Source: Candidatus Taylorbacteria bacterium RIFCSPHIGHO2_02_FULL_46_13 (GTDB lineage Bacteria > Patescibacteriota > Minisyncoccia > Phycocordibacterales > DSPV01). From it: a stretch of 64,000 nt of DNA. Position 1 is the stretch's first letter; each line of letters starts with the position of its first letter. The notes beneath the pieces are model-generated. The model saw only the letters and a list, made by a program, of their open reading frames with translations, was not told the origin of the DNA and ran no database searches. The DNA lies in contig MHRQ01000020.1 in the NCBI GenBank assembly GCA_001821015.1, positions 44,977 to 108,976 of the forward strand. The letters are read 5' to 3'. Of the stretch, positions 1 to 64,000 are shown one piece after another. A program made the translations under genes and the position numbers.

Positions 1-35
1 ATTGAAGGGAAAAGACAATCGACTAATCCTGCTAC

Positions 36-1658
36 ATGAGTAAAACAGTATCAATAAAGACTTGTGTCGGTATCGGTGACATCCTTCATATCAAAGCTCA
101 ATTGGATGCGGTTAAGCATCAATATGAAAAAATCAGTATCGGCCCCGATGACAGTGACATAACCCTTTACCGAAACAATGATGACCGGTATAGGAAGTTT
201 GTCCGAGGACTGTTTGATCTCTTGTTCACCGAGAAGCCGTACGTGATAGATCCACACGTTTCAGGCGACAGAAAAAATCCGTACGCACTATGGGCGGACG
301 GGTTTGAGCCCGTGATCCCGAGGTTGGCGCATCTGTTATGTGACGGAGTTTCCGTATCTGCCGAACCGTATGTGGTTGTGCACACAAAGCTTCGCGGTTT
401 TAGAAGGTCTCATTACAATGATTTTAGGGCTGATTTCTTGAGGTTGATTGCCACTCTTGCTTGTAAATATCGCGTCGTTTTGCTTGGGGAAAGGACGATT
501 GGTTCAAACGCAGAATACAGAATTCATGGCCCCGAGCTGATATTTTCAATCTATGAGGATTTGCTAACCTGTCTGCCAGAGGATAAAATCATTGACCGTA
601 CCGTTCCCGAATTGGGTTTTACGTCGCCGGAGTTACCAAGATTTCTGGAGGAGTGTTTGATACAAAACAAAGCCACGCATGTTATTACGCTCGGAAGCGG
701 GGGAAATGTTTCAATAGCGATGTCGGTCGGCAACAGTATCGGCTACTACGGACAGTCACAGATGGAAGCATTTTTTGATAGAATGTTAGAGAACGATAGC
801 GATAAAAATGTTTTCTTGACCACAGATTTGAATCGGTATTTTGAGAAACTCGCTTCGCTTTCGTCGGTACCGTATGTACGCCGTCAGGCACCCCCCTCTC
901 TGCCCCTTACACCTAACAAAGAAATGAAAAATATCAAACACATCATTGAAGAGAAAAGACAGTCACATAACCCCGTATGGAAAATACTCGTTCAAGCGAA
1001 GGATTTCGCGTGGCGACTGAAACGCGCGCTACGGAACAACCGGCTTACTCACGTTGGAAAAAGGATTATAACGGATCATTTTAAGGAGTGGGAACCGAAA
1101 GACGAAGAGGTTTATTTGGATGTTGGGGCAAGAACTGGAGATGTGATCGGAATTTTCAAGCAAAAATTTCCGGGAGTCAAAGTTAAAATAGTGGCCGTTG
1201 AAGCTAACCCTAATGCCGTTGCGGCAATGAAGCGAGGTTACCCTGACGTCTTTGTCATCCAGAAGGGCGCTTGGAATAAGCAGGGGAAAGCTTCTCTTTC
1301 ACTGCCGAAGAATCTAGATTTTCTTGGAGAGGTTTCAGAAAACAGAAATCCGGATACGAGTTTGCCTAGATTTGATATAGAAGTAGATACGCTTGACCAC
1401 ATGCTCTCCGGTTTGGGGATTTCAGCTGTAGACTTTGTAAAGATTGACACAGAAGGGGCAGAACCGCAGGTTTTAGAGGGATTTACCAAATATAAAAAAG
1501 GGACAAAGTTCCACATTGAGTTTCATCGGAATGAAAATCGGGTTCTTGATATTTTGAAATCCAAAGGAATAAAAATCAATAGCACGGTGCGTTGGCCGGC
1601 AGATGTCAATCAAAAAGTCACCGCGGGCCAAGGTGAGATTTTTGCACAGAAAGAATAG
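36..1658 (+). CDS. Two-domain protein: N-terminal glycosyltransferase-like domain (weak GT-B/heptosyltransferase-like GIGD motif) fused to C-terminal FkbM-family SAM methyltransferase
   Basis: C-terminal ~150 aa (VYLDVGARTGDVIG ... VDFVKIDTEGAEPQVLEG) fit the FkbM methyltransferase pattern. N-terminus has KTCVGIGDILHIKAQLDAV, ITLGSGGN. Complete ORF in track. Confidence 0.5.
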   Translation: MSKTVSIKTCVGIGDILHIKAQLDAVKHQYEKISIGPDDSDITLYRNNDDRYRKFVRGLFDLLFTEKPYVIDPHVSGDRKNPYALWADGFEPVIPRLAHLLCDGVSVSAEPYVVVHTKLRGFRRSHYNDFRADFLRLIATLACKYRVVLLGERTIGSNAEYRIHGPELIFSIYEDLLTCLPEDKIIDRTVPELGFTSPELPRFLEECLIQNKATHVITLGSGGNVSIAMSVGNSIGYYGQSQMEAFFDRMLENDSDKNVFLTTDLNRYFEKLASLSSVPYVRRQAPPSLPLTPNKEMKNIKHIIEEKRQSHNPVWKILVQAKDFAWRLKRALRNNRLTHVGKRIITDHFKEWEPKDEEVYLDVGARTGDVIGIFKQKFPGVKVKIVAVEANPNAVAAMKRGYPDVFVIQKGAWNKQGKASLSLPKNLDFLGEVSENRNPDTSLPRFDIEVDTLDHMLSGLGISAVDFVKIDTEGAEPQVLEGFTKYKKGTKFHIEFHRNENRVLDILKSKGIKINSTVRWPADVNQKVTAGQGEIFAQKE

Positions 1659-1796
1659 GCGTAAGACGGACGAAGAAACGCTTTCAGATTCTACGCGATG
1701 TAAGAAAGCGTTCCCTTTACTTTCAAAATAGAAGTCAATGAGCGATCGTTTTGTCCTCCTATGGTCATATGATAGGATGGTTTGTAATACCTTATT

Positions 1797-3560
1797 TTGT
1801 ATATGTATCAGAGCAAACGTCATAATATTTTAGGACTGCATTTTGGTCACGGGGCGGGGGCGGCCATCATGTGCGATGGCAAAGTGGTTGCGGATGTTGC
1901 TGAAGAGCGGTGGAATCATGTTAAACATTCCAGTGATTTGCCTCTGGCCTCCATTCGGTTTTGTCTCAAGACTGCGGGTATCTCCATTCGTGAAATTGAC
2001 GAAATTGCAGTTGCGGGGTTGGCGGTGGGGGATCAGATAGAATCTATATTTGGACAAAAAGTAGCACTACCACAGAAGCAAGCCGAGAATTTTAAAGAAA
2101 CAATTTATTTTGCGGGGAAAAAGATAGTACGGGGGTTTTTGTTCGGGAATCGCCCGCAAACAACGCTTCGGACACCCCTCTACTGTAGAGAATTTTTTCT
2201 TGATGTATTGCCTACAGTTACTTTCGTTGAACATCATCTTGCTCACGCCGCCGCTGCGTATCTCACCACAAATGATGACCGGAAGATGATTATTGCTACG
2301 GTAGATGGGGCGGGGGACTCTAAATCATCATGTATGTGGAAAGGAGAGAATGGGAAGATTGTTCCGTTAGTGAAATATGATTATACAAGCTCTATAGGCT
2401 GGTTTTACAGTAATGTGACGGAAGCTATTGGGTGGTGGCACGGAGATGGAGAAGGGAAAACTATGGGTCTGGCTCCCTATGGCGATTATAAAAAATGCAA
2501 AGGAGCGCTTGACGGATTCTATCCGCAATTCAAAAATGGAGAATTAGTGAAGCCCAGAAATTTTCCGCAGACGACAGAGTTTAAGCTTTCAGGATCAATC
2601 CACTGGCATTCTGCTGATGCAGAGGCAATTGCAAAAATGGTAAAACAATACGGAACAGAAGATATTTCTGCGGAAGCTCAGAGAATTCTGGAGGAGCAAG
2701 TGATGGAATTTGTGATGCCGTGGCTGGTTAAAGAAAATACAAAAATTTTGGCTACCTCGGGCGGCGTTTTTCTGAATGTAAAGTTGAATCAAAGAATCTG
2801 GGAGTCAGGAAAAGTGCAGTCTCATTATCCGTACCCCAACCCCGGCGACTCGGGGTTGCCTTTAGGTGCCGCGCTCTATGTTGCAAATGAAAATGGGAGT
2901 TTAGAGAAGCCTGTAGCGAACCATTTGTATTGGGGTCCAGAATATTCCAACGAAGAGATTGAAAAGATTATTAAAGGAAGGGGTTTGGCGTATCGTAAGT
3001 CTAACGATGTGTCAGCCGAAGCGGCAAAATTTTTATCAGAAGATAAAATCGTCGGCTGGTTTCAAGGGAGGATGGAGTCGGGTCCACGAGCACTGGGCAA
3101 TCGCTCTATCTTAATGAGCCCAAAAAAGGCCGAGAACAAAGATATCATAAATGCTCGAGTAAAGTTTCGTGAAGCCTTTCGGCCGTTTTGCCCGTCTTTA
3201 ATTGATGAAGCCAAAGAGAAATATTTGGTGAAAGCGCGAAAAGAGAGATTTATGGTGACTTCGTTTGATTGTAAGCCAGAACGAAGGGGCGAACTTCCTG
3301 CGGTGGTGCATGTTGATGGCACCTTGCGTCCGCAGACTGTTACCAAGGAAGATAATCCTCTATATTGGAAACTTATATCAGAATTCGGAAAATTGACTGG
3401 TACGCCAGTTGTTTTAAATACATCCATGAATAGTATGGGTGAACCTATCGCGTGTTCTCCGCGCGAAGCGATACGTTGCTTCTTTGATTCGGGAATAGAC
3501 GCCTTAATTCTTGGAGATTTTATTCTTGAAAAATCCGTCTCTCGGTCATCAAAAACGTAA
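1797..3560 (+). CDS. Carbamoyltransferase, NodU/CmcH/NovN family
   Basis: N-terminal ASKHA-like HFGHGAGAAIMCDGKVVADVAEERWNHVKHSSDLP and overall ~590 aa length are typical of O-carbamoyltransferases. Confidence 0.8.
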   Translation: MYMYQSKRHNILGLHFGHGAGAAIMCDGKVVADVAEERWNHVKHSSDLPLASIRFCLKTAGISIREIDEIAVAGLAVGDQIESIFGQKVALPQKQAENFKETIYFAGKKIVRGFLFGNRPQTTLRTPLYCREFFLDVLPTVTFVEHHLAHAAAAYLTTNDDRKMIIATVDGAGDSKSSCMWKGENGKIVPLVKYDYTSSIGWFYSNVTEAIGWWHGDGEGKTMGLAPYGDYKKCKGALDGFYPQFKNGELVKPRNFPQTTEFKLSGSIHWHSADAEAIAKMVKQYGTEDISAEAQRILEEQVMEFVMPWLVKENTKILATSGGVFLNVKLNQRIWESGKVQSHYPYPNPGDSGLPLGAALYVANENGSLEKPVANHLYWGPEYSNEEIEKIIKGRGLAYRKSNDVSAEAAKFLSEDKIVGWFQGRMESGPRALGNRSILMSPKKAENKDIINARVKFREAFRPFCPSLIDEAKEKYLVKARKERFMVTSFDCKPERRGELPAVVHVDGTLRPQTVTKEDNPLYWKLISEFGKLTGTPVVLNTSMNSMGEPIACSPREAIRCFFDSGIDALILGDFILEKSVSRSSKT

Positions 3561-3629
3561 GACGGGCTCTCGCTCTTAATTGGAGAGGGAGGTGTAGGGT
3601 TTTAAGTTCAGCGTAGTTGTTTTTCCGTT

Positions 3630-4556
3630 TCAGGATGAGCCTCTTTTTTGCAGACGAGTTCTCCAGCCCAAGGTCCTGTAAAGTTTGCGTGTAATTCTTT
3701 TAAAAAGAGGATGACCTAAAAATAAGTCCTCGGTTTTATCGAGCAGTACCGAGATAGAGGTGTTCTTTTTCGCTTGAGTATCGGTTAAAGTCAGAATATT
3801 CCAATTTTTCTTGAGAATCGGCAGCTTCCAGGTTTCATTCTCGCGTGCATACCTGTGCACATACAATTTTTGCTTCGGGTTTTCATAGCTGAGGCAGTCA
3901 ACAAGGAACATAAAAGAAGAGTCAATCACATGTATTTCTTTCGCCCGTTCTATGATCGTGCAGTAGTCAAAGATATTTTTGGTGAGTGCCGGATCCGGAG
4001 AGAAGGTGCGATATTTCTTGTCAATAAATTTTCTCTCAATGCGGTAGTTCCTCGGCGCATCCTCGTGGAGAAATAGGTACTCACTGTTAGGCGCAACTTG
4101 ATTAAAGAAGGCCGTTTCTTTTTGAAGGTCTCTCTCAACAAAAAAGCTGTCCCACTTTTTTGTGAAAGCTACTCCAGCGATATCATAAAACTGTTTTTCA
4201 AACGGGGTTCCTGATTGTCTGTCCAGGTATTGGAATCCTATGATTTTTACTTCATCATAGCGGCTGCCGTTGAGAGCAATAAATTCTTTTACCAGCGCCT
4301 CATCTTTGGCAATAATTTCAAGATTCTTCAGATCGTGATACATGAACGATATAGAAGGATAGTTTTGGGGGGTTGAAAAGAGCGAGACTTTTTCGTATTT
4401 TTTACAATACTCTCGAATGATTCCGTGGCAAATGATATGGTCGCCCAAGCCAGATTGGTGTCGTAGCAAGATATGAGACATGGTTGTTTCTTTTACCGGG
4501 TGAATGTAACGAAGCGTTGGATTAAGGTCCCCATCTAATTTGATGGAGTATAGCAT
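3630..4556 (-). CDS. Hypothetical glycosyltransferase-like protein (true start possibly internal Met near 4481)
   Basis: ORF in track. ILLRHQSGLGDHIICHG motif resembles the GxGD motif in the N-terminus of the 36..1658 protein. No confident family assignment. Confidence 0.35.
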   Translation of the reverse strand: MLYSIKLDGDLNPTLRYIHPVKETTMSHILLRHQSGLGDHIICHGIIREYCKKYEKVSLFSTPQNYPSISFMYHDLKNLEIIAKDEALVKEFIALNGSRYDEVKIIGFQYLDRQSGTPFEKQFYDIAGVAFTKKWDSFFVERDLQKETAFFNQVAPNSEYLFLHEDAPRNYRIERKFIDKKYRTFSPDPALTKNIFDYCTIIERAKEIHVIDSSFMFLVDCLSYENPKQKLYVHRYARENETWKLPILKKNWNILTLTDTQAKKNTSISVLLDKTEDLFLGHPLFKRITRKLYRTLGWRTRLQKRGSS

Positions 4557-4605
4557 TTTCTAAAATTTCATGGTAGATTGGCGAAAAACCTGCTAAAATA
4601 ATCAC

Positions 4606-5640
4606 ATGAAGGCGGCACTATTAGAGAAAATAAACGGTCCATTGACCGTTGGAGATGTTCAGTTGACTGATTTATTATTCGGTCAGGTTTTGGTCAAGGT
4701 TTTGGTGAGTGGCATTTGCGGAGCGCAATTACAGGAGATTGCGGGCAATAAAGGTAATGCAAAATTTGTTCCGCACCTCTTAGGTCATGAAGGCTGTGGC
4801 ATCGTAGAAGCTACGGGTGTCGGAGTAACGAACGTAAAGAAAGGCGACAAAGTCATCATGCATTGGCGAAAAGGGGACGGCATTGAGTCTGATTTTCCGA
4901 GCTATGTATTTAATGGAAAAGTCATCAAGAGCGGAAAAATCACGACTTTTAATGAATATTCTATTGTTTCCGAAAATAGGATTACTCCGGTTCCAGAGGA
5001 CACCCCGAATGAGTTCTGCGCTTTGCTTGGATGTGGGCTCTCCACAGCCCTTGGCACTATAAACGATGAAGCAAATGTAAAGTTTGGTGAGAGTGTCATG
5101 ATAATAGGGGCTGGTGGCCTCGGGCTCAACCTCGTGCGGGCGGCGACACTTGCAAGTGCGCACCCCATCATCTCCGTTGATATCTACGACCATAAAAAAG
5201 AAATGGCCGAGTCGCTTGGCGCGCATCTCTACATCAACGCCGCAACACACAATATTCAGAACGAACTACAGAAAAAATTCGGTATGAGAGAGGTTGATGT
5301 AATCGTTGAAACTTCAGGAAGCAAGCAGGCGTTAGAAAATTCACTGCCTCTCTTAAGCGGTAGTGGGAGATACATCATGATCGGGCAACCTCGTCCCGGT
5401 GAAAGTGTTGAGCTTTTAAACGCCAATCATTTATTTGGCGGAGAGGGAAAAATGATTAAAGCGACACAAGGCGGCAGGTTTTCACCGAGTAGGGATATTC
5501 CGAGATATGTGAAGCTATACAAGGCGGGGATATTGAACATAGACAATATTATTACGCATCGGGTGAAGTTGGATAAGATCAATGATGCCATTGAGTTAGT
5601 TAGAAAAGGACAAGCAAGCCGCATACTCATAGAGATGTAG
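4606..5640 (+). CDS. Zinc-dependent alcohol dehydrogenase (medium-chain dehydrogenase/reductase family)
   Basis: GICGAQLQEIAGNKGNAKFVPHLLGHEGCGIVEATG (catalytic Zn site pattern) and GAGGLGL Rossmann motif. Confidence 0.8.
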   Translation: MKAALLEKINGPLTVGDVQLTDLLFGQVLVKVLVSGICGAQLQEIAGNKGNAKFVPHLLGHEGCGIVEATGVGVTNVKKGDKVIMHWRKGDGIESDFPSYVFNGKVIKSGKITTFNEYSIVSENRITPVPEDTPNEFCALLGCGLSTALGTINDEANVKFGESVMIIGAGGLGLNLVRAATLASAHPIISVDIYDHKKEMAESLGAHLYINAATHNIQNELQKKFGMREVDVIVETSGSKQALENSLPLLSGSGRYIMIGQPRPGESVELLNANHLFGGEGKMIKATQGGRFSPSRDIPRYVKLYKAGILNIDNIITHRVKLDKINDAIELVRKGQASRILIEM

Positions 5641-5644
5641 TTGT

Positions 5645-6604
5645 ATGAGTACTCCACTACTTGAAGCGTATAAAAAGATGTTTCTTATTCGGTTCACCGA
5701 GCAGGCGCTTGTAGAGTTGTATTTGAAACACAAAATAATGAGCTTTGTGCATTTTTATGTTGGTCAGGAGGCGGTCGCGGTTGGTGTGTGCAACAACTTG
5801 CGGAAGGAAGATAGGGTGCTCGGTAACCATCGCTCTCACGGCCATTACCTTGCTAAAGGAGGAGATTTACGTGCCATGATTTCTGAATTACTTGGAAAGG
5901 AAGGCGGGTCAAGCAAAGGGAAGGGTGGTTCTATGCATATGATAGATACGTCCGTGAATTTTATCGGTTCAACTCCAATTCTGGGAAGTGTGGTTCCCCT
6001 TGCGTCGGGTGCCGCATTTGAGCAGAAATATAATAAAAGGAAAGATATCACCGCAGTCTTTTTTGGAGACGGTGCGTTTGAAGAGGGTGTTGTGTACGAA
6101 ACGCTTAATCTTTCTGCGCTGTTCGCGCTTCCTTTGCTCTTTGTGGTAGAGAATAATTTATACTCGGTTAATTCTACATTGAAAGAGAGGAGGTCTGCGA
6201 ATCATAATGTTGAAAAAATTGTTACGGGGTTTGGAGTAACGTATCTCAAAGCTGACGGCAATGATTACGAGGATGTGTTTGAGAAAGCGCGGATGCTTAC
6301 AAAAGGGATTCGTGCGGGCGCAGGTCCTGCAGTGCTTGAGTGCATGACCTATCGGCATATGGCCCACAGCGCGCCTATCTTTGATGATGCGGCGGGCTAT
6401 CGGCAAGAAGATCCATTGGAGCGGCGGTTGGAGAGAGATCCGATTAAAAAGGTAAGGCGCTCCCTGTTGGAAAGTGGCATACCTGAAAACACGTTGGTAA
6501 CTTTAGAAGAGAAGATTCGTACCAGTGTGGCCGAGAGCATTCAATGTGCAGTAGATGCGCCTTATCCGAAAAAAGAAACTCTCTATACCAATTTATATGC
6601 CTGA
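5645..6604 (+). CDS. Thiamine-diphosphate-dependent dehydrogenase E1 component, alpha subunit
   Basis: FYVGQEAVAVGVC, HRSHGHYLAKGGD, GGSMHM and TPP motif GDGAFEEG...VVENN. Confidence 0.8.
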   Translation: MSTPLLEAYKKMFLIRFTEQALVELYLKHKIMSFVHFYVGQEAVAVGVCNNLRKEDRVLGNHRSHGHYLAKGGDLRAMISELLGKEGGSSKGKGGSMHMIDTSVNFIGSTPILGSVVPLASGAAFEQKYNKRKDITAVFFGDGAFEEGVVYETLNLSALFALPLLFVVENNLYSVNSTLKERRSANHNVEKIVTGFGVTYLKADGNDYEDVFEKARMLTKGIRAGAGPAVLECMTYRHMAHSAPIFDDAAGYRQEDPLERRLERDPIKKVRRSLLESGIPENTLVTLEEKIRTSVAESIQCAVDAPYPKKETLYTNLYA

Positions 6605-7637
6605 GAGAATTATTAAATATTCCGAAGCGATACAAGAAGCAACCGACCAGATGATGGGCGCTGACCCAAGAGTTTTTATTATCGGGCTTGGTGTTTCATA
6701 CCCGAAGGGCGCGGACGGGACTACGGCGGGGCTAAAGAGTACATATCCAGAACGAGTATTTGATGTCTCGGTTTCCGAACACGGATTTACCGGCATGGCG
6801 GTTGGCGCCGCGATAAACGGGCTTCACCCCATTGTTCATCATGGCAGAGTTGAGTTCAGTCTTCTTGCGGCAGATCAGATATTCACCCAAGCGGCAAAAT
6901 GGAATTATATGTTCGGAGGAGGCCATCCCGTTCCTATTGTTTTTCGGATAAATGTCGGTAGGCAGTGGGGGAACGGACCACAACACACGCAAGCGTTGTA
7001 TGCGCTCTTCGGCAATGTTCCCGGTCTTAAAGTTGTCATTCCATCGTCACCAAAAATGGCCAAAGGCCTTCTGGTGTCGGCTCTTAAGGATAAAAATCCT
7101 GTGGTTATGCTTGAGCCAAGGTGGCTTTTCAATATAAAACAGAATGTGCCTGTTCAATTATTCTCCGAGCCACTTGATAAAGCGGTTATTATAAAAGAGG
7201 GCGCTGAGGTGACGGTTGTTGCGTATGGAGACGGTCTCTTCTCGGCGAGAGAGTCGCTCGCTCTCGTGGGCGACACGGTTGACATTGAGCTCATTGACAT
7301 CGTGAGCATCAATCCGATTGATTACAAGACGATCTTCCAGTCGGTCAAAAAAACAGGGAGGTTATTATGCGTTGATACTACGAACGGGGCATTTAATGTA
7401 GGGTCCGAGGTTATCGCACAGGTAGCAAGAAATAAATCTATAAAACTTAAAAGTAATCCGGTTGCGCTTTCTTGTCCAAATGTTCCTTGTCCGACCTCAA
7501 CGGCACTCACCGAATTTTTTTATCCCACAAAAGTTGACATTGCTAACGCGCTCCTTAGCACATTCAAGAAACCCTTGATTAATCAAACGCTGAGTTTTGA
7601 GGAGCTTCACTTGGCCCCGACCGATACCATACAATGA
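6597..7637 (+). CDS. Thiamine-diphosphate-dependent dehydrogenase E1 component, beta subunit (transketolase-like pyrimidine-binding and C-terminal domains)
   Basis: MPERIIKYSEAIQEATDQMMGADPRVFIIGLGV... Start moved to ATG 6597, which overlaps the alpha-subunit stop (ATGCCTGA). Track ORF starts 6555 in the same frame. Confidence 0.75.
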   Translation: MPERIIKYSEAIQEATDQMMGADPRVFIIGLGVSYPKGADGTTAGLKSTYPERVFDVSVSEHGFTGMAVGAAINGLHPIVHHGRVEFSLLAADQIFTQAAKWNYMFGGGHPVPIVFRINVGRQWGNGPQHTQALYALFGNVPGLKVVIPSSPKMAKGLLVSALKDKNPVVMLEPRWLFNIKQNVPVQLFSEPLDKAVIIKEGAEVTVVAYGDGLFSARESLALVGDTVDIELIDIVSINPIDYKTIFQSVKKTGRLLCVDTTNGAFNVGSEVIAQVARNKSIKLKSNPVALSCPNVPCPTSTALTEFFYPTKVDIANALLSTFKKPLINQTLSFEELHLAPTDTIQ

Positions 7638-8377
7638 AAAAAATATTGGTTATCGGTGAGAGCTGTCGGGATATATTCGTATATTGCAAAGCGGAGCGTT
7701 TGGCTCCTGATGTGCCGATTCCAGTGCTGAGTGTTGTTGAACAAAAAGATAATCCCGGTATGGCAAAGAATGTTGAGCGGAACATACGAAGTATTTACAA
7801 AGCATGTAAGATTCTGACAAATCCGGGCTGGCAGAAAGTTACTAAGACGCGGTATATGCATGCGAGTAGCAATCATGCATTTCTGAGAGTTGATACGGAT
7901 CACAGAATAAAGAGAATACATATCAGACAGGCACCGCTTCATACATATGAATTAATTGCCATTTCTGATTATAATAAAGGATACTTAACCGAGGGGGACA
8001 TTAGGTATATTTGCGAAAATCATAGCAATGTCTTTATTGATACCAAAAAAGTTTTAGGTGAGTGGGCTGCAAAGGCGAAATATATCAAAATAAATAACTA
8101 TGAATACGAACGGTCAAAATCACATATATCTGATGCGCTCAAAGATAAGATAATCGTTACAAAAGGGGCTCGGGGGGCTACTTTCCAGGGTAATCTTTAT
8201 CCGGTGCCAAGGAAGGTGGAAGTAAGAGATTCTTCCGGAGCGGGGGACAGTTTCTTTGCAGCCTTGGTAGTGCATTATGCTAAGTCTGGAGATATAGAAA
8301 AGGCAATAACATTTGCGAATACCTGCGCCTCTACTGTTGTTCAGTTGAAGGGAGTCTCAGTTATCGTCGAGCGTTGA
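7634..8377 (+). CDS. PfkB-family carbohydrate kinase (ribokinase-like; short form resembling heptose-7-phosphate kinase domain)
   Basis: C-terminal DSSGAGDSFFAAL (GAGD anion-hole motif). ATGA overlap with upstream gene. Confidence 0.65.
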   Translation: MKKILVIGESCRDIFVYCKAERLAPDVPIPVLSVVEQKDNPGMAKNVERNIRSIYKACKILTNPGWQKVTKTRYMHASSNHAFLRVDTDHRIKRIHIRQAPLHTYELIAISDYNKGYLTEGDIRYICENHSNVFIDTKKVLGEWAAKAKYIKINNYEYERSKSHISDALKDKIIVTKGARGATFQGNLYPVPRKVEVRDSSGAGDSFFAALVVHYAKSGDIEKAITFANTCASTVVQLKGVSVIVER

Positions 8378-8414
8378 AGATCTGGGGAACAAAGAAGGTA
8401 AGAAGATATACCAA

Positions 8415-9581
8415 ATGTCAGACCCATTAATCAATACATTGTATCTCATATTTCACGGGCGTTTCCCCGGAGAGAAGGCCGCGGCCGTGTTCGCGGCCGA
8501 GAGCGCGCAAGCCTTCGCCGATAACGGTTTTTCGGTAACGGTTGTCGTGCCTCGCCGCCTCGCTCGGTTGAAAGAATCGGTGGAACAGTGTTACGGTATC
8601 AAAGGCAACTTTAGAACCGTGTTTGTTCCCATACTTGATTTATTTGAGATCCCGCTCGTCAAGACAATGGCGTTTAAAATAAGCTATAGTACATTTTCCA
8701 TTTCAACATTCTTCTATATCTTATTCAGTGCAAAAAGACGCCACACCGTCATCTATTCAAATGAATCGCTCCCCCTGCTACTCCTTTCGTTTTTCTTTCC
8801 GAACACGTTTTATGAAGTGCACGATTTTCCTCGCCACTCGCTCTTACATCGCATCCTCCTGTCTTTGGTGAAGGGTGTGATAGTAACTAACCGTTCAAAG
8901 AAAGGAGAGCTTGCACGACAGTTTGGCCTTGCCGATAGAAAACTCTTCTATGAACCCAACGCTGTGGATGTGGAAGGATTTGCTAAGGCGATAGGCGTTA
9001 CGGTTCGCAAGAAGCTTAACCTTTCTCCGGGTACGGTGCTTGTCGGGTACGCCGGAGCACTGAAGACCATGGGGATGGAGAAGGGAATTGGGCTTTTGTT
9101 AGAGGCTGTTGCTTCCTTGCCACCGCGTTTTCGTCTGCTTATTGTCGGAGGGAATACTGATGACGTGTCTGCGTACAAAGCAGTATCTCGCACGCTTCAC
9201 ATAAGCGATCGGGTTGCATTTGTTGGGTGGGTGCGTCATAGCGAGGTGAGTGAATATTTGGCGGCCTGTGACATCCTCGTCGCTCCATTTCCTGACACAC
9301 CCCATTATCGGTTTCTCATGTCTCCGCTAAAAATTTTTGAGTATATGGCCGCGGGGAAGCCGATCGTGGCATCGCGTCTGGAGTCTATCACGGAGTTACT
9401 CAATGATGATTCGGCATATTTGGTAACACCCGGCGATGGTAAATTTCTTGCACAAGGGATTCAGACAGCCGCTTCTTCGCCAGATGCGCGCACAAAGGCA
9501 CTACATGCTAAGGAGTTGGTACAAAATCATTCTTGGAATAAACGAGCGAGGCGAATCATTGACTTTTTTGGTAAATATTGA
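8415..9581 (+). CDS. Glycosyltransferase family 4 (GT-B, Glycos_transf_1-type)
   Basis: C-terminal ILVAPFPDTPHYRFLMSPLKIFEYMAAGKPIVASRL matches the E-x7-E GT4 motif region. Confidence 0.75.
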   Translation: MSDPLINTLYLIFHGRFPGEKAAAVFAAESAQAFADNGFSVTVVVPRRLARLKESVEQCYGIKGNFRTVFVPILDLFEIPLVKTMAFKISYSTFSISTFFYILFSAKRRHTVIYSNESLPLLLLSFFFPNTFYEVHDFPRHSLLHRILLSLVKGVIVTNRSKKGELARQFGLADRKLFYEPNAVDVEGFAKAIGVTVRKKLNLSPGTVLVGYAGALKTMGMEKGIGLLLEAVASLPPRFRLLIVGGNTDDVSAYKAVSRTLHISDRVAFVGWVRHSEVSEYLAACDILVAPFPDTPHYRFLMSPLKIFEYMAAGKPIVASRLESITELLNDDSAYLVTPGDGKFLAQGIQTAASSPDARTKALHAKELVQNHSWNKRARRIIDFFGKY

Positions 9582-9596
9582 TACAGTTTTTCTCGT

Positions 9597-10169
9597 ATGA
9601 ACAAACAATCGGACACGCTTCAAGTAGTTTTAGCACGCAACATCAAAGCAGTGGTGTTTGACGGTGATGGTGTTATATTCACCAGTCAGGTCTTTTTCGA
9701 TGCCGCTGGCGAGGCTCTTAAAGAACGCAGTTTCATTGATGGGCAAGGTATTTCACTTTTGCGTTCGGCAGGTGTACAGGTGGCGTTGATAACGGCAGAA
9801 AAGTCAGCGTTTGCCGAGATCTTTGTGGCCAAGATGAACAGCTTGCCTTCCGTTAAATCCGGTATGTGGCAACCGATGGAGCTGGTGACTGACGTTATCG
9901 GTCAAGGGAAAGTTGATGCAGTAGAGAAGTGGATCAAGTCTCGAAATCTTTCATGGGACGAGTGCGCGTACATGGGTGATGACATTGGCGATTACAAAGT
10001 GATGGAGAAAGTAGCTTTTAGAGCATGCCCGATAGGGGCGGAAGAGGCCATCAAATCCTTTTCGCATTTTGTTGCTACGCGTGCAGGCGGACAAGGGGCT
10101 GTGCGAGATTTATGTAATTTCATTTTGAAAGCGAAGGGGATTGATCAGCTTTCTCTTGATTTGCGCTAG
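9597..10169 (+). CDS. HAD-superfamily phosphatase, KdsC family (KDO-8-P / nonulosonate-9-P phosphatase-like)
   Basis: AVVFDGDGVIF (DxD nucleophile motif), MGDDIGDY, GGQGAVRD tail typical of KdsC. Confidence 0.7.
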   Translation: MNKQSDTLQVVLARNIKAVVFDGDGVIFTSQVFFDAAGEALKERSFIDGQGISLLRSAGVQVALITAEKSAFAEIFVAKMNSLPSVKSGMWQPMELVTDVIGQGKVDAVEKWIKSRNLSWDECAYMGDDIGDYKVMEKVAFRACPIGAEEAIKSFSHFVATRAGGQGAVRDLCNFILKAKGIDQLSLDLR

Positions 10170-10173
10170 CGAA

Positions 10174-11193
10174 ATGACATCAAAGAAAAATAATTTCTGG
10201 CATGACAAACGCGTGCTTGTTACAGGAGCAACCGGCATGGTCGGTTTTTGGCTGGTGAAGGATTTAATTGCTGCGGGTGCGCGCGTTGTCGCGTTTGTGC
10301 GCGGAAGCGATTCACCGTCTGTTTTTTCGTACTCCGGAGATTTTCGAGGTGTTTTTCTGGTAAAGGGGAATGTAGAAGATTTTGCGAGCCTTGAGAGAGC
10401 AATCTCGTCGTACAAGGTGGAGACGGTTTTCCATCTAGCTGCGCAGTCCATTGTGGGCGTCGCGCACCAAAACCCCTTACCGACATTTGAAACGAATATT
10501 CGCGGCACCTACAATCTGCTTGAAGCATGCCGTCTTCATGGCGATATAGTGAAACGAGTTGTCATTGCCTCGAGTGAAAAAGCCTACGGCCTGCACGAAA
10601 CGCTGCCGTTTTCGGAACGCACGCCTTTGACCGGCAGACATCCCTACGAAGTATCAAAAAGTTGTGCAGACCTCATGGCTCAAGCGTATCATCATACGTA
10701 CGGTTTGCCGGTTGCTCTGTTGCGAAGCGGAAATATTTTCGGCGGAGCTGATCTTAATTGGGGTCGCCTCGTTCCTCACACGATTCGTAGTTTTCTTAAA
10801 AATCAGCGACCAATCATCCGTAGCGAAGGCCGGTTTGTGCGTGATTTTTTGCGTGATTACATGTACGTCAAAGATATCAGCCATTGTTACATGAAGATGG
10901 CAGAGGCTCTTTCCGATAAGAAAATACATGGCCAGGCCTTCAACGTAAGCCTTGAGCATCCTCTGACGGTTCTTGAGCTTGTCGGGATGATTCAGAAACT
11001 CATGAAGTGTAGTCACCTCACACCCAAGGTGCAGACGATCGCGCCGGGCGATATCCATTCGCGATATGTAAGTGCATCCAAAGCGCATACCGTTCTTGGC
11101 TGGAAGCCGAAATTTACCTTGGAGAAAGGTCTCGAGGAAACCATTGCGTGGTATCGCGATTATCTTTCTACGCATCCCGATTCGCTGGTTTAA
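10174..11193 (+). CDS. CDP-glucose 4,6-dehydratase-like extended SDR
   Basis: NNFWHDKRVLVTGATGMVGFWLV matches the characteristic RfbG N-terminus (FW-x-K-V-VTG-TGF-G-WL). YxxxK present. Start set to the Met after the track's 10141 start, which overlaps the upstream gene. Confidence 0.65.
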   Translation: MTSKKNNFWHDKRVLVTGATGMVGFWLVKDLIAAGARVVAFVRGSDSPSVFSYSGDFRGVFLVKGNVEDFASLERAISSYKVETVFHLAAQSIVGVAHQNPLPTFETNIRGTYNLLEACRLHGDIVKRVVIASSEKAYGLHETLPFSERTPLTGRHPYEVSKSCADLMAQAYHHTYGLPVALLRSGNIFGGADLNWGRLVPHTIRSFLKNQRPIIRSEGRFVRDFLRDYMYVKDISHCYMKMAEALSDKKIHGQAFNVSLEHPLTVLELVGMIQKLMKCSHLTPKVQTIAPGDIHSRYVSASKAHTVLGWKPKFTLEKGLEETIAWYRDYLSTHPDSLV

Positions 11194-11260
11194 TTCTTTT
11201 TAGAGAGAAAAACCCCAGACTCAAGTGTAAATAAATGTTGTCCCCCCACACACATATAGA

Positions 11261-11318
11261 CACTATACACACTATTAATAGTTACGCTATAGCGTAATTA
11301 TTAATAGTGTGTATAGTG
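11261..11318. repeat. 58-bp near-perfect palindrome (1 mismatch) with ACGCTATAGCGT core flanked by TATTAATAG arms
   Basis: CACTATACACACTATTAATAGTTACGCTA | TAGCGTAATTATTAATAGTGTGTATAGTG read directly from sequence. Confidence 0.85.
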
Positions 11319-11389
11319 GATAAGAAGGTTAGAAAAGCCTTCCTCGTAGCTTTATTGCAGGTTGGCTGATTAATTAATAGGGCAACACC

Positions 11390-11959
11390 ATGGGAACACT
11401 TGAACAGCAATCTAGAATACGAACCAGAAATACCAAGATTACACGCGCAATCATCACAACCTTAGCAGTTGCCGTTGCGGGTGCGCTCAATCCCCAAGGA
11501 CTAGTGCGAGGTGTATTGAAATCTCTGAATGCCCCCAATAACAAACGACTTTCGTCAGAGAACGCTATTTATGCGGCGCGCCGACGTTTAGCCAAGCGGG
11601 GATTGATTGTATACGAAGGTAATTTTTGGAAGATAACTGAGAGGGGGAAGCGTGAGCTTGAGATTATGCAAATCGGCAGTGTTCCTCTACCTCGTCCGAA
11701 AAAGTGGGATAAGAAGTGGAGGATACTAATTTTTGATATTAGAGAAGAAAAAAAGGTGACGCGGGACAAAGTTCGGCGCACGTTGGGTTCGATTGGTTTC
11801 CATCGGTTGCAAGACAGTGTGTGGGTTTACCCGTATGACTGCGAAGATCTGATCGCGCTTTTGAAGGCCGATTTCAAGATAGGGAAGGATTTACTCTACA
11901 TCATCGCGGACGAGATAGAGAATGATGTCTTTCTTAAAAAGGAGTTTCAGCTTGGCTAG
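11390..11959 (+). CDS. Putative PaaX-family-like transcriptional regulator (winged HTH plus C-terminal W...FDI...R..VRR.L...GF..LQ.SVW domain)
   Basis: C-terminal WDKKWRILIFDIREEKKVTRDKVRRTLGSIGFHRLQDSVWVYP resembles the PaaX C-terminal domain. Family call from memory of the motif only. Confidence 0.45.
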   Translation: MGTLEQQSRIRTRNTKITRAIITTLAVAVAGALNPQGLVRGVLKSLNAPNNKRLSSENAIYAARRRLAKRGLIVYEGNFWKITERGKRELEIMQIGSVPLPRPKKWDKKWRILIFDIREEKKVTRDKVRRTLGSIGFHRLQDSVWVYPYDCEDLIALLKADFKIGKDLLYIIADEIENDVFLKKEFQLG

Positions 11960-12039
11960 TGTGATGGAGCTCGAAATTCTTTAGTGGCCACACCCTTTAG
12001 GATTTGAGTGGGAGCTTGTATGCGAGAGTTATAAACTCT

Positions 12040-12085
12040 CTCCTATTAATAGATATGCTATAGCATAATTAAAGATAGGTACTGT
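12040..12085. repeat. Imperfect palindrome with TATGCTATAGCATA core, related to 11261..11318 and 50285..50328
   Basis: CCTATTAATAGATATGCTATAGCATAATTAAAGATAGG. Shares GCTATAGC core and TATTAATAG arm. Confidence 0.6.
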
Positions 12086-12255
12086 TTTTATTTTCTTCTA
12101 TACCCCGCTCCTTGGGGCGGGGAACCTTGTAGGAAAGTTTGAAAACCTTCGGTTTTCAAGACTCCTAATTTAGAGGCGGAGCCTCCTGACGATACCCCGT
12201 CAGCTCTGCTGCGGGGAGTTTCATTGGAGTTCGAAGAACGAACACACTTATGTGA

Positions 12256-13284
12256 CTATTTTTTCAAAACCGTTTTAAGTGCAAACTTTGCGATTTCCTT
12301 AAGATTTTTTCTAAGCGGAAGGGAATCCGCGAGAGGTGATTTCCAATAGCATTTCCACACGGAGAACCCTCCGCGTGCATTAAAGCTACAAGAAATGAGC
12401 CAGCGTTCGGCAAGAACTTCAGAAAAAAGCATTTCATCGTATATTTTTTTCATGATGTTTGCTTCGCGCAGGCGTGTTAGCCACCGTTCCCTTTTCTCCA
12501 AGAAGTCTATTATATCCGCTCTACCGTATCCGTAATTTGTCTTATGTATAAGATACTCCGGTGGCTCAGGGTTGATGCCTAATCGGGTAAGAGTATCGCG
12601 TGCCACTGTCTCTATCGCGGCATGATTGCGGTCTTTCGCCGTGCTGGTGATGCCTTCCGGATGCCTTCTGTATGCGGTAAGCACGGGCGGTAGGTTCGCG
12701 CACTTCCATTTTTCGGATATACGAATCCAGAGATCGTAGTCTTCCGCAAGTTCCACGCGCTGACGATATCCATCCGGTGGAATTGCAACTCTGCGGAGCA
12801 TAACTGACGACTGAGTAAAACAGTTGTGAAAGAGCAGCATCATCGGAATTTTCTCCGATGCAAACGTATCTTTCCACGCGATACCGGTGCGCGTTCCGTC
12901 TTTATCAATAACTTCGGTCCATGTCCCGAGTAACCCGAAGCTGGGATTTTTGTCTAAATACGCAACCTGTATTTCCAAACGTCGCTGATACGCGATGTCA
13001 TCTCCATCAAGTATCGCGATATAGGCGCCGCGCGCATAGGAGAGCAGTTGATTGCGAACATGCACGATTCCTTTGTTTTGGTGGTTTTGTACAAATCGGA
13101 TCCGCTCATCATGAATGCTTCGGATCACTGACGCACTGTCGTCAGCGGAGGCATCGTCTACCACAATCAGTTCAAAATCCGTGAAGGTTTGGTTTAAGAT
13201 GCTTTGGATTGCTTCCCTCACATAGAGAGATGCATTATAGACCGGCATGAGAACACTTACTTTGGGGACAGGTAAGTTCATCAC
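12256..13284 (-). CDS. Glycosyltransferase family 2
   Basis: VSVLMPVYNASLYVREAIQSILNQTFTDFELIVVDDASADDS (GT2 N-terminal signature with DxD). Confidence 0.8.
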   Translation of the reverse strand: MMNLPVPKVSVLMPVYNASLYVREAIQSILNQTFTDFELIVVDDASADDSASVIRSIHDERIRFVQNHQNKGIVHVRNQLLSYARGAYIAILDGDDIAYQRRLEIQVAYLDKNPSFGLLGTWTEVIDKDGTRTGIAWKDTFASEKIPMMLLFHNCFTQSSVMLRRVAIPPDGYRQRVELAEDYDLWIRISEKWKCANLPPVLTAYRRHPEGITSTAKDRNHAAIETVARDTLTRLGINPEPPEYLIHKTNYGYGRADIIDFLEKRERWLTRLREANIMKKIYDEMLFSEVLAERWLISCSFNARGGFSVWKCYWKSPLADSLPLRKNLKEIAKFALKTVLKK

Positions 13285-13450
13285 GTTTGTAAAGTTATAA
13301 AGTTCATAAAGTCCGTTACGTTATAAAGTTTTGATGAGGCCTGACAAGAGTCTGGAAATTTCTAAACACAATGAATGTAATTCGTCAAAATTCTCAATTT
13401 TCATTTTTTTGCTTGATACACTTGATGAACTTTAAAAACTTTATAACTTT

Positions 13451-14305
13451 TTATATTTTTACCCATGCTTCTGGTAAGAGGTCGCTGGTGTCTTTTGACG
13501 CATCGGCAAACCATTGTCGGGGAGCGATGACTGTCTTCAACGGATTTTCATTGAGCCACGCGGCCCACCATGAAAAGGTGGAGTTTGCGATAATAGTGTC
13601 GTTGCATCGGCTCATCAACACGAGCGCCTCGGTATTTTTGATTTCAGTGTCAGAAATAAAATTTAGGGGGACGTTGAGACGCAGGTTTTCTTTAACCCAT
13701 GCGATATCGTCTGAAAACACGAAGAATTCTACCCCGGGTCTCTTTTTTGAAATCAGTTCGGTAGCTTTTTGATAATATGCAGTGGGCAGATTGCCGTGCG
13801 TTCGCTGGATTTTTTTGTTCGTTACATAATCGCCACGGCGCACATGCAACGAGCAGCTTTTCACTGTTTTTATTTTTTCACTCCACGTTCCTGCGAGCTT
13901 GCTCAACGGTTGCGTGAGGTTCAACTCTTTTTTAAGCGTTCGTTCAATTGATTTAAAGTATCGTTCATTTTGCCAGTACCCGACAACATAATGGCCATCT
14001 TTCAGAGCACGTATTCGTTCATCAAAGACGAATTCTTCTTGTTCTCGGATGATGAGTCGTGCATAAGAATTTCGGAAACGATCCATGATTTTGCTGACGG
14101 GCGAGAGGAATCTCTGTATTTCGTCATCATCAGCCACGCGCGCGGCGATATTGAAGTTATCAAGTTCGTAGGCTCGGTTGGGACTTGTTTTATAGTAGGA
14201 AGTATCTAAGGTAAGCTCTGTAGAAAGTGCAGACGAGAGAGCGCGTCCCAGCGCATACTGGAACAGTTGATTTCCCAAGCCCCCCTCAAGTTTCATGATA
14301 ATCAT
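13451..14305 (-). CDS. Glycosyltransferase family 11 (alpha-1,2-fucosyltransferase-like)
   Basis: N-terminal GGLGNQLFQYA is the hallmark GT11 motif. Size ~285 aa. Confidence 0.75.
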   Translation of the reverse strand: MIIMKLEGGLGNQLFQYALGRALSSALSTELTLDTSYYKTSPNRAYELDNFNIAARVADDDEIQRFLSPVSKIMDRFRNSYARLIIREQEEFVFDERIRALKDGHYVVGYWQNERYFKSIERTLKKELNLTQPLSKLAGTWSEKIKTVKSCSLHVRRGDYVTNKKIQRTHGNLPTAYYQKATELISKKRPGVEFFVFSDDIAWVKENLRLNVPLNFISDTEIKNTEALVLMSRCNDTIIANSTFSWWAAWLNENPLKTVIAPRQWFADASKDTSDLLPEAWVKI

Positions 14306-14306
14306 A

Positions 14307-15356
14307 TTAGTTTAATTCTCCTCTCACAAACGAACGATAGAGCGCGTCAATGATGTTTGCAGCCGTCTGGTTGCCTTTACGCGACCAATGCAAGTCTCTC
14401 GGCAGGAAATCATCAAGCGAGAATTCGTCAAAACATGATTTGCATACGATACCATTGCGTTTGCATATTATTGCTGCCTGCTCGTCGGGATATTTGACCG
14501 AAAAATCGTCTGGCTTTGATGCGTGGCGTTTTATTTTGAACGTATAATTTCCATCTAAAAACCATCGAACGGGTGTGGTAATAATAACAAATTTTGCACC
14601 ATGCGTATCACAATGTTTCTGTGCTTCTTTTGCCAGGTATTCAAATGCAGCGTATGCGTATTCTGACAGGTGATTTTTAGAAAATAAATCAGCAAGTTCC
14701 GGTATGGATACGTTGTAGCTCTTTTCAAAATTGAACGGCAACCTCTGGGGGTTAATATGGTCCGTCTGTATTTCCCACTGCCCTCTCTTTCTGTTGTAAA
14801 AGACATAGGGAGATTTATTACCGTATGAACTCGGACGGATACTTTCTCTAAAGTCGTTTCCCGTATAGACAAACCAGATCACCAGCTTTCCTTTTAATTC
14901 AGTGGTCAGACTCTGCAACAGCAGTAAGTAGTGAGTTGCGCCATAGCCCGGTGCTCCAAGCGGCTTGACGTGGGCGCTGTGCGTTAGATTGGCAAAATAG
15001 TCTTTATCATCCACGCCTTGTCCAAAGACAAAGGAGTCTCCAACGGCAACCACCGTGCTTTCTTTCAGGTTGAAATTTCCTCGCCACCCTTCTTCGCCGG
15101 TGGTGAGGTGATATACATTGTCTACTTCCATGTGGGCATCCACCTTCGGTTTGACGCGCCAGCCTAATCGCTGATCAAATTGAATGATATCTTCCCAGAC
15201 TACTATCTTTGGCTTGAGTTTCTCGGAAATTTTTACAAGCACAGAGATGTACCAGAATGGAAAAAGCAGCGCCGCCATGGGAATCATGAATACAATCCCT
15301 ACCAGGGATGCGAGCAGTGACAAGATAAATCTTACAAAAGCCATTTGAGAACTCAA
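14307..15356 (-). CDS. Membrane-anchored SGNH/GDSL-type hydrolase (possible glycan O-acyl esterase/transferase)
   Basis: N-terminal hydrophobic segment, then VAVGDSFVFGQG (GDS motif). Confidence 0.5.
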   Translation of the reverse strand: MSSQMAFVRFILSLLASLVGIVFMIPMAALLFPFWYISVLVKISEKLKPKIVVWEDIIQFDQRLGWRVKPKVDAHMEVDNVYHLTTGEEGWRGNFNLKESTVVAVGDSFVFGQGVDDKDYFANLTHSAHVKPLGAPGYGATHYLLLLQSLTTELKGKLVIWFVYTGNDFRESIRPSSYGNKSPYVFYNRKRGQWEIQTDHINPQRLPFNFEKSYNVSIPELADLFSKNHLSEYAYAAFEYLAKEAQKHCDTHGAKFVIITTPVRWFLDGNYTFKIKRHASKPDDFSVKYPDEQAAIICKRNGIVCKSCFDEFSLDDFLPRDLHWSRKGNQTAANIIDALYRSFVRGELN

Positions 15357-15886
15357 TATAAGGTATATAGTAAAAGCGCTTCTGGCGGCTGGTCATCGGG
15401 TGATTCTTCAAGATTTCTCAATATGGTTATAAAAGGAAGAAGAAATAGAGCCCATAGATTTCTTGAGCGGTATGCCCACGTTATGTAGTGCACAAGCCAG
15501 TGATTGCCGCTTTGTTTTGAGATGACCTGTTGGTTTTTTTGTTCCCAATTCTGCCATAGGGTAGCCATAGTGGTTTTTTGTACCGTAAGGTTAGTGCCGG
15601 CTAATCTGATTAATGGCAAGACAATGCTATATATTACTCGGAGCGTATATTTTTTCCCAAATTTGGACACCCTTGATGAGACCTTAGGCCATACTTTATA
15701 AGCAAATTTCTTTATTGAATAAGGAACACCGAAAAAGAGTACGGTGAGAATCACTAGCGTCCAAAATGGATAGGGGATTGGAAATGTCAGGCAGATTGCT
15801 ATCAGGTAGAGTAAGAGCAGAAAGATAAATACCGAAAACCAGAGCGCTCTGACATTTCTTTTATTTAGAACAGGAAGGGGATGCAT
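15353..15886 (-). CDS. Hypothetical small membrane protein (start uncertain; track ORF extends to 15943)
   Basis: Two predicted hydrophobic helices (LWFSVFIFLLLLYLIAICL..., WTLVILTVLFFGV). No recognisable motif. Confidence 0.4.
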   Translation of the reverse strand: MHPLPVLNKRNVRALWFSVFIFLLLLYLIAICLTFPIPYPFWTLVILTVLFFGVPYSIKKFAYKVWPKVSSRVSKFGKKYTLRVIYSIVLPLIRLAGTNLTVQKTTMATLWQNWEQKNQQVISKQSGNHWLVHYITWAYRSRNLWALFLLPFITILRNLEESPDDQPPEALLLYTLY

Positions 15887-15893
15887 ATATTTT

Positions 15894-17759
15894 TTAATCC
15901 AGTGCATACAGCGCCTTGTGCATCTCACCGCGTATGCGCGCATAGGCGAGGAGACTTTTGTCCTGCTGTTCTTTTCTAATCACAAAATTTTCAAGGACGA
16001 GGCAGTCCATATCAGTCGCTAAGAAACAAAGAATCGCGTCTTCAGGGTCACAAACGATCGGTTCACCTCGGATGTTGAAACTCGTGTTGACGATGAGGGG
16101 GCAACCCGTCTGGTCGTAAAATCTTTTTAACAATCGGTAGTAGCGCCCATGACGTTCTTCGTCCACGGTTTGTATCCTTGCTGAATAATCAACATGAGTG
16201 ATTGCCGGCACGCTTGAACGGGGGACTGATACGCGTATCCGTAAGTCCGTGTTTTTCATATCCAGCTTATCTTGTGGGGAAAGAACAGAGCGTAACTGCT
16301 TTTTTAGGTTGGCTACAAACAACATATAAGGGTCATCGCTATTTTTAGCAACCTCAAAGAATTCATGCACGTGTTCGTGCAGTACGCTGGGGGCAAAGGG
16401 CCGAAATGATTCACGGAATTTTATTTTAAGATTCATAATCTGTTGCATCTTTTTTGAACGCGCATCGCCGATAATACTTCGGCATCCAAGTGAGCGTGGG
16501 CCGTATTCCATTCTGCCCTGAAACCATCCTATTATTTTTTCATCCGTAAGCATCTCTGTAACTTCGCTTAGAAGTTTTGATTCGTCACGCTGGTACTCAT
16601 ACATAAGGGCACGGCTGTTCAAAAGACTCTCTATTTCACTGTTTGAAAAACGTGGTCCGAGAAGAGAACCTTTTTGAGAATCGCTTTTTAAGGGCTTTCT
16701 ATCGTTGCCCAATTCCTGATACCAAAGCAATAACGCCCCTCCTAAAGACCCCCCGGCGTCACCGGCTGCAGGCTGGATCCAGATATTTTTAAATGGTCCT
16801 TCACGCAGTAAGATACCGTTTGCTACGCAGTTTAAAGCAACTCCGCCAGCCAGCACCAAGTTTTTTGAGCCAGTCTCTGTATGGGCAAAAGTGGCCGCCT
16901 TTAAGACGATTTCTTCAGTTACCACTTGAATGGAAGCCGCCAAGTCCATTTCTTTCTCAGTGATTTCTGTTTCAGGTTTACGAGGTTCTCCCGCGAATAA
17001 GGCATGAAATTTCGGTGAAGTCATCGTAGAGCCGTGGCCGTAATTGAAATACGTCATATCCATGAACATGGAGCCGTCTTCATATATGTTGACGAGATGT
17101 CTTTTTATCAAATCGGCGTATCTTGGTTTTCCGTAAGGTGCGAGTCCCATAAGCTTATATTCTCCAGAATTCACTTTAAATCCACTGTAATAGGTAAATG
17201 CCGAATAGAGCATTCCTAGGGAGTGGGGGAAGCGCATCTCTTTTAATATTCTAATTTTGTTGCCCGTGCCATAGCCGAGAGAGCTGGTGGACCACTCTCC
17301 AACCGCATCTAGGGTGAGTATCGCTGCTTCTTGGTATGGGGAGGGGAAGAACGCGCTTGCTGCGTGGGCAGCATGATGGTGCGTAAAATAAAATTCTCCC
17401 CGAAACGCAGACCCCAACTCGCCTAGGATCTGGGATTTCATATCTATCTTGGATGTTGACCACGCATAAAAAGAATCACTGAAGAATTTAAAACCCTTAG
17501 GAAGGAATTGTAAATAGGATTCACAAAGACGGTTGAATTTTTTAAGCGAGTCTTCATAAAATACAACATACGTAACGTCGCTTATCTTGATTCCAGCTTC
17601 TGCAAGGCAGTATTCAACTGAAGATTTTGGGAATCTGTGGTCAGCTTTTTTTCTTGAGAACCTCTCTTCTTGCGCGCAGGCTACAATTTCTCCGTCACAA
17701 ACAAGTGCCGCCGAGGAATCGTGATAGTAGGCAGAAATTCCGAGAATGTAAGTTTTCAT
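15894..17759 (-). CDS. Carbamoyltransferase, NodU/CmcH/NovN family (second copy)
   Basis: MKTYILGISAYYHDSSAALVCDGEIVACAQEERFSRKKADHRFP N-terminus; 621 aa. Confidence 0.8.
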   Translation of the reverse strand: MKTYILGISAYYHDSSAALVCDGEIVACAQEERFSRKKADHRFPKSSVEYCLAEAGIKISDVTYVVFYEDSLKKFNRLCESYLQFLPKGFKFFSDSFYAWSTSKIDMKSQILGELGSAFRGEFYFTHHHAAHAASAFFPSPYQEAAILTLDAVGEWSTSSLGYGTGNKIRILKEMRFPHSLGMLYSAFTYYSGFKVNSGEYKLMGLAPYGKPRYADLIKRHLVNIYEDGSMFMDMTYFNYGHGSTMTSPKFHALFAGEPRKPETEITEKEMDLAASIQVVTEEIVLKAATFAHTETGSKNLVLAGGVALNCVANGILLREGPFKNIWIQPAAGDAGGSLGGALLLWYQELGNDRKPLKSDSQKGSLLGPRFSNSEIESLLNSRALMYEYQRDESKLLSEVTEMLTDEKIIGWFQGRMEYGPRSLGCRSIIGDARSKKMQQIMNLKIKFRESFRPFAPSVLHEHVHEFFEVAKNSDDPYMLFVANLKKQLRSVLSPQDKLDMKNTDLRIRVSVPRSSVPAITHVDYSARIQTVDEERHGRYYRLLKRFYDQTGCPLIVNTSFNIRGEPIVCDPEDAILCFLATDMDCLVLENFVIRKEQQDKSLLAYARIRGEMHKALYALD

Positions 17760-17763
17760 TGGG

Positions 17764-18723
17764 TTAGGTGCGGAACATCTTTTTAAAAATCAAGATGTTG
17801 TAATATTTTTCAGAAGAAAAATCAAAATTCTTACCGATGTGTGCGTCTAGTTCATCCAAAATAGACTGGACTGTTCCTTTTGCTTTAATACCAAGCTCAC
17901 GCTCAATCTTTTTTGTAGACATTGCGTAGTCGCGCAGGTCATTCGTGTGATTCAGATGTATGTCTAACGTGACACCATGAGTCTGTTTGAAGTGTTTCGC
18001 GAGAGCTTTCCCTACCTCGCCTACCGAGAAATTTCCAGAACTTAGATTGTACACCCCGCTTATTTCTTGTGGCATTGATACTGCTTTCGCATACGCATCT
18101 ACCGAGTCTGAAATAGCGAGGATTGGACGCCAAATACTAGGGTTATTAATGATCAATTTGCCTTCAGTCATGGCCCGCATATACATGGTATTGATGATGA
18201 GATCAAAGCGCATCCGCGGGCTAAAACCTGAAATAGTCCCATGACGGAAACTGATTACTGAAAAGTTTTTATCTTGGAGATGCATCACACCATATTCTCC
18301 TTGTGCTTTTGAAATACCATACGGATTGGTACTTGCGGGAAGTGTGTCTTCAGTCAGCAGTTTTTTTCCGGTCATGCCGTAGACCGAACCGGAACTTGCG
18401 TAGATGAATCTTTTCACTCCAGCTTTTTTAGACATATATGCAAGATAGGCTGGGCCGGCAGCATTTGACACGAAGTTCATAGCGGGAGAAAATTCGGCCA
18501 TCGGATCGTTTGAAAGTCCTGCAACAAAAATCACCTGATCATACTCTTGTAGAAATGCTTCGTCTGCTTCAATCACATCTTTTTTATGTACGGGTACACC
18601 CTTTGGTAAATAATTGCCAAACCAAAAGAGGTCAAGCACTTCTACTTGATGTTTTTCTTCAATAAGTTTTGATACCAGTCTCGTACCTAAATATCCACCA
18701 CCACCTGCAACAAGAATTTTCAT
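17764..18723 (-). CDS. NAD-dependent sugar epimerase/dehydratase (SDR)
   Basis: MKILVAGGGGYLGTRLVSKL Rossmann motif. Contiguous with DegT gene. Confidence 0.7.
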   Translation of the reverse strand: MKILVAGGGGYLGTRLVSKLIEEKHQVEVLDLFWFGNYLPKGVPVHKKDVIEADEAFLQEYDQVIFVAGLSNDPMAEFSPAMNFVSNAAGPAYLAYMSKKAGVKRFIYASSGSVYGMTGKKLLTEDTLPASTNPYGISKAQGEYGVMHLQDKNFSVISFRHGTISGFSPRMRFDLIINTMYMRAMTEGKLIINNPSIWRPILAISDSVDAYAKAVSMPQEISGVYNLSSGNFSVGEVGKALAKHFKQTHGVTLDIHLNHTNDLRDYAMSTKKIERELGIKAKGTVQSILDELDAHIGKNFDFSSEKYYNILIFKKMFRT

Positions 18724-19839
18724 TTACGTAAAGTCATTAATAATTTGTATAACATGGTCGACCTCTTCTTCAGTAAGCTCGGGGAATAAAGGTAATGAGA
18801 CAATCTTTCCCGCGTTTGCTTCTGTGCGAGGCAGCGAACCCTCTGCATACCCGAGGAAGTTGTATGCTTTTTGCAGGTGGATGGGGGTGGGGTAGTGGAT
18901 GCCGTAGCCGATGCCTTTTGTTTTGAGGTATTCAAGAAATCTTTCTCGCGTGTCAACCTTAATCACGAAGAGATGGAAGATATGTGATGCGTTTGGCCTC
19001 GTGCGCGGGAGTTCTATCAGAGGGTTTTTTATTTCTTTGCTATAGCGACTTGCAATCTCTTGACGTTTTTGATTATACACATCAAGGTGTGGCAATTTTA
19101 CTCGAAGTATTGCGGCTTGTATCTCATCAAGGCGGCTGTTGTATCCTTCAAAATTTGCGTGATACGAACCCTCCATGCCGTACATTCTAAGCGCCCGGCA
19201 TTTATCCGCGGTTAGTTTGTCATGGGTGAGTATCAGGCCACCATCCCCCAACGCTCCCAAGTTTTTAGTCGGGTAAAAACTGAAACAGGCGGCATCTCCA
19301 AAACTTCCGACTTTTTTATTTCCAATCATCGCTCCGCTTGATTGAGCGCAATCCTCCACGACTTTCAAATGATGTTTGTGTGCGATTTTCATCACCGCTT
19401 CCATATCTGCTCCTTGCCCATACAGATGTACAGGAACGATAGCCCTCGTTTTTTTTGTTATGGCAGCTTCAAGTTTTAAGACGTCCATCAGAAAATATTC
19501 ATCAACGTCTACAAATACAGGTGTGGCCTCTACTTCTCTGATTGCGCTTGCGGTTGGGGTTGCTGTGTTTGAGACCGTGATGACTTCATCTCCCGTGCCT
19601 ATTCCCAATGCCTTGAGAGCGATTTTAAGGGCGTCAGTGCAGGAATTCACCCCAACCCCATATTGCATGCCTATATACGAACTAAATTCAGTCTCAAACG
19701 CTTCCACTTCTTTTCCCATGACGAATTTTCCTGAGTCTAGCACTCTTTGTATCGCGGAAGTAAGCTCATAGCCGAGCTCCTTGATTTGTCTGGTTGCGTT
19801 GAAAAATGGAACTGCCGTTAAGACGGAAGGATTAAACAT
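18724..19839 (-). CDS. DegT/DnrJ/EryC1/StrS-family PLP-dependent sugar aminotransferase
   Basis: [16 protein letters not shown]..., [16 protein letters not shown]..., lysine region. Track ORF (to 20043) has a 68-aa N-terminal extension that is just the translated intergenic repeat; start moved to MFNPSV. Confidence 0.75.
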
Positions 19840-19871
19840 ACGCCCGTTCTCCGCACGTGTCTTTTTTGAGT

Positions 19872-20030
19872 TTATTGCCAAGCGAGTGAGCGGAGAGAAA
19901 AAGTATCTTCTTTTTATCTCCCGAGCGAGCGATGGCAACAAAGGGTTTACTACCCCACGGCTTGCCGCGGGTGAGTACGCGGGGAGCGTGTCCCTCATGC
20001 GGGGCTTGCCCCGCGGTATAATACCCTTTA
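19872..20030. repeat. Hairpin repeat family, copy A (long form with GC-rich palindromic insert)
   Basis: TTATTGCCAAGCGAGTGAGCGGAGAGAAAAAGTATCTTCTTTTTATCTCCCGAGCGAGCGATGGCAACAAAGGGTTTACTACC...GGTATAATACCCTTTA. Near-identical to 24095..24253. Confidence 0.85.
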
Positions 20031-20441
20031 TTTTTTTAGGCATTTTTTGAATTCCTCGTAGTTTCTAATGTAATCTTTTTCATCATAGAGACTGTCAAAG
20101 AGGGCGAGTGTGACGGTATCTTTTTTGAAATTTTTCATAACGTGCCATACATACGGTTCAAGCACGAGACCTTCTTCCGGATGTGAAAGCGTCACGGTGG
20201 TTTTTTCAGCGCCGTTGTCCAATTCTACATCACATCCTCCTGAAAGAACCATAAAAACCTGTCTGCTCTGGTGATGAGTGTGAGCACCTCTCGGCTCGCT
20301 ACTTTCTGTGCATTTAGTTACGAGAGTTCTCTTTATGGTAAACGGAACCTCGCCCGCGTTCTTTCCTTCTTGAAACATAGTGAGAGCTCCATTTTTGGTT
20401 TCAAAGGATGGGAATTTTATTATGGTATAGAGTTTTTTCAT
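20028..20441 (-). CDS. FdtA/WxcM-like cupin sugar 3,4-ketoisomerase
   Basis: [27 protein letters not shown] ... YVWHVMKNF ... [20 protein letters not shown] fits the FdtA pattern (His pair, cupin fold, C-terminal YDE.DYIR). Confidence 0.6.
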
Positions 20442-21463
20442 AGTAATTGTTTAGTTTTTATTTTTTTCAACAGGGGCGACAAGATTGTTTTTACTAATCT
20501 GCGGCCTGGGTAGTATATTGAGTTGTTAAAAAATTGTTCGCTGTTCTGCTTGAATCCGGGCCGTACTATTACTCCATACTGCCAGTCAGGTTCTACCGTT
20601 CTTACGCTCTCAAGCATTTGGTAGAGGCATTGTGCATAGGGTTTGTACATGAGATCTTTCGCAGGCGATGAGCGTGTATACTCACGAAACGTTTGTGGCC
20701 CATAGGGCAGAATCATTGATCTCGGGTATAGTCCAAAGCCTGAAAAATGGAAGAATACAAGCTTGTCTGGGCCCACATACACCTCTTTTTCTTTCGTGTA
20801 GATGGGCATTCCCTGAATGTTCCATGGTGCCACATTTGCCCCTCGGTTTTTTAATATATACACGCCCTTGAATTTCTCTTCAAAATAATCAAGATACCCT
20901 TGGTCGTCATAGTGTCCAGGTCTTTCCGTGTCGTCACAGTATAAGTTACATTGCATACGCCACCAATGGAGGCACTCAAGCGCGTATGTGTCATTTCGAA
21001 AGATGAGCATGCCAACATTGTATGTACCCACCTCTTTTTCTTTTGCTTTACGTGTAGCCACAAGATTGTGTGGAATTATCATAATGGAATGAGCTCCCAT
21101 TTCTTTGTAAATAATTTCTGGTGAAGAAAAGAAATATAAATCAGCATCAAGATAGGTAATATGTTCAACATTTTTGTAGGTGAGGATATAAAGCGGGAGG
21201 GAGGGGGAGATGGTAAAGAAGTATTTTCTTTGACTACGAGTTTTTTTAATTTCTTTCAACTCGTCATCTTCAAATTCTTTTAGCGTTATCAACTGAACGT
21301 TTTGCAAACGTAATTTTTCAAGTGTCTGGTAGGTGAGGTCATCCATGCACAAAATCCAGAGGGTAAATTTTCCTATGTGTGTACTCAAAGAGTGATGAAG
21401 AGCCAAGCCTTTTATAAGAAAGCCTTTATCAAAAAGCGTACAAAAATTGAGATGTGCATTCAT
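20438..21463 (-). CDS. Putative GT-A nucleotide-diphospho-sugar transferase-like protein
   Basis: YLDADLYFF (DxD) and YDDQGYLDYF motifs. Weak family-level guess. Confidence 0.4.
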   Translation of the reverse strand: MNAHLNFCTLFDKGFLIKGLALHHSLSTHIGKFTLWILCMDDLTYQTLEKLRLQNVQLITLKEFEDDELKEIKKTRSQRKYFFTISPSLPLYILTYKNVEHITYLDADLYFFSSPEIIYKEMGAHSIMIIPHNLVATRKAKEKEVGTYNVGMLIFRNDTYALECLHWWRMQCNLYCDDTERPGHYDDQGYLDYFEEKFKGVYILKNRGANVAPWNIQGMPIYTKEKEVYVGPDKLVFFHFSGFGLYPRSMILPYGPQTFREYTRSSPAKDLMYKPYAQCLYQMLESVRTVEPDWQYGVIVRPGFKQNSEQFFNNSIYYPGRRLVKTILSPLLKKIKTKQLL

Positions 21464-22428
21464 TGTTGTAGAATCCCTTTTAACATCTTTTTTGTGGTAT
21501 GTAGTACCCTCAATATCTTTCCAGCAACACGATTGTAGCGATATCGTTGATTGACGAGCTTTTTGCTTTCAGCGGCGAGTTCTTGGAACAGAGGGTCATT
21601 AAATAAGGCGCTTCCTCTTTCTGCAATCTCAAGAGCGAACCCGTCTTGTCTTTTCAATGTGGCAAAAATCCACATCAGTAAATATTCTCGAATGGTAAAG
21701 CTTTTGTCAGTCATTTCATTTACAAATGACATTTCTATCCAGCCCGGAGCTTCAGAGGTCGCAGTACTCAGTGCTCTGTTTTCTGATGCGGAGAGTGATT
21801 TTTTTATCTCATTCTTTAGGCGTCTGACACCCATCACTCTCATAGTAGTCATCCAAAAAGGCATCTTTTCCATATACCGCAAAACCTGCCAAGCCTTGTC
21901 TTCACCATGGTACGCGTCAATAATCCCGGGTTCAAAGTCAGCCACCATCACTGTATAGGCGAGCGACCCTATGCTCTGGAAAAGACTTAAATCGGTTCCC
22001 TGTGAGTCAGTTTTGAACCAATCAATCCTATCAAGCTTGATTTCGGAGAGCACGTCGTTTATATTTTCAGCCTTACGCGTGACTCTTTTTTCTACTTCAA
22101 ACCGTGGACCTATGATCCAGTGCGCAGTTTTTTCGGTATCTGGTTTCAAGGTGCTTGAACAGAAAGGTGAGGCGGTAAGATAAAAGTCAGCTGTTTTTTC
22201 TTTACCAGGGATAACAACTGAATCGCGAATGTAGAGCTCTTTGAAAGGGGAAGTGTTTTCGGTAAGGTGTTTCATTTCTCGGCTATCGGGATCAAAGGCA
22301 ATACAAATGGAATAGGGAGCGATTTCTTTCCAAGGGCCATATACTTCTCCCGACGCTCCAATATCAAGCAACACAGGCGGTCTCGCTCTCAATTCATTTC
22401 TATTGAGTATGGTTTGAATGATGTTCAT
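21460..22428 (-). CDS. FkbM-family SAM-dependent methyltransferase
   Basis: VLLDIGASGEVYGPW and IDWFKTDSQGTDLSLF resemble FkbM motifs (DxGAxxG; KiDvEGxE). Confidence 0.5.
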   Translation of the reverse strand: MNIIQTILNRNELRARPPVLLDIGASGEVYGPWKEIAPYSICIAFDPDSREMKHLTENTSPFKELYIRDSVVIPGKEKTADFYLTASPFCSSTLKPDTEKTAHWIIGPRFEVEKRVTRKAENINDVLSEIKLDRIDWFKTDSQGTDLSLFQSIGSLAYTVMVADFEPGIIDAYHGEDKAWQVLRYMEKMPFWMTTMRVMGVRRLKNEIKKSLSASENRALSTATSEAPGWIEMSFVNEMTDKSFTIREYLLMWIFATLKRQDGFALEIAERGSALFNDPLFQELAAESKKLVNQRYRYNRVAGKILRVLHTTKKMLKGILQQ

Positions 22429-23252
22429 TTTATTTTAAATATAAAACCTTTGTCAGTTGCGGTTTCTTTACCAAGGTTGATATCTCCGGCGAGTGCTTTC
22501 CAATCGGCAACTATTTCATAGTCTGACGTAAAGAAACGAAGAAACTTTCTTTCATTAAGAAACCGCGCAGGATAGCTTGCATCATAGACTTTTGGTGAAG
22601 ATTTTTGAATCGTAATGCGGTCTGGTGTATTTCCTGTAAAGAAAGGGGTTCTATCCACAATAATGTATTGCGGGCGCAACTCTTTGATTGTATGCAGGAG
22701 GTCGTACGGTTTTTCAAGATATGGAAGCACGCTCGAAAGCAGTATCACCTGTGGGTGTACTACAGCAGCGCAATTTTTTAAGTCATCATAAAATTTCAAA
22801 TGTTCATCAGCGAGGTGTTGGTTTCCGAATTGGACGAAATGTTTCTGCTCAACGATACTCCAGGTAAGAGGTCTCACGTGTGAGAGGAAGTTTTTGTTTT
22901 GGTAATAACTGGAACCTAATGATCCTCCAATATCAATGGCGCTTAAGGTGTTTTCATTCACACTGGCAATCCACAGTAGTCCCGCAAGCACAGGCCATGA
23001 ATATTCTATGTGATCAAAATTAACCGAGTCGCGTTCAAAGGCGGCTTCACCATGTTTGACTCTTAGTGCCGCATTTTTCACTTTCTCCAGAATGAGAGGT
23101 GTATCATAGCCAGTGGTTAGGGTTCGTGCCTCGCTCCATGTCTTGTAGTCCCCGCTGTATTGTTTGGGTTGCGGATGTGCAATAGAATGAGCCATATCCC
23201 AGATTATTGGAGGTGTCATCGCCTTTATGATTTTTAATGGATATCGTTTCAT
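22425..23252 (-). CDS. Putative SAM-dependent methyltransferase (uncharacterised family common in glycan/flagellin-glycosylation clusters)
   Basis: GYDTPLILEKV...GEAAFERDSV...IDIGGSLGSSYYQNK...WSIVEQKHFV pattern. Assignment from motif memory only. Confidence 0.4.
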   Translation of the reverse strand: MKRYPLKIIKAMTPPIIWDMAHSIAHPQPKQYSGDYKTWSEARTLTTGYDTPLILEKVKNAALRVKHGEAAFERDSVNFDHIEYSWPVLAGLLWIASVNENTLSAIDIGGSLGSSYYQNKNFLSHVRPLTWSIVEQKHFVQFGNQHLADEHLKFYDDLKNCAAVVHPQVILLSSVLPYLEKPYDLLHTIKELRPQYIIVDRTPFFTGNTPDRITIQKSSPKVYDASYPARFLNERKFLRFFTSDYEIVADWKALAGDINLGKETATDKGFIFKIK

Positions 23253-24082
23253 TTTTTATTTAATACTTCATCCAGATTTTTGCGAGGGAAAACATCCAAA
23301 AGTCCTCCCCGAGTAGCATTCATAACGAGCACCTCGCGCACAGTTGCATACCGCTTGATTTCTTTGTAGATATTCCAGAGTCTTACATAGGATTCAAATT
23401 CTGTTCCCAGATCGGTACCCCACTGGTTTAGGCCCGTTCGAGTAAGCTCGCTCTCATTTTCGGCGTAAAAATGTCGGTTTTCTCCATAGTGTAATATCCA
23501 GTCATGGTCGCAACCTACTAGATAGATTTCTTTCGCTCCGCTATAGAGTGCTAAGTATATTGCTTGGTGTGCAACTGTCTGTATAAGTGGAATTTGTTTT
23601 GTGTACTCAATAGGACTCTCCGCTGAAATTTGGCTTTGTGAAAACACATAAAAATAAATCCGTTGTTTCTTGAGCAGTTTGAATTCTTGCGACAAGGAGC
23701 GGTCATGTACAGACATCATGACTTTTTGCCCCTCGGGCAGGTGTCTTTCGGCATCCTCCAGCCACGCCTTCATTTGTTCTTTTGTGATCGGAGCATGTGA
23801 TTCTGAAAAGACATGATATTCCGGTTTAATAATCTTAAAATCAGGATGCACAAAGAAATTACTGACGCTAATACAGAATTCTCCCTCTAGTTTCTTAAGG
23901 TCTTGCGTTTTTATTGAGGGGCCGCAGGCGAGAATAAAGCACCGCTTTCCGAGAAACTTGTTTTTAAGCTCGGCGTTTGGTTTGAGTTTCTGTCGGTGGC
24001 GAAGATAGAACAGGTATTTGCGCAGAGCATGTTTCTGTGTTCGGTAGAAATCTGCAAGTTCAATGAACAGTGGCCCAACCAC
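23249..24082 (-). CDS. DUF115/Maf-like (motility-accessory-factor type) putative nonulosonic-acid transferase; start uncertain (possible GTG)
   Basis: FILACGPSI and YLVGCDHDW motifs. Track ORF (to 24286) N-terminus is the translated repeat copy B; no ATG lies between the repeat and the conserved region. Confidence 0.4.
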   Translation of the reverse strand: MVGPLFIELADFYRTQKHALRKYLFYLRHRQKLKPNAELKNKFLGKRCFILACGPSIKTQDLKKLEGEFCISVSNFFVHPDFKIIKPEYHVFSESHAPITKEQMKAWLEDAERHLPEGQKVMMSVHDRSLSQEFKLLKKQRIYFYVFSQSQISAESPIEYTKQIPLIQTVAHQAIYLALYSGAKEIYLVGCDHDWILHYGENRHFYAENESELTRTGLNQWGTDLGTEFESYVRLWNIYKEIKRYATVREVLVMNATRGGLLDVFPRKNLDEVLNKK

Positions 24083-24094
24083 GGTAAGTCTTTT

Positions 24095-24253
24095 TATTGC
24101 CAAGCGAGTGAGTGGAGAGAAAAAGTATCTTCTTTTTCTCTCCCGAGCGAGCGACGGCAACAAAGGGTTTACTACCCCACGGCTTGCCGCGGGTGAGTAC
24201 GCGCACAGCGCGTTTTTCATGCGGGGCTTGCCCCGCGGTATAATACCCTTTAT
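24095..24253. repeat. Hairpin repeat family, copy B (long form)
   Basis: TTATTGCCAAGCGAGTGAGTGGAGAGAAAAAGTATCTTCTTTTTCTCTCCCGAGCGAGCGACGGCAACAAAGGGTTTACTACCCCACGGCTTGCCGCGGG...GGTATAATACCCTTTAT. Confidence 0.85.
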
Positions 24254-24295
24254 AAATCCTCGAATAGTCGGGTTTTTTTCAGTCATGGGGTTTTT

Positions 24296-24988
24296 CTATT
24301 TTTTGTGACATACACCATAAAAACAGGTAGTCAGCACTCCGGTACTCAAGGTTGCTTTGTGGGTGAGTAACTCTACGTTTCCAGCTCCAAAGTGGTCTGT
24401 AAGAAGAGCCAAGAAATCATTTCGCGTGAGCTCGTACTTGTGATACGGATTATGCATGCTGGGGCCGGATTTCCCGGTAGGGTTTTCAGGCGAACTTACA
24501 ATAAGTGTGCCGCCAGGCTTAAGAGCGTTTAAAAAAGCTTTGATAAGTGGCCCTTGGTATTTTGATTCTATGTGTTCAATCCCCTCAATACAGCCGATGA
24601 CGTTAAACTGTGCGGAGGGCAATTCAGGATTTGTTAGATCTCCCGACAAGAACGAAGTTGTCTTATTTCCGTATATCCGACGCGCGTATTCAATCGTAAT
24701 AGCATCGTCATCCATGCCTTTATACACGATTCCAAACGGCGCAAGTATCTCTGCCGCGTATCCGCTCCCGCATGGGAAGTCTAAGACATGGTCGTTGGGG
24801 CGGCAGTAAAAACCCACGAGCGAATACCGTCCTTTATGCCGCACCACTGAATCTTTCATGTCGGCTGACGGGACGTCGCTTTTTTGTACAGAAACATGTG
24901 TGCCGTCAGGCATATCAAATTCAAGGCCTCTAAGGTAGAGTCGTTCGGGGTCAGCCGCAGTCCGTATGATGTTCTCTGTGCGCTTCAT
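24296..24988 (-). CDS. Class I SAM-dependent methyltransferase
   Basis: HVLDFPCGSGYAAEIL (motif I) and LKPGGTLIVS (post-motif II). Confidence 0.65.
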   Translation of the reverse strand: MKRTENIIRTAADPERLYLRGLEFDMPDGTHVSVQKSDVPSADMKDSVVRHKGRYSLVGFYCRPNDHVLDFPCGSGYAAEILAPFGIVYKGMDDDAITIEYARRIYGNKTTSFLSGDLTNPELPSAQFNVIGCIEGIEHIESKYQGPLIKAFLNALKPGGTLIVSSPENPTGKSGPSMHNPYHKYELTRNDFLALLTDHFGAGNVELLTHKATLSTGVLTTCFYGVCHKK

Positions 24989-24995
24989 ACGATAG

Positions 24996-25658
24996 TTATG
25001 GTTTTACAATAAAAGATGGAATATGGCTCCATGGAAATTTCTCAATTCTGACGTTCATTTTCGCAAAGAAATCATCCACAGCCTTTGTCTCCCCGGGGAA
25101 CGTTCCATAGTCGTCAAAGGCGATGATTCCGCCTCTCACCACACGCAGGTAGAGCGTTTCAAGGATTGTTTTGGCTGGTTCATAAATGTCAGTGTCTATA
25201 TGCAGTAAGGCAATTTTGAGGTGGGGATTGTCGCGCAGATAGCGCGGCACGGTCTTTACAACATCGCCGGCTACCAGTTCTACGTTTGTGATTTTTTTCG
25301 CATCAAGGATATGCTCGAGTGCCGTGGTGCTCAACGCTTCGTTGCCGGCACTAGAGACAAAACGTTGCAAGTATTTTTTATCGTCCTTGAATTTTGTTGG
25401 GGGTACTTTGCCAAACGTATCAAATCCGATGATCTTTCGGCTGTGGGGAGTTTCCACTAGATTTCTAAACGTCGCGAATTGAATGAGAGAGTTTCCCTTA
25501 AAAACCCCGCATTCAACGACTGCACCCGGCAGGTCGGCGATTTTCTTATACAACTCATAGTGTGCGAGAATTTTCCCCATACGGTCAATGCCGCTGGTCA
25601 TCATGAATCCATTTTCATATTCAAACACCGAATTATTTTTTACTACGGGTTTTTTCAT
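24996..25658 (-). CDS. TylF/MycF-family sugar O-methyltransferase
   Basis: LPGAVVECGVFKGNSLIQFA ... IIGFDTFGKVPP ... IAFDDYG fits the macrocin-O-methyltransferase family pattern. Confidence 0.65.
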   Translation of the reverse strand: MKKPVVKNNSVFEYENGFMMTSGIDRMGKILAHYELYKKIADLPGAVVECGVFKGNSLIQFATFRNLVETPHSRKIIGFDTFGKVPPTKFKDDKKYLQRFVSSAGNEALSTTALEHILDAKKITNVELVAGDVVKTVPRYLRDNPHLKIALLHIDTDIYEPAKTILETLYLRVVRGGIIAFDDYGTFPGETKAVDDFFAKMNVRIEKFPWSHIPSFIVKP

Positions 25659-26527
25659 TTTGGTTTGTATTTTAATTTCTTTCTTTGTTCTTTTTCGACC
25701 GGAAGAATAGGTTCACGTTTAAAGGAGAGGGAAATGTGCGTAGCATGTAAATTGCGAGCCAGTTTGGATAATCCTTGTGGTTCAAGCGATGCGGCATGGT
25801 CGGTACCTTTCCATGTTCTATTTTTAGTAAAGTGTCGTTCAACCCACACTGCTCCGAGGGTGTATGCCGCTATGTCTATCGCAATGCCATTATGATGTCC
25901 CGAGAACCCGATTTCTTTTACGCGTTCCCCATAGGTTTCCTTTAGCCGTGTTATTTCAAGCAGGCTCACGTCTTTAAAATCAACAGGGTATCCCGACGTA
26001 CATGCATAGAGCACCAGGCGTTTCTTTGCCGCTCCGGTTTTCTCAAAGAAGGCGACGAGCGCTTCTTCTTCTTTCGGCGTTGTCATTCCGACCGACACAT
26101 GGATATCTCCTTTATATGTATCGCGCAAGAGCTCTAGCATCTTGAAATGATTGTTACTTGCGGAAGGGACTTTTATAAATCGGGGATTAAGACGGATTAT
26201 TTCTTTTGCCGATGTTACGTCCCAGACTGATGATGAATATTCAATACCGATTTTTTGAGCATACGTTAGCAGTTTTTCATGGTCTGCGACGCTAAACTCA
26301 AGATATTCGCGATGGGCTCCGTAGGTATTTCCAAATGAATTTTGCGGGTTTGGATGGGGGGTTTGGTACTGTTTTTTTGTCAGAAGTTCTCTTGGATTTC
26401 TCTTTTGGAATTTGACGACGTCCGCGCCAGAATCTTTTGCAAGCTTAATAAGTTCTTTGGCAATCTCAATATCGCCCATATGGTTGCATCCGATTTCCGC
26501 GATTACGTTAGGTTTTTTGTATTTCAT
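25655..26527 (-). CDS. NeuB-family nonulosonic acid (sialic/pseudaminic/legionaminic-like) synthase, short form without C-terminal SAF domain
   Basis: VIAEIGCNHMGDIEIAKELIKLAKDSGADVVKFQKRNPRELL. 290 aa, shorter than canonical ~340-aa NeuB. Confidence 0.7.
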   Translation of the reverse strand: MKYKKPNVIAEIGCNHMGDIEIAKELIKLAKDSGADVVKFQKRNPRELLTKKQYQTPHPNPQNSFGNTYGAHREYLEFSVADHEKLLTYAQKIGIEYSSSVWDVTSAKEIIRLNPRFIKVPSASNNHFKMLELLRDTYKGDIHVSVGMTTPKEEEALVAFFEKTGAAKKRLVLYACTSGYPVDFKDVSLLEITRLKETYGERVKEIGFSGHHNGIAIDIAAYTLGAVWVERHFTKNRTWKGTDHAASLEPQGLSKLARNLHATHISLSFKREPILPVEKEQRKKLKYKPK

Positions 26528-27198
26528 AACCCTTTAATTTTTTTGAATAGTTCTTCTGCGCCCGCCCAGTCTTCGGGAGTATCAATATCAATTGATTGTT
26601 CAGGTTTCATTTCAAACATGCCGATTGAGCCCCCAAGAAAATTCTTATGATTTTGCAAGGTTGATTTCCTGGTGATGTAGAACGCACCATTCTCGGTGAT
26701 AGTTCCTTCAAAATCTTGCGTTCGGGGCCGTTCGTTCGGGTTGTAATTGAGAGGCTTTCCATTTTTTGTCCAATAGAACCGTTTGTGCAAAGTCCCGGTA
26801 ACTAAGGCGTCATTTTTTTTCTCTTCAAGTGTTTCAATGGCGCGGTCTATGTCGTCTCTCGTAGTGAGGGGGTTGGTTGCGTGCAGGATTACCAATATAT
26901 CAAACGGGACTTGTGTCATGAAGTGTAGGTGGACGAGCTCTTCGGGGGTGGTATCTTGCGCTAGTTCTTTAGGGCGGTGGCTGATCGTAAGATTCAGTCC
27001 TTGTGCGGCCATGGTTTGTTTAATCTTTTCATCTTCTGTAGAGACGTGGATCGCATCAATATATTTTGATTGTTTTGCGGCATGCGCAACCCAATAGGCC
27101 AAAGGTCTTCCGTGGAAGGTTTTAATGTTTTTACCGGGAATCCTTTTTGAATTTCCCCGAAGCGGGATGATCGCGACGACTTTTTTATTATTAATCAT
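26524..27198 (-). CDS. CMP-nonulosonate (acylneuraminate) cytidylyltransferase, NeuA/KdsB family
   Basis: KVVAIIPLRGNSKRIPGKNIKTFHGRPLAYWVAHAA...IDAIHVSTEDEKI. Start set to MINNKK; ATGA-type overlap with neuB-like gene. Confidence 0.7.
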   Translation of the reverse strand: MINNKKVVAIIPLRGNSKRIPGKNIKTFHGRPLAYWVAHAAKQSKYIDAIHVSTEDEKIKQTMAAQGLNLTISHRPKELAQDTTPEELVHLHFMTQVPFDILVILHATNPLTTRDDIDRAIETLEEKKNDALVTGTLHKRFYWTKNGKPLNYNPNERPRTQDFEGTITENGAFYITRKSTLQNHKNFLGGSIGMFEMKPEQSIDIDTPEDWAGAEELFKKIKGL

Positions 27199-28258
27199 GG
27201 TGTTTTTTGATTTGTTTACGGTACATCCATCGGGCCACGTGATAGATACCGGGTAGAGAGCGTAACGTTTCCGCAACAATCTGTGGGACTGCGCGTCGTT
27301 TCATTTCCGGCTTAAGCATTACCCGTTCTGCAACACATGGGGTATCAGCGTTTGCGTTGCAAAAGTCAGCCATAACCGCGAATATATTGTATGTGTTGAG
27401 CGTGAGTTCTCGCGCTATTTTGATCGCTTTAGTCCGCTTTTCATATACATGTTCAATAATCGCTTGTTCAATGATTTCAATTGATTTGTGGGGGTCATCC
27501 ACGTCTACTCTGATAAATGCTTCCGGGCTGTAATATGTTTCTAGATCCGGGCATCCATAGTAGAAGGGGAACGTATGTCCAAGATACACGTCTCCAATTC
27601 CAGTGACATACCCAGGCACATACGCGTTCTCAATCATTACATAGTATTGGTAAGGAGCAATGCCGTCCATTTTATCGCTAATGCGATTGATTCCATTACC
27701 AAATACATCCATCGTATCTTTAAAGTGTTCTTTCAACGCGCTGATGAATGCATGGCGTTTGCGTTGGCCAGGCGCGCGATTTTTTGATGCATTAACAACG
27801 GCAAGAAGCTTTGTTTTTTCTGGCACGCGCATGGTCTTATAGGTATTATACGTGGTGAAATATCTTTTAAAATCTTTCGGGTCTACTCCAGAGCCTGTGC
27901 CGAAATGTCCAACCATCCATGGTGCTACTTGGCGGCGTATAAGGTGTGGGTGGTGTATCTCTGGGTGAGCACTGATAATATACCCAAATTGCTCAATAAA
28001 CTTCCGTGCGTATTTTTTGATGTCCGGGTTTCCTTCTCCCGTCATCAATACCGTGCGGTTTTTTGGTCCGTATGCACGGGTCGGTTTTTCTAAGTTGTTC
28101 CACACGAACCACCAGTCAAACGCTGTTTCAGATTCATCAGTGATAAACTCGCAGTTCCCCCATACTCCCTTGGAACCAGGCGTTTGTCGTAGGTACGGTA
28201 TGTCAGGATACTGACTGCTGAATTTTACTCTTATTTTTTTATGTGTGAGAGTCTCCAT
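27191..28258 (-). CDS. Putative glycosyltransferase with GT10/WecF-like fucosyltransferase C-terminal motif
   Basis: YQYYVMIENAYVPGYVTGIGDVYLGHTFPFYYGCPDLETYYSPEAFIRVDVDDP parallels the GT10 motif (FENS...DYITEK...VPVV.G...AFIHVDDF). Moderate/low. Confidence 0.4.
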   Translation of the reverse strand: METLTHKKIRVKFSSQYPDIPYLRQTPGSKGVWGNCEFITDESETAFDWWFVWNNLEKPTRAYGPKNRTVLMTGEGNPDIKKYARKFIEQFGYIISAHPEIHHPHLIRRQVAPWMVGHFGTGSGVDPKDFKRYFTTYNTYKTMRVPEKTKLLAVVNASKNRAPGQRKRHAFISALKEHFKDTMDVFGNGINRISDKMDGIAPYQYYVMIENAYVPGYVTGIGDVYLGHTFPFYYGCPDLETYYSPEAFIRVDVDDPHKSIEIIEQAIIEHVYEKRTKAIKIARELTLNTYNIFAVMADFCNANADTPCVAERVMLKPEMKRRAVPQIVAETLRSLPGIYHVARWMYRKQIKKHHD

Positions 28259-28261
28259 ACG

Positions 28262-29608
28262 TTAGCTTGCCTTCTTGTGTTGCATATTCCACGCGGTTGG
28301 TATGAGAAAATATCCTCTCGTACCGCTTTTTGAGGCTAGCTCATGATATTCTTTCGGGCTATGAACCGTTACCGTCTTCTGGACAGGTGTGTCGGCAAAA
28401 TAATCTTTACTTCTGAAACAGAAGAGTTTTATCTCTATTAGATATTCGCCCGCCATGAAGAGCCGAGCGGGGATCAAAAGGTTTGCGTTATAGTGCCCCG
28501 CCGTGATTTCCTCAAGCTCCGGTTCCCAATCTTGAACAAATGAGCGCGAGATAAGCGTCCCCGAGCTGTTCTTAATTAACACGCCGACCCGAAATGATTG
28601 CAGGTTGCGAGCGATTGAAAAACCGATATGTATTCCAAAGGGGTCGCTACCATCAATGCTCTCTGTTTGCTTCCCGCGTTGGGTGATGGAGAATTCTGTA
28701 AGCGTCACGTTTTCGTCGGTCATAGGAAGGGGGAGCGGCGTGTCATGTTGCGGTCCGCCTTTGAGGTACAGCTCTATGATTTTATCCGTATCGCCGATCG
28801 CCGAAATCTTTCCTTGTTCAAGGAGTACGGTCGTTTTGCATAAACGAGAGACCGCATCCATGTTATGGCTTACGAAGAGGATCGTGCGGCCCTGTGTTTT
28901 TGTGACCTCATCCATTTTTCCGAGACATTTTTTCTGAAAATCCGCATCGCCGACCGCCAGCACTTCATCCACTAAGAGGATATCCGGTTCAAGATGAGCG
29001 GCGACGGAAAATGCCAGTCGCACATACATGCCGCTTGAGTAGCGTTTTACCGGCGTATCTATAAAACGCTCAATGCCAGAGAATGCGACAATCTTGTCAA
29101 AGTTCTTTTCAATTTGTCGCTTAGTCATTCCAAGGATAGCTCCGTTTAAGAATATATTCTCACGGCCAGTGAGCTCCGGATGAAATCCGGTCCCGACCTC
29201 AAGGAGTGACACTACTTTTCCTTTAATTTTTATCTCTCCTTCCGTAGGCGGGGTGATGCCCGTGAGGATTTTTAGCAAGGTTGATTTTCCCGCGCCATTT
29301 CTCCCGATAATGCCGATGACCTCTCCTTTCTTAACATCAAGATTGATATTTTTGAGCGCCCAGAACTCCTCCTTCGTTTCTCGGGCGAGGATTTTTTTCA
29401 TCTGGTTTTTTATGGTTTGGAATGGGGATAAGAGTGCGTACGTGATATTGTCTCGCAAGGCCGTATACCTCGCCGATCTATGTGCAATACGGTATTTCTT
29501 TGAGATATTTTTTATTGATATAACCGTTTCTATCCCGTTAGAGACAGGAAGCGCTTCGCTCGCCTGGCGGGATTGTGGTGGGGGTAATTTTTCTTTTATG
29601 TGAGTCAT
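28262..29608 (-). CDS. ABC transporter ATP-binding protein, Wzt/TagH type with C-terminal extension (possible glycan-binding domain)
   Basis: Walker A GIIGRNGAGKSTLLKIL, signature YSSGMYVRLAF, Walker B ILLVDE. ~200-aa C-terminal extra domain. Confidence 0.8.
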   Translation of the reverse strand: MTHIKEKLPPPQSRQASEALPVSNGIETVISIKNISKKYRIAHRSARYTALRDNITYALLSPFQTIKNQMKKILARETKEEFWALKNINLDVKKGEVIGIIGRNGAGKSTLLKILTGITPPTEGEIKIKGKVVSLLEVGTGFHPELTGRENIFLNGAILGMTKRQIEKNFDKIVAFSGIERFIDTPVKRYSSGMYVRLAFSVAAHLEPDILLVDEVLAVGDADFQKKCLGKMDEVTKTQGRTILFVSHNMDAVSRLCKTTVLLEQGKISAIGDTDKIIELYLKGGPQHDTPLPLPMTDENVTLTEFSITQRGKQTESIDGSDPFGIHIGFSIARNLQSFRVGVLIKNSSGTLISRSFVQDWEPELEEITAGHYNANLLIPARLFMAGEYLIEIKLFCFRSKDYFADTPVQKTVTVHSPKEYHELASKSGTRGYFLIPTAWNMQHKKAS

Positions 29609-29674
29609 ATCGTTTATTTTAAAATTTCAGTGCTACCGTAGCGAAGCGGTCTCTAACGGGATCCATATATTTTT

Positions 29675-30502
29675 CTATACTATATCCGCAAAGATACGTT
29701 CTGTTTTTTTAAAGACAAAAACACCGATAATGAATAGCACGATGCCAATGAGCGCTGATGTTGCCAGCGCTGTCCAGTCAAGCGAGCCTGTGCCTAAAAG
29801 GCCGATGCGCGCGTTATTGATGACTCCGGTCATGGGATTGAGATACAGTATCCATGCATATTTGCCGGCTATGGAGGTAGGGTAAATGACAGGTGTTATG
29901 AAGATGAGTAACTGCAAAAAAAATGGGAGCACGTATCGGACATCGCGATATCGCACATTAATTGATGACAGTATTAATCCAGTACCGACTGCGGGTAAAA
30001 ATGCCAACAGTAACAGTAGCGGTACGAGTAAGACTCCCACAATTGTGGGGAGGATCTGGTAGTACACCATCAGTCCTGCCATAATGAGCGCCGCGAAGGA
30101 GAAATCAACCAACTTGGTTACGGTATCCGCTAGGGGGAGGAGCAGACGCGGAAAGTAGACTTTGGTAACGATTGAAGCATTTGAAATTAGCGTGTTGGAG
30201 CTTTCTGACAGGGAGCTGGTAAAGAATTGCCAGAATAAAAGACCGCTATAGACAAACACCGGATAGGGGACGCCTTCGGAAGGAAGGTGTGCGAGTTTTC
30301 CGAAGATTACGGTAAACACCACCATGGTGATGAATGGTTGGAACACTGCCCACATGATTCCGACGACGGTTTGCTTATAGCGTACTTTAATGTCGCGCCA
30401 TGCAAAAAAGTAGAGTAGTTCTCGATACTCCCACAGCTCTGTAAGGTCAGCGGTACTGAACGATTTCTTCGGTCGGATGATTTTTGTATATACGGTGGAC
30501 AT
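29675..30502 (-). CDS. ABC-2 type polysaccharide export permease (Wzm-like)
   Basis: Six hydrophobic segments; position immediately downstream of Wzt-like ATPase. Confidence 0.75.
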   Translation of the reverse strand: MSTVYTKIIRPKKSFSTADLTELWEYRELLYFFAWRDIKVRYKQTVVGIMWAVFQPFITMVVFTVIFGKLAHLPSEGVPYPVFVYSGLLFWQFFTSSLSESSNTLISNASIVTKVYFPRLLLPLADTVTKLVDFSFAALIMAGLMVYYQILPTIVGVLLVPLLLLLAFLPAVGTGLILSSINVRYRDVRYVLPFFLQLLIFITPVIYPTSIAGKYAWILYLNPMTGVINNARIGLLGTGSLDWTALATSALIGIVLFIIGVFVFKKTERIFADIV

Positions 30503-30510
30503 GGCAGTGC

Positions 30511-31608
30511 TTATTTTTTAATCTGCGTGAGGTCATGGTGTACCATTCGTTTGACGAGTTGCTCAAATGAAATTTCTGGCTTCCAACCGAGTTCGCGGCG
30601 AGCTTTATTCGCATTTCCCCGCAGAGACCGTACTTCGTTGGGGCGAAAATATTTTAAATCAATAACCACGCGAGTCTTTTTTGTTTTAGCGTCAATGCCA
30701 CGCTCGGTGAGCCCCCTACCTTTCCAGATAAGTTTGACCTCGGCTTCTTTAAATGCGCGTTCACAGAACTCACGGACACTGTGTTTTCTGCCAGTGGCGA
30801 TGACGTAGTCTTTGGGTGTTTTCTGTTGGAGCATCAAATGCATTGCACGCACAAAGTCTTCAGCGTGCCCCCAATCACGCTCTGCATCAAGGTTGCCGAG
30901 CCGGATGTGCTCGCGTTTACCGGCAAGAATCTCCGCAATGCCGATGGTAATCTTGCGTGTGACGAAATTCTCACCCCGGCGCTCGCTTTCATGGTTGAAA
31001 AGGATCCCGTTCACGATGAACATCTCGTATGACTCTCTATAGATACGACCAATGTGGTAGGCGTATAATTTTGCCGCTCCATACGGACTGCGCGGTTGAA
31101 AAGGCGTTTCTTCATTGAGTTCCGAGACGTTTATGTCACCGGGGAACATTTCAGAGGTTGATGCTTGGTAGATCTTTGCGGGTAATTTCAAATGTCTCAC
31201 TGCTTCCAATATATTTAAAAGTCCGATCGCGTCGGCGTGTGCCGTGTAGACCGGTTTTTCAAATGAAACCTGAACGTGACTTTGTGCTGCGAGGTTGTAT
31301 ATCTCGTCGGGTCTGACTGCCGCGATAGTAGAAAGCATTGAGATGGGGTCCGTGAGATCGCCATAGTGCAATTTCAAATTGCCTGGATTAACGTAATCGT
31401 AAATATGTTCAATTCGTTGGTGGTTGAACGTAGAGGCACGGCGAACAATACCATGTACCTCGTACCCTTTTTCCAAAAGATGTTCCGCAAGATAAGATCC
31501 ATCTTGTCCCGTGATGCCGGTGATAATGGCCTTTTTTCGTTTAGCGCGGTTTCCCGTTCGCTTTGTTTTTTTGTATTTTTTTGGCATGAGTTCTCTTTCT
31601 ATAATCAC
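30511..31608 (-). CDS. gmd: GDP-mannose 4,6-dehydratase
   Basis: KAIITGITGQDGSYLAEHLLEKGYEVHGIVRRASTFNHQRIEHIY closely matches the conserved Gmd N-terminus. Lys-rich N-terminal extension suggests true start may be internal. Confidence 0.85.
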   Translation of the reverse strand: MIIERELMPKKYKKTKRTGNRAKRKKAIITGITGQDGSYLAEHLLEKGYEVHGIVRRASTFNHQRIEHIYDYVNPGNLKLHYGDLTDPISMLSTIAAVRPDEIYNLAAQSHVQVSFEKPVYTAHADAIGLLNILEAVRHLKLPAKIYQASTSEMFPGDINVSELNEETPFQPRSPYGAAKLYAYHIGRIYRESYEMFIVNGILFNHESERRGENFVTRKITIGIAEILAGKREHIRLGNLDAERDWGHAEDFVRAMHLMLQQKTPKDYVIATGRKHSVREFCERAFKEAEVKLIWKGRGLTERGIDAKTKKTRVVIDLKYFRPNEVRSLRGNANKARRELGWKPEISFEQLVKRMVHHDLTQIKK

Positions 31609-31621
31609 TATAAGGTGATAA

Positions 31622-31870
31622 CTACCACTTGTTGATTTTACGTACCACTTTTCGTTTCAGATTCAAGTATGATCGGGTTGCTCTCTGTTCAAGCTCAGGA
31701 GAGAGGACATGCAAAAGCTCACGCCCGAGGATTCGGTATTGACCACCGACCTTATTGGCGCGTATCATCCCGTTTTTAAGAAGTCGCTTCATAGTGCTCT
31801 TGCTCACTTTGAGAAGCTTCTGGGTTTCTGCGGTTGTATAGACCACTCCTGGCCTTATCTCTTCGTTCAT
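31622..31870 (-). CDS. Small excisionase-type (HTH_17-like) DNA-binding protein
   Basis: YTTAETQKLLKVSKSTMKRLLKNGMIRANKVGGQYRILGREL. 82 aa. Confidence 0.6.
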   Translation of the reverse strand: MNEEIRPGVVYTTAETQKLLKVSKSTMKRLLKNGMIRANKVGGQYRILGRELLHVLSPELEQRATRSYLNLKRKVVRKINKW

Positions 31871-31876
31871 AACCCT

Positions 31877-31905
31877 AGTATAGGGCAGGTGTCAAAAGGT
31901 GTCAA
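31877..31905 (-). promoter_or_regulatory. Sigma70-like promoter (TTGACA-N17-TATACT, minus strand) with duplicated TTGACACC box, 6 nt upstream of the HTH gene start codon (leaderless-type transcript)
   Basis: Minus strand reads CCTAC TTGACA CCTTTTGACACCTGCCC TATACT AGGGTT ATG. Plus strand shows GGTGTCAA at 31888..31895 and 31898..31905. Confidence 0.45.
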
Positions 31906-32058
31906 GTAGGTTCACATCTATAGAGACACATGATTAAGTATCAGTCAATTATTTTTTTCGTGTTTTCTTTATTGGGTGTGGTAGGGTGTATTCGGACAAA
32001 CAGTTTCCCACGCGGATGCGTGACTTTAAACTGTGTTTGAACTTTAACAAGGAGTGTT

Positions 32059-33054
32059 ATGTTGAATAAAATTATACCTTTCAAGCGCGTGCTGATCACG
32101 GGCATCTCTGGGTCTGGCGGCAGTTATCTCGCCGAGTACATAGTCCAGAATCATCCGGAGGTTGAAATTCACGGATTGTCACGCTGGCACAGCACGACAA
32201 ACCATGACAATCTGCATGCGGTACGTGATCGTGTAGTCATACACGAATGTGATTTGCTGGACTCTTTATCCATCTTAGCTGCGCTTGAGAAGAGCCAGCC
32301 TGACGCCATTTTTCATTTGGCCTCGCACGCCAATGTTCGTGCCTCGTTTCAGACACCGGTGGCTGTCTTGGAAAATAATATTCTCGGTACCGTCAACCTA
32401 TTTGAGGCAGTTCGTTCCGTCGGTGTCCTGCCGCGGTTCTTGCTGTGTAGCAGTTCGGAAGTGTACGGCCAGGTAAGCCGGGAGAATGGACCGATTAACG
32501 AGGATACGCGTATACGCCCCGTGAGTCCCTATGCCGTTTCAAAAGCGACACAGGACATGTTGGGATACTACTACTTCGTTGCCTACAAGATTCCCGTTAT
32601 CATCACTCGCATGTATGCATATCTGAATATGCTACGTGCCGACCTATTTGCTACCGCTTTTGCGCGACAGATTGCCCGCATAGAGCTTGGTTTGCAAAAG
32701 GAGCTTGTGCATGGGAATCTTGACTCCATTCGGACCATCATTGACGTGCGCGATGCGATGCGCGCATACTGGGAAGCACTACTTCACTGTGAGCCTGGCG
32801 AGGCTTACAACATCGGAGGCGATACGGTGAAATCAGTGCGCGAAGTGTTGAATGACCTGGTATCGTTAGCTAAGGTTCCTATACCGATGCGTGAGGAACA
32901 AACGCTTCTGCGTCCGGCTGACGTTACTAATCAAATCCCGAACACAAAGAAATTTCGGGACGCGACGGGCTGGAAGCCGCACTACTCTTTCCAAGAGAGT
33001 CTCACGGACTTGCTCGCGCACGTTCGTACTGAAGTTGCAAAGGAAGAACGGTAG
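32059..33054 (+). CDS. Gmd-paralogous NAD(P)-dependent reductase/dehydratase, Rmd-like (possible GDP-4-keto-6-deoxy-D-mannose reductase)
   Basis: RVLITGISGSGGSYLAEYIV..., PVSPYAVSKATQDML (YxxxK), FARQIARIELGLQKELVHGNLDSIRTIIDVRD. Architecture resembles Rmd rather than Fcl; from memory. Confidence 0.5.
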   Translation: MLNKIIPFKRVLITGISGSGGSYLAEYIVQNHPEVEIHGLSRWHSTTNHDNLHAVRDRVVIHECDLLDSLSILAALEKSQPDAIFHLASHANVRASFQTPVAVLENNILGTVNLFEAVRSVGVLPRFLLCSSSEVYGQVSRENGPINEDTRIRPVSPYAVSKATQDMLGYYYFVAYKIPVIITRMYAYLNMLRADLFATAFARQIARIELGLQKELVHGNLDSIRTIIDVRDAMRAYWEALLHCEPGEAYNIGGDTVKSVREVLNDLVSLAKVPIPMREEQTLLRPADVTNQIPNTKKFRDATGWKPHYSFQESLTDLLAHVRTEVAKEER

Positions 33055-33060
33055 ATTGAA

Positions 33061-33088
33061 GGGTGGACACCAAGTCCACCCTTTTTTA
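33061..33088 (+). terminator. Rho-independent terminator (GGGTGGAC-ACCAA-GTCCACCC + T6)
   Basis: Perfect 8-bp GC-rich stem followed by TTTTTT directly after stop of 32059..33054. Confidence 0.65.
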
Positions 33089-33174
33089 ATGCGTGCGACA
33101 TGGTGATGGAGAGTTTAGAAACAAACTCCCTCTTGTCCTACCCCGCACCTCTGGCGCGGGTCAAGACGAGTACT

Positions 33175-33696
33175 TTACGGGTCCAAGACTCCGCCCTGCG
33201 GTTTAATACTCTTTATTTTTTCAATAATCTTTGTGGTTGAAATTGCTTCAAACTCCGGTGGGCAAGCTCGCTCAAGTATAACGAGCTTTGTTGGAGAACT
33301 TTTCAGCAGTTCACGTCGCTTCGGTATATCAAATGCGTCGGTAGTGATGACGTAGTAATCTGGCTTAAGCGTGCTGAACACTGAATTGAGTCCACTTAAA
33401 AGGTCCGTACTGAGAAGATTTTGATCAAGAAGAGCGTACGTCACTGATTTTATAGAGGAAACCATCTTAAGCCGTATATGTTGGTTTAAAACAGGGCGTT
33501 CCGCTCCTTTATATATGCGCAAAATGGAATCATTTCCGACCATTACGACAAGAATATCGCCGTATTTTTTACAATCTTCAAAGAAAAGAACATGGCCGGC
33601 ATGTGTCAGGTCAAAGCTACCAGAGCAAAATACAATCTTCTCATCCTTATGTTTCTCTCTGATAGAAGAGAGCTCTTTACCATCAATGATACTCAT
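33175..33696 (-). CDS. Cytidylyltransferase-like nucleotidyltransferase (HxGH family; glycerol-3-P cytidylyltransferase/RfaE-domain-II-like)
   Basis: KIVFCSGSFDLTHAGHVLFFEDCKKYGDILVVMVGND. Start set to internal Met MSIIDG; track ORF to 33777. Confidence 0.6.
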   Translation of the reverse strand: MSIIDGKELSSIREKHKDEKIVFCSGSFDLTHAGHVLFFEDCKKYGDILVVMVGNDSILRIYKGAERPVLNQHIRLKMVSSIKSVTYALLDQNLLSTDLLSGLNSVFSTLKPDYYVITTDAFDIPKRRELLKSSPTKLVILERACPPEFEAISTTKIIEKIKSIKPQGGVLDP

Positions 33697-33933
33697 GATA
33701 GGTATGTAGTATAGGACAGGCGGGCCTTCTTTAAAAGAGTGTGTGAAAATAATTGCAGGTATGCTTTTGTATAACACGACCGCGCGAGAAAGTCTTCTCT
33801 GTCTGTAGTGCGCAGGGATTTGACTGTGGGTTGCAAGAAATGGTAGGTTGACTCCAGATTTGCATGTTGTTGTGCAACATTAGATTGATGGTTCAACTAA
33901 CACACCAACGATAACTACCCAACAAAAAGGTGG

Positions 33934-34491
33934 ATGATGAAAATCCGAAAAGCACACGAGGTGAAAACTATTCTGGAGAGAAGGGACCAGAAGGTTTTTG
34001 AACAGTTGTTTACGCTTGAAGATGGTAGCTCGTATAACCCTCTTATGTATGGCGTTACGTTAGAGAACTATCCTGTTCTCATTATGCCTGTTACGAAAGA
34101 TAAACAGGTAATCGTGCTCAAGCAGTTTCGGTATGCAGCAGAAAAGGTGATACTGGAATTTCCAGGAGGGTGGCCAAAATCAGGAGAAACACCCCAGCAA
34201 GCTCTTCGCTCCGAGCTCGTTGAAGAGTCGGGGTATAAAGCGGGAAGGGTGATCCAGTTAACCAAAAAGCTTTGGTTTGAACCCGCGCACACTCGAGTGT
34301 TCTATGTTCCATTTCTTGCGTTGGACTGCGTGTTAGAAAGAAATCCGAAACCTGACCGATTGGAACACATTGAGGTGCTCAAGATTCCCCTTGATACGTG
34401 GATTGCCATGATTCAGAACGGGGAAGTTGAAGACGACAAGAGCATCGCCATCACCTTTCTGGCACTGACGCATTTGAAAGGTGCGGTCTAA
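33934..34491 (+). CDS. NUDIX hydrolase (position next to gmd/rmd-like genes suggests a GDP-sugar hydrolase such as GDP-mannose mannosyl hydrolase)
   Basis: Nudix box GGWPKSGETPQQALRSELVEESGY. Confidence 0.65.
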   Translation: MMKIRKAHEVKTILERRDQKVFEQLFTLEDGSSYNPLMYGVTLENYPVLIMPVTKDKQVIVLKQFRYAAEKVILEFPGGWPKSGETPQQALRSELVEESGYKAGRVIQLTKKLWFEPAHTRVFYVPFLALDCVLERNPKPDRLEHIEVLKIPLDTWIAMIQNGEVEDDKSIAITFLALTHLKGAV

Positions 34492-34496
34492 AGTTA

Positions 34497-34533
34497 AATC
34501 TTGCAGCGAAACAAAGCTGCAAGATTTTTTATT
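34497..34533 (+). terminator. Rho-independent terminator (AAATCTTGCAGC-GAAACAA-GCTGCAAGATTT + TTTATT)
   Basis: 12-bp perfect stem immediately after the NUDIX gene stop. Confidence 0.6.
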
Positions 34534-34839
34534 GCCGAGGAGAACAGCAACAAAAGGTTGAGGAGCGAATGCGTAGCGCTCCGAAAGACATGGTGATGTA
34601 GTTTTGAATCTTTGACGAAAAAACTAGCCACAAGGTGTAGTGAGCCTGTACGGTTTAATATTCTTTATTTCTTTCCAATACTTACGTGTAGATTTGTACG
34701 CCATTCATCAGCATGGTATAGTCGCACCAGATTCACTAATGCTAATGACTTGTTCATATGGTTTTGCGTGCGCAGATGCGACATGTAAACGGGAATGAAT
34801 CCTATATGAAAGCACATTGACACTCAAAGAAAGGTTAGT

Positions 34840-36381
34840 ATGCAGCCTAGAAAACTTGACGTATTGTTCGTTAATCCTGACTCATCTTTCAAGGCGTATC
34901 AGGCATTAAGCAAAGATTTTTCGGCAATAGAGCCGCCCACGTGGGCGTTACTGTTAGCCCAGAGTTGTCGGGCCAAAGGTTTTGGTGTCGGTATTTTGGA
35001 CTGTGGTGCCGAACGACTGGGCATTAATGATTCAATTGAACGCATTATTGGCGCAGACCCACGATTAGTCTGTTTTGTGGTGTACGGTCAAAACCCGAAT
35101 TCTGGCACTACAAATATGGCCGGTGCGCACGATTTGTGTGCACAGCTAAAGGAACAGTATCCTCAATATGTCACCTGCTTCGTAGGTTCTCACACCAGTG
35201 CCTTGCCTAAAGAAGTGCTGGCGTGGGATTGCGTAGATTTCGTTCTCTTGAATGAAGGTGTCTATGCACTTCATAACGTGCTCCAAACAGATCTGAAAGA
35301 ACATATTGAGCAGGTTAAGGGCATCGGCTACAAAAAGCAGGGTGTCTTGATCTTGAATCCCCCCGAGCGTGTCGTGCCGCAAGATCGGATGGACGTAGAC
35401 CTGCCGGGGTATGCGTGGGATCTTCTTCCGTATCGTGAAAAACCTCTTGACTTGTATCGGTCGCATTTCTGGCATGCGGAGTTCAATCATGAACTTCGTA
35501 CTCCATTCGTTGCACTCTACACGGGACTTGGGTGCAAGTTCAAATGTGACTTCTGCATGGTTAACATTGTCAACCGTGTTGATAATACTGACGGAGTTGT
35601 CGCTTCTCACTCACCGACCGTGCGCTTCTGGTCGCCAGAGTTTATGATTGGAGAATTTGAGAAACTTGCTGAACTGGGGGTCAAGACGGTCAGGATTTCA
35701 GACGAAATGTTTTTCCTTAATCGGAAATTCTTTGAACCGTTGTTGAATCTGGTTGTGGAACGCGGTTTCAAATTCCGCATGTGGGCGTACTCTCGCATAG
35801 ATACTGTTCAACCACAGCATTTAGATCTGTTTAAACGCGCGGGTATTAATTGGCTCGCACTTGGAATTGAGGCTGCCAATCTGGTCATCCGACAAGAAGT
35901 CTCCAAGGGTTCTTTCAAGGATATGAGCATCCGCAAAGTAGTAAGCGAGATTGGTCGGCATGACATGAATATAATTGCCAATTATATTTTCGGTCTTCCT
36001 GACGACAGTCTTAAAACGATGCAAGAAACACTGGACTTATCCTTGGAGTTGAATACTGAAACCGCAAACATGTTTCCTTGTCAGGGCTTGCCTGGTAGCG
36101 CGCTGTACTACCTCGCGAAAAGCAACGGGTGGGCCTTGCCGGATTCTTATGCCGGGTATGCATTTCTTTCTTATGAGAGCCAACCGTTGCCTACGAAATA
36201 TTGTACGGCGGCAGAAGTGCTCCGTTTTCGGGATGATGCGTGGAAAAAATACTTCTCTAATCCTGCGTATCTCAGCCTTGTGGAACGCAAATTCGGTGCC
36301 AACCAACGACGCAACGTTGAGGCTATGTCAAAAATCAAGCTTCGTCGCAAGCTTCTCGGTGATCCGCCTCCAGGGCCGTAG
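34840..36381 (+). CDS. B12-binding (class B) radical SAM enzyme, probable methyltransferase
   Basis: N-terminal cobalamin-binding-like region (LDVLFVNPDS...VGILDCG) and radical SAM cluster motif GCKFKCDFC (Cx3Cx2C). Confidence 0.7.
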   Translation: MQPRKLDVLFVNPDSSFKAYQALSKDFSAIEPPTWALLLAQSCRAKGFGVGILDCGAERLGINDSIERIIGADPRLVCFVVYGQNPNSGTTNMAGAHDLCAQLKEQYPQYVTCFVGSHTSALPKEVLAWDCVDFVLLNEGVYALHNVLQTDLKEHIEQVKGIGYKKQGVLILNPPERVVPQDRMDVDLPGYAWDLLPYREKPLDLYRSHFWHAEFNHELRTPFVALYTGLGCKFKCDFCMVNIVNRVDNTDGVVASHSPTVRFWSPEFMIGEFEKLAELGVKTVRISDEMFFLNRKFFEPLLNLVVERGFKFRMWAYSRIDTVQPQHLDLFKRAGINWLALGIEAANLVIRQEVSKGSFKDMSIRKVVSEIGRHDMNIIANYIFGLPDDSLKTMQETLDLSLELNTETANMFPCQGLPGSALYYLAKSNGWALPDSYAGYAFLSYESQPLPTKYCTAAEVLRFRDDAWKKYFSNPAYLSLVERKFGANQRRNVEAMSKIKLRRKLLGDPPPGP

Positions 36382-36398
36382 GCCGAGATATATGTTCT

Positions 36399-36488
36399 TT
36401 ATTGCCTAGCGAGCGAGGGGGAGAGAAAAAGTATCTTCTTTTTCTCTCCCGAGCGAGCGACGGCAACAAAGGGTTTACTACCCTTTAT
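36399..36488. repeat. Hairpin repeat family, copy C (short form)
   Basis: TTATTGCCTAGCGAGCGAGGGGGAGAGAAAAAGTATCTTCTTTTTCTCTCCCGAGCGAGCGACGGCAACAAAGGGTTTACTACCCTTTAT. Confidence 0.85.
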
Positions 36489-36584
36489 GCACTATTCAAT
36501 GAGCCGCGTGATCCACATCGCGCGGCTTTTTTGTGTTCGTATAACCCGGTGTTCCTTGCTTACTAGATATGTTTTGGTATAGTA

Positions 36585-38849
36585 TTGCCTACATTCATGA
36601 CGGTCAATAAATATCTCAAGTATTTTATCATCGCGGGACTCCTGCTGTCTCTTTTCATTCCTTTTATTGTAACCACACATTCTTTCTTCCCGTTCATCAC
36701 GGGAAAAAATTTTGCATTCCGTATTATCACGGAAATTATTTTCGGTGTCTGGATCATCCTTGCTTTGTGTGACAGCACCTACCGCCCGAAGTTCTCGTGG
36801 CTCGCCGTATCAGTTGGGATGTTTGTTCTCGTAATCGGCATCGCTGACATTTTTAGCGCGAATCCATACAAGAGCTTTTGGTCAAACTTTGAGCGCATGG
36901 AGGGATACATCACGATTTTGCATTTGGCCGCCTATTTCCTTGTCGCGTCTTGCGTGCTGAACACTGAAAAGCTTTGGACATTCTTTTTGCAGACGAGTGT
37001 AGGGGCGAGCATCATTATGAGCGTGTACGGCATGTTGCAACTGGCTGGAAAGCTTACGATCAATCAAGGCGGTGTGCGTCTTGACGGTACACTCGGAAAC
37101 GCTTCCTACCTCGCGGTCTACATGATGTTGAATTTGTTCATCGTGCTCTTTTTGCTTGTGCGGCAGAGAAAAATCGTACTGTGGCGATGGGTGTACGGCG
37201 TGGCGATAGTTTCCCAGCTTTATATTCTTTACCACACCGCAACGCGAGGCGCGATATTGGGGTCGCTAGGAGGGGTGCTGATTGCTGGAATATTACTGAC
37301 GTTGTTTTCCCATATCAAAACACACCGCCGAATTGGGATGGTGGCACTGGGAGTTGTGGTGCTTTTGTTCGCGCTTGGCGCGACGCTGAAGAATACTGAT
37401 TTTGTGAAGAATCAACCTTCGTTGGTAAGGCTCACCGATATTTCAACCAGTGAAGCAAAGTCGCGTTTTCTAGTGTGGGGCATGGCGTGGGAAGGATTTA
37501 AAGAAAGCCCCAAAACCATGGTTATCGGCTGGGGGCAGGAGAGTTTTAACTATGTGTTCAACAAATATTACAACCCGGCCATGTATGCGCAGGAGCAGTG
37601 GTTTGACCGCACGCACGACATTTTCTTTGATTGGTTGGTTGCGGGCGGGGCACTCGGTCTGTTGGGATATCTTTCCATACTTTTCTTCGCGCTTTATTAT
37701 ATTTGGAAGCAGGGTGAGCTTGATTTTTCGCTGAAACACTGGTTTCGGCGATGGGTTCAATTTTCTAAGGGTCAGGAAATCCCGCATCTTTTGGAGAAGG
37801 TGGTGCTGACGGGCCTCTTGTTTGCGTACGTGTTTCAAAACATTTTCGTTTTTGACAATATCACGAGCTACCTTCTGTTTTTTGCGCTTCTCGCGTACCT
37901 TCATTCCATTTCCGGCCAGCCCATCAAGAAGCTTTCTAAAGACCATTTTCAAATTGAGCAGCGTACGGTCAATAGCATGCTGGTGCCGCTCGTCGTAGTC
38001 GCTACTATTTTTGTCGTTTATATCGCGAATGTAACGCCGATACGCGCGTCCACGAGTCTCATTGACGCGCTCCGCCCGCAACAAGCGGGTCCGGCAACGA
38101 ATCTAGATTATTTTAAAAAGACCCTTGCACTCAATTCATTGGGGAACCCCGAGGTTCGCGAACAACTCGCGCAGGCCACCATTCAAGTCATCTCTGGGCA
38201 GTCGGTGGACCTCACGCTTAAACAGCAGTTCTACGATCTGACGCGAAGTGAATTGTTGAAGCAAGTTGATAAAACGCCGAATGATGCGCGCTATTATCTT
38301 TTTCTTGGATCATTTCTCAACCGTGTGCACAATTATGATGAAGCGCTCACCGCGCTTACGAAAGCCTTTGAGCTTTCTCCAAAGAAACAGACGATTATGT
38401 TTGAGCTCGGTTCAACATACATCAATAAAGGCGACAACGCCAAGGCGCTTGCCCTCATGAAAGCTGCGTTTGATCTTGATCAAAGTTTTGCCGAAGCACG
38501 AATTATTTATGCGGTTGCTTTGGTGTATGCGAAAGATTTCGCGACTGCCGAGGAGCTGATGCAACCTCTCGCCGGGACTGCGCGGGAATATGATGATCGG
38601 CTGGTAAACGCGTATTCAGCCACAGGACGCCTCAGCACGGTCGTTGATCTTTTAGGCAAGCGGGTTGAACACAACCCAAAAGACTCGCAAGCACGATTTA
38701 GTCTTGCGGCGGCATATTTGGCGTCAGGTGCGCGAGCGAAAGCGGTTGGGGTATTGCGAACAGTGGTTAAAGATTTTTCAGATCAAAAAGATAAAGTAGA
38801 TCAGGCCAATTATTACATTCAGGAAATTCAGGCGGGGAGAAACCCCTAA
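36585..38849 (+). CDS. Polytopic membrane protein with O-antigen ligase/polymerase (Wzy_C-like) domain fused to C-terminal TPR repeats
   Basis: About 10 hydrophobic helices; TATRGAILGSLGG and THDIFFDWLVAGGALG motifs (Wzy_C-like); C-terminal 250 aa with TPR-like A/L/Y periodicity. Confidence 0.55.
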   Translation: MPTFMTVNKYLKYFIIAGLLLSLFIPFIVTTHSFFPFITGKNFAFRIITEIIFGVWIILALCDSTYRPKFSWLAVSVGMFVLVIGIADIFSANPYKSFWSNFERMEGYITILHLAAYFLVASCVLNTEKLWTFFLQTSVGASIIMSVYGMLQLAGKLTINQGGVRLDGTLGNASYLAVYMMLNLFIVLFLLVRQRKIVLWRWVYGVAIVSQLYILYHTATRGAILGSLGGVLIAGILLTLFSHIKTHRRIGMVALGVVVLLFALGATLKNTDFVKNQPSLVRLTDISTSEAKSRFLVWGMAWEGFKESPKTMVIGWGQESFNYVFNKYYNPAMYAQEQWFDRTHDIFFDWLVAGGALGLLGYLSILFFALYYIWKQGELDFSLKHWFRRWVQFSKGQEIPHLLEKVVLTGLLFAYVFQNIFVFDNITSYLLFFALLAYLHSISGQPIKKLSKDHFQIEQRTVNSMLVPLVVVATIFVVYIANVTPIRASTSLIDALRPQQAGPATNLDYFKKTLALNSLGNPEVREQLAQATIQVISGQSVDLTLKQQFYDLTRSELLKQVDKTPNDARYYLFLGSFLNRVHNYDEALTALTKAFELSPKKQTIMFELGSTYINKGDNAKALALMKAAFDLDQSFAEARIIYAVALVYAKDFATAEELMQPLAGTAREYDDRLVNAYSATGRLSTVVDLLGKRVEHNPKDSQARFSLAAAYLASGARAKAVGVLRTVVKDFSDQKDKVDQANYYIQEIQAGRNP

Positions 38850-38882
38850 AAAGCCTAGCGCTTATAGCTTAGGGCTTTGAAA

Positions 38883-38906
38883 ACGAAGGTTGAACCTTCG
38901 TTTTTA
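38883..38906 (+). terminator. Rho-independent terminator (ACGAAGGTT-GA-ACCTTCGT + TTTTTAT)
   Basis: Perfect 8-9 bp stem followed by T-tract, 35 nt after stop of 36585..38849. Confidence 0.65.
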
Positions 38907-39154
38907 TGGTTTAGGGTACAGGGGAGAGGGTAGAGCATGGTGTTAATAGGCGCGCATTCGGTGAGCGCATTTCCAAGCTATTGAACCATAACGATTCATT
39001 TGACTTTATTAAGCATATATGCTAAGCTCTCCAGTGTGAGTGCTAGCCGACGCTAGCCCTAACGAATGTCTGCGAAAAACCCAGCGAAAGCGGGGTTTTT
39101 CGTTTCTGTTTTTAGCCTTTCTGCTATACTATAAGTTGCAACCCAAACAAATTT

Positions 39155-39242
39155 TATTGCCTAGCGAGTGAGCGAAGAGAAAAAGTATACTCTTTTTCTC
39201 TCCCGAGCGAGCGACGGCAACAAAGGGTTTAATACCCTTTAA
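39155..39242. repeat. Hairpin repeat family, copy D (short form)
   Basis: TTATTGCCTAGCGAGTGAGCGAAGAGAAAAAGTATACTCTTTTTCTCTCCCGAGCGAGCGACGGCAACAAAGGGTTTAATACCCTTTAAT. Confidence 0.85.
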
Positions 39243-39268
39243 TCAAAATTTGAAAACGGGTACATTGC

Positions 39269-39343
39269 GCCAAACTATGGCCGGCGGTTGCACTCATATA
39301 AGACATTAGTTTTAGGAGCTGGCCCCGCCGGCCATAGTTTGGC
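39269..39343. repeat. Perfect 19-bp inverted repeat (GCCAAACTATGGCCGGCGG ... CCGCCGGCCATAGTTTGGC) with 37-nt loop, 20 nt upstream of murB
   Basis: Read directly; arms at 39269..39287 and 39325..39343. Confidence 0.9.
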
Positions 39344-39362
39344 GGAATAGCCTTGTATCCCA

Positions 39363-40382
39363 ATGACCGTTGAAGAAAACGTCTCGTTAGCATCTTTAAC
39401 TACCTTTAAAATTGGCGGCCCAGCACGCTATTTTTGTCGTGTACAATCGTTACCTGATCTTAAAGAGGCTGTAGCATTTGGCAAAAAGAACCGTTTGCCG
39501 TTCCTTATACTTGGTGGAGGTTCAAATATCCTGTTGCCTGATAACGGATTTCCCGGGCTTGTAGTTAAAATAGATATTCTTGGTCTTGAATTTAAAGAAG
39601 AAATGAAGATTTTGGAAGTTGTCGCAGGTGCGGGAGAAATTTGGGACGATCTGGTCGCGCTTTCTGTCCAGAAAGATTTATGGGGGATGGAAAACCTTTC
39701 AGGTATTCCAGGCACAGTCGGTGGCGCACCTGTCCAAAATATTGGTGCCTACGGAATGGAGCTTGCGAAGCTTGTGGAGTGGGTAGAAGTGTATGATTCT
39801 AAAACAGGTAAGGTTCGTCAGCTTTCCGTGCGTGAGTGTAAGTTTGGATATCGCGACAGTCTTTTTAAAAAGCCTGAAGGTAAGCATTTGATTGTTGTAC
39901 GAGTAGCATTTTCTCTTTCAAAAACTGCTCGCCCAGAACTTTCCTATAAAGATCTTAAGGAATTTTTCAAAAAAAAGAATAAAGATCCAAATCTTGCTGA
40001 AATTCGCTCGGCGGTGCTTTCTATTAGAAGCAAGAAATTTCCCGACCTGACCCGTGTTGGCACGGCTGGTTCCTTTTTTAAGAACCCCGTAGTTAGCCAA
40101 TCTGTATATGAGAAATTACAAAGCGAACATCCAGATTTACCAGGATTCCCGACAGGCAAAGGGCACGTTAAACTTTCGCTTGCGTGGATCATTGACCATA
40201 TCTGCAAGTTTAAAAATCTCCGTGTTGGCGATGCGATTGTGTCAGAGAAGCAAGCGCTCGTGATCTGTAATGATGGTCATGCGCGAGCCGAAGATGTAAC
40301 CGCACTTGCGAAAAGTATTTTTCATGCAGTAAAGAACGCGACCGGAATTGAAATTGAGCCAGAGGTTCGATTATTTTTTTAG
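39363..40382 (+). CDS. murB: UDP-N-acetylenolpyruvoylglucosamine reductase
   Basis: LTTFKIGGPARYF..., FLILGGGSNIL, FAD-binding and C-terminal MurB patterns. Confidence 0.85.
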   Translation: MTVEENVSLASLTTFKIGGPARYFCRVQSLPDLKEAVAFGKKNRLPFLILGGGSNILLPDNGFPGLVVKIDILGLEFKEEMKILEVVAGAGEIWDDLVALSVQKDLWGMENLSGIPGTVGGAPVQNIGAYGMELAKLVEWVEVYDSKTGKVRQLSVRECKFGYRDSLFKKPEGKHLIVVRVAFSLSKTARPELSYKDLKEFFKKKNKDPNLAEIRSAVLSIRSKKFPDLTRVGTAGSFFKNPVVSQSVYEKLQSEHPDLPGFPTGKGHVKLSLAWIIDHICKFKNLRVGDAIVSEKQALVICNDGHARAEDVTALAKSIFHAVKNATGIEIEPEVRLFF

Positions 40383-40606
40383 CCTATCTTGATGAAATAT
40401 TTTTTCTCTCAAGAAAGTTGTCCACAGTTTAGCTACAGAAAATATTGTATTTCAATTTGTAGGCCTCATAATGATATATAGGTTAACGCGATAATTTTCT
40501 CTGGGAAATTCTCTGGACTCTCGGTCGGTAGGTTATCGCTCTTTATTATTCGTTTGTAAGATGTACGCGTTTTGCATTTGTATGCATAACACGCTCCAAA
40601 ATCACT

Positions 40607-40687
40607 ATGGCTAAAAAAAGAAAAGCTAAAAAAGCAAAAAAGGCAAAGAAATCAAAGAAGCGAAAATCTTCTAAGCGCCGCAGGTAA
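40607..40687 (+). CDS. Very small Lys/Arg-rich ORF (MAKKRKAKKAKKAKKSKKRKSSKRRR); possibly spurious or a leader/basic peptide
   Basis: 26 codons in an A-rich stretch with no clear RBS, followed by a terminator hairpin. Confidence 0.25.
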   Translation: MAKKRKAKKAKKAKKSKKRKSSKRRR

Positions 40688-40695
40688 AGCGGACA

Positions 40696-40728
40696 AAAAG
40701 AAACCTCTACAAAGGTTTCTTTTTTTGT
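40696..40728 (+). terminator. Rho-independent terminator (AAAGAAACCT-CTACAA-AGGTTTCTTT + T-tract)
   Basis: Stem-loop plus TTTTTTTG immediately upstream of secA start. Confidence 0.6.
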
Positions 40729-40745
40729 GTTATTATACCCAGTCT

Positions 40746-43250
40746 ATGTCGCTATTGACCCGTATTTTCGGAGATGAGAACGCAAAAACGGTAGGGAAAT
40801 TCCAGCCCACAGTTGTGGCAATTAATGCACTTGAGCCTGACTTTGTTAAGCTCTCCGATGACCAGCTGAAAGCAAAGACGGATGAATTTAAAAAACGTCT
40901 CGTGTCAGGCGAGATGCTTGACTCGTTTCTCCCCGAAGCTTTTGCCGTAGTGCGTGAAGCCGCGAAGCGCACACTTAAACAACGGCACTTTGACGTACAG
41001 TTGGTTGGAGGAATGGTGTTGCACTATGGAAATATTGCCGAAATGAGGACCGGAGAAGGAAAGACGCTTGTGGCAACACTGCCTGCCTACCTTAACGCGC
41101 TTCTAGGTAAAGGAGTGCATGTAGTTACGGTCAACGACTACCTCTCACGTCGCGATGCGGTGTGGATGGGGCAAATTTACAATACGCTCGGACTTTCGGT
41201 TGGCGTACTCACGCATGATACGTCGTATCGCTATGACCCGGCGCACAAAGAACTTGATGAAAAACGTGATGAAGTTGCTTCGTTCCACGTTGTCTATGAG
41301 TTTTTGCGCCCCACGACGCGGCGCGAGGCCTATGAGGCTGACATCACGTATGGCACCAACAATGAGTTTGGTTTTGACTATTTAAGAGACAATCTTGAGT
41401 ATGAAGTAAAAGACCTTCGTCAGCGGCCATTTCACTATGCAGTGGTGGACGAAATTGACTCTATTTTAATTGACGAAGCGCGAACGCCCTTAATTATTTC
41501 AGCGATGACCTCTGAATCGGAGGATTTATACAGGACGTTTGCGGGTATTGTTAAAGATTTCCAAGACGGAGATGATTATGAAATAGACAAAAAATTAAAG
41601 GCCGTTACGCTCACTGACGCGGGTATTTCTAAAGCCGAGAAGAAGCTTGGGATAGAAAATATTTACACGGATGCTGGTATTAAATCTGTGCATCATTTAG
41701 AGACGGCGGTGAGGGCGAAGGCGCTGTTTCATAAAGATAAAGAGTATGTGGTACGAAATGGAGAAGTTGCTATCGTAGATGAGTTCACGGGGCGTCTGCA
41801 ACCGGGACGACGCTGGTCAGAGGGTTTGCATCAAGCGATTGAGGCGAAAGAAGGTGTAACGGTTCAGAAAGAATCTCGCACATTCGCGTCCATTACATTT
41901 CAAAATTATTTCAGGCTCTACAAAAAGCTTTCTGGTATGACCGGTACGGCGCTCACTTCTAAAGAAGAATTCTTCAAAGTGTACGGGCTGGATGTCGTCG
42001 CCATACCCACGAACACTCCTATGATCCGCGCCGACAAAAACGACCTCATTTTTCAGAGTGAAAAAGGGAAGTTTACGGCCGTGGCGCGTAAAATTAAAGA
42101 GCTCAATCAAAAGGGCCAGCCAGTTCTTGTTGGTACTGTTTCTATTGAGAAAAATGAGGTTTTGTCAGGCTATTTGACGCGTGAAGGGGTCGCGCATGAG
42201 GTTTTGAATGCTAAAAACCACGAACGTGAAGGAGAAATTATCGCGCAAGCGGGGCGAAAAGGAGCGGTAACCATAGCGACTAACCTCGCAGGACGAGGCG
42301 TTGATATAAAACTGGGAGGAAATCCATCTTCAGCTGAGGATCATGAAAAAGTAAAGCAAGCCGGAGGATTATTCGTGCTTGGCACAGAACGCCATGAAGC
42401 ACGTCGCATTGACAATCAGTTGCGCGGTCGCTCGGGCCGACAGGGTGACCCCGGCGAGACACAGTTTTTTGTTTCACTTGAAGATGAGCTGATGCGTGTG
42501 TTTCCCCGCGATATGATGATAAAGATGATGGGACGCTTAGGTGTTGCTGAAGATGAGCCGATTGAAAACCGCATGATCACACGTTCTATTGAGACCGCGC
42601 AGACGAAGATTGAAGGGTTTCATTTTGATGCGCGCAAACACGTGCTGGAATACGACGATGTCATGAATCATCAGAGAAAAATCGTATACGAACGCCGGCG
42701 TGCGGTTTTAATAGGCGATACCACTGCAATAGATGCGTACCTCGCAAATATTGCCGGTGGAGATGAGGCGGCCCAGAAAGCGATTGCCGATAAAAAGAAA
42801 GAATTGGGAGATACAGAGTTTTACACCGTCATGCGGCGTGTGATTTTGCAGGCGATAGATATGCTTTGGGTGGACCACTTGGAAATGATGGACTACATGC
42901 GCGGCAGTGTGAACTTGCGTGCCTACGGCCAGCGCGACCCGCTCGTGGAGTATAAAAGGGAAGGTTTAAAATTGTTCAAAGAAATGGAAGCGACGATCGG
43001 AGGGCAGATTTTGAGTGTCATTCCCAAAATTGTTCCAGGGGCATTTGCCACCAGAGACAAAGAAATGGAGCAGGTGCGCAAGCGCGCAGCCGAGATAACG
43101 TCTCGCACTACGGGCATAGTTGTTGGTGATAAGAAAAAAGAAATCGGTCGCAACGACCCATGTCCGTGCGGAGCGATTAATCCACAAACGAATCGGCCTT
43201 ATAAATATAAGCAGTGTGGTCTCATCAATGCTCCTCATCACAAGAAATAG
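40746..43250 (+). CDS. secA: Preprotein translocase ATPase SecA
   Basis: MSLLTRIFGDENAKTV..., Walker A MRTGEGKT, DEAD-like motifs, C-terminal Cys-rich zinc-binding tail (CPCGA...KYKQCG). Start placed at the Met after the terminator; track ORF begins 40725. Confidence 0.9.
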   Translation: MSLLTRIFGDENAKTVGKFQPTVVAINALEPDFVKLSDDQLKAKTDEFKKRLVSGEMLDSFLPEAFAVVREAAKRTLKQRHFDVQLVGGMVLHYGNIAEMRTGEGKTLVATLPAYLNALLGKGVHVVTVNDYLSRRDAVWMGQIYNTLGLSVGVLTHDTSYRYDPAHKELDEKRDEVASFHVVYEFLRPTTRREAYEADITYGTNNEFGFDYLRDNLEYEVKDLRQRPFHYAVVDEIDSILIDEARTPLIISAMTSESEDLYRTFAGIVKDFQDGDDYEIDKKLKAVTLTDAGISKAEKKLGIENIYTDAGIKSVHHLETAVRAKALFHKDKEYVVRNGEVAIVDEFTGRLQPGRRWSEGLHQAIEAKEGVTVQKESRTFASITFQNYFRLYKKLSGMTGTALTSKEEFFKVYGLDVVAIPTNTPMIRADKNDLIFQSEKGKFTAVARKIKELNQKGQPVLVGTVSIEKNEVLSGYLTREGVAHEVLNAKNHEREGEIIAQAGRKGAVTIATNLAGRGVDIKLGGNPSSAEDHEKVKQAGGLFVLGTERHEARRIDNQLRGRSGRQGDPGETQFFVSLEDELMRVFPRDMMIKMMGRLGVAEDEPIENRMITRSIETAQTKIEGFHFDARKHVLEYDDVMNHQRKIVYERRRAVLIGDTTAIDAYLANIAGGDEAAQKAIADKKKELGDTEFYTVMRRVILQAIDMLWVDHLEMMDYMRGSVNLRAYGQRDPLVEYKREGLKLFKEMEATIGGQILSVIPKIVPGAFATRDKEMEQVRKRAAEITSRTTGIVVGDKKKEIGRNDPCPCGAINPQTNRPYKYKQCGLINAPHHKK

Positions 43251-43345
43251 AGCACAGTCCAGCTCCAATATCCTTTGGGGGTGTGGTGGTTCTGGAAAGA
43301 AATATAAAAAATGTGGAATGCCCAATACGAAGAGTACTCGGATGG

Positions 43346-43732
43346 ATGGATTCAGTCGCTGACACCCCTCAAGAGCCCGCCGAAACAATGTCGCATGACA
43401 TCTTTCCATGTGTCGCATACAACGGCGACGTCGTGCTATTGTCCCCGGAGTTTCTCTTGTCAGAAACAGGTTCCTACCGGACTTTTGCGGTAGGAAATGT
43501 GCTTCGTGAGTCACTGAAACAGATCATCAATCGCGGAAAAAACAGTACCTACGTCTCTGACTTTACGGAAGGTGTCAGGGAATGTGCCGTAACGTGTGAT
43601 TATTTCGATTGCTGTCGCGGCGGGCAAGCGAGCAATAAGTTTTTTGAGCTTGGTACCACTAAAGGAACGGAAACTACGTACTGCAAAAATTCCGAGCAAC
43701 GACTTGTCAGGGCAATACTCAACAACATCTGA
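43346..43732 (+). CDS. Cys-rich ORF resembling only the C-terminal SPASM/twitch tail of radical SAM maturases; possible gene remnant or stand-alone domain
   Basis: FPCVAYNGDVVLLSPEF...RTFAVGNVLRESLKQIIN...ECAVTCDYFDCCRGG parallels the C-terminal (...GN..e.sl.eiw...C..C.....C.GG) end of SPASM proteins. No CxxxCxxC core. Track ORF starts 43214 inside secA. Confidence 0.3.
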   Translation: MDSVADTPQEPAETMSHDIFPCVAYNGDVVLLSPEFLLSETGSYRTFAVGNVLRESLKQIINRGKNSTYVSDFTEGVRECAVTCDYFDCCRGGQASNKFFELGTTKGTETTYCKNSEQRLVRAILNNI

Positions 43733-43753
43733 TATAGAAAGGAGGTGAGACAC

Positions 43754-43924
43754 ATGAATAGCGTAGTAACGGAAGTGCAGAGCAAGAAATCAAAAATACG
43801 AGAAGCTTTGCAACGAACAGCCAGTGCGCCTAATCCCGGCGCTGTGGTTGCGGGCCAGGTACAAACCTCGGTCACCAACTTCAAAAAGGGATGGAACAAG
43901 GGTTGGGGTAAACACGGAAGGTAA
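43754..43924 (+). CDS. Small ORF (56 aa, MNSVVTEVQSKKSKIREALQRTASAPNPGAVVAGQVQTSVTNFKKGWNKGWGKHGR) with strong Shine-Dalgarno; candidate small protein/peptide
   Basis: AAAGGAGGTGAGACAC precedes ATG; followed by strong terminator at 43943..43976. Below the ORF-track size cutoff. Confidence 0.4.
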   Translation: MNSVVTEVQSKKSKIREALQRTASAPNPGAVVAGQVQTSVTNFKKGWNKGWGKHGR

Positions 43925-43942
43925 ACGTCCCCGCCCGACACG

Positions 43943-43976
43943 CCGACTAGTAGTCATTTGCTAGTCGGTTTTTTTA
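43943..43976 (+). terminator. Rho-independent terminator (CCGACTAG-loop-CTAGTCGG + T7)
   Basis: 8-bp perfect stem followed by TTTTTTT. Confidence 0.7.
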
Positions 43977-44038
43977 ACACCCATTCTTAGTTCATAGCCT
44001 AAAAATGTTTAGGCTGTTATCATACTTGATACAAGAAC

Positions 44039-44575
44039 ATGCTCATTCCTAGAGCCAAAATAAAAGAATTTTGCCGAGAAAACAGCATTGCAGGAATTGT
44101 TGGTTTTTTTGCGCACCTCTCCAAACATTTTCAGAATTTCAAATCATTCTTAGGGCGTGCAGGTATTTCAACACCAAACCCACCGGTCTCGGTCCTTTTC
44201 CATGGTTCTCAGACACACCTTGATAATCTAGACCCAAGTATCTCCACCGGGGAAGGTAATTTAAATTACGAAAAATCTCTAGTCTATGCGACAGATAATC
44301 CTAACTACGCCGTATTTCTTGCAGTTATTGATCTCGCGGAGGGTAGCAACGCTTCGGTTTTGGTTGAAGATAATAAAACACTCTTGAGCATCGACATTGG
44401 TTTTGTGAATGGACACTCACAGATAAAAGACGGGTATGTCCATGTTGTTGACGGCACACAGTTTAAGCTAAATGACAATGACGAATACGTATCACAACAA
44501 CCCGCTCGAATTCTATTTTCTGTCAAAGTGAAACCGTCTGACCTTACCGAGAAAATCTATTTAAAGATAGACTGA
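44039..44575 (+). CDS. Hypothetical protein
   Basis: 178-aa complete ORF; no recognisable motif. Confidence 0.45.
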   Translation: MLIPRAKIKEFCRENSIAGIVGFFAHLSKHFQNFKSFLGRAGISTPNPPVSVLFHGSQTHLDNLDPSISTGEGNLNYEKSLVYATDNPNYAVFLAVIDLAEGSNASVLVEDNKTLLSIDIGFVNGHSQIKDGYVHVVDGTQFKLNDNDEYVSQQPARILFSVKVKPSDLTEKIYLKID

Positions 44576-44578
44576 ACT

Positions 44579-45034
44579 ATGACCAACTGCATCTTCTGTA
44601 AAATTGCAAAAGGAGAGGCGCCAAGCTATAAGATTTGGGAGAATGAGAAACACCTTGCGTTTCTTTCGATTTTCCCAAACACTGAAGGGTTCTCGGTGGT
44701 AATCACTAGGGAGCACAACCCAAGCTACGCGTTTGATAATCCCGACAAGATACTTTCGGGCTTAGTTTTGGCAGCCAAGAAAGTTGGCAAACTTATTGAT
44801 GAAAAACTTCCCGATGTTGGGAGAACAGGAATGATTCTTGAAGGTTTCGGCGTTGACCATTTACACGCTAAACTATTTCCTATGCACGGAACAGAGAATT
44901 TGAAGGAATGGAAGCCGATTAAATCTAAGGTCGACAAGTTTTTCGAGAAATACGAGGGCTACATCTCATCGCACGATTGGGAACGAGCTGATGATGCAAA
45001 ATTAGCTGAATTAGCAAGGAAAATACGTGAATAA
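44579..45034 (+). CDS. HIT-family (histidine triad) nucleotide hydrolase/transferase
   Basis: MTNCIFCKIAKGE N-terminus and HLHAKLFP histidine-triad variant. Confidence 0.7.
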   Translation: MTNCIFCKIAKGEAPSYKIWENEKHLAFLSIFPNTEGFSVVITREHNPSYAFDNPDKILSGLVLAAKKVGKLIDEKLPDVGRTGMILEGFGVDHLHAKLFPMHGTENLKEWKPIKSKVDKFFEKYEGYISSHDWERADDAKLAELARKIRE

Positions 45035-45036
45035 AA

Positions 45037-45092
45037 TTTTCCCATTAGTACGACATTTCAAGAAGTGCAGAATGTTGAATACCGAAGAGCAT
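45037..45092. repeat. 56-bp direct repeat, copy 1 (immediately upstream of pyrD)
   Basis: TTTTCCCATTAGTACGACATTTCAAGAAGTGCAGAATGTTGAATACCGAAGAGCAT; 53/56 identical to 46264..46319. Confidence 0.9.
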
Positions 45093-45141
45093 CAAAAGCT
45101 CATGACATAAAAAAACTAGAGGGCATGACGACAACGTTTGT

Positions 45142-46275
45142 ATGAAAAACATCCTCTTTGCTTTCAGAGATACCATACTTGCTTTTTGTTACAGGGCATT
45201 CGCACGCCCTATCTTCTTTCGTATAGATCCCGAAGTCGTGCATGACATGACGGTGCGCTTCGGCGCGTTCTTGGGAGAGCGCCGTATCACCCGATGCATC
45301 GTCAGAAGCCTTTTTTCGTACGAGCACCCTATGCTTGAGCAGACGATCCGAGGTGTCCATTTTCAAAACCCTTTGGGACTTGCGGCCGGTTTCGATAAAG
45401 ATGCCTATCTCACGAGTGTAATGGGAGCGGTCGGGTTCGGGTTTGAAGAAATCGGGTCGGTGACTGGGGAAGCTTGCGAGGGTAACCCTAAGCCGCGTCT
45501 CTGGCGCATGCAGAAATCCGAAGGTCTTGTCGTACACTATGGCCTCAAGTCGCAAGGGAGCCAGAAAGTTTCCGAGAGACTTCGTATGAAAACATTCAGC
45601 ATACCGGTGGGCATAAGTATCGCACGAACGAATTCGCAGGATACCATTGAAACTGAGGCGGGGATACAGGATTATCTGAAAGTCTACCAAGCTTTTTCTG
45701 ATAGTGGTGATTATTATACGATCAATATCAGTTGTCCCAATGTCTTTGGTGGCCAACCGTTCACCGACGCCCCCCGGCTTGCGAGGTTGCTCGATGCGAT
45801 AGATGCGTTGCCTAAGAAAAAGCCGATTTTCATAAAACTCTCTCCCGATCTGTCTGAAAAAGAGATTGACGGCATACTCATTGTTGCCTCAACGCATAAG
45901 ATTGACGGGTTTGTATGCACGAATCTTACCAAAGAGCGCAAAGGCAACGAATGTATCCTTGATAAAAACATTCCGAACGAAGGGGGAATGAGCGGGAAAG
46001 TGGTATCTGAAAAATCAGATCGTTTGATTCGGTATATATACCGGAAGTCCCGCGGTGTCTATGATATCATTGGTTGCGGCGGCGTGTTTTCAGCTGACGA
46101 CGCATACCGTAAGATAAAACTCGGAGCATCGCTCATCGAGCTTATAACCGGCATGGTCTACGAGGGTCCCCAAGTCATAAGCGAGATTAACCGAGGTTTG
46201 GTTCGATTGCTAGTAAAAGACGGGTATCGTCATATTTCGGAGGCGGTTGGTGTGGAGAATCGGTTTTCCCATTAG
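45142..46275 (+). CDS. pyrD: Dihydroorotate dehydrogenase, class 2 (quinone-type)
   Basis: GLAAGFDKDA, FGFEEIGSVT, NISCPN, and C-terminal glycine-rich FMN-binding region. Confidence 0.85.
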   Translation: MKNILFAFRDTILAFCYRAFARPIFFRIDPEVVHDMTVRFGAFLGERRITRCIVRSLFSYEHPMLEQTIRGVHFQNPLGLAAGFDKDAYLTSVMGAVGFGFEEIGSVTGEACEGNPKPRLWRMQKSEGLVVHYGLKSQGSQKVSERLRMKTFSIPVGISIARTNSQDTIETEAGIQDYLKVYQAFSDSGDYYTINISCPNVFGGQPFTDAPRLARLLDAIDALPKKKPIFIKLSPDLSEKEIDGILIVASTHKIDGFVCTNLTKERKGNECILDKNIPNEGGMSGKVVSEKSDRLIRYIYRKSRGVYDIIGCGGVFSADDAYRKIKLGASLIELITGMVYEGPQVISEINRGLVRLLVKDGYRHISEAVGVENRFSH

Positions 46276-46319
46276 TACGACATTTCAAGAAGTGCGGAAT
46301 GTTGAATATAGAAGAGCAT
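46264..46319. repeat. 56-bp direct repeat, copy 2 (overlaps pyrD stop codon)
   Basis: TTTTCCCATTAGTACGACATTTCAAGAAGTGCGGAATGTTGAATATAGAAGAGCAT. Confidence 0.9.
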
Positions 46320-46385
46320 TTTGGATTTAAGAAGAAATCGTTGGAACTTTAAATAATACCATTTGGATAACATCTTAAGGGCACT

Positions 46386-46820
46386 ATGGAAGATAAGAAA
46401 GATAACCTAACTAAGTATGACCTTCATAAAGTTGGGGGTATATTGCTAAAGGAGAGAAAGCTTCTTATATGCAGAACAAAAGGGAAAAAGTCTTTTATTG
46501 CACCTGGAGGAAAATTGAAGAAAGGAGAAGGTGTTATACAGGCATTACAGAGAGAATTAAAAGAAGAGTTGAGTATATCGGTTCTTGACAGTGATATATC
46601 AGAATTCGGAGTATTTTATGCTCCTGCGGCAGAAGATGAAAAAAATATATTACGAATGGATGTATTTTTGGTAAAGAGATGGGAGGGGGCACTTAAGCCG
46701 AGTAGTGAAATAGATGAAATCGCTTGGATTAGTACTAACTTTCCTGAAACCATGAGTATCGGGTCCATCTTCGAGCATCAGGTAATTCCTCGGCTTAAAC
46801 AACGGGGGATGATAGATTAG
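46386..46820 (+). CDS. NUDIX hydrolase (MutT-like)
   Basis: Nudix box GGKLKKGEGVIQALQRELKEELS. Confidence 0.7.
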   Translation: MEDKKDNLTKYDLHKVGGILLKERKLLICRTKGKKSFIAPGGKLKKGEGVIQALQRELKEELSISVLDSDISEFGVFYAPAAEDEKNILRMDVFLVKRWEGALKPSSEIDEIAWISTNFPETMSIGSIFEHQVIPRLKQRGMID

Positions 46821-46855
46821 TTTAGTAGTGCAGAGAAACATAAAAAGTACCAAGT

Positions 46856-47422
46856 ATGAAAATTATTTTGGGTTCAGCATCGAAGTGGCGCAAAGGGGTA
46901 ATTGATACGATGGGATTTGAGTATGAAGTTATGTCACCTGATATAGATGAAAAGGCGATACGACTTCGTGACCCTGATAAGCTCGTTTTAGCGCTGGCAG
47001 AGGCGAAGGCTAAGGCGCTTCTTACCAAAGTAAAAGAACCTGCGCTTATAATTACTGGCGATCAAGTGGTTGTCTGGAACGGACAAATTCGTGAGAAACC
47101 ACAAAATGAAAAGGAAGCCGGGTATTTTCTGGAATCTTATTGCGAGCACCCTGCAGAAACTCATAGCGCGGTCATGGTTACTAATACCGCAAACGGTAAA
47201 CATGCGATGGGCGTGGATGTGGCACGTGTCTACTTCAAAAATATACCAAAAGAAATAATAGATGAGGTTGTCAAAAAGGGTGCGATTTACACTACTGCAG
47301 GTGGAATCCAGATGGAAGACGCGCTTCTTGCTCCTTATATAGAGAGAATTGACGGAACCGTTGATAGCCTAAAAGGTTTGCCCAAAGCGTTGCTTACTAA
47401 GCTCATGGAGGAAGTAAAATGA
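46856..47422 (+). CDS. maf: Maf-family nucleoside triphosphate pyrophosphatase
   Basis: MKIILGSASKWRKGVIDTMGFEYEVMSPDIDEK..., LALAEAKAKAL. Confidence 0.75.
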   Translation: MKIILGSASKWRKGVIDTMGFEYEVMSPDIDEKAIRLRDPDKLVLALAEAKAKALLTKVKEPALIITGDQVVVWNGQIREKPQNEKEAGYFLESYCEHPAETHSAVMVTNTANGKHAMGVDVARVYFKNIPKEIIDEVVKKGAIYTTAGGIQMEDALLAPYIERIDGTVDSLKGLPKALLTKLMEEVK

Positions 47423-47883
47423 AAATAACGCTTTGCGGCAGTATTGCGTTCTATAAAGAGATGGAATCGGTGCGAGACCAGCTTTTAAAACTTGGTCACG
47501 TAGTAAAAATACCAGAATTAGCCCTTGAGGTTCCCCAAGAGTTTGGAAGTGGCAAGAAAGTATATTTTGGAAAATATATTGAAGAAAAAGGAGGCATGGA
47601 CGCGTTTCCTGTCGGGCATAAGATATGGAATCTCAAAGAAGGAGCTATTAGAGACCATTACGAGAAAATTGACTGGGCTGATGCCATTTTGGTCGTCAAT
47701 CACGAAAAGCGTGGGATTGAAGGTTATATCGGCGGTAATACACTTATTGAAATCGGTGTTTCCTTTTATTTGAAAAAACCGATTTATATTTTACATCCGG
47801 TGTCTTCTGAACTTTCTTACAAGCAGGAGATTTTAGGAATGAAGCCAATTATGCTGGATGGCGATATTTCAAAAATTAGTTAG
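47419..47883 (+). CDS. Putative nucleoside 2-deoxyribosyltransferase-like (NDT/Rcl/DNPH1 superfamily) protein
   Basis: MKITLCGSIAF N-terminus and GGNTLIEIGVSFYLKKPIYIL (resembles the ...GTAFEIGYAYALGKPV nucleophile region). Tentative. Confidence 0.35.
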   Translation: MKITLCGSIAFYKEMESVRDQLLKLGHVVKIPELALEVPQEFGSGKKVYFGKYIEEKGGMDAFPVGHKIWNLKEGAIRDHYEKIDWADAILVVNHEKRGIEGYIGGNTLIEIGVSFYLKKPIYILHPVSSELSYKQEILGMKPIMLDGDISKIS

Positions 47884-48331
47884 AATGAGAGGCATGCCAA
47901 AAGATTGCTCATTTTGCAGTAGCCAAGAAATTAAAGATCGTACTATTACGAAAACGGATTTGGTGCGTGTCTTTCCAACGAATATTCCTATTGTCCCGGG
48001 GCATATACTTATAACTTCGATCAGGCACGTCCAAACGATAAACGAGCTTACCATAGAAGAACGTGAAGCGATATTTGCATTAATTGCCACCTTACGGACA
48101 GCATTACAGAAAATATTTGGTGCCGAAGGATTTAATTTTGCGTGGAATGAAGGCGAGTTGGCAGGACAATCTATTCCGCATGTGCATTTACATATGTTGC
48201 CGAGAAAACCTGGTGATGGAGGAATTACTAAATATGAGCCACGCGATTTCTTATATAGGCCCGGTTCACGTGAAGTCTCGCCCGAGGCAGAACTTGCAGA
48301 CGTTGTATCGCTGATACAGAAGGCGTTGTAG
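47858..48331 (+). CDS. HIT-family protein (second copy); true start probably at MRGMPKDCSFC (47885) or MPKDC (47894)
   Basis: CSFCSSQEI N-terminus and HVHLHML histidine triad. Confidence 0.7.
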   Translation: MAIFQKLVRMRGMPKDCSFCSSQEIKDRTITKTDLVRVFPTNIPIVPGHILITSIRHVQTINELTIEEREAIFALIATLRTALQKIFGAEGFNFAWNEGELAGQSIPHVHLHMLPRKPGDGGITKYEPRDFLYRPGSREVSPEAELADVVSLIQKAL

Positions 48332-48367
48332 TTGCAAAAAGATAGCAAAGAAAGTTATCATGCCAGG

Positions 48368-49054
48368 ATGAAAGCAGTTATTTTAGCTGCGGGAGAAGGG
48401 AAGCGAATGGGACCGCTCACCGTTGATATACCCAAGCCGATGTTGCGCCTTGCAGGACGCCCGCTTCTTGAGCATTTATTGGAATCGCTTCCTGCATCGG
48501 TTGATGAGGTAATTTTGGTAGTGGGATATCGGGCTGACCAAATTAAAGCTCACTTCGGAGAGCACTTTGGTCGTTTCCGTATTCATTATGTACATCAAGA
48601 AAAACCTGAAGGGACGGCACGAGCGCTCGCACTGTCAAAACATTTGCTTGGTCAAGAAAGATTTCTGTCTTTATATGCTGATGATCTGCATGGCAGGGAT
48701 GACCTGGAGGCGCTTTTAAAGTATCCGCTTTCAGTACTTGTAAAAGAAGTCTCCAACCCGGAGCGTTTTGGTGTGGTGGAGCTTTCCGATAACGGTAAAG
48801 TTGTGTCTATCGTGGAGAAGCCATCAGAGCCGAAGAATAATCTTGTGGTAACTGGCCCTGCAGTGCTTGATAAACGGATTTTTGAATTTGAACCGCCCGA
48901 GCATGCAAGCGGTGAATTTTTTCTTGCTGAGGCTATCGGAAAACTGGTGGAGCATCATCCCGTCGTTGCGGTTGTCCAGAAATTCTGGATGCCGATAGGA
49001 TACCCAAAAGACTTGGAAAAAGCGCAGCTGTGGTTTAAGGTTAAACAAATATGA
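48368..49054 (+). CDS. Sugar-phosphate nucleotidyltransferase (short form, no LbH tail)
   Basis: MKAVILAAGEGKRMGPLTVDIPKPML. Start moved to the Met that begins the conserved G-rich motif. Confidence 0.7.
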   Translation: MKAVILAAGEGKRMGPLTVDIPKPMLRLAGRPLLEHLLESLPASVDEVILVVGYRADQIKAHFGEHFGRFRIHYVHQEKPEGTARALALSKHLLGQERFLSLYADDLHGRDDLEALLKYPLSVLVKEVSNPERFGVVELSDNGKVVSIVEKPSEPKNNLVVTGPAVLDKRIFEFEPPEHASGEFFLAEAIGKLVEHHPVVAVVQKFWMPIGYPKDLEKAQLWFKVKQI

Positions 49055-50271
49055 AATTATACACACCTCCAAAAAAGATTTTAGAACGATACGCCGATGT
49101 CTTGGTAAACTTTGCGCTTGGCGGCGGGAAGGGAATTAAAAAAGGTGAGGTGGTGCACCTGATTGCATATGAAGCAGCCAAACCTCTCTATCGGGAACTG
49201 AAGATTGCGATTCTGAAAGCCGGCGGGCACGTAATCGGAGACTACCGCCCCGACAGTGGAGACCGGTTCCCGTTTGATAGAGATTTTTTTGAGCACGCAA
49301 AACCGCACCAGCTCGCATTTTTCCCACGCCAATACGCAAAAGGCATGGTGAATCAAGTTGACCACTCAATATTTATTTTAAGCGAAATAGACAAGCACGA
49401 GCTTGAAGGGATTCCTCCGGCAAAAATTATGCAGAGAGGCCTTGCATGGAAGCCGTATATGGATTGGCGACGCGATAAAGAAGACCAAGGAAAGTACACT
49501 TGGACGTTAGCACTATATGGCACTGAAGCTGAAGCAAAAGAAGCGCGGATGTCACTGCCCGCGTATTGGCAGCAAATCATCAAAGCGTGTTTGTTGGATA
49601 AAAAAGATCCGATTGCGGCATGGAAAAAATTGTATCGCGAGCTAGAAAAGACGCGCGCGAAGCTTAATGCACTGCCGATAGAAAAATTGCATATCGTTGG
49701 GCCTGACGCAGACTTGTGGATTCACCTAGGCAAGAAACGAGCGTGGATGGGCGGTAGTGGCCGCAATATTCCAAGTTTTGAATTATTCACGTCGCCCGAT
49801 TGGCGCGGAACTGAAGGGTGGATTCGTTTCAATCAGCCGCTCTATCGCTATGGGGTGCTCATTGAAGGCGTGCAACTTTGGTTTAAAAACGGACATGTGA
49901 TTAAAGCTGCCGCAAAGAAAAATGAGAAAGTGCTCAAAGAAATGATAGCGACAAAGAATGCCGATCGGGTAGGCGAGTATTCTCTGACAGACCGGCGCTT
50001 CTCGCGCATCACGAAATTCATGGCAGAAACGCTCTTTGATGAAAATATCGGTGGGCCGAATGGCAATACGCACTTGGCGCTTGGCAATTCTTACCACGAC
50101 TGTTTTATTGATGACCCCGGCGAGCTTTCTCCAGAAGATTGGCAGGAGTTAGGCTATAACGAATCATCAGTGCACACCGACATCATCTCTACCGCACCTC
50201 GGACCGTCACCGCAGTCATGCGCGATGGTAAAACCAAAATCATCTACAAAAACGGCCAGTTTAAACTCTAA
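49051..50271 (+). CDS. Aminopeptidase, probable M29 (AmpS/PepS) family
   Basis: N-terminal ERYADVLVNFALGGGKGIKKGEVVHLIAYEAAKPLYREL pattern and ~400 aa size. Family call from memory. Confidence 0.55.
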   Translation: MKLYTPPKKILERYADVLVNFALGGGKGIKKGEVVHLIAYEAAKPLYRELKIAILKAGGHVIGDYRPDSGDRFPFDRDFFEHAKPHQLAFFPRQYAKGMVNQVDHSIFILSEIDKHELEGIPPAKIMQRGLAWKPYMDWRRDKEDQGKYTWTLALYGTEAEAKEARMSLPAYWQQIIKACLLDKKDPIAAWKKLYRELEKTRAKLNALPIEKLHIVGPDADLWIHLGKKRAWMGGSGRNIPSFELFTSPDWRGTEGWIRFNQPLYRYGVLIEGVQLWFKNGHVIKAAAKKNEKVLKEMIATKNADRVGEYSLTDRRFSRITKFMAETLFDENIGGPNGNTHLALGNSYHDCFIDDPGELSPEDWQELGYNESSVHTDIISTAPRTVTAVMRDGKTKIIYKNGQFKL

Positions 50272-50284
50272 GGTACAGTATTTT

Positions 50285-50328
50285 GCATATACATTAACTC
50301 TACGCTATAGCGTAGAGTTAATGTATAT
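50285..50328. repeat. Perfect 44-bp palindrome with ACGCTATAGCGT core
   Basis: CATATACATTAACTCTACGCTA|TAGCGTAGAGTTAATGTATATG. Confidence 0.9.
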
Positions 50329-50375
50329 GGAGTTTATAGAAGTTAGTGGAATAATTCTCTGGATGTGTGCCAAAG

Positions 50376-50407
50376 AAAAGGCCCAACACCGAAATGTTGG
50401 GCCTTTG
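50376..50407. terminator. Hairpin terminator (AAAAGGCCCAACA-CCGAAA-TGTTGGGCCTTTG), likely serving the convergent minus-strand gene and possibly bidirectional
   Basis: 13-bp stem; T-rich run on the minus-strand side. Confidence 0.55.
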
Positions 50408-50433
50408 CGAAAAGGACTCAGCTGAGTTCCCAG

Positions 50434-50961
50434 TTAGTGAGATTTTGTACTCAACTTTGGGTTCTTGGTTTTCCAACCGCTTGCGAGAAAGATTTCAGCG
50501 ACAGCATATTCGTCTCGCCCTCCCGATGAGGCTTTTGCCTTGAGGTGATCCACAAAGGCATGCGTTAGCAGAAGGTCGTAGGCTGCCGCGACAATCGTTG
50601 TGGCCGCCAACCACTCAAGTGCCAACCCACCACTGACTTCAGGTTCCAATGGAGAACCGTGCCAGGCGTCCTCCAAAGAGGTCCTGCGCAGAGGTATATC
50701 CTTGGAAGTTTCGCCTTTCCCCAGTCCATAGGCGACGATTTTACCAAGAGTGGTGGAATTCCACTCCTTGATATGGTGAAGCACGTTTTGGAAAACGTGC
50801 TGGGAAAAATCCTTCGCGCGAGGATGTTTTTCCAAATCAGTATGGGTGATTTCCAATTCACCCATAATGTTTCGCGTCACGTTGATGAGATACTGCTGAT
50901 CCATACGCTCTTGCGTTCGGATCACAGTTGCACGTGTTGATTGGGTTTTCAATGTTCTCAT
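50434..50961 (-). CDS. Hypothetical protein
   Basis: 175-aa ORF; no recognisable motif. Confidence 0.45.
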   Translation of the reverse strand: MRTLKTQSTRATVIRTQERMDQQYLINVTRNIMGELEITHTDLEKHPRAKDFSQHVFQNVLHHIKEWNSTTLGKIVAYGLGKGETSKDIPLRRTSLEDAWHGSPLEPEVSGGLALEWLAATTIVAAAYDLLLTHAFVDHLKAKASSGGRDEYAVAEIFLASGWKTKNPKLSTKSH

Positions 50962-51160
50962 GTTTATCTCCTTTCAAGAGATTTCCCATTACCTTTATGG
51001 ATCGCTATACCGAGACATTCGATATTCTGCGATATAAACCGAGAAGGTTTATTAATGGCCCAGCAAGCTTTTGGCAATGCTGATGGGAGAATCCTAGCAT
51101 ATATTAATATATATGTCAAATTAGAAGCCAAATTTAGACGATGTGCTATAATGCTTTTTC

Positions 51161-51898
51161 ATGGCAATTTTAGAGATTCAAAATCTGGTCAAGGAGTTCG
51201 GACCCGTCAAAGCGGTCAATGGCCTTTCTTTTGACGTACAAGAGGGCACTATCACGGGTCTTTTGGGTCCTAATGGTGCTGGCAAAACTACAACTATTCA
51301 GATGATTTTAGATCTCATCACGCCAACCTCTGGCGTTATAAAAATATTCGGCCTACCGATGCAAAAGCATCGGGAAGAGACGCTTGGCAAAATCAACTTT
51401 TCTTCTCCGTATGTTGCCCTACCAGGTAACCTGCGTGTCTGGGAAAATTTGTACACGTTTGCTCGTTTGTACGGTGTAAAAGACATCGCAAAGAAAATTG
51501 ATGACCTCGCCGATTTTTTCAACATTCGCAGTCTCCTTAGCCGCATGACATCCTCTCTTTCAACCGGCCAGCTGACGCGTCTCAACCTTACTAAAGCATT
51601 GCTTAACGACCCGAGACTCCTTTTGCTTGATGAGCCGACGGCTTCACTGGACCCTGACATTGCCGATAAAACGCGGCATATGCTAAAGCGCATACAGAAG
51701 GAGCGTGGAGTTTCTATTCTTTATACCTCGCATAACATGCAAGAAGTTGAGGAAATTTGCGATGAGGTTATTTTCATTGACCAAGGAAAGCTTAAAGATA
51801 GAGGAGTTCCTGCAGAGCTTGTGAAAAAATACGGCCACAAAGACCTCAACGACATATTTTTGGAAATTGCCCGCGCGAATGAACAAGAAGAACTGTAA
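51161..51898 (+). CDS. ABC transporter ATP-binding protein (ABC-2 subfamily type)
   Basis: Walker A GLLGPNGAGKTTT, signature LSTGQLTRLNL, Walker B LLLDEPTASLD. Confidence 0.8.
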   Translation: MAILEIQNLVKEFGPVKAVNGLSFDVQEGTITGLLGPNGAGKTTTIQMILDLITPTSGVIKIFGLPMQKHREETLGKINFSSPYVALPGNLRVWENLYTFARLYGVKDIAKKIDDLADFFNIRSLLSRMTSSLSTGQLTRLNLTKALLNDPRLLLLDEPTASLDPDIADKTRHMLKRIQKERGVSILYTSHNMQEVEEICDEVIFIDQGKLKDRGVPAELVKKYGHKDLNDIFLEIARANEQEEL

Positions 51899-52019
51899 AA
51901 TGTAAATCTCAAAATGCAAAATGACAATCTAAAATTCAAGATTACAGAACAAAGATACAACGTTTCGTCATTTTGCCGTGCAATTTTCCATTTTGATTTT
52001 TTAATTTTGAATTATTTCC

Positions 52020-52808
52020 ATGAAATGGCATAGAATCAACGCACTTCTGATACGTCACCTGTATCTCTTCAAGCGCAGTGTACCGCGCTTGATGGACATT
52101 TTCTTTTGGCCTGTGATGGAGCTTCTTTTGTGGGGTTTCATCAGCGTATACATCAGTAAATTAAATATTGCGGGGTTTAATGCGGTGACGGTTCTCCTCG
52201 GCGCAGTGATTTTCTGGGACTTAATGAGTCAGTCACAACGAGCAGTTTCCATCGCATTTTTGGAGGATGTATGGGAGCGCAATTTCTTAAATATTTTCGT
52301 GACCCCCTTGCGTTTAAGTGAGTTTCTCGCTTCAACCGTGATTCTGGCCTTTGTGCGTATTCTTATGGTGGGCGCCGTTATGAGTATTCTTGCAGCCTTG
52401 TTCTATCAATTCAACTTTCTTATGTTCGGACTCTATCTGGTGCCCTTTATGCTGAACCTCTTGATTTTTGGATCGGCAATCGGTTTGTTTACGACGGCTC
52501 TCATTCTTCGCTACGGAACATCGGCGCAAGTGCTCGCTTTCGGGCTGTTGTTTTTGGTTCAACCGTTCTCTGCCGTATTTTATCCTGTCTCAGCGCTTCC
52601 CTCTGCCGTGCAATGGATTTCATACTTGATCCCTTCCACCTATGTGTTTGAAGGAATGCGTGCAGTGATCGCAACCGGTATGTTGCCGACGAGTCTCCTT
52701 CTCGGAGCGATTATCGCAAACATTATTTATTTTGTCGGGCTCTCGTGGTATTTCTACCGGTCATTTGCGGTAGTGAAAAATAAAGGGAAGTTATTGAAGC
52801 TCGACTAG
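52020..52808 (+). CDS. ABC-2 type transporter permease
   Basis: Six hydrophobic segments; follows the ATPase gene. Confidence 0.7.
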   Translation: MKWHRINALLIRHLYLFKRSVPRLMDIFFWPVMELLLWGFISVYISKLNIAGFNAVTVLLGAVIFWDLMSQSQRAVSIAFLEDVWERNFLNIFVTPLRLSEFLASTVILAFVRILMVGAVMSILAALFYQFNFLMFGLYLVPFMLNLLIFGSAIGLFTTALILRYGTSAQVLAFGLLFLVQPFSAVFYPVSALPSAVQWISYLIPSTYVFEGMRAVIATGMLPTSLLLGAIIANIIYFVGLSWYFYRSFAVVKNKGKLLKLD

Positions 52809-52824
52809 ATCTCTGTGTTTCGTT

Positions 52825-53301
52825 ATGCGCAAGACTAAAAAGAAAGGAATCATCGTTACTGTCAGTGGGGGGTTCGATCCCTTGCATGTCGGTCACATAA
52901 GATATTTTGAAGTTGCCAAGAAGCTTGGCAGTACACTCGTGGTCATTCTCAACAACGATAATTGGCTCATGAAGAAGAAGGGCTATGTCTTTATGCCGGA
53001 GAGGGAGAGAAAGGAGATTATTGAGGCGCTTCGTGTCGTGGACAGAGTGGTGCTTACTTCTCACCGAAAGAATGATTCAGATGTAAGTGTCTGTAAAGAA
53101 CTCAGAAGGATTAAGCCTGATATTTTTGCCAATGGGGGTGACCGAAAGCCCGACGGTAATCCGGTACCCGAAGTTGGAGTATGTAAAGAGCTCGGTATCA
53201 AAATGGTGTACAACATTGGCAAAGGAGGCAAGATCCAATCCAGCTCGTGGCTTTCGGAAAGTGTAGCGAAAAGGGTGGGGAAGAAAAGTATTAAAAAGTG
53301 A
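52825..53301 (+). CDS. Cytidylyltransferase-like nucleotidyltransferase (HldE domain II / RfaE-like adenylyl- or cytidylyltransferase)
   Basis: IIVTVSGGFDPLHVGHIRYFEVAKKLG (HxGH motif). Confidence 0.65.
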   Translation: MRKTKKKGIIVTVSGGFDPLHVGHIRYFEVAKKLGSTLVVILNNDNWLMKKKGYVFMPERERKEIIEALRVVDRVVLTSHRKNDSDVSVCKELRRIKPDIFANGGDRKPDGNPVPEVGVCKELGIKMVYNIGKGGKIQSSSWLSESVAKRVGKKSIKK

Positions 53302-53318
53302 GGTATAATACCTAGCGT

Positions 53319-53744
53319 ATGCCACAAGAGAAAAAATCCATATTTGCCCGCTTAGATCACTTTTTTGACAGGTTTGAAGATCATTCTCGAGCGTTCTTAA
53401 GCCGTCATGTGATTATCTATAGTTTGGTAGGCGGTGTCGCGATTGTGTTGTTTTGGCGCGGTGTATGGATGTTGGCAGATGAGGTGGGCCTCTCGTCTAT
53501 TTCTTCAATTATTATCAGCGTTGTCATTTTACTTGCGACAGGCCTCTTCGTCTCATTTTTTGTAGGTGATCGCATTGTGTTGTCTGGATTGCGTCGCGAG
53601 AAAAAAGTCATTGATAAGACGGAGGAAGAACTGAAAGCCGAGTCGGTTACACTTGTTGAAGTGAAAGACGAACTAAAAAAGATAGAAAAGGAGATTGAGC
53701 ATCTAGACGGGAATCATCACGAATCCCACCATAGTTCCACATAA
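53319..53744 (+). CDS. Hypothetical membrane protein with C-terminal coiled-coil and His-rich tail
   Basis: Two hydrophobic helices then EEELKAESVTLVEVKDELKKIEKEIEHLDGNHHESHH. Confidence 0.45.
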   Translation: MPQEKKSIFARLDHFFDRFEDHSRAFLSRHVIIYSLVGGVAIVLFWRGVWMLADEVGLSSISSIIISVVILLATGLFVSFFVGDRIVLSGLRREKKVIDKTEEELKAESVTLVEVKDELKKIEKEIEHLDGNHHESHHSST

Positions 53745-53780
53745 GTAAGGGGCCCGGTATCGTACTGCCCGAAACCCACC

Positions 53781-54686
53781 GTGTTTGCATTGAATATGGA
53801 AAAACGCATCACTATTATTACGCACAGCGGAAGTTTCCATCCTGACGATGTCTTCGCGGTCGCGTCGCTTCTTTTATTGCACGAGGGAAAATCAGTTATG
53901 CCGGAAGTTGTGCGTACTCGCGATCCTCACATACTCCAGACGGGAGATTTCGTCCTTGATGTCGGGGGAGTGTATGATGCATCAACGAATAGGTTTGACC
54001 ATCATCAAATTGACGGAGCGGGGGTACGTCCGAATAGAATCCCGTATGCTTCATTTGGGTTGGTATGGAAAAAGTATGGCGCAGAGATAGCGGGTTCACC
54101 TGAAGTAGCCGGCGAGCTTGAACGACGCTTAGTTATACAGATAGACGCGCTTGATAACGGAGTTGAAGCAGTCGCCCCTCTTATAGAAGGAGTACGACCA
54201 TATTTGGTGAACCACGTTATTTTTTCCTACATACCAACGTGGAAATCAAGCGAGCCGCTTGACGAAGCATTTTTGGTAGCAGTTGGATTCGCAAAAGAAC
54301 TTCTTAAGCGCGAGATACGAAGTGCGGCTGACAAGATTGAAGGAGAGCGCTTTGTAGAAGAGGCTTATCAAAACGCTGTTGATAAGCGCCTCATCATGCT
54401 TGATAGAGAATATTTTTGGGCAGAGCAGCTCGCACGTCATCCTGAACCGCTTTTGGTCATCTATCCTCAAAGGGAGAACTATCATATCAAAGCAGTGCGT
54501 GATAGTCTTGTTTCTTTTAAGACGCGCGTCTCATTCCCAGAGAGTTGGGCGGGGAAACGGGATGTAGAGCTTGCCAAAGTAACCGGAGTGCCAGACGCTT
54601 TCTTTTGTCATAACAAACGGTTTATGGTGGTGGCAGGTTCAAAAGAGGGAGCGCTTGCGCTTGCCCAGAAAGCTCTAAAAGCTTAA
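53781..54686 (+). CDS. MYG1/UPF0160-family metal-dependent hydrolase
   Basis: ITIITHSGSFHPDDVFAVASLL ... RTRDPHIL ... DVGGVYDASTNRFDHHQ matches MYG1 conserved blocks. Confidence 0.6.
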   Translation: MFALNMEKRITIITHSGSFHPDDVFAVASLLLLHEGKSVMPEVVRTRDPHILQTGDFVLDVGGVYDASTNRFDHHQIDGAGVRPNRIPYASFGLVWKKYGAEIAGSPEVAGELERRLVIQIDALDNGVEAVAPLIEGVRPYLVNHVIFSYIPTWKSSEPLDEAFLVAVGFAKELLKREIRSAADKIEGERFVEEAYQNAVDKRLIMLDREYFWAEQLARHPEPLLVIYPQRENYHIKAVRDSLVSFKTRVSFPESWAGKRDVELAKVTGVPDAFFCHNKRFMVVAGSKEGALALAQKALKA

Positions 54687-54841
54687 CGCTTTGGGCTTAC
54701 GGGAGAACGAAAAGCTCTTATATTCGTGAATATCCAGCTGTCATCCTTGTAGGAGTCGAATGAGAAGAAGATGTCTTAATCTTTGCGTTTTTTTACGGAA
54801 AGCTCTAAGCTATAAGCTCTAAGCACCAAGCTTTTCTAACT

Positions 54842-55834
54842 ATGGCCCTTATTGATGAAATAAAAATACATATTACCGCGGGCCGTGGTGGTGATGGAGT
54901 TGTCCGTTGGCTCCAAGAGAAAAATAAAGACCACGGTGGCCCTTCAGGAGGAGATGGAGGTAAGGGAGGGAGTGTCTACGCGCGTGCTATTCGCGACATT
55001 GCCGCGCTTGCCCGTTATCGCAGTATCAAAGAGTTGCGTGCCGACGACGGTGAAGACGGGAAAGCGGACAACATGCACGGCAAAAGCGGGAAAGATTTAG
55101 TTTTTAATGTTCCTACCGGTTCAGTTATCACCAATCATCAAACTGACGAAAAATTTGAAGTTCTAAAAGAAGGCGATACCGTGCTTCTCCTTGCGGGCGG
55201 TGGCGGAGGACTTGGTAATTCGCATTTTAAAGGTTCGGTGAATCGTCGTCCCAGAGAATTTACTACAGGCAAAGCAGGGGAGACCGCGGATTTTACCATT
55301 GAACTTCAACTGATCGCTGACGCCGGGCTCATTGGACTTCCGAACGCGGGCAAGTCAAGTCTCTTAAATACTCTTACACATGCGAATGCTAAAATTGGTT
55401 CATATGCGTTTACGACACTTGAACCAAACTTAGGGGTCATGAATGGATATGTACTCGCTGACATCCCTGGACTTATAGAAGGTGCGGCAGAAGGGAGGGG
55501 TTTAGGCCACCGTTTTTTGCGGCATATTCGTCGCACTCGCGTATTGTTGCACTGTATTTCTCTTGAAAACGGAGATTTTGAAAAAGTATATAAGGTGGTT
55601 CGTGCCGAGCTTGGTAAGTATGATTCGGGACTGCTCAATAAAAGAGAGGTTATTGTTCTGACCAAAACTGATTTACTTGAAGAAAAGGCGCTCAAAGAGC
55701 GTATACAGGTACTTTCTAAGAAATTTGGAGACGTAATCGCAGTTTCTATCCTGGATGATGCCTCAATTAAGGGCTTCAAAGAATACCTCACAAGGCTCTT
55801 TGAGGGTCTCATGGAGGCTTCGAACGAATCTTAA
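54842..55834 (+). CDS. obg: GTPase Obg
   Basis: Glycine-rich Obg fold GGPSGGDGGKGGSVY, G1 GLPNAGKSSLL, G3 DIPGLIEGA. Confidence 0.85.
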   Translation: MALIDEIKIHITAGRGGDGVVRWLQEKNKDHGGPSGGDGGKGGSVYARAIRDIAALARYRSIKELRADDGEDGKADNMHGKSGKDLVFNVPTGSVITNHQTDEKFEVLKEGDTVLLLAGGGGGLGNSHFKGSVNRRPREFTTGKAGETADFTIELQLIADAGLIGLPNAGKSSLLNTLTHANAKIGSYAFTTLEPNLGVMNGYVLADIPGLIEGAAEGRGLGHRFLRHIRRTRVLLHCISLENGDFEKVYKVVRAELGKYDSGLLNKREVIVLTKTDLLEEKALKERIQVLSKKFGDVIAVSILDDASIKGFKEYLTRLFEGLMEASNES

Positions 55835-55867
55835 ACCCTTTATTTCTTTATGATATAGTAAAATCAC

Positions 55868-57301
55868 GTGGCAAAAGAGTATTATCCTACAATAGGTCTA
55901 GAAATCCACGCGGAGCTTAAAACGCAGACTAAAATGTTCTGCAATTCCAAGAATGACCCCGAAGAGAGTCGTCCTAACGTTAATATTTGCGCCGTCTGTC
56001 TTGGGCACCCTGGAACGCTTCCTACGGTCAATAAAGAGGCAGTCTTGCACGTTATTAAAGTTGGTCTCGCTGTAGGCGGCAAGATTGCCGATTATTCAGA
56101 GTTTGATCGGAAGAATTATTTTTATCCAGATATTCCCAAAGGCTATCAGATCAGTCAGTACAAGTATCCGCTCGTAGAAGGTGGAGAGCTTTCAGATGTA
56201 GCACTGACGAGAGTCCACTTGGAAGAAGATACCGCGCAGTCCTTTCATAAAGAAGGGGAGGAAGAAAATTTCAGTCTTGTAGATTTCAATCGTGCCGGAG
56301 TTCCACTGATGGAACTTGTAACCGAGCCAGTTATAAAGAGCGCGACGCAAGCGAAATATTTCGCGCAGGAACTTCAACTACTTTTAAAGTATCTCGGTGC
56401 CTCTGATGCCAACATGGAGAAAGGGGAGATGCGCGTTGAAGCGAATGTATCAATCAGTACTGATCCTAAAATACTAGGAAAGAAAGTTGAAGTAAAAAAT
56501 CTAAATTCGTTTCGCGCGGTAGAGGATGCAATTAATTTTGAACTTGCAAGACATAAGGTCCTCTTGGAAGAGGGGAAAGAGGTGATTCAAGAAACTCGTG
56601 GATGGAATGAAGATAAAGGAGAAACATTTTCTCAGCGGCGCAAAGAAGAGTCGCATGACTATCGTTATTTTCCAGATCCAGATATTCCTAAGCTTACCTT
56701 AAAAGAGGTAAAAGAATTTGACTTAGAAGAGCTTCGTATTGGTTTACCAGAGCTTCCTTCAGCAAAGCGCGATAGGTTGGAGAGGCGATACGGTCTTAAA
56801 AGAGAAGATATAGAATTGTATGTGCAAGATACGACGGTTGGGAATTTTTTTGAATCAGTCAGTACACTCTTGACTGACGCAGAGCAGATTAAATTAGGAT
56901 CTAATTACATTGCGTCTGATCTTGTGGGTCTCATGAATACAGGGAATGCAGACACACACATCAAACCAGTTGATTTTGCACAGCTTGTAATGATGATTAC
57001 AAGAGGCGAAGTGTCTTCCAGGGGGGCAAAAGATATTCTTAAGATTATGCACGATACGGGGGGTACTCCGAAAGCTATAGCAGAAGAACATGAGCTCTTC
57101 CAAGAGAGTAATGAAGAAGCTCTTTTGTCTGTGGTGAATAAAATTATTTCTGAAAATCAAACCGTTGTAGCAGACTATCACGCAGGCAAAACTGCTGCAC
57201 TTCAGTTCTTAGTAGGGCAGTGCATGAAAGCAACAAAAGGGAGCGCGAATCCGGGCATTTTGCAGCAGATCATAAAAAAAACTTTAAGTAAAGAGGTCTG
57301 A
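55868..57301 (+). CDS. gatB: Asp/Glu-tRNA(Asn/Gln) amidotransferase subunit B
   Basis: IGLEIHAELKTQTKMFC...ICAVCLGHPGTLP and C-terminal GatB/YqeY-type tail. Confidence 0.9.
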   Translation: MAKEYYPTIGLEIHAELKTQTKMFCNSKNDPEESRPNVNICAVCLGHPGTLPTVNKEAVLHVIKVGLAVGGKIADYSEFDRKNYFYPDIPKGYQISQYKYPLVEGGELSDVALTRVHLEEDTAQSFHKEGEEENFSLVDFNRAGVPLMELVTEPVIKSATQAKYFAQELQLLLKYLGASDANMEKGEMRVEANVSISTDPKILGKKVEVKNLNSFRAVEDAINFELARHKVLLEEGKEVIQETRGWNEDKGETFSQRRKEESHDYRYFPDPDIPKLTLKEVKEFDLEELRIGLPELPSAKRDRLERRYGLKREDIELYVQDTTVGNFFESVSTLLTDAEQIKLGSNYIASDLVGLMNTGNADTHIKPVDFAQLVMMITRGEVSSRGAKDILKIMHDTGGTPKAIAEEHELFQESNEEALLSVVNKIISENQTVVADYHAGKTAALQFLVGQCMKATKGSANPGILQQIIKKTLSKEV

Positions 57302-57830
57302 TTTGATGAAGTCCGAAGACCGACTAAAGAGCGTGTAACATCGATTCTTTTTTAATTTATATCATCTCGGGTATCCGAGATATAGCTCTAACAGAGGATA
57401 TTTACGCTCTCTTCCGAGATGATGCTCCTTTGAGAAACAAAATTGTATTTTTAACATACGCACATACATAGAAAATGCATTTTTTGAAAATGTTATAGAA
57501 AAATTAGTCCGAGTGATCTTTTTGCAGGTGTTTACCTTAAAACTCCAATAATTTTATTGGGGGCTATCTATGTTCCTTAACATAAGCCTACTCTTAGAAA
57601 GGTTTTCTATATTTTGGCTCTCTTCATCTGACCACGGTTCCCTTTTAACTGATGAGGGGAGATAGTTTTTGTTTAAAAATAGATCAATTTTCAGAAAATC
57701 GTATCGATTTTTCGATTGTTATTTTTTGTTTCACGAAAGTGAAATAAATAGACTCGGATATCCGAGATAGCCTTATTTATCCACATATTTTGGCCATCTC
57801 GGATGAAATAAATTGTTAAAATTATCTGTA
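57302..57830 (+). promoter_or_regulatory. 530-bp non-coding leader upstream of the giant ORF with nested palindromes built on ATCTCGG/CCGAGAT (for example 57364..57381, 57414..57423, 57753..57766, 57796..57804), plus TTTCAC-GAAA-GTGAAA and repeated GAAATAAAT boxes
   Basis: ATCATCTCGGGTATCCGAGAT ... CCGAGATGAT; perfect 14-bp CTCGGATATCCGAG; ATCTCGGATGAAATAAAT. Read directly. Confidence 0.4.
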
Positions 57831-60800
57831 ATGTCAGAAAATAACGGGCACATATTTCTACAAGGGAAAAAATATATTTCATCTCGTCTCTGTGCAGAGA
57901 TTTCAAAATATTCACATGACTACGTTGGTCAGCTTTGCCGTAGTGGCAAACTTGAGTGTACCCGTGTAGGAAGAGCCTGGTATGTAGGCGAAGCATCACT
58001 CTTTAATCACCTCAAAGAAAACTCTCCTTCAGAGTATGTGAAGCGCGTGAGTGCAAGAGCTGTCAGTAGTGATGCTGTGTATACCGAGATATCCACTGCG
58101 TCCAGAACCGAAGAAATAAAAAGTGCTGCCCGTTCTGCTGCCCGTGAAGAAATTAAATATTTCCACGATGACAGAGTACTGTTGCCCACGTTACCTCCAC
58201 TCGTAACTACCCAAGGGAGAGATACTTCCAAAAAAATTCCTCGTTTGCTTTCTCCCTACCACAAGAATTTTTCGCTCGCGACAATTTCACATCCAAATTC
58301 TGTTAATAAAGTCGGGGCTCTCATGCTCTCGGTGGTGCTTACGGTTGGGGTAGTAATGTTTAAAAATACGGTTGATGTCACCGAGGCGTTGCATGGAATT
58401 TCACGAACGGCAAAGTCTATCAGCACGCTCGCACCATATCTGACCGCGGATACGTTTGCCGATGGAGCACGTGTGTATGCACATGAAAGTCTTGAATCGT
58501 TTGGTAAGTTGCTGTCCGAATTTAGAACTCGCTCCACCCGATTTGCAAAAATTGTTGTGGACAGCGCGTTATCTCTGGAGCGTGAAGTTGCAAAAGATCC
58601 CATCGGTTTCGCGCGCGACGCTGGAAGTGCTTACCGTGCTACGGTCTTTGACGGGACACGTCAGGCATTTATATATAATACTGGCACGTTCGCGCTCGCC
58701 ATTAACGGTTTAGAACAGAAATCTGGATTTACATTTTCCTTAAGCTCCCTTGCGCGTAGTGTCAATCGGAGCATCAATGATTTTGTCGTAGGGCTCTTTA
58801 CCACACCGGCGACGTATGTATATCTACCTCCTGTTCAAAACAGCCAGAACAGTGCACCCGCTCCGTCAAGTCGCTTTATTGTTCAAAATATCTATCCAAG
58901 CACCGAGCACACGACGAATCAAGTCTCTGCCGGGGGTATCACACGGGCTGAATTTGAAACCCGCTTAAGCATTCTAAGCAACAAGTTCACTTCCGATTTG
59001 AGCCTATTTTCAGATCGGACTTTTGGGAGCACCATCTATGTGCCATCACCGAGTTTGTCCCAAGAAATTGCTCACTCTCAAAGAATTGACCACCTGACAG
59101 GGACGCTGATCACCACCCCATCCATTGTCGGGGGTTCCATTACAGACGCGAGTATCTCTGGAGGGACTCTTTCGGGTGTATCCATCACAGGACTCTCTAG
59201 TTCGTTTGGTTCACTCTCGGTTACCGGTACGGGTACCTCAACGTTTGTTGGAGGTGTTTCCAGCCAGACCATCTTCCAAGGTTCGACCTTGGAGGGTGGT
59301 CGTGGGCAGTTCGGTGTCATCGTTTCTACCTCCACTACTGCCACAAGTACATTTTCCGGTGATGTTGCTTTTGACAGTGACACTCTGTACGTAGATTCAC
59401 TGAACAACCGTGTTGGTGTTGGGACTTCATCACCGACTGATACATTCTCTGTTAACGGTCCGATTTTTCTCTCAAACGTAGCTCCGGCCAATACCTCCAA
59501 TCGCCTCTACGCAAATGCGAGCTCTCTTTATTGGGCCGGCAATTTAATCGGTGGAGCGACGACGGGCAACTGGACGACCGATGGTACGAATGCTTGGAGA
59601 GCAACCGGCAACGTCGGCATTGGCACCACCTCTCCTTACGCCAAGTTGTCGGTTGAACATCTCTCAACCACCGGCACAGTCATTGGCGCCGACGCGCTCA
59701 CGGGATTTACCGGAAATCTTTTGGATTTGAAAGTCGCCTCCACCACCAAGTTCTCAATCAATCAAAGTGGCGATCTTCTTACGATGGGCTCCACCACTCT
59801 CCAAGGTTTAACCTTTGTTAACGCGACGGGCACTAATGCGACGACTACCAATTTTTACGCCAGCAATTCTCTCTCTGTTCTAGGCGGAACCTTTCTTAGC
59901 GGAAGTCTGACTTCCACATACTCTGGCACCTCCACTTATTCTGGCGGTCTTTACGCTTCGCTTCTCTCCGCCCCATACTTCAATGCCACCTCCACCACTG
60001 TTGACTCAGTTTTAAATCGCTTCGTCAGCATCTTTGGCACGACCACCAACGCCACTTCAACCAATTTTTACGCAACCAACCTCGTTGCCGGAAACGCCAC
60101 CACCACCTCTTTCTTTGCCACTCTCGGACGGTTTGTGGATTCGTTCTTCTCGTCCTCCTCCGTTGGACAGTTGACGGTGGGCTCCATCACGGCCACGTCA
60201 ACGACGGCTACGTCCACGTTCCAGAATCTCTCCTTTGTCAGTGGCACGTCCACGAACAGCTTCTCCTCGTTCAACTTCACGGGTACGAATGCCACCACGA
60301 CCTCACTGTTTGCAAACATTGCACGAATCGTAGATTCGTTCTTTGCGTCAAGCTCGGTTGGGAACTCGACGGTAGGTTCACTGACCTCCACCTCCACCGC
60401 CACCTTCACCCAAGCTACGTCCACCTCCTTCTTCACCTCAATTTTCAACTCGGTCTCTTCGGTCTTCTCATCTGTCATCACCGGCACTTCCACAATCGGC
60501 GACCTTAACGCCACCTCCTCAATCAAACTAACTTACACCGGCGCCAATATGCTCATCACAACCGACGGGACAGGGAAGTTGGTTTCTTCTTCCACTCCAA
60601 CGGCGGCAAATTATCTTGCCACCTCAACTACAGCGACTTCAACATTTGCAGGGGGCTTGAGTGTCGCAGGCACTGCTGGACTGACCGTCTTGCAGAATGG
60701 GAATGTGGGGATTGGCGATGATTCTCCCCTATCTCTTCTCACGGTTGGCAACGGCGATCTTTTCCAGATCAATTCTTCTGGGCAAGTCGGTGTGCTGACA

Positions 60801-63800
60801 GCTCCTGTGTCTGACTATCTCATGACACTGAACGATTCTGTAAATAATAGTAGTAGTCGTATTATCGATATCACTCAAGCTGATAGTACAAATGAAAACA
60901 GTTATGGGATCTATTCAACTAACACTGTCAATCTCGGCACCCTTTCTTCTGGTGTATCTCGAACCCTTGCTGGTATGTATCAGAATTTAACCCCTACCGC
61001 TAATTTAAACTTCAGCTCGGGAATTACTGCGAATGTAACAGTTTCTGGCGTTAATAATAATATCAATTTAAGTAATATCTCTTTTGCTGATTCTAATAAA
61101 TCCACATCTGTTGTTACGTATGGAGATTATTCAGCTATTTCAGGATCACCAACAGTTACTGATATAAACAGTATTCAATCCAACTCACTATCAGTTTCTG
61201 GTACTTATAATACTGTCGGTGTTACACCGACGTGGAGCGGTTCTCTTAATGATGATATGACTTTTACTTCTCATGGAGGATATTTTGAAAATACATCCTC
61301 CAGTGCTGGCGATGCGCTTCTAACTTCAAGGGCGTATGGCGTATACGGAGTGTCAACCGGAAATCTGACCACCACCGGTGATACTATTCATTACGGCGGC
61401 TATTTTCAGGCCGGCGGAACTGCTGATACAAACTACGGACTTTATGTCGATTCGAGCGACGCTACTACGAACTATGGAATATATTCTGCGGCTACGGGAC
61501 AGAGTTATTTTGCCGGCAACGTCGGGATAGGCACCACTTCGCCATACGCCAAACTTTCAGTTGTGGGCCAAACAGTGGCGGCCTACTTCACGGCGACGAC
61601 GACCGCCACCTCCACCTTCCCCACACTCCTCACCACCAACGCAACCTCCTCCAGCTTCGCCATCACGAATCTTACCTCCACTCTCCTCAAAACTAATTCC
61701 TTCGGTTCAGTTATCCCAGCTGTAGCCGGCACTGACTACGCGCTAGGGAACGTTGCGTATCCGTTCACCCCTTCAGTCGCTTGGGGAGCGTTGGCACAAG
61801 CAACCACTTCTCTCTTGGCCTTTCCACAGGGGCTCATAGCTTCAGGAACGATAGGACGATTGACTGTCGGTTCTTTGACAGCAACCTCAACAGTGTCTTT
61901 CCCTGCTTCTTCTATTACGAATACAATGCTTCTAAACAGCACGATTTCAGGCGTGGCTTTGGGCGGGACACTCTTTGCTTTAACTAATAACGATACTCTG
62001 GGCGGCTCCTCGTATGACGGAAGCTCCGCTATTTCGGATTGGGGCATCAATCTTGGAAATGCAAACACATGGACAGCGGCTCAATTATTCAACTACACCG
62101 CGACCACTTCATTTTCAGGGGGACTGTATGCTTCCTTGATTTCCTCGCCTTACTTCCACGCCACCTCCACGACAGCCACTTCAACATTCTCTGGTGGAAT
62201 TTCAGGAGCGCACGCATCTCTTTCCGCAGGACTTATTGTTTCTGGCGGCAACGTCGGCATCGGGACTTCGACTCCGCAGAACAAGTTGAATGTTGTGGGG
62301 GATTTGAATGTGGTGACTTCTGGTAGTGCTTTGCCGACGCTTTATGCGAACACTTCAGGGAATGTTGGAATCGGGACGGCGGCGCCAGATTCAGGCTCAC
62401 GATTGCATGTAGTAGGTCCTTCTTTTGGACAACTAAGGGTAGAAACAGCCAACAGCGGTATAAATGGTCCTGGTATACTTATTATGAACTCAGCCGCTTC
62501 GGGTGCAAAAAACTGGGTAGTCGGTGCTAATCAGAATGCTAGCAATTTGTTTGAAATCACTCCCTCAACAGCAAATGACGGAACTACATTCTCAACGCCA
62601 AATTTGTCAATAGCAGGAGCAACCGGCAACGTCGGCATCGGGACGACGTCACCTGTCTCAAAATTGTCAGTGTCGGGGGGAGCGTCTGTGGGAGCAGACT
62701 ACAACATCGCGGCCCCGACGAATGGAATGATAATACAAGGCAACGTCGGCATCGGGACGACGTCACCTGTCTCAAAATTGTCAGTGTTAGGTGAATCAGC
62801 TTTCGCAGGAGGTGCTAGTGTCGGTATTGGTTACGCGGGAACTGCGGCTCCAACGGGAGGATTAATAATTCAAGGCAACGTCGGCATCGGGACAACAGGC
62901 CCCAGTCGCTCATTGCATATAGCTCAATCTGAATCGATTGCTTACCTAAACACAACCTCAACCAGCCCCGGGTTCCACTCCATGCTTATATTAGAGGCGC
63001 AAGGCTCTGCTAATAACTACTCCCAAGTTCGCTATATGAACCAGGGAACTTCCTACTTCTCGGCTGGCATTGATCCCCAGAATAGTTTTGCCTACTCCAT
63101 TGCTAACGGCTCAAATGTTAACGTCAATCCTCGTCTGACGATCACAACTGGCGGCAACGTCGGGATTGGGACGACGAGTCCGACGGCACGATTAGAAGTT
63201 GGTGATGGTGATGGGCTTGAGCTTCTTTATATTAACGGTGGAAATTCTGGTTCCGCAATGGGAGTAGGCATTTACTTAAACAATGCTGGCACACCACGCA
63301 ATGCTATAGGTAATTATAGCGCGATTGTGGGAGGAACTTTTAGTAGCGATTTGATGTTCTATAATGAGGGCTCTACAAATAATAAGATTCATTTTCACAA
63401 CAATGGCGGTGTAAAAATGGTAATAGATAGCTCCGGCAACGTCGGCATCGGGACGACCAGCCCCCTTTACAAATTATCAGTTGAGTCCACTTCCGAAGGA
63501 AACATGTTCCAAATTTACGACACCGATGGCAATTGTCTCCTAGATCCCGACTCCGGAGGCATCACCACCACCTGTTCATCAGACATCAGATTAAAGACAA
63601 ATATTACTGACGCACAACCTGTTCTGTCATATCTTGCAAACATTCCAATCAAAGATTACACCGTCATCGCTTCGGGAGATCAGAGAACCGGTGTGGTCGC
63701 CCAAGAACTTCTCGCTTCCGGCTACAGCGATCTCGTGCACATGGGTCCGGACGGCTATTATGGCGTCTCGGAAATCAGCTCATGGAAATTGATAAAAGGG

Positions 63801-64000
63801 ATTCAGGAGCTTGATTTACGCAGTGCCGACATTGCCCGAGCTTTAGCATCCACGACCTCAATTCTTTCTTCCTCCATTGCCGATATTGATGCCAAGCTTG
63901 CCCAGGTCCTCGCTTCAACTTTTGCTTCCTCAACCATTGACCAGATTATTGCGAGTACCACGGTAAATATTGTCGCTGGCCAATCCTTCATCGCGCGGAT
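57831..64000 (+). CDS. Giant (more than 2,050 aa, 3-prime end beyond window) predicted membrane-anchored surface protein: N-terminal HTH_17/excisionase-like domain, single TM helix, Thr/Ser-rich repeat region with recurring GNVGIGTTSP(Y/V)(A/S)KLSV motif, C-terminal peptidase S74-like intramolecular-chaperone motif SSDIRLKTNI
   Basis: Checked codon by codon: frame starting ATG 57831 has no stop through 64000 (TGA at 57804 in-frame upstream). Not in supplied ORF track, presumably because it lacks a stop within the window. Minus-strand ORFs 59078..59500, 60068..60526 and 61736..62068 are shadows of it. Confidence 0.75.
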   Translation, partial: MSENNGHIFLQGKKYISSRLCAEISKYSHDYVGQLCRSGKLECTRVGRAWYVGEASLFNHLKENSPSEYVKRVSARAVSSDAVYTEISTASRTEEIKSAARSAAREEIKYFHDDRVLLPTLPPLVTTQGRDTSKKIPRLLSPYHKNFSLATISHPNSVNKVGALMLSVVLTVGVVMFKNTVDVTEALHGISRTAKSISTLAPYLTADTFADGARVYAHESLESFGKLLSEFRTRSTRFAKIVVDSALSLEREVAKDPIGFARDAGSAYRATVFDGTRQAFIYNTGTFALAINGLEQKSGFTFSLSSLARSVNRSINDFVVGLFTTPATYVYLPPVQNSQNSAPAPSSRFIVQNIYPSTEHTTNQVSAGGITRAEFETRLSILSNKFTSDLSLFSDRTFGSTIYVPSPSLSQEIAHSQRIDHLTGTLITTPSIVGGSITDASISGGTLSGVSITGLSSSFGSLSVTGTGTSTFVGGVSSQTIFQGSTLEGGRGQFGVIVSTSTTATSTFSGDVAFDSDTLYVDSLNNRVGVGTSSPTDTFSVNGPIFLSNVAPANTSNRLYANASSLYWAGNLIGGATTGNWTTDGTNAWRATGNVGIGTTSPYAKLSVEHLSTTGTVIGADALTGFTGNLLDLKVASTTKFSINQSGDLLTMGSTTLQGLTFVNATGTNATTTNFYASNSLSVLGGTFLSGSLTSTYSGTSTYSGGLYASLLSAPYFNATSTTVDSVLNRFVSIFGTTTNATSTNFYATNLVAGNATTTSFFATLGRFVDSFFSSSSVGQLTVGSITATSTTATSTFQNLSFVSGTSTNSFSSFNFTGTNATTTSLFANIARIVDSFFASSSVGNSTVGSLTSTSTATFTQATSTSFFTSIFNSVSSVFSSVITGTSTIGDLNATSSIKLTYTGANMLITTDGTGKLVSSSTPTAANYLATSTTATSTFAGGLSVAGTAGLTVLQNGNVGIGDDSPLSLLTVGNGDLFQINSSGQVGVLTAPVSDYLMTLNDSVNNSSSRIIDITQADSTNENSYGIYSTNTVNLGTLSSGVSRTLAGMYQNLTPTANLNFSSGITANVTVSGVNNNINLSNISFADSNKSTSVVTYGDYSAISGSPTVTDINSIQSNSLSVSGTYNTVGVTPTWSGSLNDDMTFTSHGGYFENTSSSAGDALLTSRAYGVYGVSTGNLTTTGDTIHYGGYFQAGGTADTNYGLYVDSSDATTNYGIYSAATGQSYFAGNVGIGTTSPYAKLSVVGQTVAAYFTATTTATSTFPTLLTTNATSSSFAITNLTSTLLKTNSFGSVIPAVAGTDYALGNVAYPFTPSVAWGALAQATTSLLAFPQGLIASGTIGRLTVGSLTATSTVSFPASSITNTMLLNSTISGVALGGTLFALTNNDTLGGSSYDGSSAISDWGINLGNANTWTAAQLFNYTATTSFSGGLYASLISSPYFHATSTTATSTFSGGISGAHASLSAGLIVSGGNVGIGTSTPQNKLNVVGDLNVVTSGSALPTLYANTSGNVGIGTAAPDSGSRLHVVGPSFGQLRVETANSGINGPGILIMNSAASGAKNWVVGANQNASNLFEITPSTANDGTTFSTPNLSIAGATGNVGIGTTSPVSKLSVSGGASVGADYNIAAPTNGMIIQGNVGIGTTSPVSKLSVLGESAFAGGASVGIGYAGTAAPTGGLIIQGNVGIGTTGPSRSLHIAQSESIAYLNTTSTSPGFHSMLILEAQGSANNYSQVRYMNQGTSYFSAGIDPQNSFAYSIANGSNVNVNPRLTITTGGNVGIGTTSPTARLEVGDGDGLELLYINGGNSGSAMGVGIYLNNAGTPRNAIGNYSAIVGGTFSSDLMFYNEGSTNNKIHFHNNGGVKMVIDSSGNVGIGTTSPLYKLSVESTSEGNMFQIYDTDGNCLLDPDSGGITTTCSSDIRLKTNITDAQPVLSYLANIPIKDYTVIASGDQRTGVVAQELLASGYSDLVHMGPDGYYGVSEISSWKLIKGIQELDLRSADIARALASTTSILSSSIADIDAKLAQVLASTFASSTIDQIIASTTVNIVAGQSFIAR

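Follow-up and report, generated by a model that had tools for sequence, protein, structure and literature searches.

Candidate protein-binding palindromes upstream of a giant surface-protein gene in a Paceibacteria bacterium

We asked whether the long gap in front of a giant surface-protein gene holds a structured RNA leader or control DNA that is read by a protein. The host is a Paceibacteria (CPR) bacterium, and the window, that is, the whole stretch of DNA that was analysed, comprises 64,000 nt (64 kb); its own locus is termed W. The 529-nt gap separates gatB (55868..57301, + strand; Pfam GatB_N and GatB_Yqey) from the gene for a membrane-anchored surface protein (57831..64000, + strand), which continues past the window end and encodes 2305 aa in full. 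By synteny, obg-gatB-(HTH-TM gene) is a conserved order across Paceibacteria. An earlier note on this DNA had called the gap much longer than the others; it is indeed the longest in the window (529 nt against a median of 15.5 nt), but two others reach 513 nt (38850-39362) and 450 nt (31609-32058). To our knowledge, very little gene regulation has been described in CPR/Patescibacteria, which are mostly uncultured. On the sequence comparisons reported here, we consider it rather probable that the gap is upstream control DNA carrying protein-binding palindromes, and not a transcribed leader.

Elements of the gap

Every element listed in the earlier note was recovered at its position, and together they lie far beyond chance. 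The distal palindrome P1, ATCTCGGGTATCCGAGAT (57364..57381; ATCTCGG-GTAT-CCGAGAT), has perfect 7-nt arms and is palindromic at 16/18 positions overall; the span 57361..57383 first given for it takes in flanking bases. It is followed by CCGAGATGAT (57414-57423), a perfect 10-nt complement to 57361-57370, with a third distal half-site, CCGAGAT (57414..57420, + strand), 39 nt past the start of the P1 right arm. This spacing of 38-39 nt is also present in the related locus L013, and in degenerate form in L012. The proximal palindrome P2, CTCGGATATCCGAG (57753-57766), is perfect, and its right arm CCGAGAT reaches 57768; in the form CTCGG-ATAT-CCGAGAT (57753..57768), its centre lies ~71 nt 5' of the ATG. 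A lone proximal half-site, ATCTCGG (57796..57802, + strand), opens ATCTCGGAT (57796-57804, confirmed by sequence check) and occupies the -35 slot, 14 nt 5' of the -10 hexamer. The extended -10 itself, TGtTAAAAT (57814..57822, + strand), lies 8 nt 5' of the start codon.

Between P2 and the -35 slot, TTATCCACA (57777..57785, + strand) is a perfect DnaA-box consensus, the sole perfect copy in 64 kb, and forms part of a conserved block, TTATTTATCCACA, that abuts P2. The hairpin TTTCAC-GAAA-GTGAAA (57729-57744) was confirmed by sequence check, and TGAAATAAAT is present in two copies (57740-49 and 57804-13). The motif TGTTTCAC within this hairpin (57727..57744, + strand) resembles a parS site split by 4 nt; TGTTTCAC/GTGAAACA is found in all five W-clade gaps, and TGTTTCAC is not enriched in the 64-kb window, with 2 copies only. 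Nearer to gatB, a GTGTAACA element (57333..57340, + strand) lies 32 nt past the stop codon and is followed by a T6 run (57348-57353). GTGTAACA is present in four of five close relatives and the variant GTGAAACA in the fifth, which gives the motif GTGTAACA or GTGAAACA/G. The element is possibly part of a weak gatB terminator; the neighbourhood folds at only -6.9 kcal/mol (z about 0).

The remainder is an AT-rich, non-conserved spacer (57424..57726), whose length and sequence vary between relatives and in which neither a conserved ORF (tblastx/blastn between W-clade gaps) nor an Rfam family was found. A sigma-70 consensus scan picked out a promoter-like site (57430-57457) and a + strand terminator-like site (57638-57661) within it; neither is conserved, and counts of such sites are at or under shuffle expectation. 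A hidden small gene was rejected, as ORFs of at least 25 aa in the five W-clade gaps have nothing in common. In the sister clade, a small MerR-like gene occupies the gap position. A pseudogene of that gene was considered for W and dismissed, as tblastn (E up to 1) showed no trace of it in the window. No tRNA or tmRNA was found.

Conservation of the palindromes and their link to one gene family

The half-site is concentrated in the gap, which holds 5 of the 14 ATCTCGG matches in 64 kb and both of the perfect CTCGG-N4-CCGAG sites in the window. A dispersed repeat of the REP/MITE type was rejected, as there is no further copy of the palindrome in the 64 kb and the copies in relatives are tied to one gene family. 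Relatives were reached via GatB synteny because a word-index search with the first 330 aa of the giant protein gave only HTH-domain matches. The five gaps compared were those of W, L011, L012, L013 and L032, with GatB 64-68% identical. Twelve nine-mers are common to at least four of these five related loci, against 0.005 expected in shuffles. In relatives with GatB 58-68% identical, the gap sequence is randomised outside a few islands, namely P1, P2 with TTATTTATCCACA, the half-site in the -35 slot and the extended -10; tblastx between the five gaps matched the motif islands only.

In L012, L013, L032 and L033, a palindrome with the P1 sequence is found 18-92 nt past the gatB stop, and L100, L107, L114, L142, L144 and L140 likewise carry one past that stop. 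P2 is kept in seven further loci (L011, L012, L013, L032, L015, L040 and L020) and in ~26 metagenome loci: a metagenome scan with a 19-base pattern gave 61 matches, 26 of them with an HTH gene ~50-115 nt downstream and most of these 26 with gatB upstream. Among palindrome instances from loci found through GatB alone, the CTCG/CGAG stem (CTCG-N6-CGAG(AT)) is invariant in 33 of 33, a count that, like the others given here, is not fully independent given the phylogenetic relatedness of the loci. Variation is free at the fifth arm position and in the spacer, non-pairing combinations included.

Furthermore, the palindrome travels with the HTH-TM gene family, which comprises 4222 cluster representatives. 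CTCG-N6/7-CGAG lies within -150..+120 at 30 of 40 HTH gene starts, a density of 2.98 per kb, where the remaining 1.29 Mb have 0.047 per kb (63-fold enrichment, p about 1e-42), and paralogues away from gatB also carry it. Its position is upstream in some loci and within the first 25 codons in others, where the reading frame varies. At the intragenic copy, Ile-Ser is written ATC-TCG in 18 of 28 loci (expected 4%) and Arg is CGA in 18 of 18 (background 17%); in L153, the palindrome falls on other codons in another reading frame. Judged from this codon choice, rare synonymous codons hold the intragenic palindromes in place. Most loci that lack the intragenic copy have an upstream palindrome or half-site. 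W carries a degenerate intragenic remnant, ATCTCG-N9-AGAGAT (57881..57901, + strand; codons for S-S-R...A-E-I), at the position of the full ATCTCG-N6-CGAG palindrome in relatives. A literature search found no description of the palindrome element or of the HTH-TM family.

Promoter geometry and the RNA, terminator and origin readings

The proximal elements are arranged around a predicted promoter. The -10 block is kept in all 16 aligned loci; in 11 of them a half-site separates it from the box, seven times in the W orientation and four times reversed. In W and many relatives this half-site is 11-14 nt 5' of the predicted -10, and in L152 an ATCTCG lies 18 nt 5' of TATACT. A TTATCC[A/C]CA-like box is found ~30-42 nt 5' of the -10 in nearly all related loci. 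The canonical promoter of the sister clade reads box, 9 nt, TTCAAA, 17 nt, TATACT, 7 nt, ATG; W shares this geometry, with the half-site in the -35 position. The gap thus has two features of operator DNA: an inverted repeat whose half-site is conserved in orthologous control regions, and contact with the predicted core promoter, with a half-site in the -35 slot and P2 abutting the box. The same -10-to-start geometry recurs at other window genes, and Shine-Dalgarno sites are largely missing from this genome, with an SD-like 4-mer in only 5 of 57 genes. The extended -10 eight nt before the ATG suggests a leaderless or nearly leaderless mRNA; a search for literature on CPR leaderless translation found nothing relevant. 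Use of that promoter would leave the gap outside the transcript, on its upstream side, because the conserved -10 is 8 nt from the ATG. It is possible that an additional upstream promoter puts P2 into a transcript.

This geometry bears directly on the proposal of the earlier note that the gap might be a structured 5' UTR or an attenuator. A long leader of this kind would act as a switch through mutually exclusive hairpins, with pairing of the P1 arms opposed to 57361-70/57414-23 and pairing of the P2 arms to 57760-72/57792-804. Indeed, the + strand folds better than shuffles (z = -4.0), as do 57355-57430 (z = -2.7) and 57720-57830 (z = -4.4), with alternative pairings, and pairing that extends around the DnaA-like box is seen again in L032, L107 and L026. 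However, the folding check that the note had called for cuts both ways, since the minus strand reaches much the same score (z = -3.9), which is what DNA palindromes would give. The five core pairs are invariant, and their covariation score was reached by 189 of 500 shuffles. Relatives carry the third half-site in one orientation or the other, so that conservation does not extend to the alternative pairing. Moreover, the conserved -10 lies downstream of all candidate structures, and the L152 half-site, being in the -35 slot, would fall outside any transcript from that promoter. Neither the window nor 9 relatives gave an Rfam match at gathering score, and the region gave only noise at E up to 10. 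We therefore regard an RNA element, whether UTR or attenuator, as decidedly unlikely, and the word 'leader' in the title of the earlier note is probably wrong. Sequence conservation without covariation, half-sites in either orientation and association with one gene family argue instead for sequence-specific DNA sites.

The position of P1 soon after gatB also fits a pair of intrinsic terminators or insulators, in which P1 would end the obg-gatB transcript, P2 would shield the promoter of the giant gene, and the common stem sequence would be inherited and not read by a protein. P1-type palindromes do lie soon past the stop of the preceding gene, often with T-rich tails (GTTGTTTTATAAC or GTTCTTTTTTAT), and GTTGTTTTATAAC follows P1-type sites in the L032 subclade; at such P1-type sites a terminator role is possible. 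GGCTTTATTTAT comes after P2, and P2 is picked up by a terminator scan, though solely on the minus strand. Against this, neither P1 nor P2 is flagged on the + strand, and the P1 tail of W, ATAGCTCT, is not U-rich. Terminator stems normally drift through compensatory changes, whereas CTCG/CGAG is invariant at 58-68% GatB identity. Terminators would also leave unexplained the lone half-sites in the -35 slot, the coding-sequence palindromes held by rare codons and the 63-fold link to one gene family. This account is unlikely for the pair as a whole, while a dual role of P1, as both protein site and hairpin, is possible.

A replication origin or partition region has been weighed in view of the perfect TTATCCACA at 57777, the parS-like halves of TGTTTCAC-GAAA-GTGAAA, the lowest GC content in the window (0.373) and a peak of cumulative GC skew at the gap. 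We consider it extremely improbable. The gap holds one box with up to 2 mismatches against 1.6 expected by chance, and the skew goes from positive to negative, the terminus sense, and coincides with the Thr/Ser/Gly-rich giant gene. The flanking genes are all on the + strand, and there is thus no orientation switch at the gap. A parS site, TGTTNCACGTGAAACA, needs a contiguous 16-bp palindrome, but the halves here are split by GAAA (57727-57746), and dnaA, dnaN and parB were not found nearby among the 37 window proteins scanned.

A membrane-held winged helix as candidate reader

The suggestion that the palindromes are operator sites has therefore gained most from the comparisons, with a half-site sequence conserved class-wide in palindromes and as lone half-sites in either orientation, a copy in the -35 slot and association with an HTH family. 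The earlier note had also pointed to an HTH in the downstream protein, and its N-terminal model is that of an excisionase/BldC-like winged helix. In the giant protein, aa 7-64 form the N-terminal winged HTH, aa 160-178 a TM helix and aa 1917-1963 a Peptidase_S74 chaperone domain; it also carries GNVGIGTTSP-type repeats. Against Pfam HTH_17 (PF12728), the W protein scores 18.2 bits, below the gathering cut-off of 27, and several homologues have a precomputed PF12728 match. The AlphaFold model of the N-terminus has pLDDT of at least 95 over roughly residues 11-60. The PDB structures that it matches best are those of Pukovnik Xis (TM 0.74, rmsd 1.3 Å), BldC-DNA complexes (TM 0.75-0.80), RdfS and RacA-DNA. 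Against 4J2N and 6AMA, TM-scores are 0.74-0.80, rmsd 1.2-2.9 Å and probabilities 0.99-1.00; the small size of the domain keeps the Foldseek E-values weak (0.06-0.2). In the model, the beta-hairpin, two-helix HTH, wing and C-terminal helix superpose on Xis/BldC. Across the HTH-TM family, the recognition-helix region DYVGQLCR.GK is invariant, and many members have two tandem copies of the domain.

The excisionase match invites a recombination reading, in which P1 and P2 would be recombinase core sites and a ~370-bp inversion or deletion, or exchange of paralogue 5' ends, would give phase or antigenic variation of an adhesin; fim-type invertons and Mycoplasma vsa sites are known parallels. Inverted sites do flank a variable segment upstream of a surface-protein gene, an excisionase is the best structural match of the N-terminal domain, and many paralogues, some in tandem arrays, carry a site copy inside a conserved 5' coding region. 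A ~45-nt piece of the spacer also lies in opposite orientations in L140 and L100. However, 10 of 10 independent assemblies of the strain have a single orientation and are 100% identical over 729 nt, and no recombinase turned up in a scan of 37 window proteins, a set outside the minus-strand cluster at 12-31 kb; on these two counts an invertible promoter was rejected. In addition, the 18-bp site is short for the core of a tyrosine or serine recombinase, and an inversion would not take in the conserved -10. Recombination is accordingly very unlikely, a shade more so than an RNA element.

For operator sites, autoregulation would be the most economical model of the candidate palindromes because the protein's own N-terminus is predicted to fold as an excisionase/BldC-type winged helix. 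That this domain, of the gene product or of its paralogues, is the binder is a serious prospect, if somewhat short of a probable one. The HTH of RodZ binds protein and not DNA, and by analogy the winged helix of the giant protein could do the same; the reader of the palindromes could also be the product of a gene elsewhere in the genome. In the operator model, two clusters of predicted protein-binding sites would be built on the half-site ATCTCG(G): a distal cluster of P1 and the third half-site (57361-57423), directly past gatB, and a proximal cluster (57753-57802) of P2 at ~-71, the DnaA-box-like TTATCCACA at ~-50 and the lone half-site in the -35 slot, which adjoins the extended -10 (57814-57822). 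A presumably unconstrained spacer of ~300 nt would separate the two. The TM helix would hold the winged-helix binder at the membrane, and occupancy of the -35 slot would repress transcription, possibly aided by looping between P1 and P2 or by P1 blocking read-through from gatB.

A more far-reaching version, which we regard as possible but doubtful, is a lineage-wide self-tethering circuit, in which the winged helix of the membrane protein binds ATCTCG-N6-CGAGAT at its own gene and caps costly expression in cis. During coupled transcription, translation and membrane insertion the helix would be made first and stay near its template; being close to its own template, it would act in cis and cap a very costly gene. 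An input through the DnaA box would tie expression to the replication cycle. Such a membrane-anchored autoregulator on an excisionase fold would be among the first defined cis-regulatory circuits of CPR, and binding of the motif by the N-terminal domain would mean a new architecture among membrane-bound transcription factors. The family includes giant tail-fibre-like surface proteins that may mediate host-cell attachment, and the model, if true, would offer a handle on how minimal cells control their most expensive surface structures. The comparisons define a short DNA motif and a promoter architecture, both conserved in a group at class level and both linked to a single large protein family, and the motif is a simple genome-wide search key for mapping regulons in complete CPR genomes.

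Known systems match parts of this arrangement, and a literature search on membrane-anchored excisionase-like regulators found nothing relevant. BldC and the excisionases Xis and RdfS (PDB 6AMA, 4J2N and 8DGL) have the same fold as the N-terminal model. They are small soluble proteins on head-to-tail direct repeats, whereas here the domain is TM-fused to a surface protein of 300-2300 aa and the main candidate site is an inverted repeat. According to the BldC study (PMC5859096), BldC-type proteins recognise arrays of short repeats that differ in number and arrangement from promoter to promoter, which would fit the palindromes and lone half-sites of either orientation in the gap. RacA, whose structure (PDB 5I44) is among the fold matches of the giant protein's N-terminal domain, is a further comparison. 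This Bacillus subtilis protein has a MerR-like winged helix, binds a short GC-containing inverted repeat (ram) and tethers DNA to the envelope; it is soluble, anchors the chromosome through DivIVA and has ~25 origin-proximal sites. Neither multiple chromosomal sites nor a role in segregation is indicated for the element described here.

In topology, the protein resembles ToxR, TcpP and CadC, in which the DNA-binding domain is likewise N-terminal and cytoplasmic, one TM helix crosses the membrane and the C-terminal part lies outside the cytoplasm; their action at a promoter from the membrane would be the same as that proposed here. These proteins carry OmpR-type winged helices and regulate other genes on periplasmic signals. 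In contrast, an excisionase/MerR-like domain is joined here to a giant outer part of tail-fibre-like repeats, and the sites are at the protein's own gene. The lac, gal and ara auxiliary operators likewise comprise two clusters that share one sequence and are separated by a few hundred bp, one of them overlapping the promoter, whereas the spacings here are 352-554 bp without conserved helical phase, and looping is purely our inference.

The box upstream of the -35 slot would provide a second, independent input, from DnaA or another factor reading TTATCC[A/C]CA. The 9-mer matches the DnaA box TTATCCACA (relaxed TTWTNCACA) and is conserved in relatives, many of which have TTATCCCCA. DnaA boxes control the promoters of dnaA and nrd, and, as at those promoters, a consensus TTATCCACA 9-mer lies just upstream of the -35 and is conserved across orthologous promoters. 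Unlike them, the gap has a single candidate box, and the TTATCCCCA common in the sister clade breaks the CACA core. This departure from the strict consensus means that DnaA may not be the reader, and the TTATCCACA-type box may belong to a factor other than DnaA. Elsewhere in the window, matches to the box at 36509 and 40418 and a CCGAGAT at 36383 were set aside, as they look like chance occurrences, one of them within a terminator loop.

Elements and predicted promoter of the gap upstream of the giant gene

The gap between gatB (55868-57301, + strand) and the giant gene, which begins at 57831 and continues past the window's end, spans 529 nt (57302-57830), and all the palindromes, half-sites, repeated box and hairpin listed in the earlier note were present in its sequence. 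The distal palindrome P1 (ATCTCGGGTATCCGAGAT) lies at 57364-57381, followed by CCGAGATGAT at 57414-57423. The proximal palindrome P2 (CTCGGATATCCGAG) lies at 57753-57766, with its CCGAGAT half-site continuing to 57768, and is followed by ATCTCGGAT at 57796-57804. TGAAATAAAT occurs in two copies, and the hairpin TTTCAC-GAAA-GTGAAA is found at 57729-57744. Of the 14 places where ATCTCGG occurs in the whole 64 kb, five fall inside the gap, as do both of the window's perfect CTCGG-N4-CCGAG sites. An isolated, widely spaced inverted pair, TCTCGG-N24-CCGAGAT, across the stop codon of a radical-SAM gene (pair at 36353-36389; gene at 34840-36381), is probably due to chance. The gap had been described as much longer than others; it is the longest (median 15.5 nt), but non-coding gaps of 513 nt (38850-39362) and 450 nt (31609-32058) also exist, neither with an Rfam match at gathering score.

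An SD-like 4-mer precedes only 5 of 57 window genes, and in several genes, gatB included, 7-10 nt separate a -10 hexamer from the start codon. For the giant gene, a -10 element (TGtTAAAAT, 57814-57822) is predicted 8 nt ahead of the ATG; all aligned relatives keep this block. This puts the palindromes upstream of where transcription is predicted to begin, and "leader", the term used earlier, is probably the wrong word for the gap. The canonical promoter of the sister clade reads TTATCC[A/C]CA, 9 nt, TTCAAA, 17 nt, TATACT, 7 nt, ATG. The window shares this geometry, with the half-site CATCTCGG (57795-57802) filling the -35 slot; in the related locus L152, ATCTCG lies 18 nt before TATACT. Such occupancy of the -35 slot would suggest repression as the sign of regulation.

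A 27-nt stretch at 57673-57699 (TTAAAAATAGATCAATTTTCAGAAAAT) is 74% identical to 57816-57842 (TTAAAATTATCTGTAATGTCAGAAAAT), the -10 plus start codon of the giant gene, 143 nt further on; it may represent a second promoter or what is left of a core-promoter duplication. Two AT-rich near-palindromes 195 nt apart, AATTTTCAGAAAAT (57685-57699) and ATTTTTTGAAAAT (57479-57491), resemble the Firmicutes CodY box; relatives do not share them, and they probably reflect chance in AT-rich DNA.

Conservation in related loci and probable recognition as DNA

A gene with the N-terminal domain lies directly downstream of gatB in about 28 of 80 Paceibacteria gatB loci, and more distant members, reached via protein matches, show the same gene order. 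In the window's clade (the window, L011, L012, L013 and L032) the gap measures 412-746 nt, contains no genes and is randomised in sequence outside a few motif islands: GTGTAACA/GTGAAACA soon after the gatB stop; P1, often joined 38-39 nt later by a third half-site; TGTTTCAC; P2, with AT(G/A)GC(C/T)TTATTTATCCACA immediately after it; lone half-sites (one or two); and the -10 element. Twelve nine-mers were common to at least four of these five gaps, compared with 0.005 in shuffles. The motif search across homologous loci suggested in the earlier note found the palindromes conserved. Scanning metagenomes for CTCG-N6-CGAGAT-N0-16-TTATCCACA gave 61 matches, 26 with the HTH gene about 50-115 nt downstream and, in most of these, gatB upstream; the others were unrelated, mostly GC-rich sequence, in about the number predicted by chance. 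A 16-locus alignment held four invariant blocks (CTCGG, CCGAGAT, TTATCC.CA and TA..AT). The closest GatB in one-genome-per-species collections, from a Candidatus Taylorbacteria / Paceibacteria MAG, was 68% identical; ten metagenome contigs with identical GatB carried an unchanged gap (729/729 nt) and therefore added no variation.

Within the P1-P2 spacer, a segment of ~45 nt (ccgcttcacccttccccgaag..gggctccgacgcgtat) flanked by inverted repeats GCCGCAATATCAAAATTTT has opposite orientations in L140 and L100, and in the same subclade (L032/L114) TTGCCAAATTCTTTTTCGG / CCGAAAAAGAATTTGGCAA bracket the spacer. Small insertions, invertible or palindromic, could account for these features; the window has neither of them.

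In the loci to which GatB alone had led, the four CTCG/CGAG core pairs were identical in 33/33 instances, and the spacer and fifth arm position varied freely, non-pairing combinations included. Pair counting for P2 gave five pairs without any variation, and covariation was no better than in shuffles (189/500). The gap's two strands fold equally well (z = -4.0 and -3.9), which is inevitable for palindromic DNA. Alternative pairings are possible in the window sequence but hinge on which way the extra half-site faces; it is forward in seven, reversed in four and absent in five of the 16 aligned loci. The gap had no Rfam match. These patterns favour sequence-specific recognition of double-stranded DNA. 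The structured 5′ UTR or attenuator proposed earlier is disfavoured on these grounds, as well as by the -10 near the ATG and the family association described below. Plain terminators are likewise disfavoured, given the invariant core sequence, the position relative to the promoter, and the intragenic and family-linked copies. P1 may nevertheless also help to end gatB transcription, because T-rich sequence follows it in relatives; in the window itself the tail of P1 is poor and went unflagged in a terminator scan.

Association with the HTH-TM gene family

No upstream palindrome was found in 18 of the 28 gatB-linked loci. These 18 encode Y-I-S-x-x-R-A as TAY ATC TCG nnn nnn CGA GCn, which creates ATCTCG-N6-CGAG at about +38. 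The ATC-TCG codon pair occurs in 18/28 loci (4% expected), with Arg coded by CGA in 18/18 (background 17%), and L153 has the same palindrome at other codons in a different reading frame. Most loci lacking an intragenic copy have an upstream palindrome or half-site (the window, L011-13, L032, L020, L026, L053 and L071); L015 and L040 have both, and paralogues away from gatB carry the palindrome too. Across 1.3 Mb of related loci, it lies within -150..+120 of 30 of 40 HTH gene starts, at a density of 2.98 per kb near these starts versus 0.047 per kb in the rest (p about 1e-42).

The sister-clade gap holds a divergently transcribed 79-81-aa MerR/HTH_17 gene (FLTIKQAAKILGVTPLTLRNWD..RHPINNYRVY; L014, L016, L017, L018, L023, L024, L043, L044, L049, L059, L064 and L020, and also L055, L056, L058 and L157), which is absent from the window. 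The inverted repeat TTATCAA-N11-TTGATAA is conserved upstream of it; some loci have a second DnaA-box-like ATCC[A/C]CA there instead. It is the HTH-TM gene, and not this small gene, that the ATCTCG palindrome accompanies.

The giant protein and candidate readers of the sites

Read from the identical contigs, the giant protein has 2305 aa, with a TM helix at residues 160-178, long GNVGIGTTSP-type repeats and a Peptidase_S74 chaperone domain. Its N-terminal domain (residues 7-64) was modelled confidently (pLDDT at least 95 over roughly residues 11-60) and superposes on mycobacteriophage Pukovnik Xis (TM-score 0.74, rmsd 1.3 Å), on BldC-DNA complexes (TM-score 0.75-0.80), and on RdfS and RacA. 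The HTH ascribed earlier to this protein is therefore borne out as a modelled winged-helix fold, but its Pfam HTH_17 score of 18.2 bits is below the cut-off of 27. The domain family comprises 4222 cluster representatives (E up to 1e-3), many with two tandem winged-helix copies before the TM helix (e.g. P0032, P0033, P0042, P0047); P0032, which at 64% identity is closest to the window protein, has two copies and the window protein one. The GNVGIGTTSP repeats recur in P0047, itself a giant of 1995 aa.

The best-supported reading of the gap is a putative operator region made up of two clusters and serving a winged-helix protein, and the operator role, a candidate in the earlier note, gains from conservation, the lack of covariation, promoter-relative position and family association. 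Most economically, the binder would be the family's own N-terminal domain, an assignment that we make tentatively. P1 and P2 might be joined by looping, and DnaA might read the DnaA-box-like site next to P2. That the palindromes are recombination sites is a minority possibility: the best fold match of the domain is an excisionase, the sites flank a variable segment and also occur inside paralogue 5′ ends, and L140 and L100 carry a small piece of the spacer in opposite orientations, but the ten identical contigs showed no orientation variant, and no recombinase was found among the 37 window proteins scanned. oriC and parS were considered and rejected, as the gap lacks their defining features.

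We file the gap as a promoter-operator region. The nearest systems by fold are BldC/Xis-type MerR-like proteins on repeat arrays (PMC5859096). By topology, the nearest are membrane-anchored regulators of the ToxR/CadC kind. We are aware of no other case joining an excisionase-type helix, TM anchor, giant surface protein and own-gene sites that lie both upstream of and within the coding sequence, and the literature searches made returned none.

The window otherwise contains housekeeping and glycan-synthesis genes; neither dnaA nor parB appeared among the 37 proteins scanned. A 26-aa Lys/Arg-rich ORF (MAKKRKAKKAKKAKKSKKRKSSKRRR; 40607-40687, + strand), with a clean hairpin-plus-T-run terminator behind it and secA (40725-43250) just downstream, is likely a real gene for a small basic protein. 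GC skew falls below zero (to -0.22) nowhere but over the giant gene (58001-62000); the simplest explanation is the make-up of its Thr/Ser/Gly/Ala-rich repeats, not a replication terminus. Beyond the window, downstream of the giant gene in locus L001 (19020-21434), small genes with HigB-like, ParE/YoeB-like, GIY-YIG and AbiEii matches form what looks like a toxin-antitoxin or defence cluster.
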